Source: a virus (taxonomy: Duplodnaviria > Caudoviricetes). From it: DNA of 30,858 nt. The stretch lies in the IMG/VR virus record IMGVR_UViG_3300037478_000502, positions 1-30,858 of that record; one strand, given 5' to 3'. Under the pieces are notes generated by a model that was not told where the DNA came from, did no database searches, and worked only from the letters and a program-made list of their open reading frames with translations. The translations under genes and the position numbers were made by a program. Shown one piece after another: positions 1 through 30,858 of the stretch; the first letter of the stretch is position 1, and every line of letters starts with the position of its first letter.

Positions 1-853
1 CCTGCGGGCTGTGGCCGCGATCCGGTCGCTCCGCAAGAATCTGACGAAGGGCATCGGCGCGACCACATACGAGTACGACAAGATCACGCCGGTCGGTGAG
101 GCGACTCAGGGCATGAGCATCCTGAACCTCGGTGACCGTGATCTCGTGACGTTCAGCAGGACGGCGATCCCGGTGCCCGTCACGGCCTCGCAATTCCGCA
201 TGGACGCGCGCCAGCTAGCAAGTGGCCGCGGCATGGGCGAGTCGGTCGATCTCACGAACATCGAGGAGCACACGCGGTCCGTGTCCGAAAAGCTGGAGGA
301 CACGCTCATCAACGGGTCGGGTGTCGTGCTCGGCGCGAACACGTTGCCGGGCTTCACCAACTTCTCGTGCCGGCAGGCGATCACGTTCAGCGACAGTGCA
401 TGGTCGAGCCTGACGCCGGCCACGTTCACGAGCACCGTTACGGACGTGCTCGCGGCGCGGACGGCGTTGCGCGATGACGGGTTCACCGGGCCATACGTGC
501 TCGCGATCCCGCCCAACTTCGACGGCGTGATGGACGAGGACTTCAAGGCCGAGAGCGATCGCACTGTCCGCGAGCGTCTGATGGCGATCGATGGTGTCGA
601 ACGGATCGAGGTCTGGCCGGCGCTGCCGGACAGCAACGTGTTGCTGGTCCAGCTCACGCGGTCGGTCGTCGAGATGCCGGTCGGTCAGGACATCACGGTC
701 GTGACCTGGGATGAGTACGGCGGGCTCGCAACGAACTGGGCGATCATCGCGGTACTGACGTTCGCGTTGAAATGTGCGAACGCGCGCGCACCACTGTCGA
801 ATGGAACGTTGCCGACGCTGACGACCGGCTCCGGCATCGCGCACATCAGCTGA
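1..853 (+). CDS. major capsid protein, HK97 fold, encapsulin/Linocin_M18-like (5' truncated)
   Basis: Frame is open from the window start. The pattern F.MDARQLA.GR..G..VD......TR.VSEKLED.LING...G..LPG.TN and DGFTGPYVL resembles Linocin_M18-like phage capsids. It precedes head-tail genes. Confidence 0.8.
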   Translation, partial: LRAVAAIRSLRKNLTKGIGATTYEYDKITPVGEATQGMSILNLGDRDLVTFSRTAIPVPVTASQFRMDARQLASGRGMGESVDLTNIEEHTRSVSEKLEDTLINGSGVVLGANTLPGFTNFSCRQAITFSDSAWSSLTPATFTSTVTDVLAARTALRDDGFTGPYVLAIPPNFDGVMDEDFKAESDRTVRERLMAIDGVERIEVWPALPDSNVLLVQLTRSVVEMPVGQDITVVTWDEYGGLATNWAIIAVLTFALKCANARAPLSNGTLPTLTTGSGIAHIS

Positions 854-865
854 GGACCGATTCCC

Positions 866-1354
866 ATGGCAATGACGTTGGAGCAGGCACAGGCCCAACA
901 CGCACGCGAAGTCGATGCGAACCGTCGCGAGGGTGTGATCGAGTGGCGCAACGGCGAGAAGCAGTCGGATCGCGTGTTCGAGGTGGTCGAGGGCAAGGCG
1001 CACCTGACCGACCCGGGTGATCCTAAGAAGCGCATCGTCATCGGTGAGGGGCACCGCATCCATCCGACCGAAGCGCAGCTCAAGCAGATCCAGAATCGCA
1101 AGGGCGGACTGTACGGAAAGGTTCGCGAACTGACGGGCACTGAGTACGACGCGCTCGGGAGGCGTGCATTCGCGCCCGGTGCCGACATCGGCTTGCGTCA
1201 GTTCAAAATGGCTGATGGCACGCTGAAGTACGCGCGCGAGGTCGGACTGACCGAGGACGACTTTGCCGGTGTCGAGCCCGAAGGTTCGGCGGGCTACTTC
1301 ACCCGCTCGCAGGTGGAGGCGATCGCCGAGTCCCGCACCAGCCCGGCAGCGTGA
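866..1354 (+). CDS. hypothetical capsid-adjacent protein with C-terminal E3-binding (PSBD)-like motif
   Basis: GAGGA RBS upstream. C-terminus LKYAREVGLTEDDFAGVEPEGSAGYFTRSQVEA resembles the PSBD helix-loop-helix. Confidence 0.6.
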   Translation: MAMTLEQAQAQHAREVDANRREGVIEWRNGEKQSDRVFEVVEGKAHLTDPGDPKKRIVIGEGHRIHPTEAQLKQIQNRKGGLYGKVRELTGTEYDALGRRAFAPGADIGLRQFKMADGTLKYAREVGLTEDDFAGVEPEGSAGYFTRSQVEAIAESRTSPAA

Positions 1355-1360
1355 GATGCG

Positions 1361-1771
1361 ATGTCGATTCGCGTCGATGTGGCCGATGTGCAGGAGTTGC
1401 TGACCGCGACAGCCTCCGAGGTCGTGCTACAGGGCCACATCGTTGCGGCTTCGCTATGGATTGACAACTACCTCGTCGGCAAGTGCTCGGCGCTCTCTGT
1501 GTCAAAGTTGCCGACCATCGAGAAGTACCTCGCCGCCCATCTGTACACGGTAGCGCAGCAGGGCGGGACCGGTCCCCTGATAGAAGCAAGACGCGCCGAC
1601 ATCGCCGAGAAGTATGCTGCGCCCAGCGACAGCGGTCGCGGCGATTCGACGTATCTGCACACGGCGGTCGCATTCGATCCGTGTGGCGTGGTCGCTGAGC
1701 ACTTTCTCAACCGCAAGCGCGTGAAGTGGCGGGTCGGTGCGGGCTACCGGTCGACGACGGGTGGTCCCTGA
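1361..1771 (+). CDS. head-tail connector/adaptor protein
   Basis: Position after capsid; IEKYLAAHL and S.Y...A..FDPCG motifs typical of gp6/gp15-like adaptors. Confidence 0.7.
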   Translation: MSIRVDVADVQELLTATASEVVLQGHIVAASLWIDNYLVGKCSALSVSKLPTIEKYLAAHLYTVAQQGGTGPLIEARRADIAEKYAAPSDSGRGDSTYLHTAVAFDPCGVVAEHFLNRKRVKWRVGAGYRSTTGGP

Positions 1772-2145
1772 TGCCTCAGATCCTCCAGACCACCCGCGCG
1801 TTACCGACCGAGACGCTGTCATGGGAGCCGTTCCTCGGGCTGTCCGGCACTGGTGCGCCGAGCTTCGACACGGCGCGTGACCTCGACGCGAACGTGGTGC
1901 TGTACGACACGGCGCGCATCGGGTCCGGCTCTGCTGACGAGTATCTGATCGACCGCGATGGCACACGCATCGAGATCGCGATGACACTGTACGTGCAGGG
2001 CGATGTAGCGGCTGTGCCCGTGCAGGGCGACCGCATCACGCGCTCGGGCATCGTCTATCTCGTTGCCGAACGCAAGGACGTGGCGGGCCTCTATTACCTG
2101 CCGGGCCAGCCTGACCATTTCCGTTTGCGATGCAGGGCCGAATGA
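1771..2145 (+). CDS. head-closure (stopper) protein
   Basis: TGATG overlap with upstream stop; beta-rich, with GDRIT..G..Y.V motif; synteny. Confidence 0.6.
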   Translation: MPQILQTTRALPTETLSWEPFLGLSGTGAPSFDTARDLDANVVLYDTARIGSGSADEYLIDRDGTRIEIAMTLYVQGDVAAVPVQGDRITRSGIVYLVAERKDVAGLYYLPGQPDHFRLRCRAE

Positions 2146-2555
2146 ACGCGCGCATCCGGATCCGTAACACGGCCGAAGTCGCGCGCAAGATCGAGGCGCT
2201 GGCGCGAATAGGCGGCGATCGCCTGACCAGCGGGATGCGTGTTGTTGGCGAGTCGATCATGACGGACGTGAAGGCCAGCCGACCGGGTGCGGGCGTGCCT
2301 GTTGATACCGGCGCATTGCGCGCGAGCGGCCGAGTCAGCGGACCGGATAGCGGGGGGACAGTGACGCTGTCGTTCGGCGGGGCCGCCGCGCCCTACGCAC
2401 TTCGACAGCACGAGGAGCTTAACTACCGACACACGGTCGGCGAGGCGCGCTACCTGATCCGCGGGCTCGAGCGATTCGAGGCGGGTCGCGGACCGCAGGA
2501 CGCACTGCGCGAAGCTGCTGATGCCGCGATCCAGAAGGCGAAGCGCACGGCATGA
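2142..2555 (+). CDS. HK97 gp10-like neck/tail-completion protein
   Basis: ATGA overlap; VPVDTGALRASG, APYALRQHE and GEARYL motifs. Confidence 0.8.
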   Translation: MNARIRIRNTAEVARKIEALARIGGDRLTSGMRVVGESIMTDVKASRPGAGVPVDTGALRASGRVSGPDSGGTVTLSFGGAAAPYALRQHEELNYRHTVGEARYLIRGLERFEAGRGPQDALREAADAAIQKAKRTA

Positions 2556-2989
2556 GCATGGTTGAGGACGTGCAGGAGCACTTGCGCGATCGCGGAATCG
2601 TGGACGGGTCGAGCGACTGGCCGTCGATCCAGCGGATCGTACATGACGGCGCGAAAACATCGCCGGTCCATCGACTCGTGATCCTGACCGAGGATGGTGG
2701 ATTCGAGCCGGAGCCACCGTCGTTCAGCGGCATCGGCGACAGCGCGTTCGAGTGGCCGAACGTGCAGGTCCGGGTGCGAGGCGCGAAGGGCGAGGGCGTC
2801 GAGGCATACGAGAAAATGATGGAGATCCGGGACGCGCTGCACGGCCGGCGCAACGAGACGGTCGGCTATACGCACTACATCGCGGTCAAGGCACTCAGCG
2901 GGATCCTGTACATCGGGTTGGACTCGGTCGAACGGCCGGAGTTCACGCTGTCGTTTCAGGGCTGGAAGTCGATCGCACTGGTCTCATAG
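2552..2989 (+). CDS. tail terminator ('minor capsid'-family) protein
   Basis: ATGA overlap; P.VQVRVRG...Y.....I.DAL and IGLD..ERPEFTLSF motifs; immediately before tail tube. Confidence 0.75.
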   Translation: MSMVEDVQEHLRDRGIVDGSSDWPSIQRIVHDGAKTSPVHRLVILTEDGGFEPEPPSFSGIGDSAFEWPNVQVRVRGAKGEGVEAYEKMMEIRDALHGRRNETVGYTHYIAVKALSGILYIGLDSVERPEFTLSFQGWKSIALVS

Positions 2990-3001
2990 GAGGAGGACAG
3001 A

Positions 3002-3427
3002 ATGGGCATATCCGCGCACGGGACGCAGGTCACGATCGACTCAACGCCGATCGGCGGGATTTTCGAGATCAGCGGACCCGAGGAAGAAAAGGCGCTGATC
3101 GAGGTCACGGACCACGACAGCGGTGGTGACCGCGAGTACGTGCCCGGCCTGCGCGACGGCGGGACGCTGACACTGAATTGCCGATACGAGGCGGCCGACG
3201 ACGGACAGCAGGCACTGTGGGCCAGCTACGGCGATCCGCTGAACAGCCTGTCGACTTTCGTTGTGACGCCACCGGAGGACCCGACGGTCTCGACGGACAC
3301 GTTCACGCTGACGTTCGAGGGCTTCGTGATCTCGCGTAGTCCCGCGTTCCCATTCGATGACGCGATGGGCATGACATTCGGCATCAAGATCAGCGGTGCC
3401 GTGGTCAACAGCCTGGTGAGCGTCTGA
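3002..3427 (+). CDS. major tail tube protein (lambda gpV-like)
   Basis: Strong RBS AGGAGGAGG at 2988-2996; IEVTDHDSGGDREYVPGLRDGGTL and F.GFV...IKISG motifs. Confidence 0.85.
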   Translation: MGISAHGTQVTIDSTPIGGIFEISGPEEEKALIEVTDHDSGGDREYVPGLRDGGTLTLNCRYEAADDGQQALWASYGDPLNSLSTFVVTPPEDPTVSTDTFTLTFEGFVISRSPAFPFDDAMGMTFGIKISGAVVNSLVSV

Positions 3428-3756
3428 TGAGCGCCGCAGCAAAGGCCATCCCGGTAACGCTGGCGGGTGAGCAGCACACGATCCGCATCACGCAGCGCGC
3501 GATCGTCGAACTGGAGGACCGGTTCGGCATCACAATGATCGAGGCAGGCGAGAAGCTACAGAAAGGCAGCCTCAAGACGATCGCCGCATTGCTCTGGGCT
3601 GGGCTGCTGCACGAGACGCCGCGGCTGTCCTTCGATGACGTGCTCGGCAAGATCGACTTGCATGACCTCGAAACACCGGCCAAGGCGATTGCGGACGCGA
3701 TGGTCGCTGCGTTCGGCAAGGGCGAGCCGGAGGGAAACGCACAACCCGCCGCCTGA
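3427..3756 (+). CDS. tail assembly chaperone (gpG-like)
   Basis: Lies between tail tube and tape measure; AIVELEDRFG and LLWAGLLH motifs; slippery site near the 3' end. Confidence 0.8.
   Translation: MSAAAKAIPVTLAGEQHTIRITQRAIVELEDRFGITMIEAGEKLQKGSLKTIAALLWAGLLHETPRLSFDDVLGKIDLHDLETPAKAIADAMVAAFGKGEPEGNAQPAA
3732..3738 (+). other. -1 programmed ribosomal frameshift slippery heptamer GGGAAAC
   Basis: In-frame X XXY YYZ pattern (gaG GGA AAC); the -1 frame is open to 4085. Confidence 0.8.
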
Positions 3757-4085
3757 CTCGGATCGAAGGCTGGAGCCGGTCGGTCGCGGCGGGGATACCG
3801 GATGAACTCTACTGGAGGCTCACGCCGATTGAGACGGGAGCACTGCTCGATTCGATCGAAGCACGCGAGGAGGCATACCAGCGGGCCGACACACTGAGGT
3901 TCGGCCTCATTGCGTCCATCCTCATCAACACCCATCGCAAGCCGGGCGCGAAGGTCGTGACGCCGGAGGACTTCCTGCCGCGCTCGACCAAGCCGCCACC
4001 GCCCGCTACCCCGAAACAGGTCCGCGACTATCTGCTCGCTATGGCCGCAGCGCATAACGCCAGCCTGAAGGGCAAGGCCAACTGA
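3732..4085 (+). CDS. tail assembly chaperone gpT-like extension (gpGT fusion by -1 frameshift)
   Basis: Manual translation GKRTTRRL...GIPDELYWRLTPIE...ASILINTHRKPGAKVVTPEDFLP...GKAN*. Its stop overlaps the tape measure ATG. Not in the ORF track because it lacks a start codon at its 5' end. Confidence 0.8.
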   Translation, partial: GKRTTRRLTRIEGWSRSVAAGIPDELYWRLTPIETGALLDSIEAREEAYQRADTLRFGLIASILINTHRKPGAKVVTPEDFLPRSTKPPPPATPKQVRDYLLAMAAAHNASLKGKAN

Positions 4086-6862
4086 TGCCGGGTCAGGTAG
4101 TCGGCACCGCGATCCTCGAACTGCTGGGCGATTCCGCGCAATTCCGCGCGGAGATGAAGCGTGCCGCCAGTCGGTTCGAGGACGTGGGCCGGCGCATGGA
4201 GGCCGCGGGCCGCACACTGACGGCTGCGGTCACACTCCCGATCGTGGCCATCGGTGTTGCGGCCGGCAAGGCCGCCATAGACTTCGAGTCGAGCTTTGCG
4301 GGCATCCGCAAGACCATGGACCTGACGGAAGCCGAGTTCAGGCAGCTTGCGCAGGCCAACCGCGACCTCGCGAAAGCCATCCCTGTCAGCGTCAACGAAC
4401 TGAACCGCATTGGTGAGCTTGCTGGCCAGTTGGGTATCCGCGGCGTGGGAAACGTCCTGAAGTTCGAGGACACGATCGCACGACTTGCCGTCACCACGGA
4501 CCTGACCGCCGATCAGGCCGCACTCGCGTTCGCGCAGATCGCAAACGTCATCCAGCTCCCGCAAGATCAGGTCGACCGGCTGGGCGCTACCGTTGTCGGG
4601 CTGGGCAACAATTTCGCGACGACCGAGTCCCGCATAGTCGACTTTACTCAGCGGATCGCGGGCGCGGCCAAGATTGCGGGCGTGACGACGGGTGCGACCG
4701 CCGGTATCGCGACGGCGTTTGCGTCAATGGGCGTCGAAGCGGAAGCGGGCGGCACGGCTGTACAGAAAGTGCTGCTTGCGATGGTGTCGGCGGTCGAGTC
4801 GGGTGGCGACGAGTTGGCTGCGTTTGCTGGCACGGCCGGGCTGACCGCCGCGGAGTTTGCGGAATCGTTCCGTCGCGATGCGGCGGGTGCGTTTGCGTCA
4901 TTCGTCGAGGGGCTGGGCCGTCAGGGCAACGCGGCGATCGGTACGCTCGAACGACTCGGGCTACAGGACCAGCGGCTGATTCGCGCGTTCCTCGCTGCGG
5001 CCGGCGCGGGCGATCTCGTCACTCGCGCCATCGCGCAAGGTAATCGAGAGTTTGAACTCAACACGGCGCTGGTCGAGGAATCAGCCAAGCGGTTTGATAC
5101 AGCGGCCAGCAAGCTGCGCGTGTTCTGGAACCAGCTAGTAGACATATCGATCACGCTGGGCGATGCGTTTGTTCCGATTCTTATTGATGCGCTGGATGCA
5201 TTGCAGCCCGTGGTCGAGGCGGCGGCGGCGGTCGCTGAGGCGTTTTCCAGATTGCCACGGCCGATTCGGCTTGTAACGGTCGCCATTGTAGGTATGGTTG
5301 CTGCACTCGCTCCTGCGCTTATTGCGTTCGGATTGCTGAGCAAATCGATCGGTCTCGCAAGTTCAGCGTTCGGGATTCTGGTGGGCGGGCAGCTTGCGCA
5401 GTTCACGATCGCCACCGCACGGGCATTGTTCACGGTGCAGTCGTTCGGGGCCGGGTTCGCGGTCCTCCGAAGCGCACTGACGTTGTTCGGCGGCGCACTG
5501 CTTGGTCCTGCTGGTATCGTAGCTGGAATCACGGCTGTTGTTGGTGTGTTCGCGCTATGGCGTCGTGCAACGGCAGATCAGCGGGCTGAGCAGGACGCGC
5601 TGAACACAGTGCTCGGCACAACGACGGGTCTGCTGGACGAACAGCGCATCGCTGGCATCCGTGCCATTGAGGCGCGGATAGCGGCGCTTACGACCGAAGC
5701 CGAACGGCTGCGCGCGCTCTCGGCGCGATACAAGGAAGGCTCGCGCATCAACGAGGAGTTTGCAGAACAGGCGAGTGATGCTGAGCTGGCGGTATTCCAG
5801 TTGCGGACCCGGCTGGAAGAACTGCTCCACCCGGTCGAGGCGTTGTCGAGGGTCCCGCCAATCGACAGTGCATTCAGCAATGTCGATCTGCCTGGTATCG
5901 TCAACGAGGACGTCACGGCTGCGATCGACGAACTGCGTGCCTCGCTCCGGTCGGCCGCAATTCTGTCGGATGTGCTGGGCGATTCGTTCAACCGGGGCGA
6001 GGCCGAAGCGGGTGCCTACCGTCAGGCGGTCGAAGCCTTGGTGGATGCCGGGTTGCAGGCTGCGGACGCGACCGGGTTCCAGAGCCTGACGCTCCAGCAG
6101 TTGGCCGATCGGTACGCCGAAGTGCAGGCCCGTGTTGATGCGGCCGTCCAGACGCAGCACGAGCACGCTGAGGCCATGCGTGACGCGCAGCGCGCACTGA
6201 CTCAACAGGCTGCGGCTATCGACGCGATCATCAACCCGCTGCGCCGACAGAACGAGCAAGTCGCGCTGGCCGTGCAGTTGTGGACGCTCGGGATCATCAG
6301 TCTGGAGCGGCTGTCCGAGGTCATGGCGGAAGCCTACGGCACTGCGGCCGAAAAGGTCACGCAATCTACGGAGCGCATCAGCGCCGAGTTGGACCTGCTG
6401 TTCAGCGGCCTCGCGAACCTTGCCAACAGCTTCGCGAGCTTCGCTGCGGACGGCAGACAGTCGTTCGGCCAATTCGCTGAAGCCGTGATCCGCGACATCG
6501 CTCGCATCATTGCCCGACTGATCGCGCTCAAGGCCATTGCCGCGTTCCTGAACGTGATATCACCGGGCACGGGTACGGCCTTCGCGACCTTCGCCGGCAT
6601 CGGCTCGCGCGCGCATGGCGGTCCGGTCGCGGCCAACCGGCCGTATCTGGTCGGCGAGCGTGGTCCGGAACTGTTTGTGCCGCAGTCGGCCGGTACCGTT
6701 GTGGCGAGTGGCGCTGGCGGTGGTACGTTGCGACTGGACACCGCGAGCCTGCCGCCGCGGCCAGCCGCCGTGTCGCCGGACGCACTGGCCACTGATGACT
6801 GGTGGCGTCGCGCGTTCAGCCACCTGACCCTCGACTATCGCGATAGGGGCGGGCTCGCATGA
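4085..6862 (+). CDS. tape measure protein (TP901 family)
   Basis: 925 aa, Ala-rich and helical; DFESSFAGIRKT, LGNNFATTESRI, AEAGGTA core; C-terminal RAHGGPV..RPYLVGERGPELFVP. Confidence 0.93.
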   Translation: MPGQVVGTAILELLGDSAQFRAEMKRAASRFEDVGRRMEAAGRTLTAAVTLPIVAIGVAAGKAAIDFESSFAGIRKTMDLTEAEFRQLAQANRDLAKAIPVSVNELNRIGELAGQLGIRGVGNVLKFEDTIARLAVTTDLTADQAALAFAQIANVIQLPQDQVDRLGATVVGLGNNFATTESRIVDFTQRIAGAAKIAGVTTGATAGIATAFASMGVEAEAGGTAVQKVLLAMVSAVESGGDELAAFAGTAGLTAAEFAESFRRDAAGAFASFVEGLGRQGNAAIGTLERLGLQDQRLIRAFLAAAGAGDLVTRAIAQGNREFELNTALVEESAKRFDTAASKLRVFWNQLVDISITLGDAFVPILIDALDALQPVVEAAAAVAEAFSRLPRPIRLVTVAIVGMVAALAPALIAFGLLSKSIGLASSAFGILVGGQLAQFTIATARALFTVQSFGAGFAVLRSALTLFGGALLGPAGIVAGITAVVGVFALWRRATADQRAEQDALNTVLGTTTGLLDEQRIAGIRAIEARIAALTTEAERLRALSARYKEGSRINEEFAEQASDAELAVFQLRTRLEELLHPVEALSRVPPIDSAFSNVDLPGIVNEDVTAAIDELRASLRSAAILSDVLGDSFNRGEAEAGAYRQAVEALVDAGLQAADATGFQSLTLQQLADRYAEVQARVDAAVQTQHEHAEAMRDAQRALTQQAAAIDAIINPLRRQNEQVALAVQLWTLGIISLERLSEVMAEAYGTAAEKVTQSTERISAELDLLFSGLANLANSFASFAADGRQSFGQFAEAVIRDIARIIARLIALKAIAAFLNVISPGTGTAFATFAGIGSRAHGGPVAANRPYLVGERGPELFVPQSAGTVVASGAGGGTLRLDTASLPPRPAAVSPDALATDDWWRRAFSHLTLDYRDRGGLA

Positions 6863-6864
6863 AG

Positions 6865-7515
6865 TCAGTCTACGTGCCGCCAGCTCCGTCTTTTGACTAC
6901 GGCCGAGATCGCGCCCGTACTAACTCCGTAATCAGTAGCAAGTTGCGTAATCGTGTCGCCTCTATTGCGGCGTGCGCGAATGGAACGCACTTGGTCAGTC
7001 GTCAGCCGGGCGGAGTGGCTGTGCTCGCCGCTGATGCTTCGCGCCTGTTGTTTGGTGGTGGCCCATCGGCAGTTGTCTGGACTATATGGCCCATCGTTGT
7101 CGATTCGGTCAACGGAGAGTCCGCGTTCCGGCCGCCGGCCCATGTCCGCGAGAAATGCCGCAAAACTTTCGCGCCATCGGGTGCATATCGTGATGCCCCG
7201 CCCGCCGTATCGGTGGAAGAACTGGTCATTAGGGTTGAGACATCGCTTCTTGATCGATTTCCACGTTCGATACTCAGTGGTTTCGGAGCCATTCGCGGCA
7301 TGGCCGTGAGTTGTCCGCATAGACGCGCGTTGACGCTGAAGACAGCCGCACGACTGAGTCAGCCCAGCGGTCAGGTTGCTGCCTATGGCGACCACTTCGT
7401 TTCCGCAGTCACAACGGCAAAGCCATTTGGTTTTGGAGAATCTAGTTTGGCCAGCATGGCAGATGACGGTCAGGCGACCGTAGCGATTTCCCGTAATTCT
7501 CAGGGGCGCAGGCAT
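6865..7515 (-). CDS. HNH-family homing endonuclease with C-terminal HTH
   Basis: [51 protein letters not shown] motifs; antisense to the late operon and visibly more AT-rich. Confidence 0.88.
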
Positions 7516-7522
7516 GCCTAAC

Positions 7523-7551
7523 AATATACAGCGACGGGATGTATTAGTCCA
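7523..7551 (-). promoter_or_regulatory. putative sigma70 promoter for a leaderless HNH transcript
   Basis: Minus strand reads TGGACT-17 nt-TATATT-7 nt-ATG(7515); no SD sequence. Confidence 0.5.
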
Positions 7552-7569
7552 CCGTCTGGGCAAGCTCTG

Positions 7570-8019
7570 ATGGCAACCGCTGCGCTGAAAGGATCCGCGA
7601 CAATCACGTACACGCCGCCGGGTGGTGCGCAGGTCGTGCATCAGCTCGCGATCCCGCTGCTACAGATTGAGCCGGCCGACCGCATGGCGCGCTACGATTG
7701 GTGGGCTGAGGACTTCGACAATCGCGAGGTCGTCACGCTTGGGACGGGCGTCTACGAGATCCGGGCGAGCGTGCGGTTCGAGAATCAGCCGGACGAACTC
7801 AAGGCGCTGTTGCGGACGTCGCTCCGAAGTGATGTCACGCTGTTCTACACGGTCGGCTCGACAATCTACCCGCTGCGGCTTGTGGCCGTGCTCGGTGCAT
7901 CCGACATGGACGAAACGCCGCTCGTACCCGACCGCGACCGCTACGGGTTCGGCGAGTGGGAATGCCGGCTGCACCTGCGTCGTACTGACGGCTCGACTCT
8001 CGACGCGCTGTTCTCATGA
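7570..8019 (+). CDS. putative distal tail (Dit-like) protein
   Basis: First rightward structural-looking gene after the tape measure; 149 aa; synteny only. Confidence 0.5.
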
Positions 8020-10343
8020 GCCGCGCTATATCACGCCGCTACCGGGTCCGGTTCGCGGAGCGCGGCGCGACCGATATCACCGCCTCGACCGTCGACTTCA
8101 TTCTTGAAGTGCCGGACATGGCTGCGGTGCCGGTCGTCGCCGGGTCGTTCGTCCATCCGTTGGACGGTGCGACCGAGATGCGGCCGCTGCATGTGCTCGG
8201 CGTGGACAAGGCTGGTGGATTGATCGAACTGTTTGCGAGTGGGCAGCGGTGGTTGATGATCGGTCGGTTGGTCGACCTGCAATATCAGCTAACGGCCGAC
8301 GATCCTGACACCGATCCCTGGACGACATACGGCACCGGTCGTTGCAGCGCGATCGACGAACTGGACGGGCCTGGCCTCTTCCGCGTCCAGATCAGCGATG
8401 AATCATGGGTCGCACGCAAGGGCGACCCGTTCGAGGTCGAGAACACAACGCAGATATGGCCGAGTGGTGTGCGCGGTACGTGGCGCGGCTATCCGGCTGC
8501 GCAAATGGCATGGGCTGAGCCGATTGACCAGCAAGGTGACCTGTACCGGATCCGGATGTGGGCCGGCGATACGCAGGGCAATCTGGGGCCGGTCGCGCCA
8601 CCATACACACAAGGCTATGAGGGCCGCGAGATCACGCCGCTGATTGTCAACTGGATCAAGCGTGATATGAAGGAACCTGACGACCGGGCGGTGCCCGGCA
8701 CGTCGGGCGGCAACTGGACGCATTTGCGGCTGGCGATGCTGGACGATTCGGCGATGTTCCGAGATTGGGAGATCGTCAGCTTCGGCAGCCTTGGCGGCAA
8801 CCCGTTCACGGCCTCGATCACGCAATTTCTGGACAACCCCGAGATTCTGTTCGCAGGCACTATCGGCCAGACGTGGCGGATCTATCTGTGGGTCCGCTCT
8901 CCGTCGTCCGGCATTGTCCCGTATGCGGCCGGGCTGTCGAGTGCGTGGCTGTACGCTCCTACAGCTCCACCCGATCGCGAACTGCCGTTGCATCTCGGCA
9001 TTGAACTCAACACGCAGCACGATATCGCCACTCACGAGTACGGGACCATTGGCCCACTGAGCAGCGGCGCACCCGGATCGGGCGGGTTCCTGCATGTTGC
9101 CGACGCGACACGCCGGCTGTGGGACGCATTGGACGTGCGGTACGACCCGCAGAACCTGTACGATCTGGAACAGGACACAAGCTTCCCGCTGCTCGCGCCG
9201 CGGCTGTTTGAGATACCGGACGATCCCGAAAAGGTATTTCAGGCCAGAGCATGGGGGCCACTGCTGATTGTCGCGCTGAAGGACGTTTTCGGTCGACGCA
9301 AGCTGAAGGATATCAGGCCGCCACCTGCCAATACCGACCTGAGCGCGTTGACGGTTTTGGACGTCTCGAATAGCAAGCTCCATCGATGGAAGGTCGAGGG
9401 CCGCGAGCAAGTCAATTCGATCAACTGGTTGTTTCACCGTATCACGATTCCGGGCGAACCGAAGGAGGGGCCGGGTCGTTATGCGGTTCAGGTGCTGAAC
9501 TTCCCCGAGCAGGCGCACACACTGGACTGGTTCATCACCGAGGAACTCGAATACCCGCCCTATGCGTCATATGATGCCGACCTGATCGGCCGGCGTCCAC
9601 GCGACTTCGATGTGCAGTGGTTGCTGGCCGACCCGAACTCGCGACCATCCCAGAAATTGGCGGCACTGCAATCGGATCTCGGGCAGCCGTTCCTTGAGCC
9701 GATTGTTACGCAGTATTCCGACTTCCTGCTCGGCGTCTATCAGGACGGCCCGATGTACGGCCGGTGCGAGGTCGGTGGATCAACGGCCGAGACGCTTGAG
9801 GAAGGCGATTACGTAGTAGTCGATTGCACGCAGGTCAAGATCGCGAATCCGTTCACGGCGGCGCGCTTCGCCAAAGTGCTGGTACTCGTGTTGTCGGTTA
9901 CACGCTATCCGGCACATGCCGAAGTCGAATATCTGATTATCCGGGATGCGCTGTTCTTCCTCTGCCCGGACCCGCTGGACGAGACGACGTGGCTGCTGAG
10001 TCCATTCGATCAGGTCACGACCGTGATTGTGTCCATGGTCGCACCCGAGCCAGAGTCTGGCGAGTTGTTCAGCTTCAAGATCCGGGCTCGCAAGAACGCG
10101 GCGGGCGGTGATTCGATCAACATGCAGATTGCGTTTGTGGTCGGCGGCTTGGTGGTGTCATCGTGGGCCGAGACGGATGTAAGTGCCACGTTCACAGACT
10201 ACATCTTCACGCTTGACGCGACCGAGCAGGCCATCATCTCGGACTGGACCGACATACAGCTTTGGATCACGCGCAACGGCACGATTGACTCCGACCCGTC
10301 GAACTGGCGGCGGCTGGAGATCAGCGAGGTAGAGGCGGTCTGA
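8016..10343 (+). CDS. putative tail hub/tip protein
   Basis: ATGA overlap; 775 aa; position after the Dit-like gene; LEEGDYVVV OB-like segment. Confidence 0.5.
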   Translation: MSRAISRRYRVRFAERGATDITASTVDFILEVPDMAAVPVVAGSFVHPLDGATEMRPLHVLGVDKAGGLIELFASGQRWLMIGRLVDLQYQLTADDPDTDPWTTYGTGRCSAIDELDGPGLFRVQISDESWVARKGDPFEVENTTQIWPSGVRGTWRGYPAAQMAWAEPIDQQGDLYRIRMWAGDTQGNLGPVAPPYTQGYEGREITPLIVNWIKRDMKEPDDRAVPGTSGGNWTHLRLAMLDDSAMFRDWEIVSFGSLGGNPFTASITQFLDNPEILFAGTIGQTWRIYLWVRSPSSGIVPYAAGLSSAWLYAPTAPPDRELPLHLGIELNTQHDIATHEYGTIGPLSSGAPGSGGFLHVADATRRLWDALDVRYDPQNLYDLEQDTSFPLLAPRLFEIPDDPEKVFQARAWGPLLIVALKDVFGRRKLKDIRPPPANTDLSALTVLDVSNSKLHRWKVEGREQVNSINWLFHRITIPGEPKEGPGRYAVQVLNFPEQAHTLDWFITEELEYPPYASYDADLIGRRPRDFDVQWLLADPNSRPSQKLAALQSDLGQPFLEPIVTQYSDFLLGVYQDGPMYGRCEVGGSTAETLEEGDYVVVDCTQVKIANPFTAARFAKVLVLVLSVTRYPAHAEVEYLIIRDALFFLCPDPLDETTWLLSPFDQVTTVIVSMVAPEPESGELFSFKIRARKNAAGGDSINMQIAFVVGGLVVSSWAETDVSATFTDYIFTLDATEQAIISDWTDIQLWITRNGTIDSDPSNWRRLEISEVEAV

Positions 10344-13234
10344 TGGCGTACATCGACGAGATCCTCGCTGATAGCCCATGGGCGTACTGGGTCTGCGATG
10401 ACGCCAGTGGCGAGCCACAGGATTCGTCCGGTAACGCGCGCCACGTCACGTCCATACAGCAGTCCGGCCTACCATGCGGCGCCGCTCCCGACTACGAGCA
10501 GCCGACAGTGTTGCTGGCCGAGCCGGCCGGGCAGTCGATCAAGCTGAACTGCGGCTGGTTCAACCTGCCCAGCCTGTCCCTTGAGAACGCGGACTTCGCG
10601 CTGGAATGTTGGCTAAAGGTCGCGACACTGGCCGAAGGTCTCGAACTGTTCTCACAGGGTAGCCTCGGGTTCACGAACTGGCTGATATTCACCAAGCTAA
10701 ACACCAATGGCAGCATCACGTTCGATTATTGGAACGACACACTCGAAACGTCGCCGGGACTGGTTGAGGTTGACGACTACGTGCACCTCGTATTCCGTCG
10801 CGAGCATGCGGCCGACCTGTCCTCGATCTGGCTGAACGGTATCAAGGTCGCGGAGGGCTCACAGGGGCCGAAGTCATCAGCGGATGCGACCTTCGGCTTT
10901 GGATCTCTGTCGAATCTCGGCTGCTCTCAATACGTTGGCCACCTTGCCGTCTACCTGACGGCGCTGGATGACACGCGCATTGTCGACCATTACAACGCAG
11001 GCGCGGGCGACGAGCCGCCGGTCATCACCTGTGCCGACCAGACGGAAACCAGCATCACGGTCGGCATAACACCGACAGCCGGCGCGTCGAACCACGCGAT
11101 CTACGTCTCGCAGGATCCGCTATTCACGCCGGATTCTGACAGCCTGTGGGATGACAGCCTCGGGCCGTCGCCTACTTCGTTCACAGTCGAGACGCTGGAC
11201 GAAGCGGAGACGTACTACGTCATCGTTACCGCGACGGTCGGCAGCTTCACACTGCAATCCTCGACACTCGAATGCGCCACGACCAGCGGCGGCGGCGCGC
11301 CTGCGTTTGTCAGTGTCGTCTACATCAATGCGACGACGGTCGAGTTCCGGCCGGAGGTCGTGGCGGCCGCAATCGAGGTCTACTACGAGTGGCAATTGGC
11401 GTCCGAGACGAGCTGGACGACGATCATCGGGAGTACCAGCCTTACGGGCGCCAATCGGTTTGTGCATCAGGCATCACCCTTCACGGGCGGTACGCAATAT
11501 CGGGTGCGCGTCCGGTTCCGCTATTCGGGCGGATTCAGTGCGTGGGCTGAAACGACGTGGACGCAGCCGACACCCGCGACCAGTGCGACGATCGGTCAGT
11601 TCACAGGACCGGGTGTCGGGTACGTCGTAACCAGCCCGGTCGACCTGACGTGGATGCTCAATGCGGGCTGGACAGCCACGGCGTTGGAAGTCTCGCAGGA
11701 CGGCGCGTCATACTCGGTTCTCACGACGAGCGGACTGGCCGGCGGCTCGTACACGTTCGATCCGACCGCGCAGACATGGGACGAGGACGCGCTGTTGTTC
11801 TTCCGGTTGGCGGCTACGGACGGATCGCAGACCGGCTACATCTACACGGCGGTGACGGTCGATACCGATGGATCGATTCCGGTCACAATCGGCAAGTTCC
11901 AGCCGCTCGGGTTCTCCGCCAGCGAATGGGCGGGCACGTCGATTGTCGGCGTCGGGCCGGTCTGGCTTGTGCCGGGTTCCGATCCCTATTCAGGTGGCGG
12001 GATAGCTGGCACGAACGGGACCAACGCTTACTTGGTTTTTCCTAGCCTATCGGCACGTGAAGGCGATGGATTCAGCGCGTTCGTTGGCGGTGCCGCACTG
12101 GCATCCGGAACGACGCTGTCATGGTGGATGAATCAGGAGATCAGCGGCACGTTCTTCGGGCTGCGCTACGTTGACGAGAACGGCGATGCCGTTGTTGACT
12201 TCGAGTTCCTGTTCGGGACGGTGATGCCGCTGTACCCGGCGTGTCACCCGACCAACCTGCGGGGCAATGCGCAATATTCGCTCCGCGTCTCCGGCTCGCC
12301 GGTTGAGGGCGGCACGATCATCACGGCGGCCGGTTCATGGTTCGGCGCACCGTGCCAGATACTTGCGATGCCGCACGGTCTGGCCCTCAGCCTTGACCGG
12401 ATCAGCGGCACCGACGACTACGCCTACGTCGCGACGATTGTTGGCGAGACATCCGCGACGACGATATCAGGTACGTTGTCGGTACCGGGTGGCCTGCCCT
12501 GCGGATACTGCGTTCCATACCTGGGCAGGATATCGTCGCCCGGATTCACCGGCTACCCGCTGCTTACCGGCTTCTGGTGGAGCCCATCCGGCATCCAAAC
12601 CTGTACGGGCGGTGTGCCGTCCACGATCGAGCCGGTCGTTCCGCCGGTCACGTGTGAGGTCAATTGCCAGTGCGTGACGATCACGCCGGACCCGCTGTCA
12701 CTGCCGGGCGCGACGACGATCAGCTACCAGATCACGACCGTAGATGACCCGTACTTCGCGAGTCCGCTGTACATCGAATCGCCTCGGTCGGTCAACCCGA
12801 TCCTTGCCGACGAGAGCTTCACGCAATGTTTCCTGTCGGCCGGCAACTACCTCGCGCGAGTTGTCCTCGATGAGGGCCTGAGTACCGAAGTCGAGATGAC
12901 GGCGTGTGAGTTCACGATCATTGAACTGGCGATCGGCGTGTGGGCAGGCTGGCGCACTGCGGCCGACTTCGCGGGCCTCGACCCGATCGCGGACTTCAGC
13001 TATGCCGTCGTGAGCGGCACTCTGGTCCAGTTCACGGACACGAGCTATGACCTGGACGGCACCGTCGAGGCATGGCTGTGGCAGTTCAGGGATGAGAACG
13101 GAACGATCCTCGCGACATCGACAGCACAGAACCCGTCCTACGACTTCGGCTCGCTGGCCACGTACATGGTTACACTGACGGTTCAGGATGATGATCTGCG
13201 GACTGACAGCATCACCGAAACGGTTTCGCTATGA
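10343..13234 (+). CDS. tail protein with LamG/ConA-like, FN3-like and C-terminal PKD domains
   Basis: DSPWAYW..DD, FALECW.K, HLAVY.TAL....I..HY (LamG); YRVRVR (FN3); ADFSY..VQFTDTSYD.DG...W.W.F..QNPSY.F...TY.VTLTV.DDD (PKD). Confidence 0.75.
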   Translation: MAYIDEILADSPWAYWVCDDASGEPQDSSGNARHVTSIQQSGLPCGAAPDYEQPTVLLAEPAGQSIKLNCGWFNLPSLSLENADFALECWLKVATLAEGLELFSQGSLGFTNWLIFTKLNTNGSITFDYWNDTLETSPGLVEVDDYVHLVFRREHAADLSSIWLNGIKVAEGSQGPKSSADATFGFGSLSNLGCSQYVGHLAVYLTALDDTRIVDHYNAGAGDEPPVITCADQTETSITVGITPTAGASNHAIYVSQDPLFTPDSDSLWDDSLGPSPTSFTVETLDEAETYYVIVTATVGSFTLQSSTLECATTSGGGAPAFVSVVYINATTVEFRPEVVAAAIEVYYEWQLASETSWTTIIGSTSLTGANRFVHQASPFTGGTQYRVRVRFRYSGGFSAWAETTWTQPTPATSATIGQFTGPGVGYVVTSPVDLTWMLNAGWTATALEVSQDGASYSVLTTSGLAGGSYTFDPTAQTWDEDALLFFRLAATDGSQTGYIYTAVTVDTDGSIPVTIGKFQPLGFSASEWAGTSIVGVGPVWLVPGSDPYSGGGIAGTNGTNAYLVFPSLSAREGDGFSAFVGGAALASGTTLSWWMNQEISGTFFGLRYVDENGDAVVDFEFLFGTVMPLYPACHPTNLRGNAQYSLRVSGSPVEGGTIITAAGSWFGAPCQILAMPHGLALSLDRISGTDDYAYVATIVGETSATTISGTLSVPGGLPCGYCVPYLGRISSPGFTGYPLLTGFWWSPSGIQTCTGGVPSTIEPVVPPVTCEVNCQCVTITPDPLSLPGATTISYQITTVDDPYFASPLYIESPRSVNPILADESFTQCFLSAGNYLARVVLDEGLSTEVEMTACEFTIIELAIGVWAGWRTAADFAGLDPIADFSYAVVSGTLVQFTDTSYDLDGTVEAWLWQFRDENGTILATSTAQNPSYDFGSLATYMVTLTVQDDDLRTDSITETVSL

Positions 13235-14148
13235 GCGCGCCCACACTCGGCACGATCTTCGTCGATACCGACCTGTCGGTTGCGGTGCCCGTGGACGCCA
13301 TGGGCGAGAACCCGGGCGTACGGGTGGATTACGCGGTCGGCGGTGAGCCGCCGGAGGTATCGTTGGCATGGCAGGAGGCGGGTACGGTCACGACGCCCGC
13401 CACTGTGAACACGCCGGTCCAGCTACGCGGGTCGACCGTATGGATTCGCGGGGTGGGCGTGTTGTCCGATGGCGAGCAATCGAGCGGGTTCACGGCCACG
13501 CAATCGGTCCTGATCGATGAGCAGCCGGGCTTTGATAGCCTGTCGGTCACTTTGACGGACCGGCGGCCGGTTGTTGCGTGGGTCGGCAATGCGGACGCGG
13601 TCGGTATCCTGACTCAGTGGGTTGTCCATGCTTCGGACGTGGCCGCGCCGACGTTCACGGACTCAGCCGACATTGAGGAGGTTTACGCCGGCTACGATAT
13701 TGACGTGACGCTGCAACTGGGCCAGTCGATCACGGTCGAGGTGTCGGCTTGGTCAGCGTTCAGCAGTGGCGCGGTGGCGGGCGATCAGGGCGAGGTGGTC
13801 ACGGTCATACGGACCGCCGAACCGTTCGACGCGAGCCCGGTCGACGTGCGGCTCGTCGAGTCGTACGAGTACACGCTGACGACGGCGGATGCGAACGCCT
13901 ATCTCCGGTGCGGCGACCCGACCGGCTTTCTGCTGTACCTGCCGCTCCACGTCGATGTCGCGCTGCCCGTCGGCACGCGAGTGTACATCGAGCAGGCTGA
14001 TACCGGGCCGGTGACGATCACGGCGCTGTCTGGTGTGACGGCGAACGCGTTGAACGACATGCTAACGACGACCGGTCAGTTCGCGGTAGTGACCATGACG
14101 AAAGTTGCGATCAATGAATGGACGATCGCGGGGGATCTGGTAAGCTGA
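13231..14148 (+). CDS. tail fibre-associated protein
   Basis: C-terminal YTLTTADAN...LP....ALPVGT.V.I.Q..TGPVTI...GQFA.....K....W.IAGDL module common in phage tail proteins. Confidence 0.6.
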   Translation: MSAPTLGTIFVDTDLSVAVPVDAMGENPGVRVDYAVGGEPPEVSLAWQEAGTVTTPATVNTPVQLRGSTVWIRGVGVLSDGEQSSGFTATQSVLIDEQPGFDSLSVTLTDRRPVVAWVGNADAVGILTQWVVHASDVAAPTFTDSADIEEVYAGYDIDVTLQLGQSITVEVSAWSAFSSGAVAGDQGEVVTVIRTAEPFDASPVDVRLVESYEYTLTTADANAYLRCGDPTGFLLYLPLHVDVALPVGTRVYIEQADTGPVTITALSGVTANALNDMLTTTGQFAVVTMTKVAINEWTIAGDLVS

Positions 14149-14327
14149 TGGGCTGCGGCTGCGACAAGCGGGCGAAGAAGATGCTTGAGGTAGCCGACAA
14201 GCACGAGGTCAAGGTGCCGAAGAAAGTGCGCTCCTTCCTCGAACGCAAGGCCAGCACGGCCGGGCCTTCGCCTGCCGATCTCACGCGGGGTGGCGACGAA
14301 GTGACGCACCGACAGACACGGAAGTAG
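14148..14327 (+). CDS. small basic hypothetical protein (MGCGCDKR)
   Basis: TGATG coupling with upstream stop; fills the gap before the next gene. Confidence 0.55.
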   Translation: MGCGCDKRAKKMLEVADKHEVKVPKKVRSFLERKASTAGPSPADLTRGGDEVTHRQTRK

Positions 14328-14338
14328 GGAGCGCGGGA

Positions 14339-16129
14339 ATGGCAGCATTCACGACAACTCAGGCAGGACCATGGTCTGACCCAGATACGTGGGGTGGCGG
14401 GGGCGTGCCGGGCGATGGTGACACCGCAACGGTGAATCATGCCGTCACGGTCGATCAGAACACAGTGGTCGGAGATAATCCTGCGTCGAATACGGTCGTC
14501 CTGACCGTGGCTGCGCCGTTGACCATTGGCAATAATGGGACGGACTTCTTTACGCTTGATGTCGAGGGTTCGATCAACTACGCGAACTCGCGCATCGAGG
14601 CGCTGGGCAATTTCGCCAACGGACGGCTCAGGCTCGCGAATGTTCCGGATGGCGTGGTCTATGACCACAACATTTCTACCGCCAGCAATCAGGGTCAGTC
14701 GCGGCTTACGATCGAAGGCGATCCGGCCGCACCGTTCACGCTCGACTCCACACCATCGGGCACGACGGGCATTGGTACAATCGATGATGGCGGCTTCATT
14801 GGCGGCGGTCAGGTTCAGGTCGATAACGCGAACGTCGCGCTGGGCGGTGCGTCGAACGACATAGAGTTCTGGCCTCGTGACATCTCGGGCTGGGTCTACC
14901 GTTGGCACAATTGCACATTTACCGCCTGCGGTCAGCTCGACAACGCTGTATCCCTGACAGCCGCAAGCCATTTCACCTTGTCGTTCTGTCGCTGGCGGAC
15001 GACAGCGGCGTCGACCTGTACGGACATTCTCGGCGGCACTACGTTGACCACGGGCACGCGCACGATCAACCATTGCGACTTCGACAAGACGTTCCAGTTC
15101 TTCAGCGCGTTGTCTATCACGCTCGACCACAACATCTACCGGGGCGGCGTAACGTTCACCATGCAGTCGGCGTCGAGTGCCGTGCCGCTGACCAACTGCA
15201 TACTGGTAAAGCCATCTCAGTCCGGCTCAAACCTGATCGGCGGGTTTACGGGTGGGTACATCTGCGGCACGTACACCGGCAGCAATCAGCACGTCTTCAA
15301 CCAGCTTTGCACTGCCGCACTATCGATTACGGACAACGTGTTCGACCTCGACTCCGGCAGCACGACGGGCGACCTGATCCTGCTGCCGACCGGCTCGACC
15401 GCTACCCGGCTTATCACGATCACGGGCAACGTCGTCCTACCGCGCCGCACGAACGCCAATTTGGCCTGCGGGATCTTTATAAGCTCGCAGGCTCCGACCA
15501 GCGGGCTTACCGTGGTGATCGAGCACAACACGGTACCGAGCGTCGGCAATGGCGGCGATAGCGGCGCACTGCTGCGGGTCGGTGAGACGCAGACCGGCTA
15601 TGCTGGCATGTTCCCATCCGTACAGTCGAATCTCGTCTACGCGCCCGGGACGGCGACGGAGGGCACGGTCATCGAGACGACGGGCACGCCGGCCGACGAC
15701 ATCATCACGGACGCCGACTTCAACTGCGGTTGGGCGCTCGGCGATGACTCGGCATTCAGCGACAACTACATGCCGGCCGACACCAAGTTCGCGAACACGC
15801 CGGGCGTGAACGACGTCAACGTCAATCCGAACTTCGTGGCCGCGCCCGGCGTTCGCAACATCACGGCGTGGGACACCGAACGCGGCAGTGGGACGGGTAC
15901 TGTGACCGCGGCACTCGATCACATCGCGGATGGTGGCACAACCGCATTCGAGACGCGCTACGATGACCTGTACGACTGGACCCGCGGCGGCTATGGCGTC
16001 CAGGAATCTACGCTAGAGGACGCGGGCCACGACAGTGTAACGATTGGTGCGATGGAGTTCGTACCCGCGGCGGGCGGCCAAGGCCCACTGATCGGCGGAC
16101 TGCGTAATCACCTAGTGAGGGCCGTATGA
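14339..16129 (+). CDS. G8-like N-terminus plus parallel beta-helix protein (tailspike/depolymerase-like)
   Basis: GPWSDPDTWGGGGVPGDGDTATVNHAVTVD start; repeated ITDNVF, ITGNVV, IEHNTV, NCTF strands. Confidence 0.6.
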   Translation: MAAFTTTQAGPWSDPDTWGGGGVPGDGDTATVNHAVTVDQNTVVGDNPASNTVVLTVAAPLTIGNNGTDFFTLDVEGSINYANSRIEALGNFANGRLRLANVPDGVVYDHNISTASNQGQSRLTIEGDPAAPFTLDSTPSGTTGIGTIDDGGFIGGGQVQVDNANVALGGASNDIEFWPRDISGWVYRWHNCTFTACGQLDNAVSLTAASHFTLSFCRWRTTAASTCTDILGGTTLTTGTRTINHCDFDKTFQFFSALSITLDHNIYRGGVTFTMQSASSAVPLTNCILVKPSQSGSNLIGGFTGGYICGTYTGSNQHVFNQLCTAALSITDNVFDLDSGSTTGDLILLPTGSTATRLITITGNVVLPRRTNANLACGIFISSQAPTSGLTVVIEHNTVPSVGNGGDSGALLRVGETQTGYAGMFPSVQSNLVYAPGTATEGTVIETTGTPADDIITDADFNCGWALGDDSAFSDNYMPADTKFANTPGVNDVNVNPNFVAAPGVRNITAWDTERGSGTGTVTAALDHIADGGTTAFETRYDDLYDWTRGGYGVQESTLEDAGHDSVTIGAMEFVPAAGGQGPLIGGLRNHLVRAV

Positions 16130-16683
16130 ATCTCGGTGACTTTCAGGCGGGCGCGACCTTCGACGCCAAGTTCGTCACGGTTGACGGTACCGGCGCACCG
16201 ACCGTGCTATCCGGCTCGCCCGCCATCAGCGTCTACAAGGACAACGACGCCACGCAGACGACGACGGGAGTGACACTGTCGGTCGACTTTGACTCGGTGG
16301 TCGGGCTGAACAACGTCCGCATCGTCATGACGGACGCCTTCTACACGCCGGGCAGCAACTTTCAGGCGGTCATCACAACCGGCACCGTGGACGGCGTGTC
16401 CGTGGTCGGCTACGTGGTCGCGTCGTTCAGCATCGAGGCACGCCCGCCGGCTGGCGTTGTGCTGGGTGTCGCTGAGACGGGCACGCTGTCGGTAACGCAG
16501 ATGACGACCGACCTGACCGAAGCAACGGCGGACCACTATGCCGGCCGCAGTCTCGTTTGGCTGGATGGTGCGCTGGCGGGTCAGGCTACCCGGATCACGG
16601 CGTATGCCGGGACGGGTGGCCTGCTCACGTTTGTCGCCGTGACGGATGCTCCGTCAGACGGTGATCGTTTTGTGATCGTGTAA
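16126..16683 (+). CDS. virion structural protein (hypothetical)
   Basis: ATGA overlap; beta-rich; DHYAGR.L.W.DG.LAGQ...I..Y...T.APS.GD.FVI motif seen in tail-region proteins. Confidence 0.6.
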   Translation: MNLGDFQAGATFDAKFVTVDGTGAPTVLSGSPAISVYKDNDATQTTTGVTLSVDFDSVVGLNNVRIVMTDAFYTPGSNFQAVITTGTVDGVSVVGYVVASFSIEARPPAGVVLGVAETGTLSVTQMTTDLTEATADHYAGRSLVWLDGALAGQATRITAYAGTGGLLTFVAVTDAPSDGDRFVIV

Positions 16684-16701
16684 CCACAAGGAGACAAGGC
16701 A

Positions 16702-17328
16702 ATGGCCGAACCGACAATCGTCCTCCAGCTCAACGAGGGCTCAGAGGGCACCCCGACGTGGGTCACGATCGGGAACGCGGAATGGACGGGACCGGATGGC
16801 GTGGGCGATGCGCACGTCGCGCCGGTCGGTGACAACGACGAGGTGTTCTTCGACAACGCCGCCGCGCCGAACGACGGCGAGCTGTGGAACGACGATGGCT
16901 CGCCGACGCAGGTCACGGTCGCCGGGCGCAACACGAATCAGAACGTGATGCGGGCGCTGGAAACGGGCGCCTCGGACGGTACGGCGGACCCGCCCGTCCT
17001 GACGGCGTTCGACGACGGCACGGATGCGGGAGCTCGTACAAACCCGACGACGTGGATCCTGATCGGCACCGCGGGCAGCAGCGGCGTTGGGTGTGTCCGT
17101 GGCATCGAGACAACGACCGCCGCTCCGGATGGCGACTGGACCGGGCAGGAGCACGACGCCGCACCGGTCGCCGGCGCTGTGTTGGAGGGCACGGTCACGG
17201 GCGTAACGTGCGCGTCCGCGCTCGCGGCGTCAGGGAACAAGACATTCAATCTGGCCATCGCGGTGCCGCATGATGCGACGCCGGGCACGACCACGTGGGT
17301 CTACGCGCTGACGTACACGTACACATGA
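16702..17328 (+). CDS. virion structural protein (hypothetical)
   Basis: AAGGAG RBS; Thr/Gly/Asp-rich; ends in beta strand YALTYTYT. Confidence 0.6.
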   Translation: MAEPTIVLQLNEGSEGTPTWVTIGNAEWTGPDGVGDAHVAPVGDNDEVFFDNAAAPNDGELWNDDGSPTQVTVAGRNTNQNVMRALETGASDGTADPPVLTAFDDGTDAGARTNPTTWILIGTAGSSGVGCVRGIETTTAAPDGDWTGQEHDAAPVAGAVLEGTVTGVTCASALAASGNKTFNLAIAVPHDATPGTTTWVYALTYTYT

Positions 17329-17822
17329 CGCTCGCGGAAAGCGATTACGAGGGCTGGGTCGCGTACATCGATGGCGTCCCGATCTTCGAGCACGCGCCGC
17401 GCAACCCGGCACTGTTGCAGGCCGCAGGTAACGGCCATCAGCCGAACATTGCCGACCGCGCGACTCTGCCGTGGCGCGAGGTACCGACTGCGCGTGTGGA
17501 CCGGCTGGAACTGTACTACGCCCGCGGTCACGTGCAGAGCCAGCCGGCCATCCGGCTACAACGACCGCCGGGCGCGGATCATATCCGGTTCATCCAGCTC
17601 AAGATGGGCGGCATCGCGTTCGGGCCGGGGCTGCGCCGACCTGTACGGCTGGGACTGATGGGCTACCGCGTCGGGTACTGGGATCCGCGTGCGCAGCGGT
17701 GTGAAATGTGGGAGATCGGTCGCGATGGCAAGGTCGAGAAATTGCGCGACGTGAAGGATCCGTGCGCGCCCAAGCCGGTCGGCCATGGGTACGCACGCGA
17801 AGTGCTGGGGGCGGGCCAGTGA
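17325..17822 (+). CDS. hypothetical protein
   Basis: ATGA overlap with upstream stop; GC3-biased codons. Confidence 0.6.
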   Translation: MTLAESDYEGWVAYIDGVPIFEHAPRNPALLQAAGNGHQPNIADRATLPWREVPTARVDRLELYYARGHVQSQPAIRLQRPPGADHIRFIQLKMGGIAFGPGLRRPVRLGLMGYRVGYWDPRAQRCEMWEIGRDGKVEKLRDVKDPCAPKPVGHGYAREVLGAGQ

Positions 17823-17838
17823 GCGAGGTCGCCGGATC

Positions 17839-18186
17839 ATGACTGCATTCGCGCGCTGGAAGATCCGCTACGACGACGGATCCATGTGGGATTCCACAAC
17901 AGGCGAGGCCCACGAGATACCGTTCGAGCGGCGGTTTGGCGTGCTCTGGATCTTGCAAGGCGCCGAACACGACCGGTTGTTCAACAAGGATAACTACCTC
18001 TGGCGCGCGGACTGGAATTGCTGGATCGAGTGTGACGACAGCGGGCTCAAGTATCAGTTGGCGCGGGCGGCTCAACATGTGACGTGCTACATGGAGGGCA
18101 GCACGGTACCGCGCGCTGATTGGATGGAGTCAATGGTGGAGATGGACCGGGAATACAGGTCATGGCAACACCAAATACTGACCTAA
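17839..18186 (+). CDS. hypothetical protein
   Basis: GAGG RBS; WKIRYDDGS start; Trp-rich. Confidence 0.6.
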   Translation: MTAFARWKIRYDDGSMWDSTTGEAHEIPFERRFGVLWILQGAEHDRLFNKDNYLWRADWNCWIECDDSGLKYQLARAAQHVTCYMEGSTVPRADWMESMVEMDREYRSWQHQILT

Positions 18187-20375
18187 CCCACTTCCGGTTT
18201 TACGCGGATGATGCGGCCAATCCCGAGGATTGCACGCCGCTTGCCGCCATCGACACGAGCATCAGCCGTCAGACCGGCACGTCCAATCGCTTCATGCTGC
18301 GGATCTGCGTCCAGAATGACGCGACCGCCAATTTCAACGACACGCTGACGTGGGAGTACCGGCGCCAGCCGTCCGGCGGTTCGTTCGGCGCGTGGGCCAC
18401 GCTCAATGCGACCAGCACGTATTGCGCGACGACGAACGGCACGCCGGCCGCGGATGAAGGTTGCGGCGCGACCGGGCTACTCGGCGGCAGCGGGTCGTAC
18501 ACCGAGGGATTGTACAACGAGGATGACGGCGTAACCCCGGCCACCGTCATCAACAAGTCGAACCACGGCGAGTATCAGATTTGCGCGTACCTGGTCAGCG
18601 AAGGGGACGAGGCGGCGGGCGACATCATCGAATTCCGGCATGTGACATCGGGCAACGAAGTCACCCCGAGATCGGCGGTTCCAACCATTACTCTCGCGGC
18701 CGGCGCTTCGGAGGGCGAGGTCACCGGCACCGTACAGGTTGACATCGCCCTGCCCTCTGAGTCGACCAGCCCGGCCGATGCGTCGATTGCCGCTCGTGGC
18801 ATCGTGACCGCCACAGCCGCGGTGCTACTTGCGTTGGCTGGCGTTTCAACGGCCACGACCTCCGCGCTGATCGGAACGTCCGGCGAAGTCACGGCCACGG
18901 CCTCCGCGCTGATCGCGCAGCAGTACACGGACATGGGCCTGTATGGTGGGCCACAGGCTGTCCAGGTTTTCGAGCCGAAGGCTGTCCCTACCACGCCCGG
19001 CGAAGTCACCGCTACCGCCGATGCTACGCTGGCGCTGCCGTCCGAAGTTACCGCCACAGCGGATGCCAGCATTGCCCGACAGTCCGAGTCCGCGGCCACG
19101 GTCGACGCGAGCATTGCGCTGCCATCCGAAGTCACGGCGACGGCGGATGCTTCCATTGCGCAGCCTTCGGAATCGACCGCGACGGCCGACGCGAGTATAG
19201 CCGCACCGGCCGAGGTCACGGTCGGCGCTGATGCCACAATTGCGTTGCGTTCAGCGGCCACGGCCACGGCGGATGCGACTATCGCCCTGCCCTCTGCATC
19301 TACCGCTACCGCTGAGGCGACGATCGCGGCGCAGGGCCAGAGCACGGCTACGGCCGATGCGTTGATTGCCGGGCTGTCCGAGGCGACAGCCGCCGTGCAA
19401 GTCGACATCGCGTTGCCGTCCGTCGTCGCGGCCACGGCTGATGCGACGCTGGCGCTGGCCGGTGAAACGACCGCGACGGCTGACGCTGCAATCAAGCAGA
19501 CGGGCGTTGTCACTGCGACCGCGCAAGCGTTGATCGCCGGGCTGGCGGATGGTCAGGTCACGGCAACCGCCGATGCGACGCTGGCGCTGCCATCCGAGCA
19601 GACCGCTACGGCTGATGCCACTGTTGCGTTGCCCGGTGCCTCGACAGCGACGGCGCAAGCTTCGATCACGTTGCCGGGTGAGGTCACGGCCACCGCCGAT
19701 GCGAGTATCGCTGCGCCGGGCACTACGACAGCCACGGCCGACGCATCGATAGCCGGGCTGTCTGAGGCGACAGCCACCGTCGAAGTCACGATCGCGCTGC
19801 CGTCTGAGAACACCGCGACGGCTGACGCGACCGTCGCGCTACAGGGCCAGAGCACTGCCACCGCGCAAGCGGATATCGCGGGCGGTGTCGGGACAGGCGA
19901 AGTCACGGCCACATCGGACGCGACCATCAAGCAGCACGGCACGCAGACTGCCACAGCGGACGCGAATATCGCGCTAGTCGGGCAGGTTACGAGCACTGCA
20001 CAGGTCGCGATCGTACTGCCGGGTCACATTGCGGCGACAGTCGAAGTCACGATAGCGGCGCAGGGACAGGCGACGGCGACATCGGACGCGACGGTTGCCG
20101 GGCGTGGTGAGGTAATCGCCACGTCGCAGGCGGACATCGAGCAGCCAACATTCGCGGGCGAGTCGACTGCGGCGGCAGCAGCAGACGTGGCCTTGCCGGG
20201 TACTGCGACCGCGACCGCGCAGGCGTCTATCCTGTCGGGAAGTCGCGCACCATTCGGGGGTACTACAGAGACCGGCCCCGTGTTCGACGGATCGGTTACG
20301 ACGCAGGCGGCCATCGGTGGCACGACATCGACAGGAGCGATATTCGGTGGATCGACCTTTACACTGCCGGAATAG
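18162..20375 (+). CDS. Ala/Thr-rich repeat structural protein (fibre-like)
   Basis: Globular N-terminus (HFRFYADD) followed by many 14-aa repeats of the type EVTATADASIALPS. Confidence 0.7.
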   Translation: MATPNTDLTHFRFYADDAANPEDCTPLAAIDTSISRQTGTSNRFMLRICVQNDATANFNDTLTWEYRRQPSGGSFGAWATLNATSTYCATTNGTPAADEGCGATGLLGGSGSYTEGLYNEDDGVTPATVINKSNHGEYQICAYLVSEGDEAAGDIIEFRHVTSGNEVTPRSAVPTITLAAGASEGEVTGTVQVDIALPSESTSPADASIAARGIVTATAAVLLALAGVSTATTSALIGTSGEVTATASALIAQQYTDMGLYGGPQAVQVFEPKAVPTTPGEVTATADATLALPSEVTATADASIARQSESAATVDASIALPSEVTATADASIAQPSESTATADASIAAPAEVTVGADATIALRSAATATADATIALPSASTATAEATIAAQGQSTATADALIAGLSEATAAVQVDIALPSVVAATADATLALAGETTATADAAIKQTGVVTATAQALIAGLADGQVTATADATLALPSEQTATADATVALPGASTATAQASITLPGEVTATADASIAAPGTTTATADASIAGLSEATATVEVTIALPSENTATADATVALQGQSTATAQADIAGGVGTGEVTATSDATIKQHGTQTATADANIALVGQVTSTAQVAIVLPGHIAATVEVTIAAQGQATATSDATVAGRGEVIATSQADIEQPTFAGESTAAAAADVALPGTATATAQASILSGSRAPFGGTTETGPVFDGSVTTQAAIGGTTSTGAIFGGSTFTLPE
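18714..20238 (+). repeat. degenerate ~42-bp (14-aa) coding tandem repeat, roughly 30 units
   Basis: Recurring EVTATADAT/SIALPS-like units with synonymous divergence. Confidence 0.85.
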
Positions 20376-20384
20376 GAGACGCGC

Positions 20385-20702
20385 ATGGCTACCGTGGAAC
20401 CGTGGTATGTCGATAACGACAACCTGATTCAGCACTCGCCGACGGACCGCGATGGTAATCCGGTTATTGGCGCGACACTCGCGGTGACTATGTACTTTCT
20501 CGATGGTACGGAAGTCGCCGGCCCGTCGTGGCCACTTGATATGCCGGAGTCGACCGGTGTCTACGAGGTGATCGTCGACAAGGACGAACTGACCGACATC
20601 GCCATTGGTGACCGGTTGTCGGGTAGGATTGTGATTGCAGATGGAGCCGGCGGAGACGGGGGGCGACTGATATCCTACAGGGTTATGGAGTACCCAGCAT
20701 GA
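20385..20702 (+). CDS. small Ig-like/BppU-like structural protein
   Basis: AGGAG RBS; D.DGNPVIGAT..V...DGTEV...WP.......GVY motif. Confidence 0.5.
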   Translation: MATVEPWYVDNDNLIQHSPTDRDGNPVIGATLAVTMYFLDGTEVAGPSWPLDMPESTGVYEVIVDKDELTDIAIGDRLSGRIVIADGAGGDGGRLISYRVMEYPA

Positions 20703-22477
20703 AACGCGCACTGATGGTCGCCGCGACACTTCTCGCGGCTGGTGGCGGGGTAGACGCGCAGTCGAATCGCGAGCAATTCATCTATTGGTGGGATTGGCAG
20801 GACGGCACCTTCTGGAGCCGCACCGAGCGTTGGGTCCCGCCAGTGGGCAACCCGGAGGCCGTTCGGTGTGTGTTGCAGAATCGTCAGACCGGGCTGACGT
20901 GGGATGGCATCGCGTACCTTACGGGGTCGGCGCCGCCGCCGGCTCGCGTGGATACTGTTACCGTCATCGTGACGGACACCATCGTCGTGCGCGATACAGT
21001 GTACCTGCCCGCTGACACAATCGCGGAGCCGATCCCGACGGACACCGTCTCGCTACCGCCCGACACGACGATAGTCGGCCGGCTGGCCGCAAGATGGGAG
21101 CCGCATACGTGGGGTGCCGACGTGATCGTACAGCTCGCGGACTCGGCCGCTGGTGTCGATGTGACATTCTCCCCGTCCGGCGGCTTCATGGGTCCGCCGA
21201 CAGCGCCTGTCACGGGCGAGTGGACGCGCCAGACGAGCGCCACGGGCCAGGTCGGCGTGGGCTGGCGGTCGTACTCGGTCACGGACACGATGACGATCCG
21301 GAGCGGCCGGGACACGCTGCGTATCGGCGTGCCGGTCGATACGACGACACTGCCGGTGCCGATTCCGCCGGTCACGGTACCGCCCGTGCTACCTCCGACC
21401 GGTGGGGCCAGCATCACGCCGCTGGATCTGCTGATCCCGCTGGGTCCGCTGGCCCCGGCCGGTACGGTCAGTGACGCTCAGGTGCAGCGGCTCGATGCGC
21501 GATTCGATCAGCACGAGCCGGGCGTCTGGCAGTACTACGCCGATCGTGAGACCGACATCAACATCGTCATCGTCTCGCACCATTACGGCGCGCTGCGCGG
21601 CCGGCTGCAATGGTCGATCCGGAACGGTGAGGCGATCGGACCGCAGGCGACGGAGGCGTCCAGTGCGTACGCACGGGGTCGGCGGATCGTGCGCGCGTTC
21701 CTCGCCCGCTACAGCAAGCCTAACAAGTTCTACATACCGGCCTATTGGAACACGGGACTGCTGGATGTCGAAGCGCTGTACGTGCTCGAAGGTGATCCCG
21801 ATGCGCTGACGCACATCTGGGTGACGGGCATGGCATCCACGTACGACCCGAACGGGTATTACAAGGGAACCAACTCGAACACCGAGCTCCGGCCGGGCAT
21901 CGTCGGGCTGCAGGCATACAGCTTCCTCCACCGTAACGGCGTGCCGTTCCAGCGCAGTTCCGCGAACAGCAGCATCGGATTCGATTCGTCTCCGGGCTCG
22001 TGGCTCGAGGCCGGCCGACGGCAGATCGGCTGGTTCGACGCATGGTGCACGACCGGTGTCTGTCTGTCGCCGGGACATGGCGGTGATGAGGTCTACTTCT
22101 ACAACGCGTGGCTGGCCACCGAGCTGCTGAACTGGTGGGCGTTCGTCGAGGGCACGCAACGGCCGCAGGCGTACGAGTTGGCGGTCCGGCTGATGGACCA
22201 TCTGGTCGACGAGTGGCAGCGTCGCGGCGGTTCGTTGCCCTACCAGTCGACGGGTTACGCGACGGGCGGCAACACCGACCTGGCGGCGTTCCACGTATGG
22301 CCGGCACTCGTGCTCTGGCAGGAGACGGGCGACGCGAAGTACTACGACTTCGCGATGGCGCACCTCGCGGCCGCGAACACGGCGAACTCCGTCTATCTAG
22401 TGAAGCAGTTCAACCAGATCACATCGACGCTCGCGCAAGGGGCGGAAGCACTGCTTCAGGGGGTGGCATGGCGCTGA
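20699..22477 (+). CDS. secreted protein: signal peptide, D-T-rich and Pro-rich linkers, aromatic-rich helical C-domain (possible alpha/alpha toroid)
   Basis: MKRALMVAATLLAAGGGVDA-Q signal peptide; LWQETGDAKYYDFA is typical of (alpha/alpha)6 barrel repeats. Confidence 0.6.
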   Translation: MKRALMVAATLLAAGGGVDAQSNREQFIYWWDWQDGTFWSRTERWVPPVGNPEAVRCVLQNRQTGLTWDGIAYLTGSAPPPARVDTVTVIVTDTIVVRDTVYLPADTIAEPIPTDTVSLPPDTTIVGRLAARWEPHTWGADVIVQLADSAAGVDVTFSPSGGFMGPPTAPVTGEWTRQTSATGQVGVGWRSYSVTDTMTIRSGRDTLRIGVPVDTTTLPVPIPPVTVPPVLPPTGGASITPLDLLIPLGPLAPAGTVSDAQVQRLDARFDQHEPGVWQYYADRETDINIVIVSHHYGALRGRLQWSIRNGEAIGPQATEASSAYARGRRIVRAFLARYSKPNKFYIPAYWNTGLLDVEALYVLEGDPDALTHIWVTGMASTYDPNGYYKGTNSNTELRPGIVGLQAYSFLHRNGVPFQRSSANSSIGFDSSPGSWLEAGRRQIGWFDAWCTTGVCLSPGHGGDEVYFYNAWLATELLNWWAFVEGTQRPQAYELAVRLMDHLVDEWQRRGGSLPYQSTGYATGGNTDLAAFHVWPALVLWQETGDAKYYDFAMAHLAAANTANSVYLVKQFNQITSTLAQGAEALLQGVAWR

Positions 22478-22555
22478 GCGTGGGGCACCGTGATACTTAC
22501 GTGACCGCGACAACAGCGCGGTGATAGGGACTCTCTACCTTCGGAGGCGGAAGCC

Positions 22556-22852
22556 ATGAGCATGCAGGAACAGCGTGCGGCCGCGCACAAGATGGGGCTC
22601 GACGCGATCTCGTACTGGCGGCTGGCCGATGAGTTTTTCGCGAGCATCGCCGGCATGCGCGAAGCGGCGGGCGAGGGCTCCGTGATGGTCTTCACGCGGG
22701 GCTACGATGCGAAGGAGGGGATCTTCCGGCTCTGGTACGGCCTGCGAACCGCGGCCGGCGAACGGGTGAGCGACGGCAATGGCGGATTCTATGACGACGC
22801 GACGTGGCCGTGCCCGCCGTTCCCGCCGCCGGGTGGCGGTGAGTGCATCTGA
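22556..22852 (+). CDS. small protein with C-terminal D...PCPP...C motif
   Basis: GGAGG RBS; ends FYDDATWPCPPFPPPGGGECI; TGATG-coupled to the downstream membrane gene. Confidence 0.75.
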   Translation: MSMQEQRAAAHKMGLDAISYWRLADEFFASIAGMREAAGEGSVMVFTRGYDAKEGIFRLWYGLRTAAGERVSDGNGGFYDDATWPCPPFPPPGGGECI

Positions 22853-23562
22853 TGGCCGTCCTGCAATGGGCGGTCTACCCGGCGCAACTGCTGCCGCTGG
22901 CGCTGTTCACGTTGCTGGCGATCTACGCGCAGATCCGCAAGCGACCACGGCCCGACGACGACGCATGGCAAATCGCGACCGCGCTGGCGTTCTCATTCGC
23001 AGCCGATGCGATCGCGCGGAAGATGATGGGCATGGGCATCAACAACAACATCGTGATGCACTTCGCCGCGCCTATCCAGTTCGGATTGCTGCTGCATGTA
23101 TTCCGGCCGCGCGATCTTGTGCCAGCGACTCTCGTGATGGTGATCCTGACGCTCGCCGCGGCCTCCGATGGGTTCGTGCGACCGGAACGGTGGATCCAGT
23201 TCACGATGGGTGCGTGGGTCGGATGGGCCGCGTACCGGAGCGTCAGCCCGTACCGCTGGCCGGTGGTGCTGTACTGCGCGGCGGCCGTGCCGTTGGTGGC
23301 ATGGACGAGCCTGCCGCCATCGCTCGACGGTCCGTGGATTATCGCGTTCGGTGCGTATCACGTCGTGCGGCTTGTTGCTCTGCTGTGCGTGGTCGCCGTG
23401 CTGGCGGGCTCGCTGTACCCCCGACGACAGGAGGCGACCGTTGAACATGTGGGACGCGTTGGTCGCCGTCGCGGCCGAGGACCCTCTGCTCACCGCTCTG
23501 TTGGTAGCGCTGGCGGTGAACGCCTACCTGTCCGTGCGGGGCCGGCGGGCTGGCATTACTGA
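22852..23562 (+). CDS. 7-transmembrane membrane protein
   Basis: About seven hydrophobic segments; GINNNIVMHFAAPIQFGLLL motif at TM3; hydrophilic tail overlaps the next gene. Confidence 0.7.
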   Translation: MAVLQWAVYPAQLLPLALFTLLAIYAQIRKRPRPDDDAWQIATALAFSFAADAIARKMMGMGINNNIVMHFAAPIQFGLLLHVFRPRDLVPATLVMVILTLAAASDGFVRPERWIQFTMGAWVGWAAYRSVSPYRWPVVLYCAAAVPLVAWTSLPPSLDGPWIIAFGAYHVVRLVALLCVVAVLAGSLYPRRQEATVEHVGRVGRRRGRGPSAHRSVGSAGGERLPVRAGPAGWHY

Positions 23563-23707
23563 GGCGAAAAAGCACCCGTGCGACGGTCTGCGTGACGAGA
23601 TTCGGACGTTGACCGCGGCCATGTCACTGGCGCACGAAAAGTCGCGCACCGAGACCCGGCATGAGATCGAGCGGGCAGTGGACGAAATTATGCGCGGGGA
23701 CAAGTAA
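23441..23707 (+). CDS. small N-terminal-TM, helical protein (holin-like or unknown)
   Basis: AGGAGG at 23429-23434, then TTG 23441 or ATG 23447; TM LLTALLVALAVNAYL; TAATG overlap with next gene. Confidence 0.6.
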   Translation: MNMWDALVAVAAEDPLLTALLVALAVNAYLSVRGRRAGITEAKKHPCDGLRDEIRTLTAAMSLAHEKSRTETRHEIERAVDEIMRGDK

Positions 23708-23958
23708 TGGCCGCCGAAAGTGGACGCAACGGGTCCATGACCAAGATAGTGATCGGCGTCATTGCGACGTTGGCGGCTGCGGGTGTGATTGCGACGGCCG
23801 GATTCACGCAGCGAACGGCCGTGGCGGTCGAACGTGTGAACGGCAGTATCGAGCATGTCCGCGTGGGCGTCGGATATTTGCAAGCTCAGGTGACGACGCT
23901 GCAACGCCAGATCGAGAGTCTTGAAATACGTATCCGCACATTGGAGGTGCGACGATGA
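23707..23958 (+). CDS. TM plus coiled-coil small protein (lysis-cassette membrane protein)
   Basis: IVIGVIATLAAAGVIA TM followed by heptads LQAQVTTLQRQIESLEIRIRTLE. Confidence 0.6.
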   Translation: MAAESGRNGSMTKIVIGVIATLAAAGVIATAGFTQRTAVAVERVNGSIEHVRVGVGYLQAQVTTLQRQIESLEIRIRTLEVRR

Positions 23959-24203
23959 ACACGAACGGAACCCGGCTGCCGAGCTGGGTCATTCGCTCTT
24001 GGCACCTGTCGGCGCTGTTGACGGCTGTTCTGATTGGCTTGCTCGCGTGGTCGGCGCGTCAGACAGCCCGCACGAGCGCAGCGACGGAAACCGCCGTGTT
24101 GGAAGCCGTGGTCGAGCTGCGAGAAATGAACGCATTCTGGAGTCAGGCGCTCCGGCGTGCGGATTCGCTGCGGGCAGCGCTCCGGGATTCGTTGAGGCGC
24201 TGA
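23955..24203 (+). CDS. TM plus helical small protein (spanin/holin-like candidate)
   Basis: GGAGG RBS and ATGA overlap; LSALLTAVLIGLLAW TM. Confidence 0.55.
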   Translation: MNTNGTRLPSWVIRSWHLSALLTAVLIGLLAWSARQTARTSAATETAVLEAVVELREMNAFWSQALRRADSLRAALRDSLRR

Positions 24204-24204
24204 C

Positions 24205-24492
24205 GTGCCTGACACCGAGGCGTACGAGTTCGGCTTCGCGAAGGAGCCCGTGATCGCGGTCCGGTTGCCGTGGGTGTTCGATCTGCGTTCCGTTGCCGGA
24301 GTCGCGCTACGGCCGCCGAAAGAGTTCAGCTTTCCTTGGCTGGTGGTGAATGCCGACGGAAGCATGCACATGCTGAAGGACCACGTGTTCCGCCGACTGT
24401 ACAAGCCGCTGAACGACGGATCGCGGCGCTATCTCTTGTCGCTGCCGACGGTGGCGGACGAGGCGACGACTCCAACGGGAGACGCGAAATGA
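24205..24492 (+). CDS. hypothetical protein
   Basis: GTG start after GAGG; WLVVNADGSMHMLKDHVFRRLYKP. Confidence 0.55.
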   Translation: MPDTEAYEFGFAKEPVIAVRLPWVFDLRSVAGVALRPPKEFSFPWLVVNADGSMHMLKDHVFRRLYKPLNDGSRRYLLSLPTVADEATTPTGDAK

Positions 24493-24707
24493 CAGCCATC
24501 ATGCTGGCGACACTCGTGCAGGATCTCAGCTCGACGCGCGGGCTGATCCTGCTGATAATCTGGATCCTGCTGATCGGCTGCGTACTCTGGGCCGTGCGGT
24601 GGGCGCTCGGACAGTCCGGGTTGCCGAAGCCGGTGCAGACCGTCGCGCTGGTCGTGGTCGCGCTCGTGATCCTGCTGTACGTGCTGACGCGGTTCGGCAT
24701 CGTATGA
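24489..24707 (+). CDS. 2-TM small membrane protein, holin candidate
   Basis: GGAG RBS and ATGA overlap; two strong TM helices separated by GLPKPVQT. Confidence 0.6.
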   Translation: MTAIMLATLVQDLSSTRGLILLIIWILLIGCVLWAVRWALGQSGLPKPVQTVALVVVALVILLYVLTRFGIV

Positions 24708-25609
24708 AGGTCGCGGTCGCGCTCGGCGGCGGCGGCTGGCGCGCGCCCGTCCACGGCGGCTTCCTCTGGCGGCTCCGTGAGCTTGGCGTCACGGTCACGG
24801 GCATCGACGGCGTATCGGCCGGCGCGCTCGCGACCGCGTACGCTGCGCAGGGCGACTACGACCGCATGCGCGACGTATCCCTGACCGCCATGATCCCCGA
24901 CGGCCACAGGCTGAAGACCGGCCCGGAGCTGATCGAAGAGGCCGGCCGCGTCCGGATCCGTCTGTGGCCGCCGCGGGTCGATGTCACCATCGCGGTCAAC
25001 CGCATCCAGTCCGTCGGGCGAAACGATCGGCTCTGGACGAACTATCTGGAGCGCGACATCGATCCGGCCCGCGTGCAGGTCCCGTGCTGGGTCGGCTGCA
25101 CCGTGTGGTGCGGAACGGACCTGCGCTACCTCAGCATCCCGCACACGGCCGGGCAGTGGGCACGCGCCGTCTGGGGATCGGCAACGATGCCGCTGATCTG
25201 GGAGTCAATCGAGTGGACGGGCATGGCGCCGGACTCTGGCGAGATCGAGACGCTGAAGCTCGTCGACGGCGGTCTCATGTCCGTGATCCCGCTCGATGAC
25301 GCGATGTTCCACATCCTGCACGGTCATGCACCGACGCCGGATGTCGTCGTTGCGCTCGGCACGACGCCCGGCAATCCGTTCCTCGAAGAGCCGTCCGGGC
25401 TCGTGCACGGCGCGCTCCGGACGCTCGGGACGATGACCGCGCAGACGACGCGAGACGATGTCGCGCCGAAGAGCTGGTGGCCGCCGGATCAGGCGTACGA
25501 GGTGCGCTACATCGAGCCGGACCTCGGCGGTACGCTCGACGCGACGCCGGAACTGCAGCTCGCGCGCTGGAATCAGGGCGTGGCGATCGCGGATGGGCTA
25601 TTCGGATGA
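24704..25609 (+). CDS. patatin-like phospholipase
   Basis: ALGGGGWR oxyanion loop, GVSAG nucleophile motif, SA.MP and LVDGG catalytic Asp motif. Confidence 0.9.
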   Translation: MKVAVALGGGGWRAPVHGGFLWRLRELGVTVTGIDGVSAGALATAYAAQGDYDRMRDVSLTAMIPDGHRLKTGPELIEEAGRVRIRLWPPRVDVTIAVNRIQSVGRNDRLWTNYLERDIDPARVQVPCWVGCTVWCGTDLRYLSIPHTAGQWARAVWGSATMPLIWESIEWTGMAPDSGEIETLKLVDGGLMSVIPLDDAMFHILHGHAPTPDVVVALGTTPGNPFLEEPSGLVHGALRTLGTMTAQTTRDDVAPKSWWPPDQAYEVRYIEPDLGGTLDATPELQLARWNQGVAIADGLFG

Positions 25610-26127
25610 TCTACCCGCGCGACGACTGGAATGCGGCCTACGGGCTGGGCAACCGGATGCGTTCGTTGGACCCGCTAGACCTGATCGTCATCCACCACGC
25701 GGCCAGCCCGAACGTCGAGTGTGGCGTCGGCCGGCAGCATGAGCGGAACGTCGTCCGTGCAATCGAGCGGCACCATGTCCAGAAGAACGGGTGGGCCGGC
25801 ATCGGCTACAGCTTCCTCGTGTTCCAGTCTGGGAACGCCTACGAAGGCCGCGGCTGGCAACGGGTCGGCGCGCATACCCGCGGGCGCAACTCGACCGCGT
25901 ACGGCATCTGCATCGTGATCGACGGTACCACGGTCGCGCCAACGGAAGCGGCCTTGGAAGCCTGCCGCGAGATCATCGAGGAAGGCGTCCGACTGGGCCA
26001 CGTCAACGCGGACTACGCGATCGGCTGGCACGCGCTCTACGGTCAGACTGCATGTCCGGGCGTCCGCGTTGTGCAACGGCTCGCGGATCTCGGGCCACTC
26101 GTGACGGACATGCCCCCGGCAGCCTGA
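25606..26127 (+). CDS. endolysin, N-acetylmuramoyl-L-alanine amidase (Amidase_2/PGRP-like)
   Basis: IVIHHAA, GWAGIGYSFLV, YEGRGW.RVGAH..G.N, H.....TACPG zinc-ligand motifs. Confidence 0.93.
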   Translation: MIYPRDDWNAAYGLGNRMRSLDPLDLIVIHHAASPNVECGVGRQHERNVVRAIERHHVQKNGWAGIGYSFLVFQSGNAYEGRGWQRVGAHTRGRNSTAYGICIVIDGTTVAPTEAALEACREIIEEGVRLGHVNADYAIGWHALYGQTACPGVRVVQRLADLGPLVTDMPPAA

Positions 26128-26130
26128 TGC

Positions 26131-26329
26131 ATGCAGGTCGGCGACGAGTACATCGACAGCCGCGACCCCGCGTAAACGGCGGTGGACGGTCGTCATCTCG
26201 GCAGCCCGGTTTCGCGGCGTGGCGGTCGTCTATCTGACGCATCGTGACGAGCCGCGCTGGGTACCGCTGGCGGTGTTCCGCGAATACTACGTGCCGGCCG
26301 CTACTCCACCACCCACCCATCCGTCCTGA
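26131..26329 (+). pseudogene. small ORF interrupted by a 1-nt frameshift at CCCC (26166-26169)
   Basis: MQVGDEYIDSRDPA* stops at 26175; the +1 frame continues RKRRWTVV...VVYLTHRDEPRWVPLAVFREYYVP...* to 26329. Confidence 0.5.
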
Positions 26330-26663
26330 GCGCGTCAATCGCGGCCCGCAGGTCCGGTACCAGCACACGCCCGCCCTCGACGGTACCCGGCAGTTCCCTG
26401 ATCGCCGCCGCTGCCGCTGGCGACGACGCGCTCAGGAGCCCGCCACGGCCGCCAGGCGACGATCCATCCGGCTGGGCGTACACGTCTGCCCCTCGCGCTC
26501 GACGGTGATCCTGCCACGCCTGACGGCGCCTACCGTGCACCCAGATCCGGCCGGCGAACGTCGCGCTCTCCGTTTCGTTGCTCGGCCGGCACGGCTCGCC
26601 AACCTCCGCCGGACAGACGGGGCACGGGACGGCGCCGATGACCTTTGCCTCGCGTCGGCTCAT
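26301..26663 (-). CDS. phage zinc-finger protein
   Basis: VPCPVCPAEVGEPC...VHGRR (C2-C-H); ATGA overlap with the upstream minus-strand gene. Confidence 0.7.
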   Translation of the reverse strand: MSRREAKVIGAVPCPVCPAEVGEPCRPSNETESATFAGRIWVHGRRRQAWQDHRRARGADVYAQPDGSSPGGRGGLLSASSPAAAAAIRELPGTVEGGRVLVPDLRAAIDALRTDGWVVE

Positions 26664-26872
26664 GATCGGTCGACGTGCATGTGCCTTTCGACGCATTCGC
26701 CCGCCGTGCCCAGCCAGCCGAACACCCATCGGGCCCGGTCGTCGATCCGGACGCGCCAGCGGCTGCCGGACCGGACCGGCTGTGCCGCCATGCTCGCGCC
26801 GCTGTAGCGGATGCATGCGTCCTCAGCTTCGCGCTGCGTGCGGAACGTCGCGATCTTGTGGACGGTGTCCAT
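26660..26872 (-). CDS. hypothetical protein
   Basis: AAGGAGGAG RBS; part of the leftward operon. Confidence 0.65.
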   Translation of the reverse strand: MDTVHKIATFRTQREAEDACIRYSGASMAAQPVRSGSRWRVRIDDRARWVFGWLGTAGECVERHMHVDRS

Positions 26873-26874
26873 GG

Positions 26875-27066
26875 TCAGTACTCCTCCTTGACAGCTTCGG
26901 CGATCTCCCGGAGGCCAGCTTCGCCCGAGGCGGTGAGCGCTACACTGTGGGCGATCAGCGACACGTTCCCGTTGCTCGCAGCCTCGCGAATCCGCCTGCG
27001 CAGTTCCCTGTTGTTCGGCCCGGGGAAGTTGGCTCGGATCAGTCGCCCAATCTTGGCGATCGCCAT
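26875..27066 (-). CDS. hypothetical protein
   Basis: GAGAGGA RBS; 63 aa, helical. Confidence 0.65.
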   Translation of the reverse strand: MAIAKIGRLIRANFPGPNNRELRRRIREAASNGNVSLIAHSVALTASGEAGLREIAEAVKEEY

Positions 27067-27150
27067 GGTGTCCTCTCGGTTGTTGGTCGTTTCGTCAATG
27101 GGGCCCGGCCCTGTGCGAGCGGCCGGGAAGCGGAGCCGACGGACACGCCG

Positions 27151-27504
27151 TCAGGCGCTCGGCTCCGGGACCCAATACGGGCGCGGTCCAATGCTGCCGG
27201 GAATTCCGGTCGTCGGCTGTCCCACCGGACCGAGGTCCGTCACGACCTGTACGTGGCGGCCGGGAATTCCGGTCGGGCTACCGTCGTAGCGATAGCGGCG
27301 GCCTCCGGCAACGTACTCGACGGTCGGGTAGCCTCGGCGGTCGGCCCGTCGCTGTGCGGCCGCCTTGAGGGACACGAGGCCGGCGTAGGTGCGGCCGATC
27401 ATGCCCGTGATCTGCTCGTCGTCGATCATGTGGTCGGTATTCGACCACCCGTGCTGCGTCCATGCGTTCGTGACGGTGAGATTTTTCATTGTGCCCTCGC
27501 TCAT
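27151..27504 (-). CDS. hypothetical protein
   Basis: ATGA overlap with upstream gene; internal TGIPG duplication. Confidence 0.6.
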   Translation of the reverse strand: MSEGTMKNLTVTNAWTQHGWSNTDHMIDDEQITGMIGRTYAGLVSLKAAAQRRADRRGYPTVEYVAGGRRYRYDGSPTGIPGRHVQVVTDLGPVGQPTTGIPGSIGPRPYWVPEPSA

Positions 27505-27824
27505 GAGAGTAGTGCTGCGTAGATCGCATCCAGTGCTGCGCGCTGCCGATCGCCGGGCTCTGCTGCGGCCGATGCCAGATCCTCATCGTCCGTCGCCACT
27601 GCGATGATCTCCACGTCGCCCGCGTCGCGGCCTGTCTCGCGCGCCCAGCGCAGGTAGCCGGCCACACGGTGGAACCCGTCCACGATCACCGGCCGGCCCG
27701 CCACCAGCTCGATCACGATCATCTCGGGCTCGTTGCCCGGACGCAGCGCGTCGGCCTCGTCGATCAGCTCGCGCTCGATCTCGTTGGCCAGCTCGCTCAG
27801 GCGGATTGTCGTGGTGGTTGTCAT
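27501..27824 (-). CDS. ParB/Srx N-terminal-domain-like protein (no HTH)
   Basis: P..IVI......VIVDGFHRVAG motif matches the ParB/Srx DG.HR signature; about 107 aa; GAGG RBS; first gene after the strong promoter. Confidence 0.7.
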   Translation of the reverse strand: MTTTTTIRLSELANEIERELIDEADALRPGNEPEMIVIELVAGRPVIVDGFHRVAGYLRWARETGRDAGDVEIIAVATDDEDLASAAAEPGDRQRAALDAIYAALLS

Positions 27825-27885
27825 CTGGGCCATCCTCGTGAGAGAGTGGAGTCGGGGTGGCGGGCTGTCTCTCCCGCACACAGGT

Positions 27886-27914
27886 AATGTAGCATCGGGA
27901 CCGGAGCGTGTCAA
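27886..27914 (-). promoter_or_regulatory. strong sigma70-type leftward promoter
   Basis: TTGACA-17 nt-TACATT on the minus strand. Confidence 0.8.
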
Positions 27915-27919
27915 GGGCC

Positions 27920-27948
27920 TTGCCAGCCATTCACGGGATCGGTAGTAT
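27920..27948 (+). promoter_or_regulatory. sigma70-type rightward promoter, leaderless
   Basis: TTGCCA-17 nt-TAGTAT-6 nt-ATG(27955). Confidence 0.65.
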
Positions 27949-27954
27949 CAGCCC

Positions 27955-28173
27955 ATGGAACCCGCCCGACTCGGCTCTCCGCCGCCAGCACTCGAGCGCG
28001 ACCACGCCCGCGACCGCAAGATGGCGGAGCTGCGGGCGGAAGGTCGGTCGCTCGCGGAGATCGGCCGTCTGTTCGGCGTGTCACGCGAGCGTGTCCGCCA
28101 GCTCCTCCGTCGCTACGACGGGGAGCGAGCGGGGGTCACCAGATCGCGATCAGGTAGAAGCGCCAGCCGGTGA
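27955..28173 (+). CDS. small HTH protein (sigma70 region 4-like)
   Basis: EGRSLAEIGRLFGVSRERVRQL. Confidence 0.8.
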   Translation: MEPARLGSPPPALERDHARDRKMAELRAEGRSLAEIGRLFGVSRERVRQLLRRYDGERAGVTRSRSGRSASR

Positions 28174-28564
28174 ACCCGTTGACGATCCGGAGACCTGGCG
28201 TCGGTGAGCCGATCCCTGTGATGCCGCAAAACGGGCTGCCGGAGGATGTCGGCGTATACGCTATCGCGAGCCACGTCTGCCCGATCTCGCTCATGTAGCA
28301 CGCGATCGCCGGCAGCTTCCCGTTCGCGATTGACGCGGTCGGGAGTGTCAGCGTGAACGAGCCGGAGGCGTCCAATACGCCGGTCGCATCGATCCGGTTG
28401 AGCGCGCCGGCGGGTCCCGTTGGGCCGGGCGGACCGATCGGCCCCGGCGGTCCGATCTCCCCGCGCGGACCCTGCTGACCCTCCGGCCCCTCCGGCCCCA
28501 TCGGAACTTCCTGACACCCGAGCACCAACGCTGCGAGTGCCATCGCCATCATGCTGCGTCGCAT
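28136..28564 (-). CDS. collagen-like lipoprotein
   Basis: GGAGG RBS; lipobox LVLG-C; about ten G-X-Y triplets; small beta C-domain with two Cys. Confidence 0.8.
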   Translation of the reverse strand: MRRSMMAMALAALVLGCQEVPMGPEGPEGQQGPRGEIGPPGPIGPPGPTGPAGALNRIDATGVLDASGSFTLTLPTASIANGKLPAIACYMSEIGQTWLAIAYTPTSSGSPFCGITGIGSPTPGLRIVNGFTGWRFYLIAIW

Positions 28565-28705
28565 AGCTACCTCCGGGAGTGAGTGGGACCCGCCGTAAGT
28601 ATGGCGTAATTACTACGATTGTCGCTATCGTTCCATTCCCCGTGACAGCCGGCGCACGGATGCGCCGTCCCCATGATCCGCCATCGCCATTGCGTGAGGT
28701 CGCGC

Positions 28706-28975
28706 ATGGACAACCCCCTGCCGCGAGGTGTGTACTGGCTCGACGGCGTACGTGACGAGCACGGCTACGAGCTGCTGATCGCCGTGGATCGCCGCGGCCG
28801 CTGGATCCAGCCACCGACCCGCGTGTTCCCGCGTGAGGATCGACCGGCCGTCATCCGCATGCTCCGCCGTCTGTTGGACCGCGCTGATCCTCATCCGCCG
28901 TCCGTAGCGGCGCGGGCGCCACCGGTGAGTCGCCACGCAGGTTCGCGACCTTCTGGCGCAGCCCCATCGCCATGA
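28706..28975 (+). CDS. hypothetical protein
   Basis: GAGGT RBS; MDNPLPRGVYWLDG...; tail overlaps the end of the repressor-like gene. Confidence 0.55.
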   Translation: MDNPLPRGVYWLDGVRDEHGYELLIAVDRRGRWIQPPTRVFPREDRPAVIRMLRRLLDRADPHPPSVAARAPPVSRHAGSRPSGAAPSP

Positions 28976-29279
28976 GTTCGAGCGTCCCGGCCGCCTCCGA
29001 TAGGGCCTCGACGTGGCTTGTGTTCACAGGTGGCTCACGGCTCACCTGTGTTTCACGTGGAATCGTCACGCTCTTGCGGCGAAGGAAAGTGAGAAGGGCC
29101 GCGCGTGTCTTTTTGTTGATGCGACCCGCCGGTTCGTCGCCGTCGTCGAGCGCCCGCCGCCATCGCCCGATGGTCTCGTAGCTCACGCCGATCTCGTCCT
29201 GCGCCTCCTCCAAATCCATGCCTGACACCTCGGACAACGCCAATCGGATCAACGTGTTGTGGTTGGTTCGCGTGGCCAT
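28851..29279 (-). CDS. HTH transcriptional regulator (repressor-like)
   Basis: MDLEEAQDEIGVSYETIGRWRR HTH; divergent from the early rightward genes. Confidence 0.7.
   Translation of the reverse strand: MATRTNHNTLIRLALSEVSGMDLEEAQDEIGVSYETIGRWRRALDDGDEPAGRINKKTRAALLTFLRRKSVTIPRETQVSREPPVNTSHVEALSEAAGTLELMAMGLRQKVANLRGDSPVAPAPLRTADEDQRGPTDGGACG
29049..29064. promoter_or_regulatory. parS-like site
   Basis: TGTTTCACGTGGAATC (minus strand GATTCCACGTGAAACA), 14/16 match to consensus TGTTNCACGTGAAACA. Confidence 0.55.
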
Positions 29280-29282
29280 GGC

Positions 29283-29332
29283 TGTGAACACCCTTGACTT
29301 TTCGTGAACACATCCCGATACTTGTGAACGCC
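29283..29332 (+). repeat. three operator-like direct repeats YGTGAACRCM at 20-bp period
   Basis: GTGAAC at 29284, 29304 and 29324. Confidence 0.7.
29294..29322 (+). promoter_or_regulatory. rightward early promoter
   Basis: TTGACT-17 nt-GATACT (lambda PR/PL-like hexamers), interleaved with the repeats. Confidence 0.75.
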
Positions 29333-29379
29333 GGACGGAAACCGCCGGAGATATGCGGTAAACCCGACGAACCAGAACG

Positions 29380-29604
29380 ATGGGACGAGACATGACCCAG
29401 ACGCAAGAGCCCAAGTCGGAGCGGGCCGCCGTAGCCGTGACCGCGCACGAAAAGCACGCCCTGCGGTTCATGGCTGGCCACCGGAAGACGACCGAGTCCG
29501 AGTTGCTCCGCGAAGTGCTCATCGCTGACATCACTGCTCAATACGACCGGCTGATGGCGCTGATTGCCCAGAGCGAGCCGACCGAAGCCGAGCCCGCGGC
29601 ATGA
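29380..29604 (+). CDS. ribbon-helix-helix-like small regulator (Cro position)
   Basis: RAAVAVTAHEKHALRFMA....TTESELLR fits the strand-helix-helix pattern; start could be 29392. Confidence 0.6.
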   Translation: MGRDMTQTQEPKSERAAVAVTAHEKHALRFMAGHRKTTESELLREVLIADITAQYDRLMALIAQSEPTEAEPAA

Positions 29605-29927
29605 TGCGACCTCGTTTGCTAGCCAAGCCACGGTTGGCGCGCGACCGCATGTCGCTGGTCGCTCAGAAGTACACGAATTACTGGCGGGCCTTGCGTGACG
29701 GCACGCTTGCCCGACCGACCACCTGCGACGAATGCGGCATCGAATGCCGGCCGGACGGCCATCACGACGACCACCGGCTCCCGCTGGAAGTGCGCTGGCT
29801 GTGCCGGCCCTGCCACAAGTGCGCGGACATGGTCAAGGTCCGGCGCGACCGCCGCAACCAAGTAAGGGACCCGTGGCTTGAGCCGTGGATCGCCCGGCGG
29901 CGTTACCGCCATTACGAGGCCGCCTGA
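29601..29927 (+). CDS. small HNH-like/zinc-binding protein
   Basis: CDECG....GHHDDHRLPLEVRWLCRPCH. Confidence 0.7.
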   Translation: MMRPRLLAKPRLARDRMSLVAQKYTNYWRALRDGTLARPTTCDECGIECRPDGHHDDHRLPLEVRWLCRPCHKCADMVKVRRDRRNQVRDPWLEPWIARRRYRHYEAA

Positions 29928-30169
29928 TGCACACCGTCCTCGATCGCCGTGGAGGCGACAGGCCCCGCGATGCACGCGAGCTGGTGTGCTGGACGTGCGG
30001 CGATGTCGTGAGCGACACGAGCGGCCACACGATGGACGATATCGAGCACGGCCGCGCGTACTGCCCTGAATGCCGCCTGTGCGGATGCGGAGAGCCGATG
30101 ACGGTCCGCGAACTGACGGCGGACGGCTGCTGTCGGGAGTGTCTGCGAGGTGGGGAGGATTGCGACTGA
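29927..30169 (+). CDS. Cys-rich zinc-binding hypothetical protein
   Basis: TGATG overlap; CWTC, CPEC, CGCG, CCREC. Confidence 0.6.
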   Translation: MHTVLDRRGGDRPRDARELVCWTCGDVVSDTSGHTMDDIEHGRAYCPECRLCGCGEPMTVRELTADGCCRECLRGGEDCD

Positions 30170-30549
30170 TGAGCACACGCATGGAGTTCCGGCTTTCGAT
30201 GCCCGTAGTCAATTCGTGGAACGGTCGGTGGTCTGGCGAGGACCGTAGGTACGCGGTCATCCGCAATCTGGGCGTGCGGGACGTGGGCGTGATCGGTGAC
30301 ACGAGATCATGGACGTATGCCTTCGGCGATGGGTGGGTCGCCCGCGTCGAAGCGCGTGAGATGCAGCCGGGCGAACGGGCCAAGAAGTCGGATGGGTTCT
30401 GCGGCTACGACTGGATGATCGACAACATCCTCCGGTGGAACACGGCCGCATGCCAGTGCGACTTCCGTCCGCTGAAAAGCCACACCTACGGCGAGGGCGA
30501 ATGGTCACGGTGCCGGTACTGTGGAACCGCCCGGAGAACCGACACATGA
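30169..30549 (+). CDS. phage hypothetical protein
   Basis: TGATG overlap; SWNGRWSGE, FGDGW.A.V, SDGFCGYDWMID motifs. Confidence 0.7.
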   Translation: MSTRMEFRLSMPVVNSWNGRWSGEDRRYAVIRNLGVRDVGVIGDTRSWTYAFGDGWVARVEAREMQPGERAKKSDGFCGYDWMIDNILRWNTAACQCDFRPLKSHTYGEGEWSRCRYCGTARRTDT

Positions 30550-30858
30550 CCGACCGTCGCCACCGTACGTATGCCGAGATACGCGATCGCCGCGAGCGCA
30601 CGCCCGAAGAGCAGGCTTTCGATTGCCGCGTCGACCGGATCGTGGACTGGTGGGTGAGCGCGTGGCACGAAAATCCGCATCTGCGTGGCACGGCGTACTT
30701 GGACCCGCTGCAATGGGGAGATCCACGCTGGGCAAAGGTCAGCAGGGATGCCCGCCAACGACGTGCCGACCCACCTCCCGATGCGGCTGTTCGCGCGGCC
30801 GTCATAGCCGAGATCGACGCCATCGTGTCTGACTCTATGGAGCGCAGGCGGTCGGCAT
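30546..30858 (+). CDS. hypothetical protein (runs off window end)
   Basis: ATGA overlap; open frame MTDRRHRTYAEIRDRRERTPEEQAFD...MERRRSA; not in the ORF track. Confidence 0.6.
   Translation, partial: MTDRRHRTYAEIRDRRERTPEEQAFDCRVDRIVDWWVSAWHENPHLRGTAYLDPLQWGDPRWAKVSRDARQRRADPPPDAAVRAAVIAEIDAIVSDSMERRRSA

Follow-up and report, generated by a model that had tools for sequence, protein, structure and literature searches.

The window, that is, the entire analyzed stretch of 30,858 nucleotides (IMG/VR record IMGVR_UViG_3300037478_000502; Caudoviricetes), represents the late region of a tailed phage, in which genes for capsid, neck, tail tube, and tape measure are followed by long tail-like genes and then by lysis genes. 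A preliminary description had pointed out a 98-aa soluble protein coupled by TGATG to a protein with approximately seven transmembrane helices, preceded by its own ribosome binding site (RBS) and a gap of approximately 78 bp. This arrangement was borne out by the open reading frames, a GGAGG sequence located 8 nt upstream of the gene 1 ATG, and a seven-helix AlphaFold model of the gene 2 product (7TM in the following). A third gene starts within gene 2 (Table 1).

Table 1. Features of the cassette and the adjacent lysis region in the window.
Feature	Position	Strand	Remarks
Intergenic leader, 78 bp	22478..22555	+	GTGATACTT at 22490-22498; GGAGG RBS at 22543-22547
Gene 1, soluble 98-aa product of alpha/beta type carrying a PCPP..C motif at the C-terminus and lacking a signal peptide	22556..22852	+	Homolog of the first gene in the bacterial cassette
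Gene 2, seven-helix membrane protein, 236 aa	22852..23562	+	Overlap with gene 3, in a different frame, at residues ~197-236
Gene 3, 86 aa, with N-terminal membrane helix, basic patch, HPCDGL, and predicted coiled coil	23447..23707	+	Own GGAGG at 23430-23434 inside gene 2
Two one-helix plus coiled-coil genes, 83 and 82 aa	23707..24203	+	Only weak matches to holins/spanins; also present in L001
Rest of lysis region: two-helix protein (72 aa), patatin-like phospholipase, Amidase_2 endolysin	24489..26127	+	

The sequence GTGATACTT in the leader is common to the window and two further phage loci (L001 and L021), and a second GTGATAG follows it 30 bp further in the window (22490-22527). The element resembles a lambda-type -10 element or an operator; since a sigma-70 consensus scan of the leader gave no site, a promoter at this position is regarded as a candidate only. 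All three genes are under purifying selection. Relative to L001, a phage with 93-96% identity, dN/dS was 0.12 for gene 1, 0.24 for the core of gene 2, and 0.14-0.15 for gene 3. The GC3 values of gene 1 (0.87) and the gene 2 core (0.82) resemble those of the remaining window genes.

Downstream of the cassette, the two one-helix genes gave only weak matches, to the Rz-like phrog_739 (E 0.023) and to the putative holin NF046041 (E 0.0037, far under the cut-off). The patatin-like phospholipase gene (24704-25609) is coupled between the two-helix gene and the endolysin gene and is absent from that place in L001; its product is a possible lysis accessory. Upstream of the leader lies a 592-aa gene (20699-22477) with a signal-like N-terminus and no family match, whose middle is swapped in L001, L007, and L021 while its end (..W-R-stop) is kept. 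It is a candidate for a secreted or tail-associated hypervariable protein. Two genes on the opposite strand code for a collagen-repeat lipoprotein (28136-28564), with a different lipoprotein in a similar region of L001, and, behind the tape measure gene, for a protein that by eye is HNH/AP2 homing endonuclease-like (6865-7641).

Products of the three genes

The gene 1 product ends with FYDDATWPCPPFPPPGGGECI and contains no hydrophobic stretch. Common to all 18 phage-type small proteins are two helices and a beta hairpin together with an invariant PCP, and 16 of them show the C-P-P-x-C type spacing. The second Cys, which is near-invariant among the small proteins, is displaced outward in the window copy (CPPFPPPGGGEC) and in P0004. 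A function of the small protein as a secreted signal received no support from the sequences, as a signal-like N-terminus was found in none of the 18 phage-type proteins; the same holds for all 38 small proteins from Gemmatimonadota, and 19 of 39 from Bacteroidota carry one. The predicted model of the gene 1 product is of moderate confidence (pLDDT 72), and a fold search with it returned nothing over Z 3.7 and matched no solved fold. In the bacterial small proteins the conserved core spans the folded body. Neither the gene 1 nor the gene 2 product had a match in Pfam, PHROGs, or NCBIfam.

Relatives of the 7TM were collected with a three-sequence profile from 1.84 billion representatives and formed 69 clusters at 50% identity, two of which were spurious and were dropped, and one of which is a probable chimera; a 7TM joined to DivIC (P0018) was taken as chimeric. 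The 61 aligned relatives gave no consistent family match, and no holin, exclusion, or enzyme family in Pfam, PHROGs, or NCBIfam matched the 7TM, which supports the preliminary description on this point. The ESM Atlas returned only unnamed clusters at 0.89-0.91 and DUF6962 at 0.85. The NNN..H motif noted earlier turned out to be a local variant, seen in the window copy, of the family consensus N-x-W-x-x-Y-x-x-A-P-x-Q-F. The AlphaFold model, based on the 61-sequence alignment, has seven helices within residues 2-186 (mean pLDDT 83). Approximately two K/R residues per loop occur in loops 1, 3, and 5 and in the C-terminus and fewer than one in loops 2, 4, and 6, and the protein is therefore predicted to have an N-out/C-in orientation. 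Conserved polar residues are S48, D52, P74, Q76, E112, Y141, Y169, and R173; the near-invariant ones among them (S48, D52, Q76, E112, Y169, and R173) would lie mostly in the outer half of the protein in a pocket-like arrangement, a placement read from the helix bounds and not from coordinates.

In a VIA-align search with the 7TM model, chains of GPCR fold filled nearly all of the top 45 rows with Z 9-11.9, and the best match (Z 11.9, rmsd 3.7, 180 aligned residues) stayed under the value of approximately 13 that helical bundles can reach through common arrangement alone. Foldseek returned nothing at E<=0.001 (best E 0.14). According to the model the phage 7TM would share with the GPCR/rhodopsin fold the seven helices in a GPCR-like arrangement, the N-out/C-in orientation, and polar residues in the outer half, but it shows only 3-11% identity, has shorter loops, and is found with neither a retinal Lys nor a G protein. 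The likeness may reflect only a common arrangement of helices. A microbial rhodopsin was rejected, as a Lys in helix 7 occurs in 5 of 61 sequences and not in the window copy. CREST hydrolases (AdipoR, ceramidase) have three conserved metal-binding His; this assignment was discarded too, because only one alignment column contains His in more than 40% of the rows and AdipoR2 ranked 50th (Z 8.6).

Gene 3 starts within the 7TM reading frame (an overlap of 116 nt), approximately 40 codons before the 7TM stop, and the final ~40 residues in the 7TM frame are therefore a shadow of gene 3. Since the same out-of-frame tail occurs in 54 of 67 7TM relatives, those without genomic context are presumably phage genes. 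The length of ~40 codons is ordinary for a shadow frame of gene 3. A functional C-terminal tail on the 7TM was rejected on the basis of a dN/dS of 1.26 in the tail versus 0.14 in the frame of gene 3 (four changes only), and the predicted topology lends no support to a frameshift fusion of the 7TM and gene 3. The overlap (23447-23562) contrasts with the other abutting junctions in the window, which are -1 or -4.

The gene 3 product had no match in PHROGs, and its copies are loosely alike (five aligned). Like the bacterial kinase discussed below, it begins with a single membrane helix that is followed by a coiled coil, but it has no catalytic core. An origin as a truncated histidine kinase was rejected for now, as hhalign gave 4.1% and 2.9% in comparisons of five gene 3 sequences, a shallow query, with 21 and 14 kinase N-termini. 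Lysis regions of this type often contain small one-helix coiled-coil genes, and in L004, L018, and L023 such genes also precede the pair. Because of this and of the lack of detectable kinase homology, the slot of gene 3 may be incidental.

Phage loci, bacterial homologs, and ancestry

Eight phage loci representing six lineages were found (window, L001, L004, L007, L018, L021, L023, and L303), with between-lineage identities of 22-42% for the small protein and 24-46% for the 7TM; both partners are equally diverged between phages. In all eight loci the small gene and the 7TM gene are directly followed by a one-helix coiled-coil gene 3, the coupling of the first two genes is intact, and an endolysin gene lies 0.8-2.4 kb downstream of the 7TM. 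The endolysins belong to four families: Amidase_2 (window, L018, L021, and L023), GH108 (L004), M15-type (L001, and L007 by eye from its likeness to L001), and SLT (L303). Near-identical cassettes precede different lysins in the window and L001 as well as in L004 and L018, and L023 has kept the cassette in another gene order, behind a gene that by eye is terminase-like. DNA-pattern scans of IMG/VR yielded true loci in 4 of 19 and then 1 of 1 cases, and new loci in 0 of 2 and then 1 of 4. All five loci found by the 7TM alone had the small gene upstream, and L303, found by the small-gene motif, had the 7TM downstream. The preliminary description had stressed the missing kinase and response regulator, and this held beyond the window: none was present in the window or in ten phage loci, and PF02518 and PF00072 were found in none of five whole phage records (54-88% complete), a set that does not include the records of L018 and L303. 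No match was obtained among 50,697 GenBank phages; pattern scans of GTDB genomes for the phage-type 7TM gave no true match among 49 and 63 matches, respectively, and one of the three matches of a metagenome pattern scan was true and already part of the set. Approximately half of the 49 matches to the pattern N-x-W-x-x-Y-x-x-x-P-x-Q-F-G (L024-L072) were in Planctomycetota and Verrucomicrobiota, and these matches are unrelated to the 7TM and probably represent another protein family.

A bacterial cassette consisting of a small PCPPxC protein, a 7TM, a histidine kinase, and a LuxR-type regulator had been mentioned in the preliminary description, and such a cassette indeed exists, in the order small protein, 7TM, sensor-less histidine kinase, and NarL/LuxR-type regulator. 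When the phylum of a Pedobacter MAG (Bacteroidota) was searched with a small-protein profile built exclusively from phage sequences, 3 of 201 genomes were positive, and in all three matches the small gene is followed by a 7TM gene and then by a kinase or PAS gene. With a bridging profile, 33 of 301 Bacteroidota genomes were positive. When 40 of the 49 matches were extended, an adjacent 7TM was found in 40, a histidine kinase in 35, and a REC-GerE regulator in 26, the latter two counts being based on 63 of 89 proteins that are encoded downstream and are shorter than 700 aa. Among 351 genomes of Gemmatimonadota (the phylum of a Gemmatimonadetes MAG), 49 were positive with the small-protein profile and at least 14 with the phage-only 7TM profile, a count that is a floor, as this search used a stricter filter; 13 of the 14 had an adjacent small gene. 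Extension of 40 of the 62 Gemmatimonadota matches revealed 38 canonical loci, 34 of which contain all four genes in the above order, whereas three have no kinase and one lacks the 7TM as well. The searched genomes are related to each other, so that the counts do not represent independent events. Several 7TM genes precede one kinase in L112, L135, L143, and L290, two small genes precede one kinase in L272, L285, L291, and L299, and L137 has a doubled small domain; the tandem arrangements suggest combinatorial inputs.

Profile comparisons showed both phage genes to be homologous to the first two genes of the bacterial cassette. For the 7TM, phage-only and bacteria-only profiles matched in hhalign with 95.2% (E 2.7e-8, 188 columns), and reversed and column-shuffled controls gave 0.04-0.1%. 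An earlier comparison with only three bacterial sequences had given 0.5% and became positive with 43, and a match of 99.4% was discarded because two sequences were common to both alignments. The corresponding match of the small protein (95.7%, E 8.7e-9) covers mostly the motif and one strand, and since block-shuffled controls still scored 92-96%, it rests on a short segment. The locus is a conserved, as yet unnamed three-gene phage cassette derived from an uncharacterized bacterial signaling input module. A literature search, with subscription papers mostly outside its scope, returned no description of the bacterial cassette, nor of any 7TM receptor that a phage encodes next to its lysis genes.

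The relationship of the 7TMs was analyzed in a FastTree phylogeny of 122 sequences (186 columns, midpoint root) that included every second context-less relative and omitted three fragments or chimeras. Seven phage and 32 context-less 7TMs formed one clade (support 0.85), apart from nearly all kinase-linked 7TMs, which had median scores against the phage profile of 9.8 bits (37 from Gemmatimonadota) and 3.8 bits (43 from Bacteroidota). The sister group of the phage-type clade consists of three copies from one genome of the phylum Gemmatimonadota, G640 (joint support 1.0). Each of them is located behind a PCPP small gene and has no adjacent kinase (L263:535-3517, minus strand; L262:9064-10335, plus strand). 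Two tandem copies are 375-aa fusions with an AraC-like HTH (weak HTH_18 matches, E 2e-4 and 5e-3) and are candidate one-component receptors; the third carries a Cys-rich extension (CxxC..C). As the phage 7TMs form their own clade and the sister copies are without kinase, the phage cassette is an old rewired module and not a fresh capture. The proposal that the phage had captured only the signal and sensor half of the system is also at odds with gene 3, which fills the slot of the kinase in 8/8 loci. The G640 pairs without kinase, two of them HTH-fused, further indicate that the small protein and the 7TM form a portable input unit with exchangeable outputs.

The hosts of the phages are likely, though weakly shown, to be Gemmatimonadota. 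Pointing in this direction are the G640 sister copies and one full-length match with 45% identity (L306) of the window lipoprotein domain among 201 genomes; the same domain gave weak partial matches in 201 Bacteroidota genomes. The window capsid protein matched one of 351 Gemmatimonadota genomes at 26% identity.

Possible function of the phage cassette

The preferred reading, to which a probability of roughly 0.4 is assigned, is that of a phage-adapted receptor module that lost kinase and regulator and feeds lysis control through gene 3. Because most of the bacterial kinases possess a single helix and lack an outer sensor, the input in bacteria is likely provided by the 7TM together with the small protein. 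A phage branch without kinase and regulator would have arisen from this module. The 7TM would be a sensor with a periplasm-facing polar pocket, and the PCPP..C protein its dedicated partner, acting as ligand or modulator. In bacteria the 7TM would act on the single helix of the sensor-less kinase. The corresponding target in the phage would be the one helix of gene 3, whose coiled-coil product would pass the signal to the neighboring lysis proteins, so that a sensed cue could advance or delay lysis. An argument against this reading is that it offers no explanation for how the gene 1 product, which has no signal peptide, would reach an outward-facing pocket; the same applies to 38/38 Gemmatimonadota copies. 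The lysis module is, moreover, a frequent site of phage cargo genes. A far-reaching version, in which a family of Gemmatimonadota phages possesses its own GPCR-shaped receptor and dedicated protein ligand, rewired from a host kinase to a holin-like protein for receptor-gated lysis timing and possibly private phage-to-phage signaling, appears rather doubtful; if true, the phage form would also offer a minimal handle on the uncharacterized bacterial cassette.

The phage pair might instead interfere with the host circuit by activating, jamming, or titrating the host cassette, with gene 3 being either a decoy of the kinase or a normal lysis gene. The likely host phylum does have the full cassette (49/351 genomes; kinase and regulator in 34/38 canonical loci) and the phage copies come without these two genes. 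However, none of the kinase-linked 7TMs in the tree (37 from Gemmatimonadota and 43 from Bacteroidota) falls within the phage 7TM clade, a distance that weakens the earlier idea of jamming or eavesdropping on a canonical host circuit; the cassette is present in only about one in seven genomes, the host was inferred from a single lipoprotein match of 45% identity in 201 genomes, and the fixed place beside the lysins is not accounted for. Host interference is accordingly considered unlikely. Ranked after it, and unlikely as well, is a pair with no role in signaling, either a membrane accessory (superinfection exclusion, envelope remodeling, or lysis helper) or cargo with its own promoter at an insertion-tolerant site. 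The own leader with GTGATACTT conserved in three loci, the neighboring patatin-like phospholipase and several small membrane genes, and the lack of a regulator in the phage records would fit. Such a role does not readily explain why both partners, the C-terminal motif, and the polar pocket residues were retained over six lineages at the same location in 8/8 loci, and the 7TM has no holin, exclusion, or enzyme family match, no CREST His set, and no conserved helix 7 Lys.

Close behind, and likewise unlikely, is signaling between phages. Here the gene 1 product would be made late without a signal peptide, freed at lysis, and oxidized at both Cys residues, and the 7TM of neighboring infected cells or lysogens would detect it, with ligand and receptor diversifying as cognate pairs. 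The strict coupling of the two genes, their equal divergence between phages, the invariant PCP with its near-invariant second Cys, and the signal-like N-termini of 19/39 Bacteroidota small proteins, which point outside the cytoplasm, are in line with this scenario. A folded 10-kDa protein would nevertheless need to cross the outer membrane, a signal-like stretch is present in 0/38 Gemmatimonadota and 0/18 phage-type copies, the cassette includes no processing protease or exporter, and the conserved core of the bacterial proteins extends over the folded body, unlike in a peptide precursor. A neutral hitchhiker or an annotation artefact, finally, is highly improbable and was largely refuted: the loci are few in IMG/VR and absent from the GenBank phages, but the low dN/dS of genes 1 and 2, the 69 clusters of 7TM relatives with only two spurious ones, and the coupling intact in all loci speak against it.

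If the preferred reading of a receptor module feeding lysis control is true, the cassette would connect a signal to lysis in a new way, by means of a seven-helix receptor encoded at a constant place next to the lysis genes; to our knowledge, phages sense outside cues by cytoplasmic receptors or antiholins. The phage clade together with its HTH-fused bacterial sisters also shows the unnamed pair to be a portable input unit, which makes the bacterial cassette testable, as the one-component HTH fusions provide direct ligand reporters.

Comparison with known systems

SaePQRS is an accessory-protein two-component system in which, as in the bacterial cassette, a small and a membrane protein control a kinase without sensor domain; no homology to it was seen, and the phage form has no kinase. 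Parts of quorum-sensing circuits are carried by other phages, among them the agr genes of phiCDHM1, the VqmA receptor of VP882, and the arbitrium pair AimP/AimR. The phage cassette would likewise place part of a signaling circuit, possibly a ligand-receptor gene pair, on a phage, but these systems rely on the Agr kinase or on receptors in the cytoplasm, together with short peptides that are secreted. A peptide quorum-sensing pair of the Agr or arbitrium kind was rejected in view of the lack of signal-like N-termini (0/18) and of an exporter or protease in the cassette. In the text of a 2026 review of phage communication covered by a term search, no passage contained 'transmembrane', 'membrane receptor', 'two-component', or 'holin' (PMC13389391).

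With respect to function, the lysis inhibition of T4 offers an analogy. There the antiholin RI/RIII acts on the holin T, and in the phage cassette, too, the time of lysis would be set at the inner membrane in response to a cue from outside. The T4 system is not known to include a 7TM receptor or a PCPP partner, no sequence link to it was seen, and the effect of the phage cassette on lysis is inferred. The bacterial cassette differs from the phage form by its kinase core, its regulator, and the signal-like N-terminus of some small proteins, and the phage form has its separate 7TM clade and its location in the lysis module; nevertheless, genes 1 and 2 are homologous in both, occur in the same order with the same coupling, and are followed by a third gene that likewise starts with a membrane helix and a coiled coil.
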